A stretch of DNA of 64,000 nt from an uncultured archaeon (GCA_964442255.1 CAYTYC010000003.1:7423-71422), one strand, 5' to 3'. Positions 1 through 64,000 are shown, counted from the first letter of the stretch. Notes: generated by a model not told the origin, from the sequence alone. Numbers and translations: made by a program.

Positions 1-12
1 ACCGATTCCCTT

Positions 13-201
13 GTGCGGGGAATAATCAAAAACAAAACAGCCCATGTGGCGCAGTTTGCGCTGGGTTTGGCGCTGATTGCATTCGGGCTAATTCTGCTGG
101 CTGAAATAAAGGCGTGGAGCCGGTTAGCGGGAAGCGTGCTTTTTCTGGCGGGAATTGGCTTGGCCTATTATTCCTTCAGTTTTGGGGCGAAAAGGAAATG
201 A
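13..201 (+). CDS. small membrane protein, possibly 5'-partial
   Basis: Two hydrophobic segments; stop overlaps the next start (ATGA). Confidence 0.5.
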   Translation: MRGIIKNKTAHVAQFALGLALIAFGLILLAEIKAWSRLAGSVLFLAGIGLAYYSFSFGAKRK

Positions 202-632
202 AAATGAGGAAATCCGTGCAGGCGGTTGTTTTGGCCGGAAAAGGCGGGGCGCTGCTGACCTTCAAAAAACACCCGCACAAGAGTTTCTGGGAACTCCCGG
301 GAGGGGGGGTAAAGGAAGGGGAAAAAGAAAGTGACGCGATTTTAAGGGAATTGGGGGAAGAACTGGGAACCCGCAGCTTCCGGATTTTAAAAGAACTGGA
401 TTTGGTGCACGAATACGAGTGGCCCGAAGGGGTGAAAAGGCTGCGGGGTTTTGACGGGCAAAAGAAAAAAATGTTTATAGTGGAGTTTTACGGGAAAAAA
501 GAAGAAATCAAAATTGACAAAAGAGAGCTGGACGGCTACGGAATTTTTGGGTTTAAAGAGGCAAAGGAAAAACTGGATTTTGAGTCGGCAAAAAAGGTTT
601 TTGAAGCAGCCTTGAAAGAGCTGGGTTCTTAG
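198..632 (+). CDS. Nudix hydrolase
   Basis: Nudix box GGGVKEGEKESDAILRELGEELG; ATG at 198. Confidence 0.9.
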   Translation: MKMRKSVQAVVLAGKGGALLTFKKHPHKSFWELPGGGVKEGEKESDAILRELGEELGTRSFRILKELDLVHEYEWPEGVKRLRGFDGQKKKMFIVEFYGKKEEIKIDKRELDGYGIFGFKEAKEKLDFESAKKVFEAALKELGS

Positions 633-780
633 GTTTTAGGCTAAGGATTTGGCAAGGGATTTAAAAAGCAGGCAACAGGCTTTCTTTATGGAAAAGAAAT
701 GGTTGGCGCTGGTTTTGCTTTTTGGGGTTACTGCAATAGTTTTTTTCTTTGGTTACCTTTTCTATGCGCCGGAAAGCGCT

Positions 781-1383
781 TCAGCGGAGGGAATAGCGTC
801 CGCCTTCAAGGCAGTTTAAATCCATTTTCTTCAGGGCTTCACTTGAAAGGTGTCTTGGTTTGGGAAAAACCTTTCCTGTCTTCAAATCGTAAAACCATGC
901 GAAAACTTTTGCATTGCTTTCCTTTACCAAAAGGATTTCAAGAAGCTTTTTGCATTGAAGAAGCGCGTTTGCTTCGGAAACAGCGTCAAGGTTTTCCCCT
1001 CCTGCAACTTCTTTTGCGTTAATTGATTGTTTCAGCCATTCCTGAAGGCCGGATTCAAGTTCTTCAAGAGCAGTTAATCCTTTTATCCCGCCGCAGGAGT
1101 AGTGGCCGAGGACAAGAATGTTTTTTATTTTCAAGTGCTTTAACGCATACCCCAGGAAAGATTTGGCGGAAGGGCTTTCAGGGGAAAAAATGTTCGCAAT
1201 GTTTCGGTGCACAAACAGTTCGCCGGGCGGAGAGGAAAAAATTTTTTCCGGAATTACCCTTGAATCAGAGCAGCTGAAAACCGCTGCTTTTGGATTCTGG
1301 GAAAAGGAAAGCTTTTCAAAGAGTTCCCTGTTCCGGGAAACGTGTTCCCTCCATTCATGGTTTCCTTTAAGCAGTTCATCCAT
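781..1383 (-). CDS. beta-class carbonic anhydrase
   Basis: CSDSR, HRNIAN and GHYSCGG zinc-ligand motifs. Confidence 0.92.
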   Translation of the reverse strand: MDELLKGNHEWREHVSRNRELFEKLSFSQNPKAAVFSCSDSRVIPEKIFSSPPGELFVHRNIANIFSPESPSAKSFLGYALKHLKIKNILVLGHYSCGGIKGLTALEELESGLQEWLKQSINAKEVAGGENLDAVSEANALLQCKKLLEILLVKESNAKVFAWFYDLKTGKVFPKPRHLSSEALKKMDLNCLEGGRYSLR

Positions 1384-1403
1384 TTTTTTCTTCCCCAAAA
1401 AAA

Positions 1404-2501
1404 TCAGCCCCTTCTTACGGTGAATTTCTTGTCCAGCCCGGAGAGCTTTTTCCTTATTCCGCCGTATTCAAGCTCGTTCATTCCAAGCATTGCGTTCCCG
1501 AAGAATCCCTGCCTTCGGATATGCAACGCCTTTTCTGAAGCCGTGTTCCGGACATGACCCCAAAAATGGTGGTCAAATAAATCCACAGGCGCGGTGAGCT
1601 TTCCTTTCTGAACGCAGAAACCCAAAGCAGACACAATCGGGGGGCCGTCAAAAAAGGAAATTGTGGAATGCATTCTCACAGGCATCAGGGGCCCGGTGTG
1701 CGAGCCGCGCATAAAGCCGGCGACATAATGGCAGATTGAATAGGGTGAAAGCAGTTCGCCTGTTGCCGGAAACTCGTTCTGGGTTCTTGCAAGGCACACG
1801 GGATCGTCTTTTCCTGTGTAAGTTCCTGCAATATTGTGGAGGCGTGTTGTGGAAACCGCGGCTGCCTGCTGTCCGGTGTTCCGGGAATGGATTGACTCTA
1901 CCACGTATCTGTCGGTTTCGCGGAGAAGGCAGGCAACGTCATACAATTCCTCCGGCGTTTTTAATTCAATTACCCTGTCGCCTTCGGTGTGGCAGACATC
2001 CATAATTTGGTAAGTGAAGCCTTTGTCCATTTTTGGGCTTAACATTAAGCCAGAGTTGTGCATTGGGTCGGAGAAGCCGAGGTAAAGGGGAAGATTGTAG
2101 CATCCCGGGTCGGTTTTGTCTGCCGCAAAAACAACAAAAGGTTCATTGGGGCGCTCCCCGAATTCCAGTTCGGCTGCGGCAGGGCCCATTCCCTTCACAT
2201 TGCCTGAAAAGGAGTCCTTGAGGAGGTCCTGGCCCGCGCCATACAATCCCTGGGATTTCGCGACATCGGTTCCCGCAAGGAACGCTTCCCATGCAATTTT
2301 GTGCACTTCCTCCGAGTCCTTTCCTTTCGTGTGCGTCATCAGGATTTCAATGTCGTCCCCTGTGTGGAAAACGAAAGAGTCAATTAGCTGGCTTTGGTTT
2401 GAAACATGTTTTTTGACTGCTTCAATCACTTCATCGCTGGGCTTTATGTGCCCGCCGATTGAGCCAACATCTGCCTTGATTAGGCTTAAGGTAACCTTCA
2501 A
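1404..2501 (-). CDS. fbp: fructose-1,6-bisphosphate aldolase/phosphatase (FBPase class V)
   Basis: IKADVGSIGGH, YGAGQDLL, YTGKDDP and GFMRGSH motifs; TTG start. Confidence 0.95.
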   Translation of the reverse strand: MKVTLSLIKADVGSIGGHIKPSDEVIEAVKKHVSNQSQLIDSFVFHTGDDIEILMTHTKGKDSEEVHKIAWEAFLAGTDVAKSQGLYGAGQDLLKDSFSGNVKGMGPAAAELEFGERPNEPFVVFAADKTDPGCYNLPLYLGFSDPMHNSGLMLSPKMDKGFTYQIMDVCHTEGDRVIELKTPEELYDVACLLRETDRYVVESIHSRNTGQQAAAVSTTRLHNIAGTYTGKDDPVCLARTQNEFPATGELLSPYSICHYVAGFMRGSHTGPLMPVRMHSTISFFDGPPIVSALGFCVQKGKLTAPVDLFDHHFWGHVRNTASEKALHIRRQGFFGNAMLGMNELEYGGIRKKLSGLDKKFTVRRG

Positions 2502-2894
2502 GTCAAACCACCGTTAAAAGCTAGGTGGAGAAAGGTTAAAAGGTTTTTGAGGCGCCTCAAGAATGCCCGCGAATTCTTCAATGAGAGTCAAGAATTAACA
2601 GGGATATCCTCACGGGGGGTTTTAAACTATGGCGGTTTAAAAATTCGCCGAATTTTTGTTCCCGTAAACGGCTTGACGGAAACGATTCATCCGCACATTG
2701 AAACAGGCGGGATTCCCGGAAGGGTTTATGGCGACGCTTGAGCCAAAGGACAGGGGGCTTTCAAAAGGCACAGGCGGATTACAAAAGAAAACTGGAGAGA
2801 CGGGTTAAAATGAATAAAAGGCAAATAATTCCCCAAAAAATGGGGCCGTATTTGCAGTGGGTTTTAAATTATTTAAAGACTAAAATTTACTGCA

Positions 2895-3434
2895 ATGGCT
2901 GCACCGGCAAGAGCAAGGAAACCGAAGATTCTGCGGAATTTGGGCTCGCCCGTGGACCCTGAAGCGGCAAGGCGAAGAGAAGCCAGGGTCAATTCAGGGA
3001 AACCCCCAAGAAATGCTAAAATTAGGGAACCACAAAGAAAACAATTAAAAGTCGGCGGAAGGAAAAGGAACCAAAGGGGCGGAAAAAAAGTTCCTTTGCT
3101 GAGGAACAGGCGGCGGCCGACAAAACAGAGTTACTCAAATTTTTTGGTGAAAGCCGCAAAAGTGAAGGCATATTTTTTGAGGGGGATGGAGAAACGCCAA
3201 CTGATTATATTCTTCAGCGATGCTGTTTTATGCGAGGAGCTCACTAAAGCCTCAATGAGACGGAGCGGGCTTTACAGTGAAAAAGAAATAAAAGAAAGAA
3301 AAAACCTTACGGGGAAAAAAACAGGGTGGCCCTCTGAAGTTATCGGAGAAATTCTCAGGGAACGGGGGCTTGACATCAAAAAAATAAGCGCAAAGGCAGA
3401 GGTCCTGGCGGAAAAAGCCCTCCACGAATGGTAA
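2895..3434 (+). CDS. hypothetical basic protein
   Basis: 179-aa ORF, K/R-rich N-terminus, TTTAAA upstream. Confidence 0.55.
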   Translation: MAAPARARKPKILRNLGSPVDPEAARRREARVNSGKPPRNAKIREPQRKQLKVGGRKRNQRGGKKVPLLRNRRRPTKQSYSNFLVKAAKVKAYFLRGMEKRQLIIFFSDAVLCEELTKASMRRSGLYSEKEIKERKNLTGKKTGWPSEVIGEILRERGLDIKKISAKAEVLAEKALHEW

Positions 3435-3532
3435 CTTCTACATAACTGGTTTGTGTTTTGCGTTTTTTGGGCGAATTTTCCCGCGCCCCGGGAATGAAAG
3501 AATTAAAAAGGATGTTTTTGTTTTAATTTTCT

Positions 3533-3727
3533 ATGCAGGAAAAAAAAATTAAGTTCTGCAAAAAGTGTTTTTCCGGGGATGTTGAATGGATGGGGGAAGA
3601 CGGGCTGGACATTGGGTTGATGCCCTACAAATGCGGAAAATGCGGGCACATTGGTGCGACCGGAAAAGCAACGGAAAAAAAATTAAGGGAATTGAAAAGA
3701 AAAGGAAAGGTGAAAAAAAATGATTAA
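3533..3727 (+). CDS. small zinc-ribbon protein
   Basis: CKKC...CGKCGH; overlaps the next gene. Confidence 0.7.
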   Translation: MQEKKIKFCKKCFSGDVEWMGEDGLDIGLMPYKCGKCGHIGATGKATEKKLRELKRKGKVKKND

Positions 3728-4385
3728 GGTTGTTTTATTTGACTTGGACAATACTTTGATTGACTTCATGAAAATGAAGAAAATGAGCGCCTCCGCCGCA
3801 CTCAGTGCGATGATCGATTCCGGGCTGAACATGGATTACGGGAAAGCGGAAAAAATTTTGTTCAAATTGTATGACAAGCATGGAATAGAGTACCAGCACA
3901 TTTTCCAGGAATTTTTGAAGAAAACCTCGGGAAAAGTGGATTACAAGGTTTTAAGCAACGCGATTACGGCTTACAGGCGCGTTCAAATGGGTTTTTTGAG
4001 CCCCTACCCCCACGTGCGGAGCACGCTAATTAAATTAAGGGAAAAAGGAATCAAATTAGGGATTGTTTCCGATGCACCGAAACTGAAGGCATGGCTCAGG
4101 CTGAGTGAAATGAATTTAACGGAATTCTTTGACATTGTTGTCACGTTTGATGACACCGGGAAAAAAAAGCCGCATCACCTCCCTTACAAAGCGGCGTTAA
4201 GGAAATTCAGGGTGAAGCCGGAGGAAGTGCTGTTTGTGGGCGACTGGCCGGAAAGAGACATCAAGGGCGCGCAAAAGGCGGGAATGAAAACAGCCTTGGC
4301 TGAATATGGGACACTTTTCCCGAAAGGCAAAATCAAGCCGGATTTTGAGTTAAAGGAATTCAGGCAGCTGCTTGAACTGGTTTGA
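3720..4385 (+). CDS. HAD-superfamily hydrolase (subfamily IA)
   Basis: FDLDNTL, KKKPH and VGDWPERDI motifs. Confidence 0.92.
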   Translation: MIKVVLFDLDNTLIDFMKMKKMSASAALSAMIDSGLNMDYGKAEKILFKLYDKHGIEYQHIFQEFLKKTSGKVDYKVLSNAITAYRRVQMGFLSPYPHVRSTLIKLREKGIKLGIVSDAPKLKAWLRLSEMNLTEFFDIVVTFDDTGKKKPHHLPYKAALRKFRVKPEEVLFVGDWPERDIKGAQKAGMKTALAEYGTLFPKGKIKPDFELKEFRQLLELV

Positions 4386-4913
4386 ATGAAAGGCGCAAGA
4401 AAAATCAAGGGCTTTGTGAGAAGGGCGCGGGCAAAAATTGAAAGGCCTGAAGCCGCTTTAAGGGGGTTTAAGAGAACCTCCAATTCCCTTCAGCAGATTC
4501 CCTCAAGCACAATTCAGAGGCTAAAGAGCCTGGGCATTAAATTTGAAATTAAAACCACGCAGTCGGAAGACAAAAGGCATTTATTTCTTGAAATCCGCAG
4601 GGCCAAGCTTGCCCCTGAAATCAGCGAAGAACGAGCAAAAAAAGAGATTGGAGTGGCCCGAAAAAGGCAGAAACAGTTTTCAAAGGCGCTTGCCCGCCGC
4701 AACGAAATCAGGGAAATGGCGCGGGAAGCCGCAGCCAGGGGCTCCAAAAAATGGGTTGCAGTTGAAGCGGAAATCGAAGAAAGGGGCCCGCCTGCATTCA
4801 CAAACTTTGGGGAACTTGCAGAGCTCTTAGAGCGCGCCCTGATGGAGAAAAAGCAAAAAAAAGGACTGGGCACAGGGGCAAGCCCGCAAATAACGCCCCA
4901 AAAAAACACTTGA
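4386..4913 (+). CDS. hypothetical basic protein
   Basis: 175-aa ORF starting directly after the HAD gene stop. Confidence 0.55.
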   Translation: MKGARKIKGFVRRARAKIERPEAALRGFKRTSNSLQQIPSSTIQRLKSLGIKFEIKTTQSEDKRHLFLEIRRAKLAPEISEERAKKEIGVARKRQKQFSKALARRNEIREMAREAAARGSKKWVAVEAEIEERGPPAFTNFGELAELLERALMEKKQKKGLGTGASPQITPQKNT

Positions 4914-4969
4914 ACCTGTTCTTTGCCCTAAAATTCCCCTTAAAACGGTTTCTTTGCACCTATTTTTGT

Positions 4970-5740
4970 ATGCTTTTGATTGGAACATCCGGATACAGCT
5001 ACAACGACTGGGTGGGAAGGTTTTACCCCACGGACATAAGGAAAAACGCGATGTTCGATTACTACAGCAAACACTTTGACGTGGTTGAGCTGAATTTCTC
5101 CTATTTTCGGGTTCCCTCGCCTTACCAGTATTTGGGTGTTTTAAGGAAAGCCGGAAACACTGAATTTGTTGTTAAAGCGCATAAAAGCATGACCCATGAA
5201 AGGAAACGGGATCCAAGAATTTTCGATGAATTCAATATGAGTCTGACTCCGTTAAAGCAGAAAGACAAACTGTTGTGTGTTTTGGCACAGTTTCCTTCAT
5301 CCTTCCATTACTCGGAGGAAGGAATGAATTACTTAGAGTATTTGGTTAAAAAGCTGGAGTCGCCGATTGCAATGGAATTCAGGAACAAGGACTGGAACAG
5401 GAAAAATGTTTACGATTTTTTAAGTAAAAACAATGTAAGCTACTGCACGGTTGATTCGCCGAATATCGGTGACCTGATGCCGACGGTAGCCAAAGCAACA
5501 AGCGACTTGGGTTATGTGAGGCTGCATGGAAGGAACGGGGAAAAATGGTTTAACGCAAGGCAGGGATTTGAAAGATACGATTACTCCTATAACGAAAAGG
5601 AATTAAGGGAATTAATCCCGAAAATAAGGAAAATCGAGAAAAAAACCGAGAAAACCCTTGTATTGTTCAACAACCATTTCCAGGCAAAGGCCGCGCAAAA
5701 CGCGAAACAATTCAAGGAAATGGTTAAAGAAAAAAAATAG
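4970..5740 (+). CDS. DUF72/YecE family protein
   Basis: IGTSGYSYNDW, VELNFSY, QFPSSF, YVRLHGRN, YDYSY and FNNH motifs. Confidence 0.92.
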   Translation: MLLIGTSGYSYNDWVGRFYPTDIRKNAMFDYYSKHFDVVELNFSYFRVPSPYQYLGVLRKAGNTEFVVKAHKSMTHERKRDPRIFDEFNMSLTPLKQKDKLLCVLAQFPSSFHYSEEGMNYLEYLVKKLESPIAMEFRNKDWNRKNVYDFLSKNNVSYCTVDSPNIGDLMPTVAKATSDLGYVRLHGRNGEKWFNARQGFERYDYSYNEKELRELIPKIRKIEKKTEKTLVLFNNHFQAKAAQNAKQFKEMVKEKK

Positions 5741-5955
5741 CCCATGGTTTCCCCGCGGAAACCGAATTGGTTTGTGAAAAAGGAGACAATTAAAATAAGC
5801 AGGAAAATGCCTGGGGAAAACCATTTGGCGACCAAAATGGCTAAAAGCCTGCATGAATTCCTTCCCTTCCTGGTTTACGGAAACAATTTGCTTCCCTTTC
5901 ACGGGGAAATCGGGCTGGTTTCAGGGTTTGATAAAGGAAACTTAAGGCATGTAAG

Positions 5956-6760
5956 TTAAATTGATTCCCCTTTTCTGATTCTGTCAACAGTGCCTTTAAA
6001 ATCCTTCTCCAAAGCCCGGCCCAGCTTTTCAGGATCACGCATGGCATTCAAAGCCCGGCCCAGCTTTTCAGGACGCACCATGACATTCAAAGCCCGGCCC
6101 AGCTTTTCAGGACGCACCATGGCATTCAAAGCCCGGCCCAGCTTTTCAGGATGCACCATGACATCCAAAACCAAACCCAGCTTTTCAGGACGCACCATGA
6201 CATCCAAAACCAAACCCAGCTTTTCAGGATCACGCATGGCATTCAAAGCCAAACCCAGGCTTCCAGGATNNNNNNNNNNNNNNNNNNNNNNNNNNNNNNN
6301 NNNNNNNNNNNNNNNNNNNNNNNNNNNNNNNNNNNNNNNNNNNNNNNNNNNNNNNNNNNNNNNNNNNNNCATTCAAAGCCCGGCCCAGCTTTTCAGGACG
6401 CACCATGACATTCAAAGCCCGGCCCAGCTTTTCAGGATCACGCATGGCATTCAATACTGTGCCAGTCTTTTTGTCGCCAGTTGCTTCAAGGAACTTCAGA
6501 AAGGCGCTGCCAACACGCTTTTGTTTTACAACTTTTTCCACTTGCTGCAACATTCCTTTTTCCGAGAGAAGCCTTTGCATGGGCTGACCCAAATCCTTTT
6601 TTTCTGCTAAATAAACCAGTGCTCGCACTCGCGGTGGAAGCTCTGTCCGGTCATAAGCTTTAGTCCGATTCGCCAAGCGCCGTTTACTCTCTTGCTGTAA
6701 TCTCTCCGCTACCCTCTTAAACCCTCTTTTGGAAGGTTTTTGGCGTTTTGCAGGCGACAT
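5956..6760 (-). CDS. hypothetical protein with 13-aa tandem repeats, spanning an assembly gap
   Basis: ORF segments on both sides of the N-gap carry L(N/D)(A/V)M(RD/VR/VH)PEKLG(RA/LV) repeats. Confidence 0.7.
6011..6452. repeat. 39-nt coding tandem repeat
   Basis: Repeated aaagcccggcccagcttttcaggacgcaccatgacattc and variants. Confidence 0.9.
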
Positions 6761-6819
6761 TCAAACCAAAAGACAATTGCCGGAAAAAGCATAAAAACCT
6801 TTTGCCTTAAAAAAAGCAG

Positions 6820-7782
6820 CGCATTATCCCGAATTAATGTCTTTCGTGAAAATAGGCTTTTCTGGCCTATTGAAGTCACAAAGAAGCTGAACCAGAAGAA
6901 GATGCAATGGATCGTGAAAGAAGCCAAAATAAGGGAATTAAGTACGGGGCAGATAGCAAAGCCGCAGGGCATAACAGCAAGGCATGCAAGGCGTGTCTTT
7001 GCAAAATACCGGATGAAAAAAAGCCAAGGCTGCTGCGCTGCGGAAGAAAGCCAAAGCCAATGACGCAGCAGGAGACTGATGCCGTGCCCGGCATCAGAAA
7101 TAAGCATCCCTTTGGAGCGGTAAACCTGCAGCTTATGCTTGCAGAAAAAGATATTCATATTCCGCATAATCACGTCCACAAAATACTGAAGCAGCACTGC
7201 ACTGCAAAAGACGAGCCAAAAAAGCAGAAGCGCAGGAAATGAATAAGGTGTGAGCGCAAGCATTCAAACAGCCTTTGGCACATTGATTACAGCGAGCGTG
7301 ACGGAAAATGTGTTCTAGGGCCCCTGGATGACGCTTCACGCATGATTGCAGGACATGGATTATTTGACAATGCGACAGCCGGGAATGCCGTTGCAGTTCT
7401 GGATGAAGCGGTGAAGCAGCGCGGAACTCCCGGACAGCCCTTATCTGACAATGGATCGCAGTTTGCATCCATCACCAGGAAAGACTGCCCTGACCACAAT
7501 CTTTTCCGGAAAAAGCCTGATGCGCCTGGCATTGGGCACATCAAGGCACGCGTCAACCACCCGCAGACAAACGGCAAACCCGAATGCTGGTTTCTCACAA
7601 TGAAAAGACTCGTTGATCACTTCGGCGACCTGCAGCAGGCAGTAGATTATTGCAACAACAGGCGCCCCCACATGAGCCTCAACAACGGCTCATTATGCAC
7701 GCCTGCACAGGCTTTTTCAGAAAAACTTAAAGGGTGAATTGCACGGAAATAACTAAAGCGGACAATAAATCGGGACAACACA
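6820..7782 (+). mobile_element. degenerate IS481-family insertion sequence (~963 bp)
   Basis: Imperfect terminal inverted repeats: left CGCATTATCCCGAATTAATGTC, right GACAATAAATCGGGACAACACA; encloses an rve-type transposase remnant. Confidence 0.85.
6902..7737 (+). pseudogene. IS481-family transposase pseudogene
   Basis: LWHID, DDASR, SDNGSQF, HPQTNGK and NNRRPH motifs; frameshift at the A-run near 7016-7022 and TGA at 7240-7242 in place of Trp. Confidence 0.88.
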
Positions 7783-7861
7783 GGAACAAAAAAAGAAGAA
7801 AAAAAATAAAAATCAGTTTTTCAGCATCCTCCGCATCCCGGCCCCATGGTTTTTCACCTCC

Positions 7862-8452
7862 TCAGGTCCTGATAACAATATCCGAATACTTTTTTGTTGG
7901 GGCAATGTGCTTTAAATACATTGGCTGGACTGAAGATTTCCACATTTCCTGCACTGTTTCCTTTTTGTAATCCCTTTCCTTTATGTCGCGTTTTATTCTT
8001 CGCTGCAGGCGCTTTTTTTCGCTGCACTCCAAAAAAACCTTTAAGCCATACAGGGGAACAAGTTTTTTGTTCAGCGCATGAATTCCTTCCACGACAAGAA
8101 TTTTTGCGGGCGCAAAGTCCTCTGCGCCAATGCGAGCGCATTTCCTGAAGCTGTAAACCGGCTTCAAAACTTTTTTCCCTTTTTTCAGCGCCCGGAGATG
8201 GAATTTTGCGAGGGAAATGTCCATTATCCCCGGCGCGTCCCAATTGTTGTTTTTCACGAACTTTTTGCCCTTAAAGTAGTCGTCCAATGGAATGGTTTTT
8301 TCGCCAAGTTTTTTTGCAAGAAAAGTTTTTCCCGCACCAGAGCCTCCGTCTATTCCAACCAAAAAAAAGCCCTCCTTTTTTTTGAAGGCTGAAATTCTTT
8401 TCTTCAGCTCCGCAAGCCCCTCTTTTTCGTCGAATGACTTCATCCAAAGCAT
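7862..8452 (-). CDS. udk: uridine kinase family P-loop kinase
   Basis: IDGGSGAGKT, LDDYF, VEGIHAL, RRIKRDIKER and HIAPTKKYSD motifs. Confidence 0.85.
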   Translation of the reverse strand: MLWMKSFDEKEGLAELKKRISAFKKKEGFFLVGIDGGSGAGKTFLAKKLGEKTIPLDDYFKGKKFVKNNNWDAPGIMDISLAKFHLRALKKGKKVLKPVYSFRKCARIGAEDFAPAKILVVEGIHALNKKLVPLYGLKVFLECSEKKRLQRRIKRDIKERDYKKETVQEMWKSSVQPMYLKHIAPTKKYSDIVIRT

Positions 8453-8505
8453 TTAAACTGAAAGGCTATTTAATTAAATTGCTGTAAAAAAAATCTTAGA
8501 TAACC

Positions 8506-9512
8506 ATGAAAAAAGCCAAATTCCGGGGGGAATTCACGAGATCCGGACGTAAAGCATATGAAAGGCCGGGGGTCAGGAAAGCGGAAACGACTTCGCGCTG
8601 GAACCGGGAAGCTGACACCCTTCTTGTCCAAAAAGTCGGGGAACTGCTGAGTCAGGGAAAGCCTACTCCAATGGAAACAAAGGTTTATTTAAGCGGAAAA
8701 CTTTCAAAAAGCATTGCTGCAATTGAAAGAAGGCTGGCTTGTTCAGAAATTGCGGGAGTGTCTTTGAAATGCTTGCGCTGGTGGATAATATTCATCCGGG
8801 GGGCGGAAAAAAAGGGATAACAATCATGAAACTTCAAAACAGGCCTCCACAACAAAGGTCTTTGGCAGCCCCAGGAAAACACTGGACACACGCAATGGGG
8901 TTAAAGCTTGCAAAAACTGTCTGGAACAGGCATTGGAGCAAAGGGAAAAAAACCTCTTCAGAAACAGTCATGGGCCTGGCCAGAACTTTTTCTAAAACTC
9001 CAGGGGCTATTCGCATGCAACTTAGAAAATTCCAGGACTGCGGAAGCTTGGCGGCCATGATTTCAAGGGCGGACAAACTTTATCCAAAAGAAGTTCCCCC
9101 ACGGGCTGCAGGAAAAGGCGCCGAAATAGAAGGCAGGCCCAAGGCAAAAAAACAAAAACAGGTTACCGGCGTGGTGACCGGAAAGGGGCTGGTTGTTAGT
9201 TTCAGGTTTAAAGGCAGTTTGGTGGCAGTTAAAAGGCGCTGGAAAGGCGGGAAAGCATCAAAAATTGAAGTTGATGGAAAACCAATGATAAATGTTGCAT
9301 GGCTGATAAAAGCCGGCGGAAAAAAACAACAAGGACTTGGAAACAAAGTGACCGACGTGATGGCCGCCAACGGAATTCACAGCAAAGCAATTCCTTTTCC
9401 CGGCGAACCCCCTAAAAACGCGAAAAAGTTTGTCGCAGAAGCAGATGCCAAAAAAATTACCCGCATAATAGAAATGCAAAGGGAAAAATATGGTGGAAGG
9501 GGCCGAAAGTGA
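8506..9512 (+). pseudogene. frameshifted gene with two Myb/HTH-like repeats
   Basis: ORFs 8506-8820 and 8739-9512 join into an internally duplicated protein if one base is restored near 8738. Confidence 0.6.
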
Positions 9513-11050
9513 AGCAAAAAGAAAAATTTGATTTGGTGGTGACAGGGTCGGGGCTGGCTGGGCTGACCGCGGCATATTACGCAAGCAAGAACAGGAACAA
9601 AAGCATTGCTGTTTTAACCAAACTGGAGAAGCCGAATTTCAGCTCCTATTTTGCGCAGGGCGGAATAGCTGTATCGCTGGGAAAAAAGGATTCGGCTGAA
9701 AAGCATTTCCGGGACACGGTGAAGGCTGGCTGCGGATTAAACAACAGGCAGGCAGTAAGTGTTTTGGTCAGGGAGGGAAGGAAAAGGGTTAAGGAGTTAA
9801 TGGGGCTGGGGCTGGAGTTTGATTCCAACGGGAAAGGAAAGCCTGTTTTCGGAAGGGAAGGCGCGCACTCGCTGAACAGGGTTCTCCACATTGGCGGGGA
9901 CTCAACCGGGAGAGGGCTGAGCAAGTTTGTTGCGGGGCTTGTGAAAGAAAGGAAAAACGTGCACTTTTTCCGTAAACACTTTTTATTGGAATTGGCTGTG
10001 AAAGGAAACCGCTGTCACGGTGCTTTCGCGCAAAGCCCCATGGGAGTGAAGTTTTTTGAATCAAATGCTGTTGTTCTTGCGGCAGGGGGCTTTGCTTCCC
10101 TTTACTCGAAAACAACCAACCCCGCGGGAACCGTGGGTCAGGGCATTACCGCGGCACACAGGGCCGGCGCTGAACTCATGGACCTGGAGTTCGTGCAGTT
10201 CCATCCCACGACCTACCCGACAAAGGGCGAAAGGAATTTTCTGCTTTCCGAGGCAATGCGGGGGGAAGGCGCAAAAATCGTGAACGGAAAAGGGGAAAGG
10301 TTTTTGGGCAGAATTGATTCCCGGGAGGAACTGGCGCCAAGGGATATTGTAAGCAAAGCAATTCATTTGGAGATTCAAAAAGGGGAAAAAGTTTTTTTGG
10401 ACTGCACGCATTTGGGAAAAGAGTTTTTGAGGAAAAGGTTTCCCACAATCTACCGGAGAACAAAAGAGCACGGAACGGATTTAAGCAAAAAGCCCGTGGA
10501 AATAGGGCCCGCCGCGCACTTCACAATGGGGGGAGTGAAAACGGGTTTGGATTCCTTAAGCAGCGTAAGCAGGCTTTACGCGTGCGGGGAATGCTCGTGC
10601 AACGGCGTGCACGGCGCGAACCGCTTAGCCTCCAATTCACTGCTTGACGCGGTTGTGTTCGGCGCAAGGGCAGGGGAAAATGCGGTGAAAGAAAGGAAAG
10701 CCAACGGCCTTTCGCCGGAAAAAGTCCCCGAAGCAGGGGAAAGCGAAAAAAACGAGGAAAAAAAAGAGGTAAAAGAAATTTTATGGAGCTGTTGCGGGAT
10801 TGTGAGAAACAGGGGAGGGCTGCTGAAGGGACTGAATGAATTGAAGAAAATGGAGTTAAAGGCGGGAAAGAAAAGGCTTTCCTTTTTCCCGAGGCTGAAA
10901 AGCGAAATCGAATTGGGGAAGCTGGTGCTGGGCTCCGCGCTTGCACGGGAGGAAAGCAGGGGCGCGCATTTCAGGGAAGATTTCCCGAAAAAACGCGCGG
11001 AATGGAGAAATCACTCGGTTTTAAAAGGGAGTTTGGGGGCAAAATCTTAA
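9509..11050 (+). CDS. nadB: L-aspartate oxidase
   Basis: GSGLAG, AQGGIA, EGAHS, QFHPT, HGANRLASNSL and EESRGAH motifs; next to nadA. Confidence 0.95.
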   Translation: MKQKEKFDLVVTGSGLAGLTAAYYASKNRNKSIAVLTKLEKPNFSSYFAQGGIAVSLGKKDSAEKHFRDTVKAGCGLNNRQAVSVLVREGRKRVKELMGLGLEFDSNGKGKPVFGREGAHSLNRVLHIGGDSTGRGLSKFVAGLVKERKNVHFFRKHFLLELAVKGNRCHGAFAQSPMGVKFFESNAVVLAAGGFASLYSKTTNPAGTVGQGITAAHRAGAELMDLEFVQFHPTTYPTKGERNFLLSEAMRGEGAKIVNGKGERFLGRIDSREELAPRDIVSKAIHLEIQKGEKVFLDCTHLGKEFLRKRFPTIYRRTKEHGTDLSKKPVEIGPAAHFTMGGVKTGLDSLSSVSRLYACGECSCNGVHGANRLASNSLLDAVVFGARAGENAVKERKANGLSPEKVPEAGESEKNEEKKEVKEILWSCCGIVRNRGGLLKGLNELKKMELKAGKKRLSFFPRLKSEIELGKLVLGSALAREESRGAHFREDFPKKRAEWRNHSVLKGSLGAKS

Positions 11051-11051
11051 A

Positions 11052-11969
11052 ATGCCTTTAAGCGAAGTGCAGGAAAAAATCCTGCGGCTGAAAAAGGAAA
11101 AAAACGCGTTAATCCTTGCGCACAACTACCAGGGCAGGGAAGTGCAGGAAATCGCGGACTTTGCCGGGGACAGCCTGGAGCTGGCGAAAAAGGCGCGGGA
11201 TTTTAAGGAAAAAATTGTGGTGTTCTGCGGGGTTGACTTCATGGCGGAAACCACGAAAATTTTGAGCCCGGAAAAAAAGGTTTTAATGCCTTCCCCGGGC
11301 GCAAAATGCCCGCTCGCAAAGCAGTTGAGCGCAGAGCAGCTGAAGGAAGCGCAGGAAAGGTTTCCGGAAGCGAAAACCGTTTTATACGTTAATTCAGGCG
11401 CGGAAACAAAGGCGCTTGCGGATTCCTGTTGCACTTCCGCAAACGCGGAAAAAATAGTTAACGCAATGGATTCTGAAACAGTTTTGTTCGGCCCGGACCA
11501 CAACCTCGCTTATTACGTGCAGAAAAGGAGCGGAAAAAAAATTGTTCCTGTTCCGGAGGACGGAATCTGCCCCACGCACCACTTCATTTCCGAAGACGAG
11601 GTTTTAGAGCAGAAACGGCTGCATCCCAAAGCAAAGATAATTGCGCACCCTGAATGCGTTCCGGAAGTGCAGGCGGAAGCGGACTTCATTGCCTCAACCT
11701 CGGGAATGGTTAAAATTGCGAAGGAAAACCCTGCAGCGGAATTCATTGTCGCGACAGAGAAAAACATGCTCATAAGGCTGGAGAGGGAAGCTCCTGGAAA
11801 AACTTTTTATCCCGCTTCAGGGCATGCAATTTGCCCCACCATGCGGATGATCACAATTGAAAAGGTTTTGGAGTCGCTGGAAGAAGAGAAGTTTGAAGTG
11901 GAAGTGGACGGAAAGATTTCAGGGAAAGCAAGAAAAGCAATTGAGAAAATGTTTGAATTGACCGTTTGA
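11052..11969 (+). CDS. nadA: quinolinate synthase
   Basis: LAHNYQ, FCGVDFMAE, YVNS, CTSANA and AHPEC motifs. Confidence 0.96.
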   Translation: MPLSEVQEKILRLKKEKNALILAHNYQGREVQEIADFAGDSLELAKKARDFKEKIVVFCGVDFMAETTKILSPEKKVLMPSPGAKCPLAKQLSAEQLKEAQERFPEAKTVLYVNSGAETKALADSCCTSANAEKIVNAMDSETVLFGPDHNLAYYVQKRSGKKIVPVPEDGICPTHHFISEDEVLEQKRLHPKAKIIAHPECVPEVQAEADFIASTSGMVKIAKENPAAEFIVATEKNMLIRLEREAPGKTFYPASGHAICPTMRMITIEKVLESLEEEKFEVEVDGKISGKARKAIEKMFELTV

Positions 11970-12003
11970 TTTAAAGCCCTTTCCGAACCTGAATCCTTTT
12001 TTA

Positions 12004-13077
12004 ATGAAAAAAGGTTTTCCTGCTCGGCTGATTCTTGAGGACGGCACTGTTTTTTCCGGCAAAAGCTTTGGGTTTAATTCCTCCAGCGCAGGGGAAGCAG
12101 TATTCAACACAGGGATGGTCGGCTACCCTGAAAGTTTAACTGACCCTTCCTACTGCGGGCAGATTCTTGTTTTCACGTATCCGCTGATTGGAAACTACGG
12201 GGTTCCGGGAAAGAAAAAAGAGTTTGGGTTAAGCAAGTTTTTTGAATCGGAAAGAATTCAGGTGAAAGGGCTTGTGGTTGCGGATTATTCACAGGAATGG
12301 AGCCACTGGAATTCGGAAAAAAGTTTGGGGGACTGGCTGAAGGAAGAAAAAGTTCCCGCAATAAGCGGAGTGGACACACGGGCTCTGACCAAAAGGCTGC
12401 GGGAAAAAGGCACAATGCTTGGAAAAATTGTTTTGGGAAAAGATGTGGAATTTTTTGACCCGAATAAAGTTAATTTGGTGCAGGAAGTAAGCGGAAAAAA
12501 AGTTTTGGAGCATGGAAAGGGAAGGAAAAAAATTGCCGTGGTGGACTGCGGTGTTAAGAACAATATCATCAGGAGTTTGGTGAACCGGAAAGTGAAGGTT
12601 TACAGGGTTCCATGGAACTGTGATTTGGTGAAAAGCGGGCTGGATTTTGACGGGGTTGTTTTAAGCAACGGCCCGGGAAACCCAAAGCAATGCAGGGAAA
12701 CGATTGAGAACGTAAAGAAACTGCTTAAGGAAGAAATTCCAATTTTTGGAATCTGCTTGGGAAACCAGATTCTTGCATTGGCTGCAGGCGCGAACACATT
12801 TAAATTGAAATACGGGCACCGCGGGCAGAACCAGCCATGCGAAGAGCTGGACAGCGGAAAGTGCTTTATTACAGCGCAAAACCATGGTTACGCGATTAAA
12901 GGAAGCTCCATGGGGAGGGGCTGGGGGGAATGGTTCAAAAACCTGAATGACGGCACAAACGAAGGCATAAAGCACAGGGTAAAGCCCTTTTACTCCGTGC
13001 AATTCCACCCTGAATTTAATCCAGGGCCTACAGATACGGGTTTCCTGTTTGATAAGTTTTTGAGGGAGGTGAAATAG
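12004..13077 (+). CDS. carA: carbamoyl-phosphate synthase small subunit
   Basis: FNTGMVGYPESLTDPSY, SNGPGNP, GICLGNQ and QFHPE motifs. Confidence 0.96.
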   Translation: MKKGFPARLILEDGTVFSGKSFGFNSSSAGEAVFNTGMVGYPESLTDPSYCGQILVFTYPLIGNYGVPGKKKEFGLSKFFESERIQVKGLVVADYSQEWSHWNSEKSLGDWLKEEKVPAISGVDTRALTKRLREKGTMLGKIVLGKDVEFFDPNKVNLVQEVSGKKVLEHGKGRKKIAVVDCGVKNNIIRSLVNRKVKVYRVPWNCDLVKSGLDFDGVVLSNGPGNPKQCRETIENVKKLLKEEIPIFGICLGNQILALAAGANTFKLKYGHRGQNQPCEELDSGKCFITAQNHGYAIKGSSMGRGWGEWFKNLNDGTNEGIKHRVKPFYSVQFHPEFNPGPTDTGFLFDKFLREVK

Positions 13078-13080
13078 CTT

Positions 13081-16000
13081 GTGGCAAGGAAAGTACTGCT
13101 TTTAGGAAGCTCTGCCCTGAAAATCGGGGAAGCAGGTGAAAGTTCTTTAAAGTCCTGAAAAGGGCTTAAGGGCCGCCTATTCGACTACTCCGGTTCCCAG
13201 GCAATCAAAGCGCTCAAGGAAGAGGGAATTAAAGTTGTGGTGGTGAACCCGAACATTGCGACAGTGCAGACATCCAAAGGCCTTGCGGACAAGGTGTACT
13301 TTCTTCCAGTGAACGGTTTCTTTGTTGAAAAGGTCATCAAAAAAGAAAAGCCAAACGGAATTCTCCTCGGTTTTGGGGGGCAGACCGCATTGAACTGCGG
13401 GCTGGAGTTATGGAAAAAAGGAATACTAAAGAAATACAAGGTAAGGGTTTACGGAACACCGGTTGAGTCAATCAAAAAAACAGAGGACCGGGAACTGTTC
13501 AAAAAAGAGCTGGAAAAAATCGGGGTAAAGGTTCCGAGTAGTGTTGCGGCCAAGAGCGTTGGAAAGGCGCTGGGCGCAGGAAGGAAATTGGGGTTTCCCT
13601 TAATTTTAAGGAGCGGCTTTTCTTTGGGCGGGCAGGGCTCGGGAATTGTGTGGAATGAACCGCAGCTTAAAGAAAAGGCAAGGCTTGCGTTAAGTTCTGC
13701 TCACCAGATTTTGATTGAAGAGTATCTGAAGGGCTGGAAGGAAATAGAGTACGAGGTTGTAAGGGACAAAAAAGGAAATTGTGTAACCGTCTGCAACATG
13801 GAAAACGTTGACCCCATGGGCGTCCACACCGGCGAAAGCATTGTGGTTGCGCCCTCGCAAACCCTGAGCAATGCGGAGTATCACCTGCTCAGGGAAATTT
13901 CCATTAAGGTTGTGAAGCATCTGCGCATAGTCGGGGAATGCAATGTGCAGTTTGCGTTAAACCCAAAGTCATTGGAGTACCGGGTAATTGAGGTAAACGC
14001 GAGGCTTAGCCGGAGCTCGGCGCTTGCATCCAAGGCAACAGGCTATCCTTTGGCGTTCATTGCAGCAAAGCTTGCGCTCGGGAAAACCCTGAATGAATTA
14101 AGGAATTCCATCACCAAAAAAACTTCCGCGTTCTTTGAGCCCTCGCTTGATTACGTTGTGGTAAAGATTCCAAAATGGGATTTGCAGAAATTCAGGAAGG
14201 TTTCATTCGAGATTGGAAGCGAAATGAAAAGCGTTGGGGAAGTGATGGCAATCGGCAGAAGCTTTGAGGAAGCACTGCAAAAAGGAATCCGGATGCTTGG
14301 AAACGGCTTGAATGGATTGACAGGAAACAGGCTTGAGCTGGAAAACGGGCCGGAGAAAGGGATCAAAACCCCGAACGACAAAAGGCTTTTTTACATCGGG
14401 AAGGCGCTGGAAAAGGGGAAAAGCGTGGAAAAAATCCATAAAATGAGTTTCATTGACAAATGGTTTTTGTTCAAAATGAAAAACATTGTGGAAACAGCGA
14501 AAAAGTTAAGAAAGGAAAAAATTGAGAGAAGTTTGTTAAGGAAAGCAAAAGAACAGGGGTTCAGCGACAAACAAATTGGGGCATTGGCCGGATGGGAAGA
14601 GGAAAGGGTAAGGGAAAAAAGGAAAAAGCTTGGAATTGTTCCGGTTGTGAAGCAGATTGACACCCTGTCGGCAGAATTTCCGGCTAAAACAAATTACCTT
14701 TATTCAACTTACAATGGCTCAGAAGATGATGTAGGGAGGGTGGGAAAGAAAACGGCAATGGTTCTCGGCTCCGGGGCGTACAGCATTGGCTCAAGCGTGG
14801 AATTTGACTGGTGCTGCGTTAATGCAGTGAAAACAGCCAGGCGTTTAGGGTATAAGACAGTGATGGTGAACTTCAACCCTGAAACAGTTTCCACTGATTT
14901 CGATGAATGCGATTCCCTGTACTTTGAGGAATTAAGCATGGAAAGGGTCAGGGACATTTACGGGAAAGAGCGGCCCATCGGAATAATCCTTTCGGTTGGC
15001 GGGCAGATTCCGAACACTTTGGCGGTTGAATGCAAAAAGCACGGGCTAAGGGTTTTGGGGACTTCCGCGGAAGACATTGACAGGGCTGAGGACAGGCACA
15101 AATTCAGCGCGCTTCTGGATAAGCTGGGGGTTGACCAGCCGGAATGGGTTGAGGCACGGAATCTGAAGGAGGCGCTGGAATTCAGTGAAAAAGTCGGCTA
15201 CCCTGTTTTGGTGCGGCCATCCTATGTGCTGAGCGGAAGCGCAATGAACATTGCATTCAATTCACGGAACCTTAAAAGCTATCTGAAAAAAGCGACTTCA
15301 CTGAGCAGGGAGCGCCCTGTTGTTGTGTCAAAATTCATTGAAGGCGCAAAGGAAATAGAGATTGACGCGGTGGCTGAAAAAGGAAAAATGCTTTTGTGGG
15401 CAATCACTGAGCACGTGGAAAATGCGGGCGTGCATTCGGGGGACGCGACAATGGTTTTGCCTGCGCAAAAGCTTTACATTGAAACAATGCGAAGGGTGAA
15501 GGAGATTTCAAGGGAAGTCTCAGCAGCACTGCACATAAACGGCCCCTTCAACATCCAGTTCATTGCGAAAAGCAATGAAATCAAGGTAATTGAATGCAAT
15601 TTGCGTTCTTCCAGAAGCTTTCCTTTTGTTTCAAAGGTTTTTGGGGTTAACTTCATTGAATTTGCAACAAAGGCAATGCTCGGGGAAAAAGTGAAGGAGC
15701 CAGGCAAAAGCGTTTTGGAGCATGACTGTGTGGGGGTGAAGGCGCCGCAGTTCTCCTTCTCAAGGCTGAAGGGAGCGGACCCGGTGCTTGGGGTGGAAAT
15801 GGCGTCAACCGGGGAAGTTGGGTGCCTTGGTTCTGGCTTGAATGACGCTTTCCTGAAATCCATTATTTCAACGGGGTTCTCGCTTCCGAAAAAAAAAGTG
15901 CTTTTAAGCATCGGGGGCGAGGAAAACAGGTACGAACTTCTCCCCGCAATACGGAAACTAAAAGAAAAGGGCTTTGAATTGTTTGCCACACAGCACACCT

Positions 16001-16296
16001 CGCTTTTCCTAAAGGAACAGGGAATTGAAAACACCCTGGTTTTCAAGCTGCATGAACTGAAAAAGCCGAACGCAAGGGAACTGATTGAAAAACGGGGGGC
16101 GGAGCTTGTGGTGTGCGTGCAGGACAAGTTTTACCAGGAAGCCATTGAAGACGAGTACCTGCTCAGGAGGCTTGCCGTGGATTACGGGATTCCGTTAATT
16201 ACGAACAGGCAGCTCGCTAAGCTGTTCATCAACGCGGTTTTGGAGAAAAAGCAGGGGCAGCTGGAAATCAAAAGCTGGAATGAATACATAAGCTGA
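13081..16296 (+). CDS. carB: carbamoyl-phosphate synthase large subunit, join(13081-13140,13180-16296), 1058 aa after intron removal
   Basis: SD GGAGGTGA at 13065-13072 and GTG start. Exon 1 MARKVLLLGSSALKIGEAGE joins exon 2 FDYSGSQAIKALKEEG, restoring the conserved CarB N-terminus. Two ATP-grasp domains and an MGS domain follow. Confidence 0.93.
13141..13179 (+). other. putative bulge-helix-bulge intron in carB mRNA (39 nt)
   Basis: Central helix GGUG/CGCC, bulges AA|A and UA|U, internal stem with a GAAA tetraloop, in-frame UGA. Confidence 0.88.
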
Positions 16297-16351
16297 GGCA
16301 AGATAATCCTTTTTTAAATCTTTCATGTTTTAATCCTAAAAAGGTGCGAAA

Positions 16352-18346
16352 ATGGAAATGCTTTTTTACGGAATGATTGCCGCGTTGGTGGCGCTGGTTT
16401 TCGCGTTCCTTCTGAAATGGGGCATTGACAGGAAGCCGGCGGGAAACGAAAAAATGCGGGAGATAGCGAAAAACATTTCAGACGGGGCAATGGTTTTCCT
16501 TATGCGGGAATACAAGTACCTGTTTGTGTATGTCGTGGTTGTAGCAATTGTATTGTATTTGATTAATTTCGCGGTTCCATTGAACGCGATTCTCACCGCT
16601 GTTTCATTCATCCTTGGGGCGGTTGTTTCCGCGCTTGCCGGACTGATTGGAATGAAGACCGCAACCAAGGCGAATGTAAGGACAGCGGAGGCCGCAAGGA
16701 AAGGCATTACGGAAGCGTTAAAGGTTGCGTTCAGTTCCGGCGCAGTAATGGGCTTAAGCGTCGTGGGGTTGGGGCTTTTTGGAATCAGTTTGCTTTCATA
16801 TGTTTTCATTTATTCTTTTGGGTTTGCCGACCCCACTTCCCTTATTTTTGGCTTCAGTTTCGGGGCTTCCAGCATTGCATTGTTTGCGAGGGTTGGGGGC
16901 GGAATTTACACAAAGGCTGCGGACGTTGGCGCTGACTTGGTTGGAAAGGTTGAGGCAGGCATTCCTGAAGATGACCCAAGAAATCCTGCAGTTATTGCGG
17001 ACAATGTCGGGGACAATGTGGGGGACGTTGCGGGAATGGGCGCTGACCTGTTTGAAAGCTATGTTGGAAGCATTATTGCGGCAATGGCTTTGGGCTTCAT
17101 TGCGTTAGGCGCAATTGGGCTTAACATTCCAATCCTTATTGCGGGGGTTGGAATAATTTCTTCCCTGATTGGAATCGCATTTGTGAATCTGGGAAAAGGC
17201 GAAAACGCGAGGGTTGCAATGCGGAACGGAACCATTCTTGCGGCGGCGTTAATGGTTATTGGGGCATATTTTTTGGTTGTGGACTTTTTGGGCGCTTCGC
17301 TGGGAATTTTTCTGGCCGTATTGGTTGGGGTGGTTTCCGGAATCCTTATCGGCTATCTCACTGAATACTTCACTTCATACGATTATTATCCCACAAAACA
17401 GGTCGCAAAAGCGTCTGAAACAGGGTCAGCAACAAACATTCTTGCGGGAATCAGCCTCGGAAACCAAAGCACTGCCTTGCCTATTTTCGTGATTGCTGTC
17501 GCGATTTTCCTTGCATACCATTTCGGGGGATTGTTTGGGATTGCGCTTGCGGGGGTTGGAATGCTGAGCACTCTGGGAATTACTTTGGCTGTTGACGCTT
17601 ACGGCCCGGTTGCGGATAACGCAGGCGGAATAACTGAAATGTCAAAACTTGGGAAAGAGGTGAGGGAAAGGACAGACGCACTGGATTCGGTTGGAAACAC
17701 TACCGCTGCAATGGGAAAAGGCTTTGCGATTGGCTCGGCCGCCTTAACCGCGCTTGCATTGTTTGCCACTTACACAGTTATTGCCGGGATTGAAATAGTC
17801 AATTTAATTGAGCCAAAAGTTATTGCGGGACTGCTTTTAGGCGCAATGCTCCCATTCTTATTCAGTTCATTCGCAATCCAGGCCGTTGGAAAGGCGGCAG
17901 GTGAAATGATTGAAGAAGTGAGAAGGCAGTGGAAGGAAATCCCGGGGTTAATGCAGGGAAAAGCCGAAGCAGACTATAAAAGGTGCGTGGACATCAGCAC
18001 CAATGCCGCGATCAAAAGGATGATTGCGCCCGCATTGCTTGCGATTCTTTCGCCTATTGCCCTTGGCCTGGTTTTGGGCCCGGAAGCGGTTGCCGGGCTT
18101 TTGGCAGGTGCGCTGGTTAGCGGGGTGGCGCTGGCGATAATGATGGCAAATTCGGGGGGAGCGTGGGACAACGCAAAAAAGTATATTGAAAAAGGTTTTT
18201 TGGGCGGAAAAGGTTCCCCGGCGCACAAGGCGGCGGTTGTTGGAGATACTGTAGGGGATCCCATGAAGGACACTTCAGGGCCCTCAATCAACATCCTGAT
18301 AAAATTGATGTCAATTGTGGCAGTGATCTTTGCAGCATTATTTTAG
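16352..18346 (+). CDS. hppA: membrane ion-translocating pyrophosphatase, K+-dependent and probably Na+-pumping
   Basis: GGGIYTKAADVGADLVGK, DNVGDNVGD, GNTTAA (K+-dependent signature), DLFESY and GDTVGDPMKD motifs. Confidence 0.95.
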   Translation: MEMLFYGMIAALVALVFAFLLKWGIDRKPAGNEKMREIAKNISDGAMVFLMREYKYLFVYVVVVAIVLYLINFAVPLNAILTAVSFILGAVVSALAGLIGMKTATKANVRTAEAARKGITEALKVAFSSGAVMGLSVVGLGLFGISLLSYVFIYSFGFADPTSLIFGFSFGASSIALFARVGGGIYTKAADVGADLVGKVEAGIPEDDPRNPAVIADNVGDNVGDVAGMGADLFESYVGSIIAAMALGFIALGAIGLNIPILIAGVGIISSLIGIAFVNLGKGENARVAMRNGTILAAALMVIGAYFLVVDFLGASLGIFLAVLVGVVSGILIGYLTEYFTSYDYYPTKQVAKASETGSATNILAGISLGNQSTALPIFVIAVAIFLAYHFGGLFGIALAGVGMLSTLGITLAVDAYGPVADNAGGITEMSKLGKEVRERTDALDSVGNTTAAMGKGFAIGSAALTALALFATYTVIAGIEIVNLIEPKVIAGLLLGAMLPFLFSSFAIQAVGKAAGEMIEEVRRQWKEIPGLMQGKAEADYKRCVDISTNAAIKRMIAPALLAILSPIALGLVLGPEAVAGLLAGALVSGVALAIMMANSGGAWDNAKKYIEKGFLGGKGSPAHKAAVVGDTVGDPMKDTSGPSINILIKLMSIVAVIFAALF

Positions 18347-18401
18347 GGGCGTTGGTTCTTAGGCAATCCGCCTTTGAAAGCAAAATAAATAAAAACTTAA
18401 T

Positions 18402-18485
18402 TTGAAAGATTCATTAGGGCTAAGGTTTAATATCCCGATTAAGTTGATGAGCATTGTTGCGCTGGTTTTTGCGGCGCTGTTTTAA
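18402..18485 (+). pseudogene. divergent duplicate of the last 27 codons and stop of hppA
   Basis: Translates LKDSLGLRFNIPIKLMSIVALVFAALF* versus hppA MKDTSGPSINILIKLMSIVAVIFAALF*. Confidence 0.85.
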
Positions 18486-18923
18486 TTATTCTTTCACTGA
18501 AGAAAAAGACGCGCAGGAAAGGGTTGCGGAAACGCCTTCAATTGCGCGGATTTTTTCAATGACAAGCTCCCCAATTTCCTTCAGGTCTTTTGCGCGAACC
18601 TTCACAAGGATGTCCCATTCGCCGGAAATCATGTGAACTTCAAAAACAGGGGAAAGCTTTGCGATTTTTTGCGCAACCGTTTTCTGCGGAATTTCTTTTA
18701 GCGGGGCATACTTTACCAAAATAAATGCTGTGGCGGGTTTTCCAAGTTTTGCGTAATCCGGCTGGACAGTGTATTTTTGTATTAACTTTTCTTTCTCCAT
18801 TTTCTTTAACCTGTCGAAAACCGTTGTGCGCGGAAGCCTGGTTTTGCGGGCAATTTCCTTTATAGAGGCGCGGGAGTTTTTTTCCAGCTCCTCCAAAATC
18901 TGAAAGTCCTTTGAATCAGCCAT
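18486..18923 (-). CDS. Lrp/AsnC family transcriptional regulator
   Basis: DxKDFQILEELEKNSRAS HTH start and VHMISGEWDILVKV effector domain. Confidence 0.93.
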   Translation of the reverse strand: MADSKDFQILEELEKNSRASIKEIARKTRLPRTTVFDRLKKMEKEKLIQKYTVQPDYAKLGKPATAFILVKYAPLKEIPQKTVAQKIAKLSPVFEVHMISGEWDILVKVRAKDLKEIGELVIEKIRAIEGVSATLSCASFSSVKE

Positions 18924-18930
18924 GCATTAA

Positions 18931-18989
18931 TTATCCGGAAAAACTATTAAAAACCATCACTTTTACGGATTTTATCCGGATTATCCGTC
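18931..18989. promoter_or_regulatory. repeated TTATCCG motifs in the divergent lrp/tRNA-Asn promoter
   Basis: TTATCCGGA at 18931 and 18972, TTATCCGTC at 18981, inverted ACGGAT at 18965. Confidence 0.5.
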
Positions 18990-19026
18990 AAAAGTATTAA
19001 ATTTCAAGGAAGGGGAAGTATTTGAG

Positions 19027-19358
19027 AGGCGGGTAGTCCAATTGGCCAGGATGCCGGGCTGTTGAAATCAGAACCTGCGGTTCCGTAGAAGGCGGGGGAT
19101 TTTTTGCTCAAGCTTTTTTTGAAAANNNNNNNNNNTTGCATGCGGTCCGGTAGACTTTGCCCGCCAGGCCGATTTCCTCCACCCGGCCGATTCGGACGCC
19201 GCGAAACTTAAAGGATGAACCCACTTCCAGACCTTGAACGGAATCTTCAAAATAGGTTTCGATCATGGCTGTTTTTTGAAAAAGCTTGCCCGATGCCTCC
19301 CTTAAGTTTCAGGGAATACAGTAACCCGGTGATGGGAGTTCGAGTCTCTCCCCGCCAG
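19027..19358 (+). tRNA. tRNA-Asn(GUU) with a long anticodon-loop intron (~259 nt including a 10-N gap)
   Basis: 5' half AGGCGGG-TA-GTCC..GGAT-G-CCGGG-CTGTT; 3' half CCCGG-TGAT-GGGAG-TTCGAGT-CTCTC-CCCGCCA-G; the stems pair across the gap. Confidence 0.85.
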
Positions 19359-19359
19359 T

Positions 19360-19941
19360 TTAGTGACCACTGCCGGATTCTTTCCTGAATCCGGCAACAA
19401 CCCACTTCAATTTTTTTCGGTGTTTTACGCCCAAATATATCCCGTAATAAGGAACTGTCATAAGGGCTGCCTGCCCTTGCGCCAGTTTTTTGATTGCCCA
19501 CCGGCCATATTTTTTTCTCAAAGCCAGGGCGCCGGTTGCCCCAAGCACTGCGCCAATTGCAATTTCAGGGTTATCGGCAATCCTTGCAGCCATCCTGTCC
19601 AGGGTGGGGTTATTAAGATTTACAATCCACGTATTAACGTGTTGCACGCCGGCTCCAAGAGTTTTACCGATAATCTTTCCTTCAAGCGGCAGTAATGCGT
19701 ATTTGTTCCACATCTCCACAGGCCAAGCGGCTACTTTCACTCCTACTTGGGCTGCTTCGGGAAGCTTAGCCATCCCTTTAGTAAGCCCGGCTTCTGCAAG
19801 CTCAGCCAGACGAACGGCTTTAAATCCTGCCATTGACCCGGCCAGTGCCCCAACAGAACCAGCTGTAACCTTACCAGTCAGGCGTTTTTTGAGGTCAGTT
19901 CCAACTCCCCCCGCCTTTTTAGGTGATTTATGCCCCGCCAT
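19360..19941 (-). CDS. hypothetical protein with hydrophobic segments
   Basis: SD GGAGGG before ATG 19941; convergent with tRNA-Asn. Confidence 0.6.
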
Positions 19942-20121
19942 GAAGTATCCCTCCTGAGAAAACATGGCACTAAGTCCTTAATATGCTTTTTTCTTGACAG
20001 GAAATGTGCCCCTCCAAAAGGATTTAAAAACATCCAGCCTTCTATCTTTTTGGCTTTAGGGAAAAAGGCTTCAGTCTGCCCGGATTGGGGCCTGAATGCC
20101 CTTGAAAGCGGAGGTGAAAGA

Positions 20122-21078
20122 GTGGGCGAAAAAACGCTTAAAATCAAGACAATTGAGGATTTGCCTGGAATTGGCAGCGGGGCAGCCGAAAAGCTTCGCG
20201 CGGCAGGCTACAGGGAACTGGAAAACATTGCGACTGCTTCTCCCATGGAATTAAATGAAATAGCCGGTTTGGGCGACGGCACGGCCGCAAAAGCCGTGAA
20301 AGCCGCAAGGGAAGCAATGGACATGGGATTTGAACCCGCGGACCTGCTTGCGGAAAGAAGAAAAACACTGGGAAGGCTTACAACAGGCTCAAAGGAACTC
20401 GATGAATTGCTTGGCGGGGGAATTGAAACGCAAAGCATAACCGAATGCTACGGAAAATTTGCCTCGGGAAAAACCCAGGTGTGCTTTCAGGTTGCGGTCA
20501 CAAGCCAGCTTCCGCCAGATAAGGGGGGTTTGGGGGGAAACGTGATGTACATTGACTCCGAAAACTCGTTCAGGCCGGAAAGGATTACGGCAATAGCGGA
20601 GCACCACGGTCTGGACCCCTCAAAGGTTTTGAAGAACATTTTTGTTGCGCGCGCATACAACGCCGACCACCAGATGCTTTTGGCGGAGAAAGCGGCAGAA
20701 ATGCTTAAAGAAAAGAAAATAAAACTGGTCATAGTGGATTCCCTTACCTCCCTTTTCAGGACAGAGTACCTGGGAAGGGGAAAGCTTGCGGACAGGCAGC
20801 AGCAGCTGGGAAAGCACATGAGGGTTTTAATGAAGATGGCTGAAATGAATAATATCGCAGTATTGGTGACAAACCAGGTGATGCAGAGGCCCGACATTTT
20901 GTTCGGAGACCCCACTGCACCCATTGGGGGAGAAATTGTGGCGCACAGCAGCAAAACCCGGCTATACTTGAGGAAAAGCAAAGAAGACAAGAGGGTTGCA
21001 AAGCTTGTGGACTCGCCTTCCCTTCCGGACGGGGAAGCATTGTTCAGGGTGACAACAAACGGGCTGGAGGACGTTTGA
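20122..21078 (+). CDS. radA: DNA repair and recombination protein RadA
   Basis: HhH IEDLPGIG, Walker [22 protein letters not shown] and VTNQV; SD GGAGGTGA before GTG 20122. Confidence 0.96.
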
Positions 21079-21087
21079 ATGCGTCCT

Positions 21088-22686
21088 TTAGCCTAACAGG
21101 AACCGGGAGGCAAGAATGAAAACAGCTATAAGCACACCCACAAAACCTTCCCCCCCAATAAGGCCTGCCGCCATCAGCCTGCCTTTCTCCGTGAATTTTC
21201 TCCGGTCAGCAAACAAACGGATTAACCCCCCAAGGAACAGGGGAAAAGAGAGCTCAACCGGAACGTAAACGCCTATCCCAAACGCAACAGGAAGGATTCC
21301 AAGGCGGAGAAAGGTTGTGATAAGGGTCAGGGTAAACCCAAGGACCGCGCCGACTGCAAGCATGGTTTCAAGCGTTTCCGCCCCCGCGATTTCGCCTATC
21401 GCAACCGCCTGAGGGGCAGGCAGCTCAATCCCACCGATTCCGTAAACCGTGTTAAGGGAAACAAGCACAAGGCCCAAAACAAGGGAGGCGGCAATTACTC
21501 CCGTGAACTGCGCAATTAACTGGTGGCGGGGATTTGTGCGGAGCAAAAAGCCTGCTTTCAGGTCCTGCATGAAGTCCCCCGCAATTCCCGCGGCAATGCA
21601 AACAACGGCTGCAAGGATTATCAGGAAAATTGCGTTGAATCCCAGGAAAATTTTAGCCGCGATAAGGACAATCATCGCAAAGATTTCCATCGGGTCAACG
21701 TTCATTTCACCGGTTACACGGGCGCCAACATAAGCCATCAGGAACGCGCCGAGTATTGCGATAACTGAAAGGGCAAGGTTCATTTCAGTTATTATTGTGA
21801 GGAGGGCGACAAGGACTATTACGGCCAGGCCAAAAAAACGGTTGAAGCCGGCCTTTTCTTTCCTGAAGCCACGGAACATTTTCGCGAAAGCCGGGATTCC
21901 CTTCAGCAAAAAGTATGCGATTGCCGCCCCTATAACAATTCCAATCCCCAATGGTTTGGTGAATTGCACCATTGCGAGGGCCTTTTCCCCAAAAATGCCT
22001 GCGGAAACAAGGTAAGGAATCAGGAGAAAATAGCTTGCGATTGCGCCCAAAAACCATGCGCCGGTAAAGCGCGGGCCAATAAGGTAGCCTCCCGCCAGAG
22101 AAACCAAGGAAATGCCTGCGCCAAAGGAAAAAAGCTTTGCGGCCTGCAGTTTTAGGAGGTCAATGTTCCAGAAATGGGGGATAAGCTCGAGGTAGTCACG
22201 GAGGAAGCTGAAAACCGCCCCGACCCCAAACATCGCCATTACGGTTTTTATTTTTTTCCCGCCTTCATCGCCTGCCATGATTATTGCCGCTGCGGCTGTT
22301 CCATCCGGGTAAGGGAGCTGTTCCCTTTCAATCATCTCTTTGCGCAAAGGAACGCTGAAAATTATTCCCGCAATTCCGCCAACCAAGGAAATAAACATTA
22401 TTTCCGGCACTGAAATGTCAAATCCCAGCACCCAGATTGCAGGAATAGTGAAAATTATTCCCGCCGCAAGAAGTCCGCCCGCACTGGCGGCGGTTTGGGC
22501 GACATTTATTTCGTTGTTGTTAGTGTTCCGCAAAAGGGTAAGCAAAGCCATTGCAAGAATTGAGGTAGTTATGATGGGCCAGTAAACTCCCCCAATCTTC
22601 AGGCCCAAAAAAGCGGAATACATTGAAACGATTATGGAAAGCATTGCGCCGACAAAAAGCGCGCGGAAAGTAAGGGATGAAGGCAT
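21088..22686 (-). CDS. OPT/YSL family oligopeptide transporter
   Basis: LPYPDGTA, FMQDLKAGFLL and LPAPQA motifs; many TM segments. Confidence 0.9.
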   Translation of the reverse strand: MPSSLTFRALFVGAMLSIIVSMYSAFLGLKIGGVYWPIITTSILAMALLTLLRNTNNNEINVAQTAASAGGLLAAGIIFTIPAIWVLGFDISVPEIMFISLVGGIAGIIFSVPLRKEMIEREQLPYPDGTAAAAIIMAGDEGGKKIKTVMAMFGVGAVFSFLRDYLELIPHFWNIDLLKLQAAKLFSFGAGISLVSLAGGYLIGPRFTGAWFLGAIASYFLLIPYLVSAGIFGEKALAMVQFTKPLGIGIVIGAAIAYFLLKGIPAFAKMFRGFRKEKAGFNRFFGLAVIVLVALLTIITEMNLALSVIAILGAFLMAYVGARVTGEMNVDPMEIFAMIVLIAAKIFLGFNAIFLIILAAVVCIAAGIAGDFMQDLKAGFLLRTNPRHQLIAQFTGVIAASLVLGLVLVSLNTVYGIGGIELPAPQAVAIGEIAGAETLETMLAVGAVLGFTLTLITTFLRLGILPVAFGIGVYVPVELSFPLFLGGLIRLFADRRKFTEKGRLMAAGLIGGEGFVGVLIAVFILASRFLLG

Positions 22687-22756
22687 TTCAGGGAACTATG
22701 CGGAAAAGGTAATAAAAAGCTAAAGGTAAAAAAAAAAGTGTGGCAACATTTTTTTT

Positions 22757-23302
22757 TTAGATTGTCTTCAAAAGGTCGGATTTTGTTATTAAGCCCACAA
22801 GCCTTCCTTTTTCCTGCACAAGGAGGAGGGAATAATATGAAAGCATGTCCGCCATAACCTTTAGGGGGGTTTCCTTTGAGATTAAAGGAAAGGCTTCGCC
22901 CATTACTTTCCTGGTTTCTATGGCTTTAAGCAAAACATCCTCGGAAAGCTTTTGGCTCAAAATCCTGTCAGAAATGCTTCCCACACAAATCCCTGAGTCA
23001 ATCACCGGAAGCTGGGAAATGTTTTTTCGGTTCATGAGCTGGACTGCTTTCCTTACTTTTTCATTGCTTGAAACCGAAAAAATTTTTTTGGCCATAATGT
23101 CTGCCGCCTTCACCGATTCCTTCTGATCAAGGGAGGAAAGGACGGAAAAGACTTCCTTCACCTTGCTGTAGGAAACATCCACCTTGCCTGACTCAAGCTT
23201 TGCGAGAAGGGACTGGGACAATCCCGACTGGCGGGCAAGCTGGGACTGGGTCAGGCCGAACTGCTTCCTTTTCTGGCGGATTTCCTTTGCTTCCGGAAAC
23301 AT
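22757..23302 (-). CDS. Cro/C1 HTH plus CBS-pair transcriptional regulator
   Basis: GLTQSQLARQSGLSQS HTH followed by two CBS domains. Confidence 0.92.
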   Translation of the reverse strand: MFPEAKEIRQKRKQFGLTQSQLARQSGLSQSLLAKLESGKVDVSYSKVKEVFSVLSSLDQKESVKAADIMAKKIFSVSSNEKVRKAVQLMNRKNISQLPVIDSGICVGSISDRILSQKLSEDVLLKAIETRKVMGEAFPLISKETPLKVMADMLSYYSLLLVQEKGRLVGLITKSDLLKTI

Positions 23303-23388
23303 AAGAAAAATGCGCGGGAAAAGGCTTTTATTCTTATTTGAATAATTCTTTCAAAAAATATTATTATTGCGCTGGATTGACTGAATTT

Positions 23389-25749
23389 ATGGGTGAAGGG
23401 TTTTTTGAGGAAATTGAAAGAAGGGCCCTGGTGGTGGACGGGGCAATGGGCTCCCTTCTCCAGAGGATTGGGGTTAAAAAAGGGGTTTGCGCCGAGCAGC
23501 TGAACCTTTCCTCCCCAAACATCGTTAAGTCAATCCATCTCCAGTACGTTGAGCAGGGCGCGGACATTGTGACAACCAACACCTTCCGCGGGAACGGGCT
23601 CAGCCTCAGGGAATTCGGCCTGGAAAAGAGTGTTGGAAAAATAAACTCACGGGCGGTTGAAATCGCAAGGGAAGCCGCGGGGAAAGAAAGGTTTGTTTTC
23701 GGGGATGTGGGGCCGCTGGATGATTTCGTGGAGCCGTGGGGAAAAATAGGGTTTGAGGACGCGGTAAGCGCCTTCAGGGGGCAGATTAAGGCGCTGGGGA
23801 AGGCTGACGCAATACTGATTGAAACAATGGCTGACATTAAAATGGCGAAAGCCGCGGTTATCGGGGCAAAGGAGTCAACGCAAAAGCCGGTTGTTTGCTC
23901 AATGGCTTTTGATGGGGAAAGGACTTCAACAGGGACTGATGCTGTCGGGGCTGCAACAATTTTGGGGGGGCTGGGGGCAGAGGTTTTGGGCCTGAACTGC
24001 GGATGCCCCCCAAAAGAGCTTATGCCTGCGGCAAAAAAGCTTTCGGAGTCAACAAACCTTCCTTTATGGGTTTGCCCTAATGCGGGGGTTCCGGAATACA
24101 GGGGAAACGGTTTTTTGAAGGAATACTACGCAAACGAATTCACTTACTTCAGCCAAAAATTCCTTAAGCTTGGGTTTAATTTTATTGGAAGCTGCTGCGG
24201 CTCCACTCCACTTTACACCAGGACAATAAAGTCTGCCGTGGCGGGGCTTGTTCCGGTTAAAAGATCACACCCTATTTCTTTGAGGGCCAGCTCCCGGGCA
24301 AAAACCGTTTCCTTCACCAGGCCTGTTGCAATTGGGGAATGCATTAACCCTGCAAACAGGAAAAAACTGGCTTCAGAGATAAGGGAAAAGAAAACGGATT
24401 TCATTAAGGGGCTTGCCATAAAACAGCAGGCAGCGGGGGCGGAAGTTTTGGATGTGTGCGTAAGCGCAGCCCAAACCGGGGGGCTTTCCCTGGCGGAAGC
24501 TGTGGAGGCCGTGGAAAAGGTTTCAAGCCTTCCGGTTTCACTGGATGAAGTGGATGCGGAAGAATTGGAGAAGGCACTGAGAAACTGCGCGGGAAGGCCC
24601 ATAATTAATTCAGTTAACGGGTCCAGGGAAAGCATGGAAAAAATTTTGCCCCTTGCGAAAAAATACGGAGCCGCGGTGGTGGGTCTTACGCTGGATGAAA
24701 AAGGGATACCGGAGACAGCGGAGGGGCGGAAAAAAATAGCCGAAAAAATAATTGAAAGGGCGGAAAGGGAAGGAATAAGGAAAGATGACCTGCTGATTGA
24801 CTGCATTGTTTCAACCGCGGCCGCAGAAAAAGGAAAGGCAAAGGTGACGCTTGAGGCCGTGGAAAAGGTCAAAGAAATGGGGGCTAAAACAATTCTTGGA
24901 ATAAGCAACATTTCACTCGGGCTTCCGGGAAGGAAAGAATTGAATGTAAGCTTTTTGTGCCAGGCTTTGGGGAAAGGGCTTGATGCCGCAATAATAAACC
25001 CGCTGGAGGAAAGCAATATCCAGGCTTTGCAGGGGTTTGAAGAATTTGAAACGCAGGATTTGGATGGCCTTGTCAAGCAGCTTACTTCAGTTGAAAAACG
25101 GGAGATTTCAAAAAGCCTTCCATTGGGGGAGCAACTCAAAGAGGCCGTTGTTTTCGGGCTGGAGGAAGGCATTCTTCCGATTGTGGAAAATGCACTGGAA
25201 AAGGAGGCCCCGCTTAAGGTCAACGGCTTCCTTGTGGAGGGAATGAAAGAAGTCGGGAAAAAGTTCGAAAAAAAGGAGTTTTTTCTCCCCAACGTTCTGC
25301 TTAGTGCGGGGACAATGAAAATCGCCTTCACCAAGGTAAAGGAAAAAATCGCGAAAGAAAGCGGCGAAAAGGGCTTCACCATCGTTTTCGCGACAGTGAA
25401 GCATGATGTGCACGATCTGGGAAAAAACATTGTGATTGCGTTGCTGGAAAGCTTTGGATACTGGGTGGTTGACCTTGGAAAAAACGTGGACGAAAAAAGG
25501 ATTGCCGGGGAGGCAAAAAGGCATTCAGCGGACTTGGTTTGCTTGTCTGCATTAATGACGACAACAATGGAGGAAATGCGGGAAGTGAAAAAGGAACTGG
25601 CGGAACAAGGGGTGAAGGCGCCGCTGATGGTCGGGGGCGCGGTTGTGAACAGTGAATTCGCGGAAGAAATAGGGGCAATATACGGGAAAGACGCGCTGGA
25701 GGCGGTGAAAAAAGTAAAGGAATGCATTAACGCTGCGGGAGGAAAATAG
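23389..25749 (+). CDS. metH: cobalamin-dependent methionine synthase lacking the AdoMet reactivation domain
   Basis: DGAMG, GLNC and GSCCG homocysteine domain; INSVNG pterin domain; DVHDLGKN and SALMTTT B12 domain at the C-terminus. Confidence 0.9.
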   Translation: MGEGFFEEIERRALVVDGAMGSLLQRIGVKKGVCAEQLNLSSPNIVKSIHLQYVEQGADIVTTNTFRGNGLSLREFGLEKSVGKINSRAVEIAREAAGKERFVFGDVGPLDDFVEPWGKIGFEDAVSAFRGQIKALGKADAILIETMADIKMAKAAVIGAKESTQKPVVCSMAFDGERTSTGTDAVGAATILGGLGAEVLGLNCGCPPKELMPAAKKLSESTNLPLWVCPNAGVPEYRGNGFLKEYYANEFTYFSQKFLKLGFNFIGSCCGSTPLYTRTIKSAVAGLVPVKRSHPISLRASSRAKTVSFTRPVAIGECINPANRKKLASEIREKKTDFIKGLAIKQQAAGAEVLDVCVSAAQTGGLSLAEAVEAVEKVSSLPVSLDEVDAEELEKALRNCAGRPIINSVNGSRESMEKILPLAKKYGAAVVGLTLDEKGIPETAEGRKKIAEKIIERAEREGIRKDDLLIDCIVSTAAAEKGKAKVTLEAVEKVKEMGAKTILGISNISLGLPGRKELNVSFLCQALGKGLDAAIINPLEESNIQALQGFEEFETQDLDGLVKQLTSVEKREISKSLPLGEQLKEAVVFGLEEGILPIVENALEKEAPLKVNGFLVEGMKEVGKKFEKKEFFLPNVLLSAGTMKIAFTKVKEKIAKESGEKGFTIVFATVKHDVHDLGKNIVIALLESFGYWVVDLGKNVDEKRIAGEAKRHSADLVCLSALMTTTMEEMREVKKELAEQGVKAPLMVGGAVVNSEFAEEIGAIYGKDALEAVKKVKECINAAGGK

Positions 25750-25750
25750 A

Positions 25751-26599
25751 ATGGTTCTTAGGGAAAAACTGGGAAAAGGAAAATTTGTTTTCACCTCGGA
25801 AATAGGGGTGCACAAGGGATCTGACTTAAGGGAAACAGTGGAGGAAGCCAAAAGGCTCTCTGAATTCTGCGACGCCGTGAATGTCCCGGACAATCCGAGG
25901 GCAGTGGGAAAGATTTCCCCAGGCGGCGTGTGCCATTTTCTGGAAAGCAAAGGAATAGAGACAATAATGCACCTCACCTGCAGGGACAGGAACTCCCTTG
26001 CCCTGCAGTCCGAGCTGCTTTCCGCGCACGCCCTCGGCGTAAGGAACGTGCTTGCCCTTACAGGGGATAAGGTGAAGGAAGGCGACAGCCCGTTTTCAAG
26101 GGAGGTTTTTGAACTGGATTCCCTGAAACTTGTGGAATTAATTGCCGGGCTGAATTCCGGAAAGGATTTCAACGGAAACGGGCTGGAAGGAAACACCGAA
26201 TTTTTCATTGGAAGCGGAATGAATGCCGTTGCTGCAGCCAAGGACATTCACTCCGCGGTAAAAAAAATAGTTTCAGGGGCAGACTTTTTCCAGACACAAA
26301 TTTTTTACGGGGCGGAGGAGTTTTTTGCATTAACCGGGGAATTCAAGCCCTTCAATGCAAAAATTCTTGCAGGAATAATGCCTTTAAAGTCCGCGAAAAT
26401 GGCGAGGTTTTTGAATGAAAAGGTTCCCGGGGTGAACGTGCCGGAAGAAATAATCAAAAGGATGGGTTCCTCTGCAAACCCTGAAAAAGAGGGGATTGAA
26501 ATCGCAGGGGAATTGATTGAAGAGATTAAGAAAAACTGCGCAGGAATCCATTTGATGCCTTTGGGAAATTCTGAAGCGGCAAAGGAACTGGTTTTTTAG
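25751..26599 (+). CDS. metF: methylenetetrahydrofolate reductase
   Basis: HLTCRDRN, LALTGD and GADFFQTQ motifs; directly after metH. Confidence 0.92.
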   Translation: MVLREKLGKGKFVFTSEIGVHKGSDLRETVEEAKRLSEFCDAVNVPDNPRAVGKISPGGVCHFLESKGIETIMHLTCRDRNSLALQSELLSAHALGVRNVLALTGDKVKEGDSPFSREVFELDSLKLVELIAGLNSGKDFNGNGLEGNTEFFIGSGMNAVAAAKDIHSAVKKIVSGADFFQTQIFYGAEEFFALTGEFKPFNAKILAGIMPLKSAKMARFLNEKVPGVNVPEEIIKRMGSSANPEKEGIEIAGELIEEIKKNCAGIHLMPLGNSEAAKELVF

Positions 26600-27750
26600 G
26601 GAAAGGATTTGCAGAATTCTTCAAAAAGATTCATTCCTTCCTCCAAATCCCGCATTGACGAGGCATAGCTTATCCTCAAGAAGCCTTCTGCCCCAAAAGC
26701 AGGGCCGGGAACAGCCAAAACCTTTTTCTCTTCCACGAGTTTCCTGCAGAATTCCGCCGAATCAACGCTTAAGGCGGAAATGTCGGGAAAAGCGTAGAAG
26801 GCCCCTTTTGGCTCGGCGCATTTTATTCCCGGAATTCCGTTAAGTTTTTTTACCACAAATTTTCTTCTCTTTGCGAATTCTTTCACCATTTTTTTCACCG
26901 AATCCTGCGGGCCTGTTAGCGCCTCCAAAGCCGCAACCTGCGCAACCGCGCACGGGCAGGAAGTGGTTTGGCCCTGAATATTGGAAAGCGCCTTTGCTAT
27001 CTCCTGGCTTGCCCCAATATATCCCACCCGGTAGCCGGTCATTGCGTAAGTTTTTGAAACCGCGTTAACCGTGATTGTGAGTTCACGGGTTTCTTTTCCG
27101 AGGGACGCGATGCTGCAGTGCTCAAAACCGTCAAAAACCATTTTCTCGTAAACCTCATCTGAAATAATTAAATAATTTTTTTCCGCCGCGTCCTCCGCAA
27201 TTTTCCCGAGCTCTTCCTTTGAATAAACCATTCCTGTCGGGTTGGAAGGGGAGTTAAGCAGCAGGGCCTTGGTTTTATCAGAGGTTTTTGATGCAATTTC
27301 ATTCGGGGAGGGCTTAATGCTTTCCCCGCGGACCAACACAGGCTTTGCGGAAACAAGCTTAACCATTTCCCCGTAACTCACCCAGTAAGGCACAGGAATT
27401 GCGACTTCTTCACCCGGATTGCACAATGCAGTGAGTGTGTTGAAAATTGAGTGCTTTGCGCCGTTGGAAACAACGATTTCTTCCGGCGCGTAATCCAAAC
27501 CATTTTCTTTCCTGAATTTTTCCGAAACCGCTTTCCTTAACCCGGGCATTCCAGCGCAGGCTGTGTAACGGGAAAAATTTTCTTTCACTGCGCGAATTGC
27601 GGCTTTTTTTATGTTTTCAGGAGTGTTAAAGTCTGGCTCTCCTGCTGAAAAGTTGTAGACCTTCTCGCCCCTTGCCTTAAGCTCTTTAGCCATCGCGTTT
27701 ATCGAGAGGGTTGCGGAAGGCGCAATATTTCTGGCTTTATCTGAAAGCAT
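26596..27750 (-). CDS. class I/II aminotransferase, aspartate aminotransferase-like
   Basis: GEPDF, NSPSNPTG, SDEVY and SKTYAMTGYRVG motifs. Confidence 0.92.
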   Translation of the reverse strand: MLSDKARNIAPSATLSINAMAKELKARGEKVYNFSAGEPDFNTPENIKKAAIRAVKENFSRYTACAGMPGLRKAVSEKFRKENGLDYAPEEIVVSNGAKHSIFNTLTALCNPGEEVAIPVPYWVSYGEMVKLVSAKPVLVRGESIKPSPNEIASKTSDKTKALLLNSPSNPTGMVYSKEELGKIAEDAAEKNYLIISDEVYEKMVFDGFEHCSIASLGKETRELTITVNAVSKTYAMTGYRVGYIGASQEIAKALSNIQGQTTSCPCAVAQVAALEALTGPQDSVKKMVKEFAKRRKFVVKKLNGIPGIKCAEPKGAFYAFPDISALSVDSAEFCRKLVEEKKVLAVPGPAFGAEGFLRISYASSMRDLEEGMNLFEEFCKSFP

Positions 27751-27810
27751 AAAAAAATAGGAAAAAGAAAAGGGTTAAAATTGGTTGCCTTTCAGGGATA
27801 AAAGCCCGCA

Positions 27811-28842
27811 TCAGGGGAACATGACTATTTTTCCGCATTCCCCTGAGGCCATCAACTCAAAGCCTTTCTCGAACTCCTCAAGCTTTATTTTGTGGGTGAT
27901 AATGGGGTCAACATTCACTTTTCCTGACTTCAGGAGCTCGGCTGTCTTCTCCCATGAACCCCAGATTTTTCTTCCGTTTATTCCGCGGATTGTGGCATAC
28001 TTGAAAACCACGTCATTGGACACGTCTATTTTCACGGGCCCGGGAAAAACCCCTAAAATTGATGCCCTTCCGCCGTCCCTCAAAAGCCTTAAGCCCTGGG
28101 TTAAGGCTTTCGCTTTTCCGCTCATTTCCAGCAAAACATCAACGCCTTTTCCGCGGGTTTCACTTAAAATTGCCTTGCTTGTTGGTTTTTCCTTAAGGGG
28201 GTCAAAGACAAAGTCAGCGCCGGCCTTTTCCGCGAGTTTTTGCCTGTATTCAACCGGCTCTTTAACAAAAATTTTTGATGCACCTTCAGCCCGGCATATT
28301 GCGATTGCAAAAAGGCCTATTGCCCCTGCCCCGGTTATAAGAACGTTTTTTCCTTTTATTTCCCCCGAAAAAACCGTGTGCACCGCGTTTCCAAACGGCT
28401 CCTGGATTGAGGCAATCTCCGGCGCAAGGCTTTTGTCGTTTTTCCACGCATTTTGCTTTGGTATAACAACATAATCCGCAAAGCCGCCGTCAATGTCCAC
28501 GCCCAAAATCTTCCTTTTTTCGCAGATGTGCGCGTTTCCTGTCCTGCACTGAAAGCATTTCCCGCAGTAAATGTGGGTTTCCGCGGAAATGAAGTCCCCT
28601 ATCTCAAGGTTTTCAACCTTTTCCCCTTTTTCCACAACGTCCCCGCACAATTCGTGGCCGAAAATCATGGGCGGCTTTATCCTTGATTCCGCCCATTTAT
28701 TCCACTGGAATATGTGGTCGTCTGTTCCGCAGATGGATGTGGCCTTGACTTTAACCAAAACATCGTTTGGCCCTGCCGCGGGTTTTTCAGCTTCGGAAAG
28801 TTCCGCCCCTGGGGCGGGCTTTTTTTTCATTAATGCCTTCAT
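27811..28842 (-). CDS. tdh: L-threonine 3-dehydrogenase
   Basis: SICGTD, GHE, AETHIYCGKCFQC and EPFGNAVHT; divergent from kbl. Confidence 0.95.
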   Translation of the reverse strand: MKALMKKKPAPGAELSEAEKPAAGPNDVLVKVKATSICGTDDHIFQWNKWAESRIKPPMIFGHELCGDVVEKGEKVENLEIGDFISAETHIYCGKCFQCRTGNAHICEKRKILGVDIDGGFADYVVIPKQNAWKNDKSLAPEIASIQEPFGNAVHTVFSGEIKGKNVLITGAGAIGLFAIAICRAEGASKIFVKEPVEYRQKLAEKAGADFVFDPLKEKPTSKAILSETRGKGVDVLLEMSGKAKALTQGLRLLRDGGRASILGVFPGPVKIDVSNDVVFKYATIRGINGRKIWGSWEKTAELLKSGKVNVDPIITHKIKLEEFEKGFELMASGECGKIVMFP

Positions 28843-28944
28843 TTTAACCGCAAAAAAATGAGTGTGAAAACAAAAACCGCTTAAATTTTGGACTGACTTC
28901 TTTATTTAAACATTTTCCCCGCCAATGTTTTAAAAGGTGATGAG

Positions 28945-30126
28945 ATGGGAAAACTGGATTACATGGCTGGGGCTGTGCAGGAATTACGGGAAAAAGGGCT
29001 TGACTGGAGGCATTACACCCTTGAAACGGCTTCTGTGCCCCATTGCAGGGTGAACGGAAAGGATGTGCTGATGCTGTGCTCAAACAATTACTTGGGTTTG
29101 GCGAACAACCCTAAACTAAAGGAAGCCGCAATAAGGGCGGTCGAGAAATACGGTGCGGGCTCGGGGTCTGTGCCGGCGATTGCGGGCTCAATGGACGTTC
29201 ATCTGGAACTGGAAAAAAGGCTTGCGAAATTCAAGGGAACCGAATCCGCGCTTGCCACACAGACAGGCTTTGCGGCAAACGCCGGGCTGATTCCACAGCT
29301 CGCGGTTAAAGGCGACCTGATTATTTCCGATGAATTGAACCACGGAAGCATTATTGACGGGGTACGGCTTTCAAAGGCGGAAAAGGCAATATACAAGCAC
29401 CTGGATATGGGGGATTTGGAAAGGGTTCTAAAGGAGGCGTCCGGGAAAGGCTATGAAAAAATAATTATTGCAACCGACGGTGTTTTCAGCATGGACGGGG
29501 ACATGGCGCCGCTGAAGGAAATCCACGGGCTTGCGGAGGAATCCAACGCAATTACGTTTGTTGATGACGCGCACGGAGACGGGGTGATGGGCGAAAGGGG
29601 AGAGGGAACAATCCACCACTTTGGGCTTCAGGGAAAAATTGATGCGGATATAGGGACTTTTTCAAAGGCTTTCGGGGTTTTTGGGGGATACGTTGCGGGA
29701 AGAAAGGCGCTGACGGACTTTGCTTTGAACAAGTCCCGCACCTGGCTGCTTTCAGCCTCGCATCCGCCAAGCATTCCTGCCGCATGCATTGCCTCAATTG
29801 ACATTCTGGAAAACGAGCCGCAGCATTTGAAAAATTTGTGGGACAACACAAAGTACTTCAAGAAAAGCCTGAAGGATTTGGGCTTTGACACCGGAATCAG
29901 TGAAACCCCGATTACCCCCGTAATTGTGGGGGAAAGCACTATCGCACAAAAGCTGAGTGAAAGGCTGTTTGAGGACGGCGTTTTTGCTTTGCCGATTGTT
30001 TACCCGATGGTTGCAAAGGAAAAGGCCCGCATCCGCACAATGATGAACGCCGCTTTAAGCAAAGAGGATTTGGATTTCGCGGTTGGAAAATTCGAAAAGC
30101 TCGGAAAAGAGCTGAAAATCATTTAA
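28945..30126 (+). CDS. kbl: glycine C-acetyltransferase
   Basis: SNNYLGL, LNHGSIIDG, DGVFSMDG, DDAHG and GTFSKA; paired with tdh. Confidence 0.9.
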   Translation: MGKLDYMAGAVQELREKGLDWRHYTLETASVPHCRVNGKDVLMLCSNNYLGLANNPKLKEAAIRAVEKYGAGSGSVPAIAGSMDVHLELEKRLAKFKGTESALATQTGFAANAGLIPQLAVKGDLIISDELNHGSIIDGVRLSKAEKAIYKHLDMGDLERVLKEASGKGYEKIIIATDGVFSMDGDMAPLKEIHGLAEESNAITFVDDAHGDGVMGERGEGTIHHFGLQGKIDADIGTFSKAFGVFGGYVAGRKALTDFALNKSRTWLLSASHPPSIPAACIASIDILENEPQHLKNLWDNTKYFKKSLKDLGFDTGISETPITPVIVGESTIAQKLSERLFEDGVFALPIVYPMVAKEKARIRTMMNAALSKEDLDFAVGKFEKLGKELKII

Positions 30127-30132
30127 TTTTTT

Positions 30133-31197
30133 TCAACCGGTTTTTCTTTTTTTTGCGTCATCATTTTCCACGGGTTTTTCTGCTTCCTTTGCCTTTTCTT
30201 TTTTAACGGGTTTTGCCCGGGGCTTGCGCTTCATAATTTTTGGAAGGAAAAGTGAAACCGCAACAAGGATTATTCCTGCGGCCAAAGCGATGAATGAGTA
30301 AAAGGAAACCAAGGAAAGCATTTCCGCAAGCATTCCCTCAAAAAAGGAAGCCATCGCATCCGCAAGCAAGAAAGAGGCGCCCGGGGAAATTTTTTCAGTT
30401 GCATTCATGAAAACCATCCCGGCTGCCTGGGAGGAAAGAAGTCCGGCAAGGCCTGCTGCAAGCGGCGCCAGGCCAAGCCAAAAAAAGGCCAAATTAAGGG
30501 GTGCCCTGTTAAGGAAAAAAAGGAGTGCGATTGAAGCAATCAAAAGAACGGAGAACAGTATTACCGCCTGATTAAGCATTGAGACCGCCTGCCGGAGTTC
30601 AGAGAAAATTTCGGCCTCTGGACCAAGTTTTTCCCTCAAGTCAATTGAATCCGGAACCATTGAATCAATGTCAAACTGGGTTAAAAGCACTGAATAAAGC
30701 GAGTCTACAAACTGGTTTCTTTCCGTTTCATCACCAGGAACGCAGGTGAATGTGGATTCCATTGAAATGCCTGGAATCTCGCCTTCCTTGCATCTCGGCG
30801 CTTTCTCTGCTTCCTCTTCCAGGCAGGTTTTCAGCAGTCCGGGAACTTTTTCCTTTATTTGGATTAAGGAAACAGTGAGTTCAGGCTCTTCCTTTTCCCC
30901 TTTCACATAACCCAAAATATTGGATGCAAGCTCTTTTGCTTTGGCTTTGGCAAAATCCCGGGTAAAGAGCGAGGAAAAGATTTCCTCTTTCCTGTTTTCC
31001 GGCAATCCCGCAAAAGAAAGGCTTCCGCTCAATTCACCAAATAATTTCGAGCTTATGGCGGGGTCATCAGGAACTGCGGCGTATTTTTCCTCATCCAGAA
31101 AGACCGCGGGAAAGCTTGCGCCGTAAACAACAACAAGGAAAGAGATAATGAAAAGAATGACGACAAAAATTGAAAGGATTTTTTTTCCTGCACGCAT
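30133..31197 (-). CDS. hypothetical membrane protein
   Basis: N-terminal TM segment, soluble domain, three C-terminal TM segments. Confidence 0.75.
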   Translation of the reverse strand: MRAGKKILSIFVVILFIISFLVVVYGASFPAVFLDEEKYAAVPDDPAISSKLFGELSGSLSFAGLPENRKEEIFSSLFTRDFAKAKAKELASNILGYVKGEKEEPELTVSLIQIKEKVPGLLKTCLEEEAEKAPRCKEGEIPGISMESTFTCVPGDETERNQFVDSLYSVLLTQFDIDSMVPDSIDLREKLGPEAEIFSELRQAVSMLNQAVILFSVLLIASIALLFFLNRAPLNLAFFWLGLAPLAAGLAGLLSSQAAGMVFMNATEKISPGASFLLADAMASFFEGMLAEMLSLVSFYSFIALAAGIILVAVSLFLPKIMKRKPRAKPVKKEKAKEAEKPVENDDAKKRKTG

Positions 31198-31205
31198 ATT
31201 GAAAC

Positions 31206-32108
31206 CTATTTCTGCTTTGACAAGTATTCAAAGGCGGAGAGCGCTGCCTTGCATCCTTCTCCGGCCGCTACAATGGTCTGCTTAAAGGGAACGCCTGTGA
31301 CATCGCCTGCGGCAAACAGCCCGGGAATGTTTGTCTCCATTTTTTCGTCCACGATTATTTCATTCCACTTGTTTTTTTTCACTCCCCCCGCAAAATCAAC
31401 GGAAGGAAGCCAGCCGATTTCAACAAAAACCCCTTGCACGGCAAGGGAACGCTTTTTTCCGTCCTGCTCGAATTCAATTCCCTCCACAAAATTTGAGCCC
31501 AGAATTTTGGTGGTTTTTGCGTTGGCGTAAAGCTCCACCTTCTTGTTCCCCAAAACCTTTTCCATGATTATTTTTTCCCCGCGTATTTCCGGGTTTATTG
31601 TCAGCAAAAAAATTTTTTCCGCATAGTTTGAGAGCTGAAGCGCGGAATCCAACGCGGAATCCCCTCCGCCCACCACTACAACGGTTTTTCCCGCAAAAAC
31701 GGGCGCATCGCAGGTTGCGCAATAGGTTACGCCCTTTTTTTCAAGCTCTTTTTCCCCGGGAACATTCAGCCTTCGCGGGTTTTTTCCGGAGGCAATTATA
31801 ACCGCCCTGGAGGAGAATTCGCCCGGGGGGGAGGTTATCTTGAATTCCTGCCCTTTCTTTTTGATTGATGAAACCTTTTCCCCTTCCTTCAGCTCAACGC
31901 CGTATTCAAGCATGTGTTCCCTCATTTTCCGGGCAAGCCCTACTCCTGAAATGGACTTTATTCCCGGGTAGTTTTGGGTTTCTCCGCTTAAGGCTGCCTG
32001 CCCCCCAACGTCCCTGCTTAAAACCAGGGTTTTCAGCTTTCGCCTTCCCGAGTATATTCCAGCGGTTAACCCCGCGGGGCCTGCGCCAATTATTATAATG
32101 TCAAACAT
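31206..32108 (-). CDS. trxB: thioredoxin reductase / AhpF-like disulfide reductase
   Basis: GAGPAG, CATCD, GGGDSA and FAAGD motifs. Confidence 0.92.
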   Translation of the reverse strand: MFDIIIIGAGPAGLTAGIYSGRRKLKTLVLSRDVGGQAALSGETQNYPGIKSISGVGLARKMREHMLEYGVELKEGEKVSSIKKKGQEFKITSPPGEFSSRAVIIASGKNPRRLNVPGEKELEKKGVTYCATCDAPVFAGKTVVVVGGGDSALDSALQLSNYAEKIFLLTINPEIRGEKIIMEKVLGNKKVELYANAKTTKILGSNFVEGIEFEQDGKKRSLAVQGVFVEIGWLPSVDFAGGVKKNKWNEIIVDEKMETNIPGLFAAGDVTGVPFKQTIVAAGEGCKAALSAFEYLSKQK

Positions 32109-32362
32109 TTGGAACCCTTCCCGCCATTAAACGACAATTTAAAGTCCTTCACTTGGAACCCTTNNNNNNNNNNNNNNNNNNNNNNNNNNNNNNNNNNNNN
32201 NNNNNNNNNNNNNNNNNNNNNNNNNNNNNNNNNNNNNNNNNNNNNNNNNNNNNNNNNNNNNNNCCCTTCCCGCCATTAAACGACAATTTAAAGTCCTTCA
32301 CTTGGAACCCTTCCCGCCATTAAACGACAATTTAAAGTCCTTCACTTGGAACCCTTCCCGCC
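32109..32362. repeat. 44-nt tandem repeat across an assembly gap
   Basis: Unit TTGGAACCCTTCCCGCCATTAAACGACAATTTAAAGTCCTTCAC; unit starts at 32109, 32153, 32302 and 32346 (some partial); no spacers. Confidence 0.8.
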
Positions 32363-32363
32363 G

Positions 32364-32603
32364 TTATTTGGAGCCTTTGAGTGCTTCCATTATTTTTTCC
32401 TTGTCAAAGCCGACAATTATTGTCCCGTTCACGTCAATTACTGGAACCCCCATTTGCCCGCTTTTCTGGACCATTTCCTTTCCTGCTTCCTGGTCCTTTG
32501 CCACGTCAATGTCCTCAAATTCAACCTTATTTTCCTTGAGGAAATCCTTTGCCATATGGCAATACGGGCAGGCAGGAGTTGAATAAACCTTTACAGCCAT
32601 CAT
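32364..32603 (-). CDS. glutaredoxin/NrdH-like protein
   Basis: YSTPACPYC and GVPVI motifs. Confidence 0.93.
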   Translation of the reverse strand: MMAVKVYSTPACPYCHMAKDFLKENKVEFEDIDVAKDQEAGKEMVQKSGQMGVPVIDVNGTIIVGFDKEKIMEALKGSK

Positions 32604-32725
32604 TACACCTCCGTATGCAAGGATTAAAAGGGGTAAAAAATAAGAATTAAACCCTTTAAAATACGGTAAACTTTTTGGGCAGGGAAGCGGGTTTTTTAAA
32701 GGTAAAAGCCCAAAAGAATATAAGC

Positions 32726-33691
32726 ATGGACACTGAAAAAAGGCTGGAGCTGGCGAAAAAGAATGCGGCAGAGCTTGTGACAGAAGAAGAGGTAAGGGGA
32801 ATTCTTGAGGAAAAACGGGTTCCTGTCACTTACTGCGGATACGAGCCCAGCGGAGAATTCCATTTGGGGCACATGGTAACCGGAAACAAGCTCATTGACC
32901 TGGAGAAGGCCGGATTCAATGTAAAAGTGCTGCTAGCGGACTGGCATGCATGGCTTAACAGGAAAGGGGACTGGGAATTCATTCACGGAACAGCAAAGGA
33001 ATGGGAAAAGCAGTTCAAGGCATTCGGGCTGAAGGACGCGGAATATGTTTTGGGTTCAAGCTTCCAGAAAAAAGCGGAATACATGGAGGATTTGCTTAAG
33101 CTTTCGCATTCCAGCACAATCAACAGGGCGTTGAGGTCAATGCAGGAGATTGCAAGGGAAATTGAAACCGCAAGGGTTTCCCAGATCCTTTACCCCCTGA
33201 TGCAAATAACAGACATAAAGCATTTGAAAGTGGATTTGACTGAAGCGGGAATGGAGCAAAGAAAGATTCACATGCTTGGAAGGGAAATAATGCAGGAAAT
33301 AGGGTGCAAAAAACCTTCCTTCGTGCACACTCCCCTGCTTTCTTCCTTAAGCGGAGGAAAAGGAAAAATGTCCTCCTCGCTGCCTGATTCGGTTGTCAGC
33401 TCAAAGGATTCCGAAAAGGAAGTGGAAAAAAAAGTCGGAAAAGCGTTTTGCCCGGAAAAGCGGGCTGAAGGAAATCCTGTTCTGGAGATAGCAAAACTCG
33501 TGGTTTTTCCCAAAACAAAGGAAATTGAGGTAAAAAGGGACAAAAAATTCGGGGGAAACATTTCCTTCCTTTCTTTTCCGGAACTGGAAAATGAATTCAG
33601 GAAAGGCTCGCTTCACCCAATGGATTTGAAGAAAGCCATCGCAGGGCATTTGAATGAAATCCTGCAGCCTTTAAGGAAGGCGCGCAGGTAA
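32726..33691 (+). CDS. tyrS: tyrosyl-tRNA synthetase (archaeal type)
   Basis: YCGYEPSG, HLGH, YPLMQ, EQRKIH and KMSSS motifs. Confidence 0.95.
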   Translation: MDTEKRLELAKKNAAELVTEEEVRGILEEKRVPVTYCGYEPSGEFHLGHMVTGNKLIDLEKAGFNVKVLLADWHAWLNRKGDWEFIHGTAKEWEKQFKAFGLKDAEYVLGSSFQKKAEYMEDLLKLSHSSTINRALRSMQEIAREIETARVSQILYPLMQITDIKHLKVDLTEAGMEQRKIHMLGREIMQEIGCKKPSFVHTPLLSSLSGGKGKMSSSLPDSVVSSKDSEKEVEKKVGKAFCPEKRAEGNPVLEIAKLVVFPKTKEIEVKRDKKFGGNISFLSFPELENEFRKGSLHPMDLKKAIAGHLNEILQPLRKARR

Positions 33692-33727
33692 GGCTATTTT
33701 AATCTTTCTGGAGTAAATGGTATTAAA

Positions 33728-34816
33728 ATGGGAAAAATCAAGGTTGGAATAATGGGGGTTGGAAACTGCGCAAGCAGTTTGGTGCAGGGATTAGAGTACT
33801 ATAAAGATGCAAAGGGCACGGATTTTATTCCTGGCTTAATGCACACGGAATTGGGGGGCCACAAAATAGGTGAGGCAGAGGTTGTGGCCGCATTTGACAT
33901 TGATGAGAGAAAAGTTGGAAAAGACGTAAGTGAAGCAGTTTTTGCCCCCCCAAACTGCACAACAAAGTTTTCCGGGGTTCCAAAAAAAGGCGTGGAAGTG
34001 AAGATGGCGCCCGTAATGGACGGATTCAACCCGGAGTTAATGGAAAAGTATCCTGAGAACCGGCGGTTTGTTGTCTCAAAGGAAACGCCAGTGGATGTTG
34101 CAAAGGAATTGCAGGAAAAAGGAGTGGAGGTGCTGGTGAACTATGTTCCGGTGGGCTCGGAAAAGGCGGCAAAGTTTTACGCTGAAGAAGCGTTAAAAGC
34201 CGGGTGCGCGTTCATCAACTGCATGCCTGTTTTCATTGCCTCCGACAATAAATGGAGGAAAAGGTTTGAGGAAAAAAGGATTCCCGTATTGGGGGACGAC
34301 ATTAAGTCACAGGTCGGCGCGACAATAGTGCACCGCACGCTGGCAAGGCTGTTTGCGGACCGCGGCACGAAACTGAACCACACTTACCAGTTGAATGTGG
34401 GGGGAAACACGGATTTTTTGAATATGCTGGACATTGAAAGGCTTAAATCAAAAAAGAAAAGCAAGACAGAATCAGTGCAAAGCCAGCTCCCTGAAAAAAT
34501 GGAGGACGAAGACATTCACATTGGTCCGAGTGATTATGTTCCGTGGCTGAAGGACAACAAGCTGTGCTTCATCAGAATGGAGGCAAAAAATTTTGGCGGA
34601 GTTCCGTTCAACATTGAGCTGAGGCTGAGCGTGGAAGACAGCCCGAATTCCGCGGGGGTCGTGATTGACGCGATAAGGTGCGCAAAGCTTGCCTTGGAAA
34701 GAAGGCAGGGCGGCGCAATAATCGGCCCAAGCTCTTACTTCTTCAAGCACCCCCCTGAACAGTTCCCTGACAGCAGGGCCCGCGAGTTAGTGGAAGAATT
34801 CATTAAAGGAAAATGA
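33728..34816 (+). CDS. ino1: myo-inositol-1-phosphate synthase
   Basis: GVGNCASS, GDDIKSQVGAT, NVGGNTDFLN and EDSPNSAG motifs. Confidence 0.95.
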   Translation: MGKIKVGIMGVGNCASSLVQGLEYYKDAKGTDFIPGLMHTELGGHKIGEAEVVAAFDIDERKVGKDVSEAVFAPPNCTTKFSGVPKKGVEVKMAPVMDGFNPELMEKYPENRRFVVSKETPVDVAKELQEKGVEVLVNYVPVGSEKAAKFYAEEALKAGCAFINCMPVFIASDNKWRKRFEEKRIPVLGDDIKSQVGATIVHRTLARLFADRGTKLNHTYQLNVGGNTDFLNMLDIERLKSKKKSKTESVQSQLPEKMEDEDIHIGPSDYVPWLKDNKLCFIRMEAKNFGGVPFNIELRLSVEDSPNSAGVVIDAIRCAKLALERRQGGAIIGPSSYFFKHPPEQFPDSRARELVEEFIKGK

Positions 34817-34867
34817 ATTTTTCCGGAAATGTTACCTTTAAAAACCGCTTTGGACACAATTTTTTTG

Positions 34868-35108
34868 TGGGCTAGGCCGGGGAGTCAGCGGTTCCCTGTA
34901 ACCGGAAATCCGCTTCATGCCGGGGCTGAAGCTTCAGGGGCAGGCGCAGATGCCAGGGCAAATCCCTGTCCGGGCAATGAACCCCTGTCCTCTAAGATTA
35001 ACTGGTATAGTGAACCCCGCCAGGTCCGGAAGGAAGCAACGGTGGCTTTAGCAGTTAATGCTTTTGAGGGTTACGGGGGCAAGCGAGGCCGGGGACTGTT
35101 TGCCCGAA
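34868..35108 (+). ncRNA. archaeal SRP (7S) RNA; ends approximate
   Basis: Helix 8 CCGCCAGGTCCGGAAGGAAGCAACGG at 35017-35042; Alu-like 5' GGCTAGGCCGGGG...CCCTGTAACC; distal GGCCGGGG...GCCC. Confidence 0.9.
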
Positions 35109-35159
35109 CATTTGCGTTTCACTTTGAAGCGTGCCCGCGCTTTTGTTCAGGGGGATTAA

Positions 35160-35495
35160 ATGGAAAAAACCATGGAAATAGAGTTAGAGGAAGGCGAGGA
35201 AATAAAAGCGTCCATAAGAAAGGCTATGCACGAAAACAAGGTCAAAAAATGCGGGATAAAGAAAATGGATGGAATAATAAGGAAAGGGGCGGTCAGGGAA
35301 GAAGGGTCTGGTGAAGAAAAGGAATTCAATGAAGCAGAGGCAATAAGCGCAACCGGAATTTTAAGCCTGACTGAAGGCGGACTGATAGGGGAAATCAGGG
35401 TAGGCGCAAAGAAAGGGTTTTCGTTTTACAGCGGAACATTGACCAAGGGAATTGCCGCGCAAGGCTTTAAGGTGGAAGCCGCTTTTTCGGCGTGA
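35160..35495 (+). CDS. PPC/DUF296-like small protein
   Basis: LEEGEEIKASI...ISATG pattern; size fits; degenerate. Confidence 0.55.
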   Translation: MEKTMEIELEEGEEIKASIRKAMHENKVKKCGIKKMDGIIRKGAVREEGSGEEKEFNEAEAISATGILSLTEGGLIGEIRVGAKKGFSFYSGTLTKGIAAQGFKVEAAFSA

Positions 35496-35529
35496 AATTT
35501 CTTCTTTGGATTTTGGTGTGCCGTGTAGT

Positions 35530-35883
35530 TTAAGGCTTTTTCTTTCCTTTGGGAAGGTTCAGGCTTCCGGCTCCCTCGTAAAGGACTATCGCGGATTTGA
35601 TGAACGAAATCGCCGCAAAAAATGCGAACACAAAGCCTATGGGCAAAAGGAATTCAATCCACTTGCTTCCAAAAAGAAAGGAAAGCGCAAAGGTGTGAAC
35701 TATCACATAGCACACGAAAAAAAAGTTTCCGGCAACAATCCATTGGAAAAGGTAGCGGGAGGGGGCGTCAGGCATTCTTTTTCTTGCCGCAGCAAACCAC
35801 ATCAGCGCAAAAAAGGCTATCAGGCCTGCAACCAGCCCCAGGGAAAGGTTAAATAAATCCGTTCCAGGCATGTTAAGTCTCAA
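35530..35883 (-). CDS. small membrane protein (three TM segments)
   Basis: Three hydrophobic helices. Confidence 0.65.
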   Translation of the reverse strand: MRLNMPGTDLFNLSLGLVAGLIAFFALMWFAAARKRMPDAPSRYLFQWIVAGNFFFVCYVIVHTFALSFLFGSKWIEFLLPIGFVFAFFAAISFIKSAIVLYEGAGSLNLPKGKKKP

Positions 35884-35922
35884 TTAAATAAGGCGCAGGG
35901 TGTATAAAAATCTTTCTCTGGT

Positions 35923-36594
35923 TCAAAGGGAAGAAGAAAGCTCTTCAATCCGCTTTTCAGGTGAAGAATCCTTAACAATTCCGGAGGCAACAAAAACCCC
36001 TTTGGCGCCCAATTCAAGAGATTTTTTCACATCCCGGGAGTTTTTTATCCCCGCGCCCACAATCAGGGGAATTCCTTTTTCAGAAAGGGCTTTGGCGCAA
36101 CCGGAAATTATTTCCGGGCTGGAGGAAGAAACGCTCACATCCCCGCCGATTAGTTCCGCGGGCTCAAATGCGATGAAAGACGGCGCGAATTCGGCTAATT
36201 CTTTTGCGCGCTCAAGGGACTCCGCGCAAAGCATTGTTTTCAGCCCAATTGAGGAGGCGCGTTCAACGGCTTTTTGGATGAATGAATTGCCGCGCCTGTT
36301 TTCCGCGTGATTTAAGGCTGTTCCGGATGCGCCCGCCTCTTTCACTGCCTCCGGAAGAATGCTTCCCGTGAATGCCCCGCATTCCACGGGGTCAATGTGC
36401 TGGGAAAAGATTTTCAGGGAAACCGCCTTGGAGAGAAGGCGGATGTCAGTGGGCTGAACAACCAAAACAATTTCTTTCCCTGTTTTGTTTGCAGCGGCTT
36501 CAGCTTTTTTCGCCAACTCCAGCGCGTTTTTTCCGGTTCCCTCCGCATATGTTTTGAAGTTGATGAACAGCCTGTTCATTTTTTTTCCCTTCAT
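35923..36594 (-). CDS. tpiA: triosephosphate isomerase (archaeal type)
   Basis: INFKTY, QHID, LNHAE, EPAELIGG and GAGI motifs. Confidence 0.95.
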   Translation of the reverse strand: MKGKKMNRLFINFKTYAEGTGKNALELAKKAEAAANKTGKEIVLVVQPTDIRLLSKAVSLKIFSQHIDPVECGAFTGSILPEAVKEAGASGTALNHAENRRGNSFIQKAVERASSIGLKTMLCAESLERAKELAEFAPSFIAFEPAELIGGDVSVSSSSPEIISGCAKALSEKGIPLIVGAGIKNSRDVKKSLELGAKGVFVASGIVKDSSPEKRIEELSSSL

Positions 36595-37904
36595 TTCAGG
36601 ATTTTCTCAAGGGAACTGCTTAAGCCAAAGACCTTTTCCGCCTCTTCGCTTAACGCATAAAGCGAATCCTTTTTTCCCTTGAGTTCGGAAACACTTTTTG
36701 CTCGCTGGGTTGCGCAAATCATGCGCATTTCCTCGGCCATTGCCTCGCAGTATTTTTCCACCCCTTGCTTCTTGTCCGTGTTTGCGGCTATCAGGAAAGG
36801 CCTGGACATTGCGCTTCCGGATGCGCCGAGAAGCATTGCCTTGCAGACGTCAATCCCTGAAGTGTAGCCGCCGGCAAGAAGGATGTCAAATGAAACCTTT
36901 TTATTTAAGGCAGAGAAAACCGCGCCAGAAGGAAGGCCTATTTCATTCATCACCAGCCACGGACTCATTCCAGTCCCTCCGCCAAACCCGTCAATAGTAA
37001 GGCAGCGAATGTCGGCTTTTTCCTCTTTTTTTAGTTTTTCAATCCATTCAATCAGGGAAAGAAGGCCGCGGCCGAAGCCTGTTTTTATCCAAAAAGGAAG
37101 CCCAAAAGAAGAGTATTTTTCAATTAACTGCCTTAATTCCCCAAAAAAAAGGCTTCCGGGAGCGGAATGGCGCTGGAATTTTCCGCCAGGCATTTTCACC
37201 ACATGGTAACCGAGTTTCCTGAACCTTTCGGCATCAGCCTCTGAATCAAATTTTATTTCCCCCCCCAGCCCTTGTTTTGCCCCCTGCCCTATTTTAAGCT
37301 CAATTCCCATTGCGCCGTAGGAAACGGCTTTCTCAAAAATTTCCTGCCTCTGGTCTTCAACATTTCCCTGCACCACAATTGCGCCGTGCTTTCCGTCAAA
37401 GGAGTCAATAAATGGCCTGATTCTTTCCTTCAGGCCTTTTTCCCCGTGTGTTGCAAGCACGTTTTCCCCGATGCTTACCCCAATCCCTGCCCTGGCCGCG
37501 CCTTCCGCAAGGGCCTTTCCCCTTGAATGCGCGACAATGGTTGAACCCATTCCCGCGATTGAAACCGGCACCCTGAAATCAAATCCGCCTATTTTGGTTG
37601 AAGTGTCAACCTCGTGGAAAAAAATCCCTTGCCCTTTAAGCCGGGGAATTATCTGCAGGTCTTCAAGATTGGGGCACACTTTTTCCGCGCCAAACTGGGC
37701 CGTGCCAAAGGGCTCCGGAAAAATGGTTTTGCCTTCCTTCGCCTTTTTGCCTATTTCGCAAATCCCGCACATTATGCATGTTGAACATATTCCGCTTTGG
37801 GTTGCATGATCAGGAAATGCAAGCCTTGTGCGGGAGCAAATGTCCTCATTTGAATGCCTTCTGAAGCCCATTGTGCTGTGGGAACGGTACTTTTCTTCAG
37901 CCAT
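36591..37904 (-). CDS. FMN-binding glutamate synthase family protein
   Basis: ELKIGQGAKQGLGG, TIDGFGGGTG and LAGG motifs; N-terminal CSTCIMCGIC. Confidence 0.85.
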   Translation of the reverse strand: MAEEKYRSHSTMGFRRHSNEDICSRTRLAFPDHATQSGICSTCIMCGICEIGKKAKEGKTIFPEPFGTAQFGAEKVCPNLEDLQIIPRLKGQGIFFHEVDTSTKIGGFDFRVPVSIAGMGSTIVAHSRGKALAEGAARAGIGVSIGENVLATHGEKGLKERIRPFIDSFDGKHGAIVVQGNVEDQRQEIFEKAVSYGAMGIELKIGQGAKQGLGGEIKFDSEADAERFRKLGYHVVKMPGGKFQRHSAPGSLFFGELRQLIEKYSSFGLPFWIKTGFGRGLLSLIEWIEKLKKEEKADIRCLTIDGFGGGTGMSPWLVMNEIGLPSGAVFSALNKKVSFDILLAGGYTSGIDVCKAMLLGASGSAMSRPFLIAANTDKKQGVEKYCEAMAEEMRMICATQRAKSVSELKGKKDSLYALSEEAEKVFGLSSSLEKILK

Positions 37905-38006
37905 ATAACGGAATAACAGCGTTAAAAATAAAAAGGAAAAACAAACAGCCCTGTTTTCGGAAAAAAGGGAAAATAAAAAAACTTTGCGTCAGGAATATTT
38001 GGGAAA

Positions 38007-39911
38007 ATGCTTTACAAGAAAGCGGATTTCAGGCAGCTGCTGGGGCAGTTCAGGCTGGCAAATCCCGGGGCGGAGGAAAAGGAGTTGGTTAAGGCGGAGA
38101 AGATGATAAGGAAAAGCCTTATGGAAAGGGAAAGGCGGGACGGAGAAACCGCTTACCAGCATTCCCTGAACACCGCATCGCTTGCCGCCCAAATAGGGTT
38201 TGACCCTGAAACAATACTTTCTGCACTGCTTCACAACGCCCTGGACCACGGGGAAATTGAAGGCCGGGAAATCGCCTCAAAATTCAGCCCGGAAATAGCT
38301 GCGCTGGTTGAAGAGGTGACAAAAACCAACCAAATTATTTCAAGGAACCGGGAAAATGTTTCCCCGGGAACGTTAAGCAAGGTTGTTTTAAGCGCGTCCA
38401 GGGACATCCGCGCATTGCTTATTCTCCTGTGCGACAAGGTGGAAAACATGCGGTCGCTTGAGGGGCTTTCCGGGGAAGAACAAGTGAAAAAGGCTTCGCT
38501 TGTGTTAAGCCTTTTTGTCCCCATAAGCCACAAGCTGGGGCTAAATGAAATAAAGTGGGAGCTCCAGGATTTGGCGATGAAGGTTTTGAATCCTGAAGCA
38601 TACTTTGAGTTAAAGGAAATGCTCGGGAAAAAAAGGGAGGACCGGGAAAAATGGCTTGCGGAGCTGATAAACGAAATCAGGGGAATGCTGGAGAAAAAAA
38701 AAATCAAGGCAACAATTTACGGGAGAATAAAAAATTTTTACGGAACCCACCAAAAGATGCTGAAAAAAAACAAGCCCATTGAAGAGATAAATGACTTGAC
38801 TGCAGTGAGAATAATCTGCGACACGGAAAAAGACTGCTACTCTGTTCTGGGGGCCCTAAACCAGCACTACACTCCTTTAAAGGGCGGGTTTGACGACTAT
38901 ATCGTCCGCCCAAAACCCAACGGCTACCGCTCAATCCACTCAGACTTCCGGAAAAAAAACGGGGACGTGTTTGAGGCGCAGATAAGGACCTGGAAAATGC
39001 ATGCCGAAGCGGAAGGGGGCGCTGCCGCGCACTGGGCATACAAGGAATACGAAAAGGACAAGGACTTCGACAAAAAGCTCAGCTGGGCGAAACAGCTGGT
39101 CGAATGGGGGAGAAGCTCATTGGAATCAAAGGAATTCCTGAATTCAATCAAACTTGATTTCGGCAGGAAAAAAATCTTTGTTTTCACCCCAAAGGGAGAG
39201 GTTGTGGAGCTTGAGGAATTTTCCACTCCCGTGGATTTTGCTTACTCAATACACAGCGAAATCGGCAACAGGGCACTGAAAGCGAAAGTGAACGGAATGC
39301 TTGTTTCCCTGGACGCCGTGCTGAAAGACGGCGACACCGTTGAAATAATTACATCACAAAAGCAGTCTCCCAGGCGGAGCTGGCTGCATTTCGTGAAAAC
39401 AAGCAAGGCAAGGCAAAAGATAAAGTCAAGCCTTGAATTCAGGGGAATAAAAAGAAAAATAAAGGAAAAACTGCCCTCCACGAAAAGGCAGATAAAAAAA
39501 AGGAGGCAGGAATCCATTAAGCTAAGCAAGTGCTGCAACCCTGTCCCGGGGGACGAAATAATCGCATATCACACGACAAAAAGAAAAATAACAGTGCACA
39601 AGAAGGGCTGCCAGAACGTGAAAAAAATCGCCATTAAAAACAGGTTTTTTGAGCTTGACTGGGGGATAGTCGGCAAAAAGGATTTCAGGGTAGCGGTAAA
39701 AGTCAAAGCCCGGGACAGGCCCAGCCTTCTCACCGATTTGCTGAAAGCCATTTCCAAGGGAAACGCCGGGCTTGTTTCCACGAACGCGAAAGTTGAAAAC
39801 AATGTTGCGATGTGCGAATTTCTTGTGGAAATAAAGGACCAGCTGCAGCTTGAGTTGCTGCTGAAAAGCCTGGGAAAGGTAAAAGGCACAATGGAAGTCA
39901 AAAAAGCGTAA
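38007..39911 (+). CDS. relA: long RelA/SpoT homologue (HD-synthetase-TGS-ACT)
   Basis: DLTAVRII, KPNGYRSIH, EAQIRT, AAHWAYK, VFTPKG (TGS), KCCNPVPGD and DRPSLL (ACT). Confidence 0.93.
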   Translation: MLYKKADFRQLLGQFRLANPGAEEKELVKAEKMIRKSLMERERRDGETAYQHSLNTASLAAQIGFDPETILSALLHNALDHGEIEGREIASKFSPEIAALVEEVTKTNQIISRNRENVSPGTLSKVVLSASRDIRALLILLCDKVENMRSLEGLSGEEQVKKASLVLSLFVPISHKLGLNEIKWELQDLAMKVLNPEAYFELKEMLGKKREDREKWLAELINEIRGMLEKKKIKATIYGRIKNFYGTHQKMLKKNKPIEEINDLTAVRIICDTEKDCYSVLGALNQHYTPLKGGFDDYIVRPKPNGYRSIHSDFRKKNGDVFEAQIRTWKMHAEAEGGAAAHWAYKEYEKDKDFDKKLSWAKQLVEWGRSSLESKEFLNSIKLDFGRKKIFVFTPKGEVVELEEFSTPVDFAYSIHSEIGNRALKAKVNGMLVSLDAVLKDGDTVEIITSQKQSPRRSWLHFVKTSKARQKIKSSLEFRGIKRKIKEKLPSTKRQIKKRRQESIKLSKCCNPVPGDEIIAYHTTKRKITVHKKGCQNVKKIAIKNRFFELDWGIVGKKDFRVAVKVKARDRPSLLTDLLKAISKGNAGLVSTNAKVENNVAMCEFLVEIKDQLQLELLLKSLGKVKGTMEVKKA

Positions 39912-40058
39912 AAACCCGTTTGCTAACTGTCCTTTATAAAAGGGCCAACGACCGCTGTTTTAGGGCGTGATATGGCTCTTTTCCGGTTGTTTCCCTGTGG
40001 CAAGTAAAAACAAAAGGTTTAAATCCTTGAACTGCGATTTATTGTGGGGAAAAATAAA

Positions 40059-40802
40059 ATGGACAGGGTTAAGACAGGGATAGCCGGTTTGGACAACCTG
40101 ATGGAAGGCGGTTTCCCTAAGGGAAGGACTATTTTGGTCAGCGGAGCCTGCGGGACAGGCAAAACCATTTTTTCAATGCAGTACGTCTACAACGGCGCGG
40201 TAAAATACAATGAGCCCGGGGTTTACGTTACTTTGGATGAACGGCCTGACCTCATAAGGCAGGATGTAATGAACTTTGGCTGGGACGTCAAAAAGCTTGA
40301 GGCAAAAAATCAGGTGAACATCATTGACGGAAGCGTTGCAAGGCTCGGCTTTCCCTCCGAAGAAGAATTTGCCATGCCTGTTACAGGATTTGACTTGGAC
40401 AAGCTCCTTTTGGAGGTAATGCGGGTCTCCAAAAGAATTGGGGCAAAACGGGTTGTGATTGACTCAATTCCCGCGCTTGGGTTCAACTTTGAGGACGAAA
40501 ACGAGGTCAGGAAAGCGGTGCTGAAGCTCAGCTATATGCTAATGAAAAGCGGGGTTACCGCGGTCCTCACCTCCGAGATGAGGGAAGAAGAAAACCGTTT
40601 TGGAAAATATGATGTGGAGGAATACATCGTGGACGGGGTTATTGTCCTGCATTACAGCGGAGTCGGGGGAGGGGGAACGAACAGGACAATGCACATCAGG
40701 AAAATGCGCGCAACAAAGCATTCCGAAGACTTGCATCCCATTTCAATCGGAAAAGGCGGAATGACCATACATAAGCTGGATGAAGTGTACACAGAAGAAT
40801 AA
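40059..40802 (+). CDS. KaiC-like RecA-superfamily ATPase
   Basis: TGIAGLD, GACGTGKT, VIDSI and IRKMRAT motifs. Confidence 0.92.
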   Translation: MDRVKTGIAGLDNLMEGGFPKGRTILVSGACGTGKTIFSMQYVYNGAVKYNEPGVYVTLDERPDLIRQDVMNFGWDVKKLEAKNQVNIIDGSVARLGFPSEEEFAMPVTGFDLDKLLLEVMRVSKRIGAKRVVIDSIPALGFNFEDENEVRKAVLKLSYMLMKSGVTAVLTSEMREEENRFGKYDVEEYIVDGVIVLHYSGVGGGGTNRTMHIRKMRATKHSEDLHPISIGKGGMTIHKLDEVYTEE

Positions 40803-40804
40803 GT

Positions 40805-42409
40805 TCACCTGATTTTTTTGAGTATTTCTGCTGCCTTTTCCTTTCCCAACGCAAAAATAAGCGGCCCCGCTTTCGGGCCAAATGACTTTCCGGTTAAAGC
40901 AGTGTACAGGGCCTCATAAAATTTTTTGGGGGGCAAAGACTTTTTCTTTGCAATCCCCATGAAAGATTTCTGCAGTTCTTCAGGGCTTTCCGCTGATTCA
41001 ATTACCTTTGCAGATTCCCTTAAGGCGTCCTTGAGTTCCATGGGCCAGTCTTTTGCTTCATGGGCTTCCCTCTCCTTCAGGCTGAACCGCGCCTCCTCCG
41101 GCGCAAACCCCTTCACCCAATTCCTTGCAAGGGAAACCCTTTCCCTCAAAAGTTCAAGCTGTTCCCCGGATTCCTTTCCCGTGAGAAAGCCGGCGTCAAG
41201 CATTCTCTGCATTGCGTTCTCATCGGAGCCGGAAAGCTGGACGACCATTGCGGCAGTTGAATAGTCAACAGGAACCGGAAGCAACGGCCGTTTTGTGCGG
41301 GAGAAGTCGGTAAGCTTTCCTGAATGGGAGGATTTTTTTTCCACGGCCTCCGCCAGGGCTCTGTCAAGCTCAAGCTCCATTCCCGGCACATCATTCCAGG
41401 AAAAGCTTCTTGCCCGGTTTATGCGCTTCATGAAAAGCATTTTAAGGGTCTCAGGCCTTGAAACGGAAAGCCATTGCTGTGGGTAGACAACATTACCCAA
41501 TGATGCGCTCATTTTGACCCCGTCAACCATGAGGTGCTCGTAAAAAATCGGTTCAGGGGAGGGAAAGGAAAGGATTTTTTCGCATATCCCGGCATTAACC
41601 CAAAAAGCCGAGTTTTTGGCTTCGTATTCTTTTCCCGCGCCCTCGCTGCACACCCCCCATTTTTTCCACTGCGCAGCCCACTCGCTTTTCCACACAAGCT
41701 TTCCGTCTGGATTTGAAAGCGATGACTTTCCTTCGTGCCCGCAGCCCTTTGCCGTGAATTTCTCAAAGGAGTAATCCCTGCACGAATAATGAATGGTTTT
41801 TCCGTCAACCTCCTCAACCACTGTTGTCTGCATGTTTCCGCAGGAATCGCAGATAGGCTTCCAGGGGCTCCAGTTTTCCCCCATCCTTGCCCCGGTTGTT
41901 TCCTCAATTATTTTCTTTACCTTCCCCGTGTTTTCAATTATTTCTTTTATCAGGGAATTGAAAGAGCCTTTCCGGTATTCTTCCCTCATTGAAAATTTTT
42001 TAGGAAAAAACTCAAGGAATTTTTCAGCCGAAGAAAAAAAGCCGTCAAGGAAATGCTCGGCATAGCTTTTGTGGCACCCTTCGGGGTCGGGGACATCCGA
42101 TACCGGGAACCCAATGAATTGCGAGAATTTTTTCGGCACTCCTTTAGGGATTTTCCTTAAGGGATCCATGTCTTCGGTTACGTAAATGAATTCTGCGGGA
42201 AATCCTTTTTCTTTGAGCGCACGGTAAACAGCCTCACCCCGGAGAATGTCGCTCAGCCTGCCAATGTGCAGGACCCCGGAAAGCGAAGAACTTGATTTCA
42301 CTGACCAGCTTTTTTGTTCCGGAATTTTTTTTTTGAGGAAACGGAATCTTTTTCTTGAGCGCACATTTCCGGCAATTTTTTGCGCCCAAAAGGAGTTTTT
42401 TTCACCCAT
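40805..42409 (-). CDS. lysS: class I lysyl-tRNA synthetase
   Basis: SGVLHIG, DMDPLRKIP, DPEGCHKSYAEHF, KMSASLGN and GPK motifs. Confidence 0.95.
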   Translation of the reverse strand: MGEKNSFWAQKIAGNVRSRKRFRFLKKKIPEQKSWSVKSSSSLSGVLHIGRLSDILRGEAVYRALKEKGFPAEFIYVTEDMDPLRKIPKGVPKKFSQFIGFPVSDVPDPEGCHKSYAEHFLDGFFSSAEKFLEFFPKKFSMREEYRKGSFNSLIKEIIENTGKVKKIIEETTGARMGENWSPWKPICDSCGNMQTTVVEEVDGKTIHYSCRDYSFEKFTAKGCGHEGKSSLSNPDGKLVWKSEWAAQWKKWGVCSEGAGKEYEAKNSAFWVNAGICEKILSFPSPEPIFYEHLMVDGVKMSASLGNVVYPQQWLSVSRPETLKMLFMKRINRARSFSWNDVPGMELELDRALAEAVEKKSSHSGKLTDFSRTKRPLLPVPVDYSTAAMVVQLSGSDENAMQRMLDAGFLTGKESGEQLELLRERVSLARNWVKGFAPEEARFSLKEREAHEAKDWPMELKDALRESAKVIESAESPEELQKSFMGIAKKKSLPPKKFYEALYTALTGKSFGPKAGPLIFALGKEKAAEILKKIR

Positions 42410-42417
42410 TTAAGCCC

Positions 42418-43962
42418 CTACTCGTATTCAATTGTCGCGGGGGGCTTTTGGGAGATGTCGTACAAAACCCTGTTAACCCCCCTGACCTCGTTTATTATCC
42501 TGCTTGAAACCCTTTCAAGGAATCCGTGGGGAAGCTTTGCCCAATCCGCTGTCATCGCGTCCCTGGAGGTTACTGCGCGAAGGGAAACAATGTATTCGTA
42601 TGTCCTGGAGTCGCCCATTACCCCCACGCTTTTTGCGGGGAGGAGCGCGGCAAGCGCCTGCCAAACGCAGTCATAGTAAGCGGATTTTTCAAGCTCCTCA
42701 ATGAATATGGAGTCCGCTTCCCTTAAAATCTCAATTTTTTTCCTGTCCACCGGGCCCAAAACCCTCACCCCCAAGCCCGGGCCAGGGAAAGGGTGGCGGG
42801 AAAGGGCTTTACGCGGAAGACCGAGAAGTTTTCCTATTTCCCTTACCTCGTCCTTGTAGAAGTCTTTCAGGGGCTCAACCAGCTCAAAGCGCATTCCCTT
42901 TGGAAGGACAACGTTGTGGTGGGATTTAATGCGGGAAGCCTTTGGGTTTGGGGACGCCGACTCAATCCTGTCCGGATAAATTGTGCCCTGCCCGAGGAGA
43001 GGGATTTTTTCCCCTGCTTTTTCAAGTTGTTTTGCCTTGGACTCAAATTCCTCAATAAAAGTGCGGCCGATTATTTTTCTCTTTTTTTCGGGGTCGAAAA
43101 CCCTCTTCAGCCTGCGGAGGAAATTCTTTTCCGCATCAACCACATAAAGCCTGAAGCCAAGTTTTTTGTACAATGCTTTTATGTAAATGGCCTCGTTTTT
43201 TCTCATCAGGCCGTTGTCCACGAAAACGCAGAACAACTTTTTGGGCCTGGCTTTCTTGAGCATGGCCGCGGCAACAAGCGAATCAACCCCGCCTGAAACC
43301 CCGAGCAAAACTTTTTTGCCTTTGACTTCCTCGCTTAATTTGGACTGGAGGATGGAAAATTGTTCCCTGAGGCGCCAGTTTTTTTTCGCCCCGCACACCC
43401 CGAACACAAAGTTTTTCAGCATCCTGTTCCCCCCTAAAGTGTGCTGAACCTCTGGATGGAATTGAATTGAAAAAATTTTTTTTCTCCTGACTTCAAACCC
43501 CGCATTCCTGCAGTTGTCTGTGGAGGCAACGCGTTTTGAGTTAGGGGGAAGCCTGTTCACTGTGTCGCGGTGGGAAAGCCAAACCATGGTTTCTTTCTTA
43601 AGCCCCTTAAAAAGGGGGGAAAATGAAAGTGAGGCAATTTTTTTTCCGTACTGCCCTTTTTTTCCCTTTGAAACCTTTCCGCCAAGCATTTTGGCAAGCA
43701 GCTGATGCCCGTAGCAGATTCCCAAAACAGGGACTCCAAAAGAAAGCGCTTTCCTGCGGAGTTTGGGCGCGCCTTTTTCGTAAATGCTTTTCGGCCCCCC
43801 TGAAAGAACCATCCCAACGGGCTTCTCTTTTTTCAGCCTGCCCAAAACCTTTTCCGGCTCAATTATTTCCGCCTTAACCCCGGATTCCCGTATTCTCCGG
43901 GCAATTAAGTGGCAGTACTGCCCGCCAAAATTCACTACCAAAATCATGGAAAAACCTCTCAT
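42418..43962 (-). CDS. guaA: GMP synthase, fused glutaminase and synthetase
   Basis: GICYGHQ, QFHPEV, SGGVDS, IKSHHNV and KPPATIEYE motifs. Confidence 0.96.
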
Positions 43963-44342
43963 TTGCAGAGTTCAAGCACCCTAATCGCGAGCCATGCCGC
44001 GTTCTGCCCGTTGTCTATTCCGACCGTTGCGACGGGCACACCCTTCGGCATCTGCATCATTGAAAGCAGTGCGTCCAACCCCTCAAGCCTTACATTAACC
44101 GGAACCCCTATGACGGGCTTTTTGGTTTGCGAAGCGATTGCCCCGGGAAGGGCAGCGGAAAGCCCTGCAATTGCTATGAAAACCGCAAAATTCTTTCCCG
44201 CGATCTTCTTCACTTCCTCCGGGTTTCTGTGGGCGGAGGCAACAAATGTTTCAAATTCCACATTGTTTTCCTTCAAAACCGCCTCCGCTTTTTCGGCTAT
44301 GCGCCTGTCTGATTCCGAGCCAAGGACTATTGCAACCTTCAT
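43959..44342 (-). CDS. purE: N5-CAIR mutase
   Basis: GSESD, SAHRNP and [11 protein letters not shown] motifs. Confidence 0.95.
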
Positions 44343-45310
44343 TTTTTCACCCCAAAGCCTTTCCGGACTTTCCTGAATTCTTCAACCATTTCCTTCAACG
44401 GCCTCACATCCCAGGTTTTTTCACCGGTCCACGAAACCGCAAAGCTTTTGTACAACTCCGAAACAAGGCTAATGAGCTCTTTCGGGGCGTTTGGAGGGGA
44501 AGGCCAATCCGGTTTTTCACTGCCTTCAGAAATCGCCTGCTTAAGCTCCTTGTGCCAGGGGGTTGTTTTGTAGTAGTCGCGGAGAATCTGCTTGCTTACG
44601 TGCACGCCGTCGGAGAGAAAACGATTTTCGTCCATTGTGCCGAACACGTCCACAACAATCATTTTCCTTTCAGGGGAAAAGGCAAGCTCAATTTTTCCGT
44701 CAGCCTGGAACAAGCCGATTGAATCGGCTTTCCCTGAAAGAAAAGAGTTCACCTTCAGCGCGGTCTGCCTTAATTTATCGAGCTCGTCATCTTTCAGCGC
44801 GGCCATTTCCTGCGCCTCCCCCCAGGAAAGATATCTGTCAGTGGGCTCAAGCTTTGTGCTGACCTCAATTATCGGCGGAGAAAGGGTTTCGCCTGGTTTC
44901 GGGGAAGAAGAAAGCCCGAGGCCCTGAAGCGTTGTCAAGCCTTCCTCCAGCCGGGAGAAAACAGACGAACCAGCGGGCAGGGAATTCCTGAAAACAACCT
45001 CCAATGGAATCAGGTAATTGCCTTTCTCTCCGGAAAGGCTTTTTTCCGCCGGATTAATTACGCGGACAAGCCTTATTTTAAGCCGGACGGGGGAAGCCAT
45101 TTCAATGAAATGGCTTTCAACGCCTTCCTTTTCCAGCCCCATAAAATTGTGTGCTGAAATCCTGCAAAGGGATTCGCCTTTTCCGGGGATTTCGTCAGGC
45201 ATTTTTCCGTAGTCAAACACAGAGTAATCGTCGGTGAATTCAAAGAAGCCCTCCCCAAAAGTGTTTTCATCCGGTTTTTTTTCAATCACAAGGTTTTTAA
45301 CCGACCCCAT
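44339..45310 (-). CDS. purC: SAICAR synthetase
   Basis: [25 protein letters not shown] and DENR motifs. Confidence 0.94.
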
Positions 45311-45390
45311 GCAAGTCCCCCCAAAAAGTCTAGAAAATTGTATTGTTAAGTTATTTTAATTGTTTTCTCCCTAAAAATTAATTGATTGGA

Positions 45391-46761
45391 ATGGGGCTGA
45401 AAGAAATTTCCCCGGTTGACGGAAGGTATGAAAACGAGACAAAAGAGCTGCGGGACGTTTTCTCCGAATACGGCCTCCAAAAAGCCAGGCTCGGGGTTGA
45501 AGTAAAGTACCTGCTTTTCCTTTCAAAGAAAAAAGTCTGCAGGAACATAAACCCAAAGGAAAGGCGCTTTTTGCTGGGGGTGCACAAAAGGTTCAGCGAA
45601 AAGGAAATGGAAAAACTGAAGGGAATGGAAAAAAAAATAAACCACGACGTGAAGGCAGTGGAATACTATTTGCGGAAAAAAATGGAAAAAAATTCCCTAA
45701 AGGAGTTGACCCCAATGGTGCACTTCGGCCTCACCTCTGAAGATGCAAGCAACCTCGCCTATTCGCTGATGCTGGGGGAAGGGCTGAAACTATATCTTGA
45801 AGAACTGGGGAAAGTGAAAAAAACGCTGGCCGGGCTTGCCCGCAGCAATCTCTCAACGCCAATGCTTTCCCATACGCACGGCCAGCCCTCCTCGCCCACA
45901 ACCCTGGGAAAAGAAGCCCTGGTTTTCGGGCTTAGGATGCGGGAAGCGGAAAAGCGTCTGGATAAGTTTGTGTTTCCGGGAAAAATGAATTCCGCGGTGG
46001 GAAACTTCAACGCGCAGCGAGTGGCGGTTCCCGGCAAAAACTGGCCAGCCCTCTCCAAAGAATTTGTTTCCTCTCTCGGGCTAAGGCATGTCGCGGTTTC
46101 CACCCAGATAATCCCGCACGAGGAAATCTCTTTTGCTTTAAGGCAGATTGTTTCAATAAACAATGTTTTGGTTGATTTGGACAGGGACTTCTGGATGTAT
46201 GTGGGAATGAACTACCTCACGCAAAAGGTGAAGAAAGGGGAGGTCGGCTCATCAATAATGCCGCAAAAGGTCAACCCCATTTTCTTTGAAAACAGCGAGG
46301 GCAATTTATTGTTTGCAAACGCTGTGCTGGAATTCCTTGCCTCACAGCTGCAGGTTTCAAGGCTTCAGAGGGATTTGACTGACTCAACAATAAAAAGAAA
46401 CTACGGGCTTGGTTTTGCGCACTCGCTTTTGGGGCTGAAAAGCGTTTCAAAGGGGTTAAGCAGGGTGAGCGCAAACAAGGAAAAGATGCTGAAAGACCTG
46501 GAAAAGCATCCGGAAGTTTTGGCTGAGGCAATCCAGACAGTCTTGAGGAAACACGGGGACAAAAAGGCCTACGAAAAGGTGAAAAAATTTTTCCGCGGAA
46601 AAGAGGTTTCGCTGGAAAACATCCACGGGTTTGTGAAGTCTTTAGGCCTGGACAAAAGGACGGAAAAAAGGCTCCTTGGGATGAGGGCAAAGGATTATAC
46701 GGGCTATGCTGAAGAAACGGCAAAGCTTTGCTTAAAGGAACTGAATTCAAAAGTGAAGTAA
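45391..46761 (+). CDS. purB: adenylosuccinate lyase
   Basis: SPVDGRY, HDVKAVEY and GSSIMPQKVNPI motifs. Confidence 0.95.
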   Translation: MGLKEISPVDGRYENETKELRDVFSEYGLQKARLGVEVKYLLFLSKKKVCRNINPKERRFLLGVHKRFSEKEMEKLKGMEKKINHDVKAVEYYLRKKMEKNSLKELTPMVHFGLTSEDASNLAYSLMLGEGLKLYLEELGKVKKTLAGLARSNLSTPMLSHTHGQPSSPTTLGKEALVFGLRMREAEKRLDKFVFPGKMNSAVGNFNAQRVAVPGKNWPALSKEFVSSLGLRHVAVSTQIIPHEEISFALRQIVSINNVLVDLDRDFWMYVGMNYLTQKVKKGEVGSSIMPQKVNPIFFENSEGNLLFANAVLEFLASQLQVSRLQRDLTDSTIKRNYGLGFAHSLLGLKSVSKGLSRVSANKEKMLKDLEKHPEVLAEAIQTVLRKHGDKKAYEKVKKFFRGKEVSLENIHGFVKSLGLDKRTEKRLLGMRAKDYTGYAEETAKLCLKELNSKVK

Positions 46762-48066
46762 TTATTTCACAACTGTTTCTTTCCTGTCCGGGCCGAATGA
46801 AACGAATTTTACCGGCACCCCGAGGAATTCTTCTACATAACCAAGGTATTTTTTCGCGTTTTCCGGAAGCGCGGGGTATCCGCTCCGCATCAGTTCCCTT
46901 TTCTCTTTTTCCTCAAGCGTAAACCCCGGGAATTCCCCGTAAACGGGGTTTACTTTTGCAAGCTCTTCAGTAGTGAACGGGAAAAACCCAATCCTTTTTC
47001 CTTCAAGCCGGTATCCTGTGCATGCCTTTATTTTTTCCTGCCCGCTTAAAACGTCAATTTTTGTGACGGCAATCTCATCAAAGCCGTTAACCATGTTGCT
47101 GTACTTCAGCATCACTAAATCAAGCCACCCTATTCTCCTCGGCCTCCCTGTTGTTGTGCCGTATTCCCCGCCTTTTTCGCGGATGGAATCGGCCTGCCTT
47201 CCTTTTAGCTCCGTGGGAAGAGGGCCGGAGCCCACACGGGTTGAGTACGCCTTCACTACCCCGATTATTTTCCCGATTTTCTTCGGGCTTAACCCGATTC
47301 CCGTGCACGCGCCCCCGGAAACAGGGTGTGAAGAGGTAACATACGGATAGGTTCCGAAGTCCAGGTCAAGCCACATTCCCTGTGCGCCTTCAAGAAGGAC
47401 TTCCTTTTTTTCCTTCAGCGCGTTGTTTACCAAAAGTGAAACGTCGCCGGCACATTTTCTGAGTTTTTCCGCGGCGGCCGCGTATTCCTTCAAAACACTT
47501 TTTTCAGTGTAAGGGGGTTTTTTCCCGTAAACCCCCCTAAAAAGTTTTTCAAAAAACCGGAAATTTTCTTCCGCCTTTTTCTCAAAGTTTCCCGAAAAAA
47601 AGTCGGAAAATCGGATTCCGGTCCGAAGCGCCCTCTCCGCATAGCCTGGCCCAATTCCCCGGCGCGTTGTGCCGATGCAGTTGCCTTTTAGCGCGCCTTC
47701 ACCGCACTCCTCGAAAAAGCAGTGGTAAGGCATTATTATCTGTGTGCGCGTGTCTATTGTTAGCTGTACCTTAATTCCTTCTTTTTCCATTTCCCCTATT
47801 TCCTTTAAAAGTACTAATGGATTTAATGCGACCCCCGCGCCTATGAGGATTTTTTTTCCCCGGATTCCGCCCGAGGGAAGGAGGTGAAACTTGTGTTTAT
47901 TTCCGTTCACCACAACCGTGTGCCCGGCGTTGTTTCCTCCCTGGAAGCGGGCAACCATTTCCGCCTTTTCCGCGAGGATGTCAACGATTTTGCCTTTTCC
48001 TTCGTCCCCAAACTGTGAACCTACAATCAGAGTTGCTGGAATTCCGAATCCCTCAAAAAATAGCAT
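46762..48066 (-). CDS. purA: adenylosuccinate synthetase; true start may be ATT at 48042
   Basis: QFGDEGKGK, GGNNAGHT and GTTTGRPRR motifs. Confidence 0.95.
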   Translation of the reverse strand: MLFFEGFGIPATLIVGSQFGDEGKGKIVDILAEKAEMVARFQGGNNAGHTVVVNGNKHKFHLLPSGGIRGKKILIGAGVALNPLVLLKEIGEMEKEGIKVQLTIDTRTQIIMPYHCFFEECGEGALKGNCIGTTRRGIGPGYAERALRTGIRFSDFFSGNFEKKAEENFRFFEKLFRGVYGKKPPYTEKSVLKEYAAAAEKLRKCAGDVSLLVNNALKEKKEVLLEGAQGMWLDLDFGTYPYVTSSHPVSGGACTGIGLSPKKIGKIIGVVKAYSTRVGSGPLPTELKGRQADSIREKGGEYGTTTGRPRRIGWLDLVMLKYSNMVNGFDEIAVTKIDVLSGQEKIKACTGYRLEGKRIGFFPFTTEELAKVNPVYGEFPGFTLEEKEKRELMRSGYPALPENAKKYLGYVEEFLGVPVKFVSFGPDRKETVVK

Positions 48067-48089
48067 TCAAAGAGTTTAAAAAAACTCCT

Positions 48090-48498
48090 TTAAGGCAAAC
48101 GGGAAGCCATATTGGCTTCATCCAAAACCCTGTATATTTCTCTTCGCATTTTCTCTGTTTCAGGGAGGCTAAGGTTATGCCGCTCGGCATAATATGTAAC
48201 CATTACCCCGGCTGCTCCCTTTGTATACCGCAGCTTAAGGCCCCCTTTTGCAAACTTCTCTTTTAATGCCCGTTCAACAGAACCCAATCCCCTTTTCATG
48301 CTGAAATTGTCTAATGCAGCCCCCCATAATTTGGGGAATGGCCAACGGCGCATTGCATCTGACACAAGTTGTCTTCCCCCCGCCCCCCCGTATATTGAGT
48401 TCTTGTGATATTCTCTTAAGTTCCGCGCTGTATTCTGCCCCCCTTAGTTTTTCAAGCCTTGCAATTCTTTTCTTCATTGGTCTGGGCGCTTTAGGCAT
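48090..48498 (-). pseudogene. hypothetical gene frameshifted at a poly-G tract
   Basis: ORFs 48274-48498 and 48090-48365 overlap; both frames are open across the G7-C-G6 tract at 48376-48389. Confidence 0.5.
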
Positions 48499-48517
48499 TA
48501 AAGTCCCCCAAAATAAA

Positions 48518-48628
48518 TGGTGTCCCCCGTATTTAACACTTGCGGAGCGAGCAACCTAAACTTCTTCCTGAAAGAGAGGTGCTACGGCATTGGTGTCACC
48601 TGTATTTAACACTTGCGGAGCGAGCAAC
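48518..48628. repeat. two 38-nt direct repeats separated by a 35-nt unique spacer
   Basis: TGGTGTC(C/A)CC(C/T)GTATTTAACACTTGCGGAGCGAGCAAC at 48518-48555 and 48591-48628. Confidence 0.9.
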
Positions 48629-48771
48629 AGCCATACAAAGTATGGCGCACTGTATTCCCCCCGAAAAAGGAAAACGGAAAGCCCGAAAGGGTTTCCCATA
48701 TTTAAAAGCAGTCTCACGCAAGGCGAGAGATGGGTTGACGCATTTCGACACTTCCGCCCGAAAGCGGGGAA

Positions 48772-48885
48772 TGGGGCGGGGGGGATTTGAACCCTCGACA
48801 CCATGGTCTTCAGCCATGTGCTCTCCTAAGCCTGCAAAAAGAAACCTTTGGATTTCTTGAATGCATCAGGCTGAGCTACCGCCCC
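48772..48885 (-). tRNA. tRNA-Phe(GAA) with a 40-nt D-loop intron at 18/19 (48827-48866)
   Basis: Cloverleaf after removal; full BHB CUC-AGCC-UG|A...GGCU-UA|G-GAG. Confidence 0.93.
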
Positions 48886-48951
48886 AACGCTGAAATGCCT
48901 AACGCAATAACAATTCTTTGGGCAAGGGCTTTAAATGTTTTCTGCCGGGGC

Positions 48952-49521
48952 TCAACCCCCTGGATGCCTTTTGAGCGATTCTTCCAGATTACGGACCAGA
49001 GAAGAGGTAACGCTCACGCTTAGAAGTCCTTTCAAGATGTCCCTTCTTTTATTTATTGCTTCAACTTCTACTCGTTCTTTCTTTATTTGCTCACGCACAG
49101 TTTCATCCCCTAAAAAATCAGCCATATCCAATCTGTGTTCAATGCTGCCTTCAATAGTTTCCCTGGTTTCCCTGTCCCCAACAATTTCCCTGTGAAGCTC
49201 TCTCAACCCGCCTGAATAACATTCATTCTCGCAAGACCCTGTTGTGCCTGTCCCCTGCTTCCCATGAATCTTGCCTGCCCGCAGGTTATCCACCGGTGCC
49301 CGATAGAAAACAAATTGGTTCTCTTATAATTGCATCCCTATTTTTCTCCAGAGTAAATCCCCAAGCATCCAGCCCTTCCCCGTGCCAGCTACCCACGCCT
49401 CCCCAAATAAGTGTTCCATTTGATGCCCTTCCGCTTCGGTTACATAAAGCTTGATGTCCCTGACATTTTCCCTAACAAGCTTCTGCATTTCCTTTATTTT
49501 TTTAAGGTACGGTTCAGGCAA
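48952..49521 (-). pseudogene. hypothetical gene with a premature stop
   Basis: ORFs 49324-49521 and 48952-49293 share a frame and are separated by one TAA. Confidence 0.5.
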
Positions 49522-49725
49522 AGGCGCTATTCTTGGATTATATTTTGGGCCCTGCCTGCAGAATCGGGTTTTGGTACCTTTCCTTCCCCGGCATTTAAGT
49601 TAGATCTTCCTGCTTTCCCTGGAATTCCAATTCCCTTTTTTAAGCGAGCCCGATGGGCGAGCAGATCTGCCTCGGAGCAAAGCGGAGGAGGCAGTGCCCG
49701 GACCTGCCCTACGGAACGGGCAAAG

Positions 49726-49833
49726 TGAGCCCAGAGGGATTCGAACCCTCGACCCCCTGGTTAAGAGCTGCACCGTAAAGCGCTTTAACGAGCGCTTCAC
49801 TCAGGTGCTCTGGCCAGACTGAGCTATGGGCCC
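49726..49833 (-). tRNA. tRNA-Lys(CUU) with a 33-nt intron at 30/31 (49769-49801)
   Basis: Full BHB AGAG-CACC-UG|A...GGUG-CA|G-CUCU; mature arm CCUGG-CUCUUAA-CCAGG. Confidence 0.93.
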
Positions 49834-49917
49834 ACAAGTGCACGACGGTAAGCGCACTAGCGCGAGCTAGTTCCATGCGTTAGCATGGGACGTTCCCTGG
49901 CGGGAACATCCGCCAAA

Positions 49918-50090
49918 TGAGCCCGCTGGGATTTGAACCCAGGACACCTTGGTTAAAAGCCAAGTGCTTATGGCGAAAACGAGCAACGGAAATCAAATCC
50001 CGCAGCTTACGCCGCGGTTTTTCGGAAGCCCTTTCCCGGACCAATAAAAACCATGACTCTGTTTTCTCTGCCAGGCTGAGCTACGGGCCC
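49918..50090 (-). tRNA. tRNA-Lys(UUU) with a 99-nt D-arm intron at 22/23 (49969-50067)
   Basis: UGGC-AG|A-GAAAAC...GUUUUC-GCCA-UA|A; anticodon arm CUUGG-CUUUUAA-CCAAG. Confidence 0.92.
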
Positions 50091-50121
50091 ATTCTCAAAA
50101 AAAAGGGTTAAGAAAAGAATT

Positions 50122-50235
50122 TAAAGGGAATCAAAAGGTTATTTTATTTCCTTTAAGCCGTTCATGTATGGGCGAAGGTAAAGGGAATCAAAAGGTTATT
50201 TTATTTCCTTTAAGCCGTTCATGTATGGGCGAAGG
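50122..50235. repeat. exact 57-nt tandem duplication covering the serS 3' end
   Basis: 50122-50178 is identical to 50179-50235. Confidence 0.85.
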
Positions 50236-51473
50236 GGTTTTGGGATTAAAATGGTTCCTTCCTTGGTTTGGAAGTTTTCCGCAATCGCGCGAAGCATTCT
50301 GGATGCTGCGACCATCGTGCTGTTCAGCGTGTGGACGAACTCCTTTTCATGGGTGTGCCGCTTCCGGTATTTTAGGTTTAGGCGCACGGACTGGTAGGAC
50401 GTGCAGTTGGAGCAGGACATTACTTCAAAATAAGCGTTTTCCCGCGGGCTCCATGCCTCGATGTCATATTTTTTTGCCGCAACAATCCCTATGTCCCCTG
50501 TGCACACATTAACCACCCGGTAGGGGATTTCAAGCGCCTTAACAAATTCCTCCGCGTTTTTCAATAGTTCTTCATGGAATTTCCATGATTCTTCAGGCCC
50601 GCAAATTATTGTCTGCTCAACCTTGCTGAAGTGGTGGACGCGGAACAGCCCGCGCTCGTCAATTTTGTGCCTTCCGATTTCTTTTCTGAAGCAGGGCGAA
50701 ACACCGGCATACTTTAAGGGAAGTTCTTTCCCGGAAAATATTTCCCCGGAATGCATCGCCATCAGGGGGTGTTCGGAGGTTGCAATAAGGTAAAGGTCTT
50801 CGCCCTCCAGCTTGTACATTACGTTCTCAAAATCCTCCAAAGAGGTAACCCCCTCATACGGCTTGCGTTTCATCATAAGCGGGGGGGAAAGAAAGATGAA
50901 CCCTTTTTGCAAAAGCAAATCCAGCCCAAAACGGATCAAGGCCATTTCGAGAAGCGCGGCATGGTTTTTGAGGAAATAAAAACCTGTTCCGGAGATTTTA
51001 GCCGCGCGACCAAAATCCGCCTGGCCCATGGAAGAAAGTATTTCCCCGTGGTGCCTGAGCTGAAATGCCGGGGACGGGATTTTACCCCATTTGCGTATTT
51101 CCTTGTTGTCCTTTTCATCCCTCCCGACAGGAACCGATTCATGCAAAATGTTCGGCAGGCGCATGCGGTAAAATTCTGTTTTCTTCTTCAAGCCTTCCGC
51201 CTTTTTTTCGGCGTCGGATATTTCACCGGGAAGCTTTTTTGCCTTCCGCAGCAGGGCGTCCGCGTTTTTCTTTTCTTTCTTGAGTCCCCTGATTTTTTGA
51301 GACAACTCATTTCTTTTCCTTTTAAGTTCCTCTGCCTTCTGCAGTGCATTCCGGTATGCGGAATCCTTTTCCAGCAAGTCTTTCAGCCACGCGAGCTTTT
51401 CTTTTTCGCCCCTTTTTTCAAGGTCTGCGCGGATTTTTTCCGGAAATTCCCTGACCGCCCTTATGTCAAGCAT
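50196..51473 (-). CDS. serS: seryl-tRNA synthetase
   Basis: LIATSEH, CFRKE, FRVHHFSKVE, SCSNCT and HTLNST motifs. Confidence 0.96.
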   Translation of the reverse strand: MLDIRAVREFPEKIRADLEKRGEKEKLAWLKDLLEKDSAYRNALQKAEELKRKRNELSQKIRGLKKEKKNADALLRKAKKLPGEISDAEKKAEGLKKKTEFYRMRLPNILHESVPVGRDEKDNKEIRKWGKIPSPAFQLRHHGEILSSMGQADFGRAAKISGTGFYFLKNHAALLEMALIRFGLDLLLQKGFIFLSPPLMMKRKPYEGVTSLEDFENVMYKLEGEDLYLIATSEHPLMAMHSGEIFSGKELPLKYAGVSPCFRKEIGRHKIDERGLFRVHHFSKVEQTIICGPEESWKFHEELLKNAEEFVKALEIPYRVVNVCTGDIGIVAAKKYDIEAWSPRENAYFEVMSCSNCTSYQSVRLNLKYRKRHTHEKEFVHTLNSTMVAASRMLRAIAENFQTKEGTILIPKPLRPYMNGLKEIK

Positions 51474-51520
51474 TTTTTCACCCAACGAATAAAAATACTT
51501 GCAACAAATAATTAAATAAT

Positions 51521-52051
51521 ATGGCGGAAACTGAGGTATTCGTTCTCAGGCTCGGGCACCGCCCGGCAAGGGACCCGCGGCTCACAACACACTGCTGCCT
51601 GGTGGCAAGGGCGTTTGGGGCGAAAGAAATAATTATTGCAGGAGAAAAGGATAAATCGGTTGAGGAAAGCGTTAAGTCGGCGGTAAGGGTGTGGGGGGGA
51701 AAATTCAGGACACGGTTTGTGGAAAACTGGAAAAATGAGCTCAAAAAATTCGGAAAAAAAGGCACGATAGTGCATCTGACAATGTACGGGGAGCCCTTGG
51801 AAAAAGTCAAGGGGCTTGGGGAAGAGAAGAAAATTATGCTGGTGGTCGGCGCAGGAAAGGTTCCCCGGGAAGTGTACGGCTTAAGCGACCTTAATGTCGC
51901 TGTAACGCACCAACCCCATTCAGAGGCGGCCGCGCTGGCTGTTTTTTTGCACGAGCTTTTCCGCGGAAAGGGACTGAAAAAACGGTTTTTGGGGGCAAAG
52001 AGAAGGATTGTTCCGCAGAAAAAAGGGAAAAAATCAACCAAAAAAGGGTGA
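51521..52051 (+). CDS. trm56: tRNA (cytidine56-2'-O)-methyltransferase
   Basis: [22 protein letters not shown] and QPHSE motifs. Confidence 0.95.
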
Positions 52052-52085
52052 CTGGTTTAAATTAGCTTTACTGGAGAAAAATATT

Positions 52086-52622
52086 ATGCCCGCAAAAAAC
52101 ATGGTTGAATATGGGGTAGTGAGAAAGTTTGTTGAAAAGGTTGGCGGGGAATACGCGGTTGACTTGGTGAAAATCTGCTCAAAGAAAAAAAGCGAGGTCA
52201 CTGACGAGGAAATTGGCAAAGGGCTGCCCCTTAAAATAACGGAGATACGCGCCATATTGAACCGTCTGCATTACCGGGGGATAGCATTCTACCAAAAGGC
52301 AAGAAACAACAAAACCGGCTGGTATTCCTATACCTGGGGGGTAAACAACGGCAGGATTGTGGAGCTGATTCTTGAGGAGCAAAAAGAGGAAGTAAAAAAG
52401 CTGGAGAAAAAGCTTGAATACGAGCAAAATTACAATTTTTTTGCCTGCACGGACGGCTGCGAAAGCTTTCCTTTTGAGATTGCCGCAGAATATGAATTCA
52501 AATGCCCCAAATGCGGAAACATCATGAACGCCCAAGACAATGAGAAAAACGTCAAGAGAATAAAAAAGGAAATATCTTCACTAAAAAACCAGCTCTGTGA
52601 AATAGAGAAATACGGGAGATAG
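52086..52622 (+). CDS. tfe: transcription initiation factor E alpha
   Basis: TDEEI wHTH, GWYSYTW and zinc ribbon C..C...FKCPKCG. Confidence 0.92.
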   Translation: MPAKNMVEYGVVRKFVEKVGGEYAVDLVKICSKKKSEVTDEEIGKGLPLKITEIRAILNRLHYRGIAFYQKARNNKTGWYSYTWGVNNGRIVELILEEQKEEVKKLEKKLEYEQNYNFFACTDGCESFPFEIAAEYEFKCPKCGNIMNAQDNEKNVKRIKKEISSLKNQLCEIEKYGR

Positions 52623-52847
52623 CCTAAAAAACACAAAAACATGGACACATCTGAAAATGCCTTTATGCCCTAAAAAAAGCATTTAACGAGCATTATTTTA
52701 AATAATAAAAAATTAAAGGGCAGAATCACTAAAAAAAAGGGTTAAATCCACTTTAATTTAAGATTAAAGAAGGTTTTTTATTTCCTTTGATTTAAAATAT
52801 GATGAAAAGAAGGCTGTTTACAGGAAAAAAAACCTGTTTTTTCGCAT

Positions 52848-52940
52848 AGCGGGATGGGGCAGCCTGGAGTGCCCGCCGGGCTCATAGATTTCCAAAATTG
52901 GGAAACCCGGAGGTCGAAGGTTCAAATCCTTCTCCCGCTA
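52848..52940 (+). tRNA. initiator tRNA-Met(CAU) with an 18-nt intron at 37/38 (52887-52904)
   Basis: A1-U72, GGG/CCC anticodon stem, BHB CUCA-UA|G...UGGG-AA|A. Confidence 0.94.
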
Positions 52941-53212
52941 TTTCCTGTTTTTAAGCATTTACTTTTGATGCAAACCCCTTTAATTTTCTCCTGATTAATA
53001 GTTTTTCCCTCACTTCTTATGGCTAACTATGATTTTTTTTCCGTTTTTGCCTGCTTTCCAATTTACAGGTATTTCTCACTTTTTGCATAAAACCCCCAAT
53101 AACCCCAAAATTCAGGGTTATTTCGGCTAAAAAATTAGGAAATATTGGTAATTACAATACTAAAATAAGATTACCGCAACATTTAAAAGTAATTATAGTA
53201 ATATTAATAAGT

Positions 53213-53635
53213 ATGAACCTGGGTTTTATAAAAAAAATAAGCCGGTTGTTTGGCAGAACTGCGCCAAAACAGGCCTCCGCTGAAAAATCAATATATGAAG
53301 CAGAAGAAAGTGAAGAAACCGAAGAAATCCACTCGCTTTGGGATTACCTGAAATTCCTTGAAAACACCCAGGCCTTCCACCTCCGGGCGGTTATCGGCTT
53401 TAATGAATGGGCGGACATGGATGAAATAAAGAGGCGGATAAAGGAGATATTTGGGGTTGAATACAAAAATGAAAAATCCCTCTACCCTTATGTCAAAACA
53501 ATGGTTGACATAGGCCTTATTGAATCAATAAATATTGGGGGCAGACGGAAGTGGAGGAAAAAAGAGCTGCTGATCAAGCTGAAAAAAAGGAAAAAACCGG
53601 AAGAAGAAAAAGAAAAGGAATTAATCAGGGCTTAA
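53213..53635 (+). CDS. hypothetical protein, possible winged helix
   Basis: 140-aa ORF; SLYPYVKTMVDIGLIE..RRKWR wing-like pattern. Confidence 0.65.
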   Translation: MNLGFIKKISRLFGRTAPKQASAEKSIYEAEESEETEEIHSLWDYLKFLENTQAFHLRAVIGFNEWADMDEIKRRIKEIFGVEYKNEKSLYPYVKTMVDIGLIESINIGGRRKWRKKELLIKLKKRKKPEEEKEKELIRA

Positions 53636-54223
53636 ACCCGCGTAATCCAAATAAAACTTTTTAAGTTTGGGGGATTCTTTGTATACTGCCTTAAACCAGT
53701 CGCTTTCCACAATCGGCTTTGCCCGGGATATTATTTCCGTTTTTTGGGGTTTGGTGTTTTCGGGGCCCGGGGCTTTGGAAATCCGATCCAGTTCATCAAA
53801 CAGGGGGGCGTGCTCATTAAATTCATTTAAAACATAGGTTCTGTCAAGCAGTTTTTCAATTGACGCGGCAATATCTGATTCTTTTAGGTCCTTTTCATCC
53901 ATGTAATACACTGCCTTCCAGTCCCCCTTGGATGACCAGTTATGGCAGGGGTTTTTTCCTGTCTTGAAGAAATTAACCAGGGTCTGGAAAGCATTTGGCG
54001 GAATCACCACACAATTTTTTCCGGGCCTCAGGTAAGGCCCTTTTGAAAGAACCCCGTGGCGCCAATATTTATAGGTTTTTCCGCTTGATTTGGAAACCGT
54101 CTGGGAATAACCGTAAAGTGCCCGAAAAAGCTTTTGGTAAGTATAAGAAGAGTGCCCCATTTTTTCAGGGATAATAAATTTGTATTGGATGAAAAAGCCT
54201 TTTTGAGCCAAAGGACCCCCCAC
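53621..54223 (-). CDS. hypothetical protein
   Basis: 200-aa ORF with globular composition. Confidence 0.65.
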   Translation of the reverse strand: MGGPLAQKGFFIQYKFIIPEKMGHSSYTYQKLFRALYGYSQTVSKSSGKTYKYWRHGVLSKGPYLRPGKNCVVIPPNAFQTLVNFFKTGKNPCHNWSSKGDWKAVYYMDEKDLKESDIAASIEKLLDRTYVLNEFNEHAPLFDELDRISKAPGPENTKPQKTEIISRAKPIVESDWFKAVYKESPKLKKFYLDYAGLSPD

Positions 54224-54343
54224 ACTTCCATTAATAGTTATTGTAAAGCAAAAACTTCTTTATGTATAAAACGTAAACATAAATTAATAAAAGGCTAACA
54301 TTGCCGCATCTGCACTGCGACAATATTGTTTCCGCAAACTAAA

Positions 54344-54625
54344 CTATCTTCTTCGGGCGTGTGGGCGCTCTTCCTGGGATGATGTGCCTTTTGCAGAAGA
54401 AACAAGGACAATGTCTTTTGTTGATTTGACGTTTTTGTATGGAATGCTTTTTTCGCTGATTATTTTCTTTGCTTCCTGCTTGGTTTTTGCCTTCAATGGT
54501 TCAGTGGTAATGGTTTCAATTTTTCCTTTCTCAAGATTTATCACAAGGTCGTAAACCTTGCCTTTGTGTTCAGCGGTTTCCGTGTATATGTCCATCCCAA
54601 AAAGTTTAGACAATCTCGTCGTCAT
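54344..54625 (-). CDS. PRC-barrel domain protein
   Basis: LSKLFGMDIYT...GKVYDLVIN...GKI pattern. Confidence 0.88.
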   Translation of the reverse strand: MTTRLSKLFGMDIYTETAEHKGKVYDLVINLEKGKIETITTEPLKAKTKQEAKKIISEKSIPYKNVKSTKDIVLVSSAKGTSSQEERPHARRR

Positions 54626-54844
54626 GAATAGGCCTCCATTTAATTGTATTAAGTAAGTCTAATCTCATATTTAAGGGTTTGCCCCTTTTAAGGCTAAAAC
54701 CGGTTTTTTTCAACAAGGAAAGGGAGTTATACATAAATAATATCCCAAAACCGGGAGAGTTCCCCTGGAGACGGGGGCAGGGGAGGGGAGTATACATAAC
54801 ATTTTTAATAAATTTGAGCCCAACGCAAAAGAAGAGAACCCCTG

Positions 54845-55711
54845 TTAATTAGTGGAACTGCGGGGGCGGGTCAGGCCGTCTAAAGGGCTGCGCACTTTTT
54901 TTAATTCATCGGTTGAAACTTTGGTGTAAATTTGAGTTGTGTTTAATGCGGCATGCCCGAGAAGCTCCTGTATTTTTCGTATATTTTCCCCGGCTTCCAG
55001 CAGGTGGGTTGCGTAAGAGTGGCGGAGGGAATGGGGGGTGACGTGCTTGTGTATGCCTGCTTTTAGGGAGGCGCGCTTCACAATCCGTTGGATTGTGTCA
55101 GGGGTAATGGGCTTGCCGTTTTTTTTGGTGAACACGAGTTCCCCCTGAACCTTCCTTCTTTTCAGGTATTTTTTGAATCCTGAAATCCAGCGTTTTGCCA
55201 GAATTATTACCCTGTCTTTTTTTCCTTTCCCGCCCCTTACCATTGCAATTCCCTCACCCAATTCTAAGTCGTCAAGGCGTATTTTTGCGCACTCGCTTAC
55301 CCGAACCCCTGAAGAGTAAAGAAACTCAATAATAAGGCGGTCGCGGCCCCGTTTTGCCGATTTTATCAGCGCCTTTATTTCAGCCCTGGAAAGCACGGTG
55401 GGGAGCTTTTTTTCTTTTCGCGGAATCTTCACTTCATCCGCAATCTTCATTTTAAGGAATGAATGGAAAAAGAATTTGAGTGCGGAGTGGATTAAGGCAA
55501 GGGACGCGTTTGAAAGGCCGTCTTTTTCTTTTTTTTTGGCAAGGTATGCGATAATGTCATCCCTTGAGGCTGTTTCGGCAGGCGTTTTGATAAATTCCAG
55601 GAAATCCCTCAAATAGGTTTCATACATTTTAATTGTTTTGTCCGAATAGCCCCCGATAAGGAGCTCCTGCCTGAATTTATTGATTTTCCGGGCGTTTTCA
55701 GGAAAAACCAT
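54845..55711 (-). CDS. xerA: XerA-like tyrosine recombinase
   Basis: SSGVRVSE, GKGKKDR, HSLRHSYATH, LLGH and TTQIY; no integron-integrase insertion evident. Confidence 0.9.
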   Translation of the reverse strand: MVFPENARKINKFRQELLIGGYSDKTIKMYETYLRDFLEFIKTPAETASRDDIIAYLAKKKEKDGLSNASLALIHSALKFFFHSFLKMKIADEVKIPRKEKKLPTVLSRAEIKALIKSAKRGRDRLIIEFLYSSGVRVSECAKIRLDDLELGEGIAMVRGGKGKKDRVIILAKRWISGFKKYLKRRKVQGELVFTKKNGKPITPDTIQRIVKRASLKAGIHKHVTPHSLRHSYATHLLEAGENIRKIQELLGHAALNTTQIYTKVSTDELKKVRSPLDGLTRPRSSTN

Positions 55712-55759
55712 ATATTATTTAACGCTCTCCGCCTTATTAAATTGTTTTGGGGGATTTGA

Positions 55760-56575
55760 ATGGAAGCAATTGGGGCGGATTTTGGGGCATCCACCGTGGA
55801 CATAGTGCATTTGAAGGAAGGGCGGGTTTTGAAGGCAAAAAGCTGGCGGGCTGAAAAATTTCCGGGGCTGGAGAAAGCGCTTAATCAGTTCAAGCCCCCT
55901 GAAGGGGCAATTTTGGGGGTTACAGGGGGAAAAGCCTGGAAAATAAATAAAAAAAGGATACATGGCCTAAAAGTTAAGAAAATTCCGGAACTCAGGGCGA
56001 TTGCGGTTGGCGGGCTGCATGGCACGGGAAAAAATAAAGGGGTTGTTGCGAGCTGCGGAACAGGCACCTGCGTGGTGCAGTACTCAGGCGGAAGGGCAGT
56101 TCACCTCGGCGGAACAGGGATAGGCGGAGGGACTGTTGAAGGGCTTTCAAGAAGGCTTTTCGGCGCGAAAAGCCCTGAAGTAATCGGCAGGCTTGCCAAA
56201 GGATGCAAGGCGGGAAAAGTTGACCTTACGGTTGGCGAAGTAATTGGAAAAGGCATTGGAAAGCTTTCGGGCAGGGCAACGGCCGCCAATTTAGCGAAAC
56301 TGGATTCAAAAAGCCGGAAAAAAGACGCGGCAGCAGGGATTATTTCAATGGCTTCGGAAGCCGCGGGGGTTGTGGCGTGCCTGGCGGCTTTCGGGGCAAG
56401 GGAAAAAGAGGCAATTTTCACGGGAAAACTGATTCACTACCCCGGAGTAAAGACCACCATCCGGGAGACCGGGAAAATTTTTGGCGTCAGGGCCAACTTT
56501 TCAGCTCACGCGGGCTATGCAACGGCATTGGGTGCGGCGCGGATTGCCGGGGCGGGCAAAAAGCGAAACCCTTAA
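55760..56575 (+). CDS. type II pantothenate kinase-like ASKHA kinase
   Basis: GADFGAS, TGGKA, ELRAIAVG, CGTGT, GGTGIGGGT and ALGA motifs. Confidence 0.8.
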   Translation: MEAIGADFGASTVDIVHLKEGRVLKAKSWRAEKFPGLEKALNQFKPPEGAILGVTGGKAWKINKKRIHGLKVKKIPELRAIAVGGLHGTGKNKGVVASCGTGTCVVQYSGGRAVHLGGTGIGGGTVEGLSRRLFGAKSPEVIGRLAKGCKAGKVDLTVGEVIGKGIGKLSGRATAANLAKLDSKSRKKDAAAGIISMASEAAGVVACLAAFGAREKEAIFTGKLIHYPGVKTTIRETGKIFGVRANFSAHAGYATALGAARIAGAGKKRNP

Positions 56576-57202
56576 ATTTAGCCGGAAACAGGCGAATGCC
56601 AGCAAATCAAATTATACATAATATTTTGGATTAAAAATTGTGTTTTAAAGAAAAAAAGTTTTTCCCCTTTTATTTTGCTGTTTTGGGGCCTTTTTGCATG
56701 GTTTGCCCCGGCCCGCCCGAAAAAAAACAAGTAAACCACAAAAAAGGTATAAACCCCAAACAATTTGGCAAAAAATGGTTCATATTTGATTATTTGGTTA
56801 TTATTAGGGGGTTTGGTTTTTAAACCGGTTCTTTCGGATTCCAAAAACAGTCGTTTGCGGGGGTTTTGAACCCGAACCGCTGCGGATAAGCGGAGCGGGG
56901 CGCGCAGGGAAGGCGTTTTGTGGCGGAGGGGCATTGTAAGAGGGGGGCGGAAAGGGGCTGGCGGAACCGGGGCCAATGCCTGCTTAATTTGGGTTGTTTT
57001 TGGGGACCGGTTTGCCTTGACTTTGGCTTTGGATTTTGGGGAAAAAGACGGGGTTCGGATCTCAAACGTTTTCCGGCAAGTCAGGCAAGGCATCCTGGCT
57101 TATACATAACTGCATTGTGTGTTGGTTTTTTGAAAGGGAATTTCCCCGAGCTCCGCCCCCGAAAAAAAGCGTCACCCTTAAATTCTATATTGTACTATTT
57201 TT

Positions 57203-57712
57203 ATGCGGATGTTTTGGGAATCGGGTTTGGCCGGGCTGCTGCTGGCGGGAATTCTGCTTTTTGGCTGTTTAGGGGGGGAGACGCCGCCCGAAGACAAAAG
57301 GGTTTTCCCTTTGGGCGAGAGCTGCGTTTCCTCTTATGACTGCGTTTGCAGGAGTCCGGACCCGGAGGAATGCGGGCTGCCCGGGGAAAAATGGGTTTGC
57401 GTGAACGGAAAATGTGATAAAGGGTTTTACGAGTGCGAGGTTGACTTGGAGTGCGAGCAGCCGGGTTGTTTGGGGATGCGGGCGGAGTGCAGGGAAGGGA
57501 AATGCGTTACAGTGGATTTTGAAGGAAGCCCCGCGGAATGCTTTCAGCAGGAATGCGAGCTTTCAAGGTGTGACTGCAAGTGCTATCCACTGGGCGAAGC
57601 CCCGCAGGACTACAACGGAACGCCTTGTGCGGTCAACTGCTACCAGCTAAGCGGAATTACGGGCTGCGAATTTGCGCACGAGCAGTGCAGGGAAACGGTT
57701 TTTGGGGATTAA
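57203..57712 (+). CDS. cysteine-rich lipoprotein
   Basis: Hydrophobic leader with lipobox-like LLFGC; about 20 Cys. Confidence 0.8.
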   Translation: MRMFWESGLAGLLLAGILLFGCLGGETPPEDKRVFPLGESCVSSYDCVCRSPDPEECGLPGEKWVCVNGKCDKGFYECEVDLECEQPGCLGMRAECREGKCVTVDFEGSPAECFQQECELSRCDCKCYPLGEAPQDYNGTPCAVNCYQLSGITGCEFAHEQCRETVFGD

Positions 57713-57730
57713 AAAAGGAGGCGAAGTTAA

Positions 57731-58045
57731 ATGATTGTTGTTTCTTCTCCCGGGGTGAGCGGGAAAAAGGTTGTGAAAACACTTGGTCTGGTGCGCGGGA
57801 ACACCATCCGGGCGAAATGGTTTGGAAAGGATTTTGTTTCAGGGCTGAGGCAGCTTGTCGGGGGGGAATTAAAGGAGTACACTGAAATGCTTTCAGAGGC
57901 AAGGGAAGAGGCGCTTGCAAGAATGGTTCAGGAAGCGGAAAAGCTCGGCGCGAACGCTGTAGTTGACGTCCGTTTCATGACCTCCCAGGTAATGCCTTCC
58001 GCGGCTGAAATTCTGGTTTACGGCACCGCGGTTAAAATTCAGTAA
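57731..58045 (+). CDS. YbjQ/UPF0145 family protein
   Basis: GGELKEYT, LGANAVVDVRF and YGTAV motifs. Confidence 0.94.
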   Translation: MIVVSSPGVSGKKVVKTLGLVRGNTIRAKWFGKDFVSGLRQLVGGELKEYTEMLSEAREEALARMVQEAEKLGANAVVDVRFMTSQVMPSAAEILVYGTAVKIQ

Positions 58046-58059
58046 GCGGGAGCAATTTT

Positions 58060-59052
58060 TCATTTCTTTTCCCCGGCCCACTCAATTATTTTTTTCAGCC
58101 CTTCCTGCGGGGTTGTTTTTGGCTTCCAGTGTCTTTCCAGTTCCCCTATGTCAGAAATGTATACTTTGTGGTCTGCAGGGCGCCAGTCAAAGTAGTTCAC
58201 CTTGAATTCCATTTTCATTTCCTGTTCAATGAATTCCTTGCATTCAATAAGAGAAAGCGTTTTTTCGATCGTTCCCCCCACGTTGAATACGCTTCCCTTT
58301 AATTTATCAATTTTGTCCATTTCAAACATAACCAGTTCAGCCAAATCCTCCCCGAACAGCAGGTCCCTGACCTGCTTTCCGTTTCCATAAAAGTTGAGTT
58401 CTTTTTCATTTAAAGCACTTAAAACAAACCACGCAACCCAGCCCTGCTCTTCAACCCCAAATTGGTGTGTGCCGTAAATGCAGCTCATCCTGTTCACGAT
58501 TGTTGGGAGGCCCAGGGTTGAGTTGAATTCCTGGCAGTACAGGTCTCCGGCCAGTTTGCTTACCCCGTATGGGGAGTGGCTTGGGCCGCTTACTTCATGT
58601 GTCATTTTAAAGCCCTTAAAGCTTTTGTCCTTGAAGGAATAACGTTTTTCCTCTTCAACCAATTCCACGGAGTTCACATATCCTTCGGAGTAAACCTTGT
58701 TTGTGGAGCAGTAAACCAAAGGGGAGTTGTTTTTTCTCCCATATTCAAGCACATTAACTGTCCCAAGTGCGTTCACATTGAAGTCGTATACCGGATCACG
58801 GATGCTTAGCGGTATTCCCGGGTTTGCGGCGCAGTGGACAATAAAGTCGGCTTTTCCGCATTTTTCAATGTCCTCCCTGTTTCTGACGTCGCCTTTGATG
58901 AATTCCGCTTCCGGAATTCGCTTCAAGTTTTCTTCAACGCCTTTCCTCCACAGGGAATCCAGGACAACGACATCATTTCCTTCATCCAGCGCCTTTCTCG
59001 CGATTGTTGAACCGATGAATCCGGCTCCGCCGGTTACAAGCAACCTCATCAT
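58060..59052 (-). CDS. NAD-dependent nucleotide-sugar epimerase, CDP-paratose 2-epimerase-like
   Basis: TGGAGFIG, STNKVY, YGVSK, RMSCIYG, EQGWVAWF and GKQVRD motifs. Confidence 0.88.
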   Translation of the reverse strand: MMRLLVTGGAGFIGSTIARKALDEGNDVVVLDSLWRKGVEENLKRIPEAEFIKGDVRNREDIEKCGKADFIVHCAANPGIPLSIRDPVYDFNVNALGTVNVLEYGRKNNSPLVYCSTNKVYSEGYVNSVELVEEEKRYSFKDKSFKGFKMTHEVSGPSHSPYGVSKLAGDLYCQEFNSTLGLPTIVNRMSCIYGTHQFGVEEQGWVAWFVLSALNEKELNFYGNGKQVRDLLFGEDLAELVMFEMDKIDKLKGSVFNVGGTIEKTLSLIECKEFIEQEMKMEFKVNYFDWRPADHKVYISDIGELERHWKPKTTPQEGLKKIIEWAGEKK

Positions 59053-59115
59053 ACCGCCTTAACTTGAAGATTAAGGGACTAAAGGTTAAAAAAAGAATTG
59101 AATGCCCTGACGCAG

Positions 59116-61746
59116 TTATCTGTTTTTTATTGCGGCCTGCGCAGCGGCAAGCCTTGCAATAGGAACCCTGTAAGGGGAGCAGGAAACATAGTTTAATCCA
59201 AGCGAATGGCAGAATTCGATAGAAGAAGGCTCCCCCCCGTGCTCCCCGCAAATCCCTGTCTTAAGGTTTTTCCGTGTTTTCCTGCCTTTTTCAATCGAGA
59301 TTTTTATCAGTTCCCCGACGCCTTTTGCGTCAAGCGCCTGGAAAGGGTCCCTTTCAAGTATCCCCTTTTCCATGTAAGCCGGAATGAATGCGCCAGAGTC
59401 GTCGCGCGAGAAGCCGAAGGTTGTCTGTGTCAAGTCGTTTGTTCCGAATGAAAAGAATTCCGCAAACTCCGCGATTTCATCCGCGGTCAAACATGCCCTC
59501 GGAAGCTCCATCATCACCCCCGTGGTGTATTGGACTTTTTCGCCAAGTTTTTTCATGGTTTCCCCTGCTTTCTTGTCAATGATTTTTTTCATTGCCTCCA
59601 TTTCCTTTGCGTGCGCCAAAACAGGCACCATTATTTCCGGCACAGCCTTTTTTCCTTTTAAGTTGGATTCAATTGCCGCGGTTATTATTGCCTCAACCTG
59701 CATTTCCGAAATCTCGGGGTAAATTATTCCGAGCCTGCAGCCCCTGAAGCCGAGCATTGGGTTGAATTCATGCAAAGAATTTATTTTGTTTCTGATTTCC
59801 TCTTCACTTGCACTTGTGCTTTCCGCCAGCTCCCTTATTTCTTTTTCCCCTTCCGGAAGAAACTCATGCAAAGGAGGGTCAAGCAGCCGAATTGTTACAG
59901 GCAGGCCGTTCATTGCCTCAAAAATTCCTTCAAAGTCTTTTTTTTGGAAGGGAAGGAGTTTTGCGAGCGCTTTTTTTCTTCCCTCTGCGTCTCGTGCAAG
60001 AATCATTTCCCTCATTGCCTTAATCCGTTCCTCGCCGAAAAACATGTGCTCAGTCCTGCACAGGCCAATTCCTTCCGCGCCGAATTCCCTTGCAATTTTT
60101 GCGTCTTTTGGCGTGTCCGCATTTGTCCTTACCTTCAGTTTTCTGAATGAATCAGCCCATCCCATTAATTCTTTGAATTCTCCGCCCGGTTTTGGGTCAG
60201 TGAGCTTTAACTGCCCCTTAAAAACCTCCCCGGTTGAGCCGTCAAGGGAAACCCAGTCCCCTTCTTTCACTTCTTTTCCTTTTGCGAGAAACTTTTTTTC
60301 TTTTTCCTTTACATTTATTTCTCCGCACCCCGCCACACAGCATTTTCCCATTCCTCTTGCGACAACCGCTGCATGGGAAGTCATTCCGCCGCGCGCGGTG
60401 AGAATTCCCTGTGCGGAGTTCATTCCCTCAATGTCTTCAGGCGAGGTTTCAGTCCGGACAAGGACGGCTTTTTCTCCTGCTTCAGCCATTTCCTTTGCTT
60501 TTTCCGCTGTGAAGGCCGATTTTCCGACTGCCGCTCCCGGGGAAGCGGGAAGGCCTTTTGCAAGAATGGAAGCCTTTTTTTTCTCCTCCGGGTCAAGCTG
60601 CTTGTGGAGGAGCTGGTCAAGCTGCTCCGGCTTAATGCGCAGCACCGCAGTTCTCTTGTCAATCAATTTTTCTTTCACCAAATCAACCGCTATTTTAACC
60701 GCGGCCTGCGCGGTGCGCTTTCCTTTCCTGGACTGAAGGAGGAATAGTTTGCCTTTTTCAACCGTGAATTCAAAGTCCTGCATGTCCCTGTAATGGGAGT
60801 CCAATTTTTTGTAAACCTTCACCAATTCTTTGTATGCTTCAGGCAGGTCTTTTTTCATTTCGTCAATGTGCTTTGGCGTTCTGATGCCTGCAACAACATC
60901 CTCCCCCTGCGCGTTCAGTAAGTATTCCCCGTAATGCTCTTTTTTTCCTGTTGCAGGGTTTCTTGTAAAGCCCACCCCTGTTCCTGAATCCGCACCCATG
61001 TTGCCGAAAACCATTGCCTGCACGTTTACGGCTGTCCCGGCGTCATTCCTTAAATTGTTTATCCGCCTGTAGGAGACGGCGCGGGGATTGTTCCAGGAGC
61101 CGAAAACCGCATTAATTGAAAGCTTAAGTTGTTCTCCCGGCTCCTGCGGGAAAGGTTTTCCGGCTTTTTCCTTGTAAAGCGCCAGGTATTTTTCACCAAC
61201 TTCCTTTAAATCTTCAGCTTCAAGCCCTGTGTCGTCTTTAACGCCTTTTTTTTCTTTGGCGGAGCCCAGTATTGCCTCAAATTCTTCATGTGAAACGCCC
61301 ATTACAACGTTGCCAAACATTTGAATCAGGCGCCTGTAGGAGTCCCACGCGGCCCTTTCCCCAATTTTTTTTGCCAATCCTTTCACTGTTTTTTCATTCA
61401 AGCCAAGGTTCAGCACTGTGTCCATCATCCCGGGCATTGAAACATAGCTTCCCGACCTGACTGAAACAAGCAGGGGGTTTTCCGGATTGCCGAATTTTTT
61501 GCCGGTTTTTTCCTCAACTTCCGCAAGTTTCTCTTTTACCTGCTTTTCCAGCCCTTCAGGCCATTTTTTGCCCAATCTGTTGAATTCGTTGCATGCTTCA
61601 GTTGTGATGGTGAAGCCTGGCGGCACTGGCAGGCCGATGGAAGTCATTTCCGCGAGCTGGGCGCCCTTATTGCCCAAAAGGAAGATTTTTTCCTTTGTGT
61701 TCGCGCCCTTCACTTCATTGAACAAGTAGGCCCATTTTTTCCCCAA
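59116..61746 (-). CDS. ppdK: pyruvate phosphate dikinase
   Basis: SMPGMMDT, GGMTSHAAVVARG, GLCRTEHMF, FGTNDLTQ and GICGEHGG motifs. Confidence 0.97.
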   Translation of the reverse strand: MGKKWAYLFNEVKGANTKEKIFLLGNKGAQLAEMTSIGLPVPPGFTITTEACNEFNRLGKKWPEGLEKQVKEKLAEVEEKTGKKFGNPENPLLVSVRSGSYVSMPGMMDTVLNLGLNEKTVKGLAKKIGERAAWDSYRRLIQMFGNVVMGVSHEEFEAILGSAKEKKGVKDDTGLEAEDLKEVGEKYLALYKEKAGKPFPQEPGEQLKLSINAVFGSWNNPRAVSYRRINNLRNDAGTAVNVQAMVFGNMGADSGTGVGFTRNPATGKKEHYGEYLLNAQGEDVVAGIRTPKHIDEMKKDLPEAYKELVKVYKKLDSHYRDMQDFEFTVEKGKLFLLQSRKGKRTAQAAVKIAVDLVKEKLIDKRTAVLRIKPEQLDQLLHKQLDPEEKKKASILAKGLPASPGAAVGKSAFTAEKAKEMAEAGEKAVLVRTETSPEDIEGMNSAQGILTARGGMTSHAAVVARGMGKCCVAGCGEINVKEKEKKFLAKGKEVKEGDWVSLDGSTGEVFKGQLKLTDPKPGGEFKELMGWADSFRKLKVRTNADTPKDAKIAREFGAEGIGLCRTEHMFFGEERIKAMREMILARDAEGRKKALAKLLPFQKKDFEGIFEAMNGLPVTIRLLDPPLHEFLPEGEKEIRELAESTSASEEEIRNKINSLHEFNPMLGFRGCRLGIIYPEISEMQVEAIITAAIESNLKGKKAVPEIMVPVLAHAKEMEAMKKIIDKKAGETMKKLGEKVQYTTGVMMELPRACLTADEIAEFAEFFSFGTNDLTQTTFGFSRDDSGAFIPAYMEKGILERDPFQALDAKGVGELIKISIEKGRKTRKNLKTGICGEHGGEPSSIEFCHSLGLNYVSCSPYRVPIARLAAAQAAIKNR

Positions 61747-62030
61747 AAACTCCCCTGTTTCCTATCATGTGAATTTAAGTTTAAAAATTCATCGCGGAAT
61801 TTTTGGAAAATATGGTTAAAGCATTTTTTCCCGCATAAAAGCCGGCAGGAGCTTTGACACCGGATACCTGCTTTTAACTCTGGAAAAACCCAAAAGATGG
61901 CCCCTACTTCCACACAACCCCCTGTGTTTCGGGCCCAAAAAAGCTCGATTGGTGGCGCTTCGCTTCCCGCCCCTAAAACCGGTTGCCGGAACTTTGCAGG
62001 AAATAAGCCGATAACGCGCAAATCCTGCTT

Positions 62031-63674
62031 TCAAGCCCTTTTCACAAATTTTTTTGGCTTTCCCGGTATTTTTGACAGCTTTTTTTGCTTAACCATTCTT
62101 GCAACCGAATTCCGTATGCTGTACTCTGGAAAGTCTAGCTTTGCCTTGAGTTCTTTGACGGATTTGGGGGTTTTGCAGAGGAAGAGAACGGCTTTTTCGA
62201 GTGCTTGCCTCAATACTCGGTCTTTAACTGGGATCTTTATTCCAAGCCGTTCCTCCATTATTTCAAAGTGGTCAATTACTGACAGTTCCTGCAGTTGGGC
62301 AAGGTTTTTCTCCTGCCCAACTATTTCTTTTCCAATGGTTTTCCAGTTAAGGGGCTTTTTTGAAAGGATGTTTAAAGAATCAATTATGTCGGAGTCCCTT
62401 GAAGAAACGCTTTTAAACAAAAAAATGTCTTCAACGCTTGCATTAAATACTTCCAGGTTCCCGTCAAAAAGCTTCTTGCTTCTTTTAACCATGTTTTTGC
62501 TGAAATCCAGGCAATTGCAAACGTTCTTAACGAATAAGTCAATTCTGGGAGAGCCATGCCTTTCAAGCATCATGGAAGAACCAAGTTTTGTGTATTGAAT
62601 GTCTTTTCCTTTTACAGGCGCAAACCCCATTTGCTTGAATGCTTTAACCAAAGCATGTGCGGATCTTTCATCTTCAACAACCAAATCCATGTCCTTGGTT
62701 GAATTCTTTAAACCGTATTCCATTAACGCGCTTCCGCCTATGAGAAAAACTTTCACTGTGGTTTCAAGTTTCCTGCTTGCTTCTTTCAATATCTCTTGGC
62801 TGGCTTCCAATTTAAACCGCTTTGGGATGAAAACCTTGTAAAGCCTGGCTTTTTCTTTTAATTCTGTTTTGGGCAGAAACAATTCCGGGTTCTTCACATC
62901 AAGGTTTTCAAGCCAGGAGACAATGTCCTGCCATTTTCCGATTTCGCCGAGTTTAACGGCTTCTCTTTCCACGCTTAGTGCGTCAATTTTTGCCTTGTTT
63001 TTTAAATAAAAAATAATGCAAAGCGAAACATCGTTTGCGTTTTCGGAAAACTTTAGGGCGTGAACCAAAACAGTTTCCTTGCTTAGCTCTTGGGCAGGTT
63101 GCACCACGAAATTGCTTTCGGTTTCAATCTGGACACCAAGCCCGGGAAACCTCGAAAACCCCGTAAGGCTTCCCTCAAAAGAAAGCTCTTTTGGGAGCTT
63201 CAGCAGCTTGGTTTTGGTGTTTTCCCAGAAAACCCCGTGGGTTGAGGAAGTTTTAACATCATCCAAAAAATCAGTTAATTTCCTGTTTTTGCTTGAAACA
63301 AGGTATTTGTTGCCTTTCTTGTCCAAAAACTGCCCAAGCTTGTTTACAAGCCTGTTTGCGTGGGCAAAGGAAATCCCCAACCCAAGGCACAATTCATTAA
63401 CAGTTTTTGGTTCAAGCAGCAAAACCAATGCCTTCAAGCCGTTTCCGCTGAAAACTCCTGTGTCGAAGTTGGAAAAAACAAGGTTCCTTAAAGCATTGGT
63501 TGCGGAGGAGTTAATCACTGAAATTTTACCCATCCTGTAAGTAACCATGCCTAACTCTTTTAGTCGGTTAATCAGCGCATAGCAGGAGTAAGTGGATTTG
63601 CCGCTGGCTTTGGTTAAGTCGGAAAACGACTGGCTTTGCCTTTCAAACAAAGCCAAAAGAATCTTCACATCCAT
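62031..63674 (-). CDS. HTH domains fused to an AbiEii/DUF6036-like nucleotidyltransferase
   Basis: Tandem N-terminal HTHs; IGGSAL...STKDMDLV, RIDLF and LFKSVSSRDSD motifs. Confidence 0.75.
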   Translation of the reverse strand: MDVKILLALFERQSQSFSDLTKASGKSTYSCYALINRLKELGMVTYRMGKISVINSSATNALRNLVFSNFDTGVFSGNGLKALVLLLEPKTVNELCLGLGISFAHANRLVNKLGQFLDKKGNKYLVSSKNRKLTDFLDDVKTSSTHGVFWENTKTKLLKLPKELSFEGSLTGFSRFPGLGVQIETESNFVVQPAQELSKETVLVHALKFSENANDVSLCIIFYLKNKAKIDALSVEREAVKLGEIGKWQDIVSWLENLDVKNPELFLPKTELKEKARLYKVFIPKRFKLEASQEILKEASRKLETTVKVFLIGGSALMEYGLKNSTKDMDLVVEDERSAHALVKAFKQMGFAPVKGKDIQYTKLGSSMMLERHGSPRIDLFVKNVCNCLDFSKNMVKRSKKLFDGNLEVFNASVEDIFLFKSVSSRDSDIIDSLNILSKKPLNWKTIGKEIVGQEKNLAQLQELSVIDHFEIMEERLGIKIPVKDRVLRQALEKAVLFLCKTPKSVKELKAKLDFPEYSIRNSVARMVKQKKLSKIPGKPKKFVKRA

Positions 63675-64000
63675 TTGACCACTTTATTATCATAAACCAG
63701 AAAACCTTTAAATACTTTTGCTGAAAAAAGATAATAAATTGGGTTTTCGGACCTGGTTGCGAGTTACGGCTTCATGGTTTTTGTTATTATGTGGGCAAAA
63801 TTGCCGAAGCAGTTTTCGGCTAAACAATAATAAATTGTCAGGAGGGGTCCTTTCCTCCGAACACTTCACCGCGACGGCCCAACCAGGGTTTATGTTCTTT
63901 TGACTGCGAAAAAGCCAGCAAAATAACACTAACTTATACATAACAGATTCGTGTGGCAGCCCCGGAAAAGTGCTTTTAATGGAACTCCGCTAAGCGCCCC

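Follow-up and report, generated by a model that had tools for sequence, protein, structure and literature searches.

A probable tRNA-type intron within the carB coding sequence of an uncultured archaeon

Introduction

Bulge-helix-bulge (BHB) introns are typical of archaeal tRNAs, and the closest described counterpart in a message is the intron of the cbf5 pre-mRNA of Crenarchaeota (Yokobori 2009, PMC2738675). A BHB intron has also been reported from the 5' UTR of the Haloferax volcanii HVO_1309 mRNA, where both in vivo and in vitro tests have confirmed it (PMC7714728), and the same paper gives cbf5 as the sole archaeal gene for which an intron of this kind within the coding part had been reported (Schwarz 2020, PMC7714728). 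The full-text literature searched contained no published account of BHB introns in carB, nor the putative mRNA introns of Micrarchaeota that had been mentioned in a preliminary description of the present locus. Work by Watanabe in 2002 and by Yoshinari in 2006 is said to deal with the cbf5 pre-mRNA intron, and the title of the latter reportedly names the hetero-oligomeric EndA. A different kind of precedent comes from phages, in which a free-standing endonuclease is paired with a protective insert, as for cyanophage F-CphI with the psbA intron and T4 MobA with the gene 60 insert.

Here we describe an insert at positions 13141-13179 of a 64,000-nt stretch of DNA (GCA_964442255.1 CAYTYC010000003.1:7423-71422; this whole stretch is referred to as the window) from an uncultured archaeon. 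We regard the insert as very likely to be an archaeal BHB (tRNA-type) intron lying within the coding sequence of carB, a gene for the core metabolic enzyme carbamoyl-phosphate synthase.

Results

The carA-carB locus

The small subunit gene carA is an entry of the ORF list (12004..13077, + strand; Pfam CPSase_sm_chain 1.8e-53, GATase 2e-52). Its TAG stop occupies 13075-13077 and the GTG start of carB follows 3 nt further on at 13081, with no gene between the two in the window. A Shine-Dalgarno-like sequence, GGAGGTGA (13065..13072, +), was read directly 8 nt before the GTG. Translation of exon 1 (13081..13140, +) gives GTG and 19 codons (V/MARKVLLLGSSALKIGEAGE). The GE|FDYSG motif is then split, after 20 codons, by a 39-nt insert (13141..13179, +) containing an in-frame TGA at 13156-13158, and beyond the insert the frame is open to 16296. 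Exon 2 (13180..16296, +), defined by ORF and translation, comprises 1038 codons and a stop, begins FDYSGSQAIKAL and encodes the full CarB domain set of CPSase_L_D1/D2/D3, ATP-grasp and MGS (Pfam). The Shine-Dalgarno sequence, the start at 13081, the frame of exon 1 and the insert with its TGA all lie where the preliminary description had placed them.

Residues 3-20 of exon 1 align with positions 3-20 of CPSase_L_D1 (Pfam, E 0.042, which alone is below the cut-off) and residues 1-100 of exon 2 with positions 21-118 (E 3.3e-34), so that the exons meet seamlessly between positions 20 and 21 of this pre-ATP-grasp domain. In an intronless relative, positions 3-117 are matched in a single piece. Removal of 13141-13179 therefore restores the CarB GEFDYSG motif, as had been claimed, by joining Pfam positions 20 and 21. 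Because the in-frame TGA follows exon 1, the ORF listing begins carB at 13237, the start anticipated for ORF callers, and the resulting 1019-aa product is also present as an exact entry in the public protein collection (source NCBI). The 39-mer occurs once in the whole genome. It is unchanged, base for base, in DNA contigs of two runs, one of which is possibly the source of the assembly, and the contigs of these two runs contain no joined, insert-free form; a look-up for 11000-17000 of the window gave no RNA run.

Predicted RNA fold at the insert

The MFE structure of 13115-13200 has an energy of -30.7 kcal/mol (z -2.52), equalled by 2 of 200 shuffles. At its centre is a 4-bp helix whose 5' strand, GGUG, is in exon 1 (13135..13138, +; 72/72 cells paired in 18 sequences) and whose 3' strand, CGCC, is in the intron (13174..13177, +), as seen both in the MFE and in the comparison of 18 inserts. 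The 5' bulge AAA (13139..13141, +) is unpaired in the MFE and RNAalifold structures, with a cut predicted after 13140. It leads into a strong inner hairpin (13142..13173, +) of 6+7 = 13 bp with a GAAA loop (-12.0 kcal/mol in the comparison of 18 inserts), in which 5/6 proximal pairs covary. The 3' bulge, UAU in the canonical register (13178..13180, +), has its cut predicted after 13179. An outer exon-exon helix pairs 13122..13134 (+) with 13181..13195 (+) in both MFE and RNAalifold (87-89% of cells paired); it is imperfect in the MFE, and its 3' strand holds synonymous sites fixed in intron-bearing alleles. The GGUG/CGCC helix, AAA bulge, inner stem of about 13 bp, GAAA loop and imperfect outer helix of the preliminary description are all recovered in the MFE. 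Its two predicted cuts coincide with the boundaries given by homology: they would restore an intact product, and intronless relatives read ...GE|FD... unbroken.

Agreement is less complete on the 3' side. The MFE pairs A13134 with U13178, leaving a loop at 13179-13182, and owing to this extra pair the 3-nt 3' bulge exists in the canonical register only. The earlier claim of 3-nt bulges AAA and UAU thus stands for AAA; for UAU it holds in the canonical register and fails in the MFE, where U13178 is paired. Two 3-nt bulges on opposite strands around a 4-bp helix are likewise found in the canonical register, and the MFE and RNAalifold structures widen the one on the 3' side to 4-5 nt. Its closing pair (column 24 with 75) is formed in just 10 of the 18 sequences. 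With the 5-nt RNAalifold loop, this makes the 3' side nearer to a bulge-helix-loop. The fixed-register geometry (4-bp helix, two 3-nt bulges and 4-bp inner helix) is found in 6.0e-4 of position-by-length combinations, a background rate taken from three contigs of the same genome. The carB site passes this filter and failed a stricter one because of two G-U pairs in its inner helix.

Recurrence and covariation

The survey set consisted of 196 species genomes of the host's order, of which 133 had no carB match and 63 had carB, scorable in 62. The gene is interrupted exactly after GE in 18 genomes, uninterrupted in 44, and runs into a contig edge in one (G069); presence and absence differ within 7 genera. 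A class-level survey added one further carB, which is intronless. The inserts measure 33, 34 (six cases), 39 (four), 40 (four), 41 and 42 nt (two). Eleven of the 18 shift the frame and all seven in-frame inserts contain stops, so translation could pass through none of them. Downstream, the interrupted genes are open for 1007-1118 codons in 17/18, the remaining one ending at a contig edge, and the exon 1 peptide is kept in 18/18.

Every one of the 18 has all 4 pairs of the central helix (GGYG/CGYC), the 5' bulge AAA, a 3' bulge NAU or AGU, a hairpin, and 4-6 terminal inner pairs. In the alignment (A1), 90.9% of cells are paired compared with 25-46% when the partners are slid, and double changes occupy 41 cells compared with 14.7 +/- 3.4 in shuffles (0/500 had as many), although the 18 sequences are kin and such counts overstate their independence. 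Compensatory changes occur in 5/6 pairs of the inner helix in A1, and RNAalifold, run de novo, returned a matching structure with 11/29 pairs compensatory.

Synonymous sites in the exons

When the 18 intron-bearing carB alleles were compared with 16 intronless ones, synonymous sites were near-fixed solely in the intron-bearing set, and there solely within the predicted helices. A C is present at position -4 in 17/18 intron-bearing alleles (1/16 intronless), at +3 in 17/18 (4/16), at +6 in 17/18 (3/16) and at +12 in 15/18 (3/16), and a T is present at +15 in 16/18 (2/16). Beyond the helices, synonymous positions vary whether or not the intron is present. The fixation within the helices fits selection for RNA structure, although co-conversion during homing could account for part of the uniformity of the exon flanks. 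Because the intron pairs with coding nucleotides, these would be constrained twice, by the protein code and by the RNA structure.

Occurrence in metagenomes and search for other interrupted genes

Metagenome contigs were scanned with a pattern derived from alignment A1, and at least 120 further carB inserts were found. Among the matches listed, 59 inserts are distinct; they share the carB site and measure 16-40 nt, most of them being 20-22 nt long and adjoining the peptide VLGSGAIKIGEAGE|FDYSGSQCLK. Of these listed inserts, 41/59 shift the frame, the 18 in-frame ones all contain stops, and nearly all fold into a small hairpin with compensatory differences. As the pattern demanded the helix and flanks, only the findings on length, stops and hairpins are independent of it. 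The breadth of this spread was unforeseen in the preliminary description.

A structure-first scan of the genome itself gave 46,653 strict BHB motifs. Those joining open frames numbered 4183 in the correct register against 4173 and 4201 with the 3' cut moved by +/-1, and stricter helices gave no register excess either; the scan was uninformative, being swamped by motifs across ordinary gene boundaries. ORFs from 400 kb of a related genome (G023, about one third of it) were also compared with the host genome by tblastn. Within this third of G023, and for exons that are not very short, carB was the only gene found with an intron-like interruption. Another candidate (C8 near 27.1 kb) was rejected as a repeat protein with an assembly gap.

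Splicing machinery and host

The host genome is 1.28 Mb and 93.8% complete. It encodes EndA in a single 170-aa ORF with both domains (PF01974, 96.7 bits; PF02778, 35.8 bits), and at E <= 1 no second EndA gene was found in the 93.8%-complete genome. RtcB is present (528.8 bits, no stops). The lone EndA gene suggests an enzyme of the alpha4 type, which is classically regarded as strict. Alpha4 enzymes with an extra loop have, however, been reported from DPANN lineages having many disrupted tRNAs (PMC5829648). With introns allowed, ARAGORN made 21 intron-bearing tRNA calls in the genome, and 9/21 of these introns fit the geometry seen in carB, with a helix of 4 bp and cleavage behind the second nucleotide of the bulge. 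Archaeal SRP RNA, EndA and RadA identify the host as an archaeon and give no finer placement. A DPANN-like affinity is suggested by the genome size of 1.28 Mb and by agreement with the description of EndA in DPANN lineages (PMC5829648). Recurrence in 18/62 genomes, covariation, constraint on the exons and the presence of EndA and RtcB together bear out, as far as genome sequences go, all that the preliminary proposal of a BHB-spliced mRNA intron had predicted.

Homing endonuclease genes beside carB in relatives

The ORFs between 4910 and 23302 of the window include no endonuclease family, the carA-carB interval is empty, and a close homologue of the relatives' endonuclease is absent from the host's own genome. 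In four relatives (G020, G101, G102 and G126), a LAGLIDADG_3 ORF of 413-460 aa lies directly upstream of carB exon 1, and these intact proteins share 41-65% mutual identity. Four others (G129, G033, G105 and G121) retain remnants of the C-terminal end of the endonuclease upstream of carB. An endonuclease gene or remnant is therefore found in 8/17 intron-bearing relatives (4 intact, 4 remnant) compared with 0/16 intronless loci, in which the carA-carB gaps contain TauE, NUDIX or an unknown ORF and no endonuclease. The free-standing gene is about 85 nt from the insert. An order-wide search found LAGLIDADG_3 matches in 175/196 genomes, with 1432 beyond the matches listed; adjacency was judged by reading the carA-carB gaps directly and not from these matches. 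Among the metagenome matches listed, the C-terminal end of the endonuclease is likewise present at five loci whose inserts belong to the 33-40-nt class. The association with a homing endonuclease had not been foreseen in the preliminary description.

Identical introns occur within exons that are 86-90% identical (G109/G118 and G101/G102), which hints that intron and exons may not always share one history.

Discussion

Alternative explanations for the insert

The in-frame TGA breaks an essential motif and many genomes of the order lack carB (133/196 without a match), as might be seen if carB were a pseudogene or dying and the insert merely inactivating. Decay of this kind is very improbable, as 17/18 interrupted genes are open for 1007-1118 codons downstream, the host's own carB retains every domain, and variation in exon 1 is almost confined to third-codon positions. 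Nor would insertions at random be expected to strike a single bond in 18 genomes, each time with a conserved, covarying BHB fold. It is just as hard to believe that exon 1 is unused and that translation of CarB begins inside the gene, at the GTG of 13237 given by public gene calls. The 1019-aa product does appear in the ORF list and the public collection, but it would miss the conserved GEFDYSG and all else in positions 1-39 of the pre-ATP-grasp domain (Pfam); moreover, exon 1, its start codon and its Shine-Dalgarno sequence are conserved in all 18, and the frame-shifting inserts of relatives leave no conserved internal start.

Translational bypassing would require the ribosome to hop over the insert in an uncut RNA, as with phage T4 gene 60, whose insert is short, has a hairpin at its start and adjoins a free-standing homing-endonuclease gene. 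The carB insert has the same attributes, the endonuclease gene being beside it in relatives. The details argue strongly against hopping, which we think scarcely probable: none of the triplets that end the introns (CUA, CAA, CAG or CCA) offers a landing codon to match GAA at take-off (in the host's own carB, GAA is followed by AGU and the last triplet is CUA, and the 17 relatives are likewise unmatched), and no stop comes directly after the take-off codon. What is conserved is the geometry recognised by EndA, a 4-bp helix between 3-nt bulges, and exon 2 nucleotides are constrained for a pairing that hopping does not need. Less probable still, to the point of being negligible, is that the insert is an artefact of the assembly, a translated REP- or MITE-like repeat with a hairpin, or a self-splicing intron. 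The check for an artefact that had been recommended earlier found two assemblies identical across the insert; a repeat of this kind is contradicted by the single-copy 39-mer and by untranslatable inserts in 18/18 genomes and in the 59 distinct metagenome inserts among the matches listed; and 33-42 nt is far below the size of a group I or II intron, whose catalytic core takes hundreds of nt, with no Rfam match at the insert site.

Proposed splicing of the carB message

A BHB intron remains the explanation we favour, and as the insert is shaped like archaeal tRNA introns, the carB message very probably needs cutting and rejoining by the tRNA-splicing enzymes, EndA and RtcB. In the carA-carB transcript, exon GGUG (13135-38) would pair with intron CGCC (13174-77), placing the 4-bp helix between two 3-nt bulges, with the inner intron hairpin on one side and the imperfect exon-exon helix on the other. 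EndA would then cleave after the second nucleotide in each bulge, that is after 13140 and 13179, and RtcB would ligate the exons. The joined message would read ...IGEAGE|FDYSG... and encode CarB at its full length, 1058 residues, from which the junction peptide IGEAGEFDYSGSQAIK would be expected. The freed 39-nt intron would probably be circular. A carB mRNA left unspliced would yield a 25-residue peptide only, and the host may depend physiologically on EndA for carB.

Origin of the intron

The neighbouring genes in relatives lead us to infer that carB acquired the intron jointly with a free-standing gene for a LAGLIDADG homing endonuclease, which has been lost here while the orphan intron stays. 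A more specific version, which we put forward tentatively and would doubt slightly sooner than accept, is that the mini-intron of carB is what survives of a selfish cassette in two parts, a free-standing LAGLIDADG homing endonuclease and a BHB insert. The endonuclease of such a cassette would cleave carB alleles free of the intron, its target being the GE|FD codons. Gene conversion would spread it along with exon 1 and the host-spliced insert, and the insert would abolish the target site. Later decay of the endonuclease gene, of which the remnants in G129, G033, G105 and G121 would be stages, would leave orphan introns, and these would persist because exact deletion alone is tolerated. The 16-22-nt inserts that predominate in the metagenome matches would represent a minimised end state. 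If true, the cassette would be a general entry route for tRNA-type introns into archaeal protein-coding genes.

The carB intron, if it is spliced as proposed, provides a second well-supported gene family, with 18/62 genomes and at least 120 metagenome contigs, and archaeal mRNA splicing would be no one-off. It also implies that standard gene callers systematically mis-annotate intron-split genes, as the truncated carB product in the public collection illustrates, and the endonuclease link in relatives opens the origin of these introns to experiment.

Comparison with known systems

Like the cbf5 intron, the carB intron is of the tRNA type, lies within protein-coding sequence, is presumed to be removed by EndA and a ligase, escapes gene callers, and occurs patchily, having been lost in particular lineages. 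It differs in its host gene, which encodes a metabolic enzyme, and in its host, a small-genome archaeon of DPANN kind and not a member of the Crenarchaeota. A single EndA gene was found in the host of the carB intron, in contrast to the hetero-oligomeric EndA reported in connection with cbf5, and in relatives the intron is tied to a free-standing homing endonuclease. Splicing of cbf5 was demonstrated by experiment, whereas that of carB is predicted from sequence. The HVO_1309 mRNA and, putatively, that of carB extend the substrates of the splicing endonuclease beyond tRNA and rRNA, but the verified HVO_1309 intron is in an untranslated leader and the predicted carB intron breaks a reading frame. 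Geometry, predicted cut rule and putative enzymes are shared with the BHB introns of archaeal pre-tRNAs, including those of the same genome, except that in carB the strand paired with the intron belongs to the coding region. The relatives' loci resemble F-CphI/psbA and MobA/gene 60 in that an endonuclease gene co-occurs with, and lies near, a short insert in an essential gene. They depart from these phage pairs in that the carB insert would be removed by the tRNA-splicing enzymes of the host in place of self-splicing or ribosome hopping, and the locus described here does so further in that the endonuclease gene is missing from the window.

Endonuclease genes and probable carB introns in relatives

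In four genomes of the same order (G020, G101, G102 and G126), a gene encoding a free-standing LAGLIDADG_3 protein is placed between carA and carB, immediately 5' of carB exon 1 (L016:24-1376, L270:194-1432, L271:198-1439 and L276:295-1674, respectively). The proteins, of 413-460 aa, belong to a conserved family with mutual identities of 41-65%, and C-terminal remnants of the carB-adjoining gene occur in G129, G033, G105 and G121. When 17 loci bearing the candidate intron in carB were compared with 16 intronless loci, the LAGLIDADG_3 gene beside carB was restricted to the intron-bearing genomes. Across the order, 175 of 196 genomes contain LAGLIDADG_3 domains, with as many as 27 matches in a single genome. 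Among the matches listed, most lie within open frames of 800-2300 aa, a pattern suggestive of a very heavy load of inteins.

Introns are identical in two pairs of relatives: G109 and G118 (L040 and L044) share a 40-nt intron, the flanking 150 nt of exon being only 86% identical, and G101 and G102 (L033 and L034) share one of 34 nt, with only 90% identity in the flanking 150 nt. A pattern built from aligned carB introns, which fixes the helix and flanks, matched at least 120 metagenome loci. Among the matches listed (L149-L268), inserts of 16-22 nt at the same carB site are very common and adjoin the peptide VLGSGAIKIGEAGE/FDYSGSQCLK. The end of carA lies no more than 150 nt upstream in 64 of these 120 loci, which therefore have no intervening gene there.

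Other features of the genome

Rfam models placed tRNAs at 49726-49833 (minus strand) and 52848-52940 (plus strand), which are intron-bearing given their lengths of 108 and 93 nt, and at 48780-48832 and 49923-49989 (both minus strand). ARAGORN at default settings detected no tRNA anywhere in the window; with introns allowed, it made 40 tRNA calls across the genome, of which 21 contain introns of up to 195 nt. An archaeal SRP RNA at 34865-35140 (plus strand, 150.5 bits) confirms the contig's archaeal origin.

The ORF at 5990-6610, which has no match in Pfam, contains a 39-nt tandem repeat at 6010-6454 (6.2 plus 2.2 copies, 90% matches). Outside the window, on contig C9 of the same assembly at about 34.6-35.2 kb, a lone in-frame stop in an ABC-type ATPase replaces the relatives' Q in the LSGG..Q signature. 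The stop may stem from recoding or from an error in sequencing, or the gene may be a pseudogene.

Affinity of carB

Among genome contig loci (L048-L127), the nearest named matches to carB 13180-13779 are bacterial, at 60-67% identity, and include Bacteroidales, Peregrinibacteria and Gracilibacteria. Judged by sequence identity, the window carB may be of bacterial type, in which case its intron would have been acquired after transfer; archaeal carB genes of the same order, at 61-69% identity, are no closer to it than the bacterial ones.
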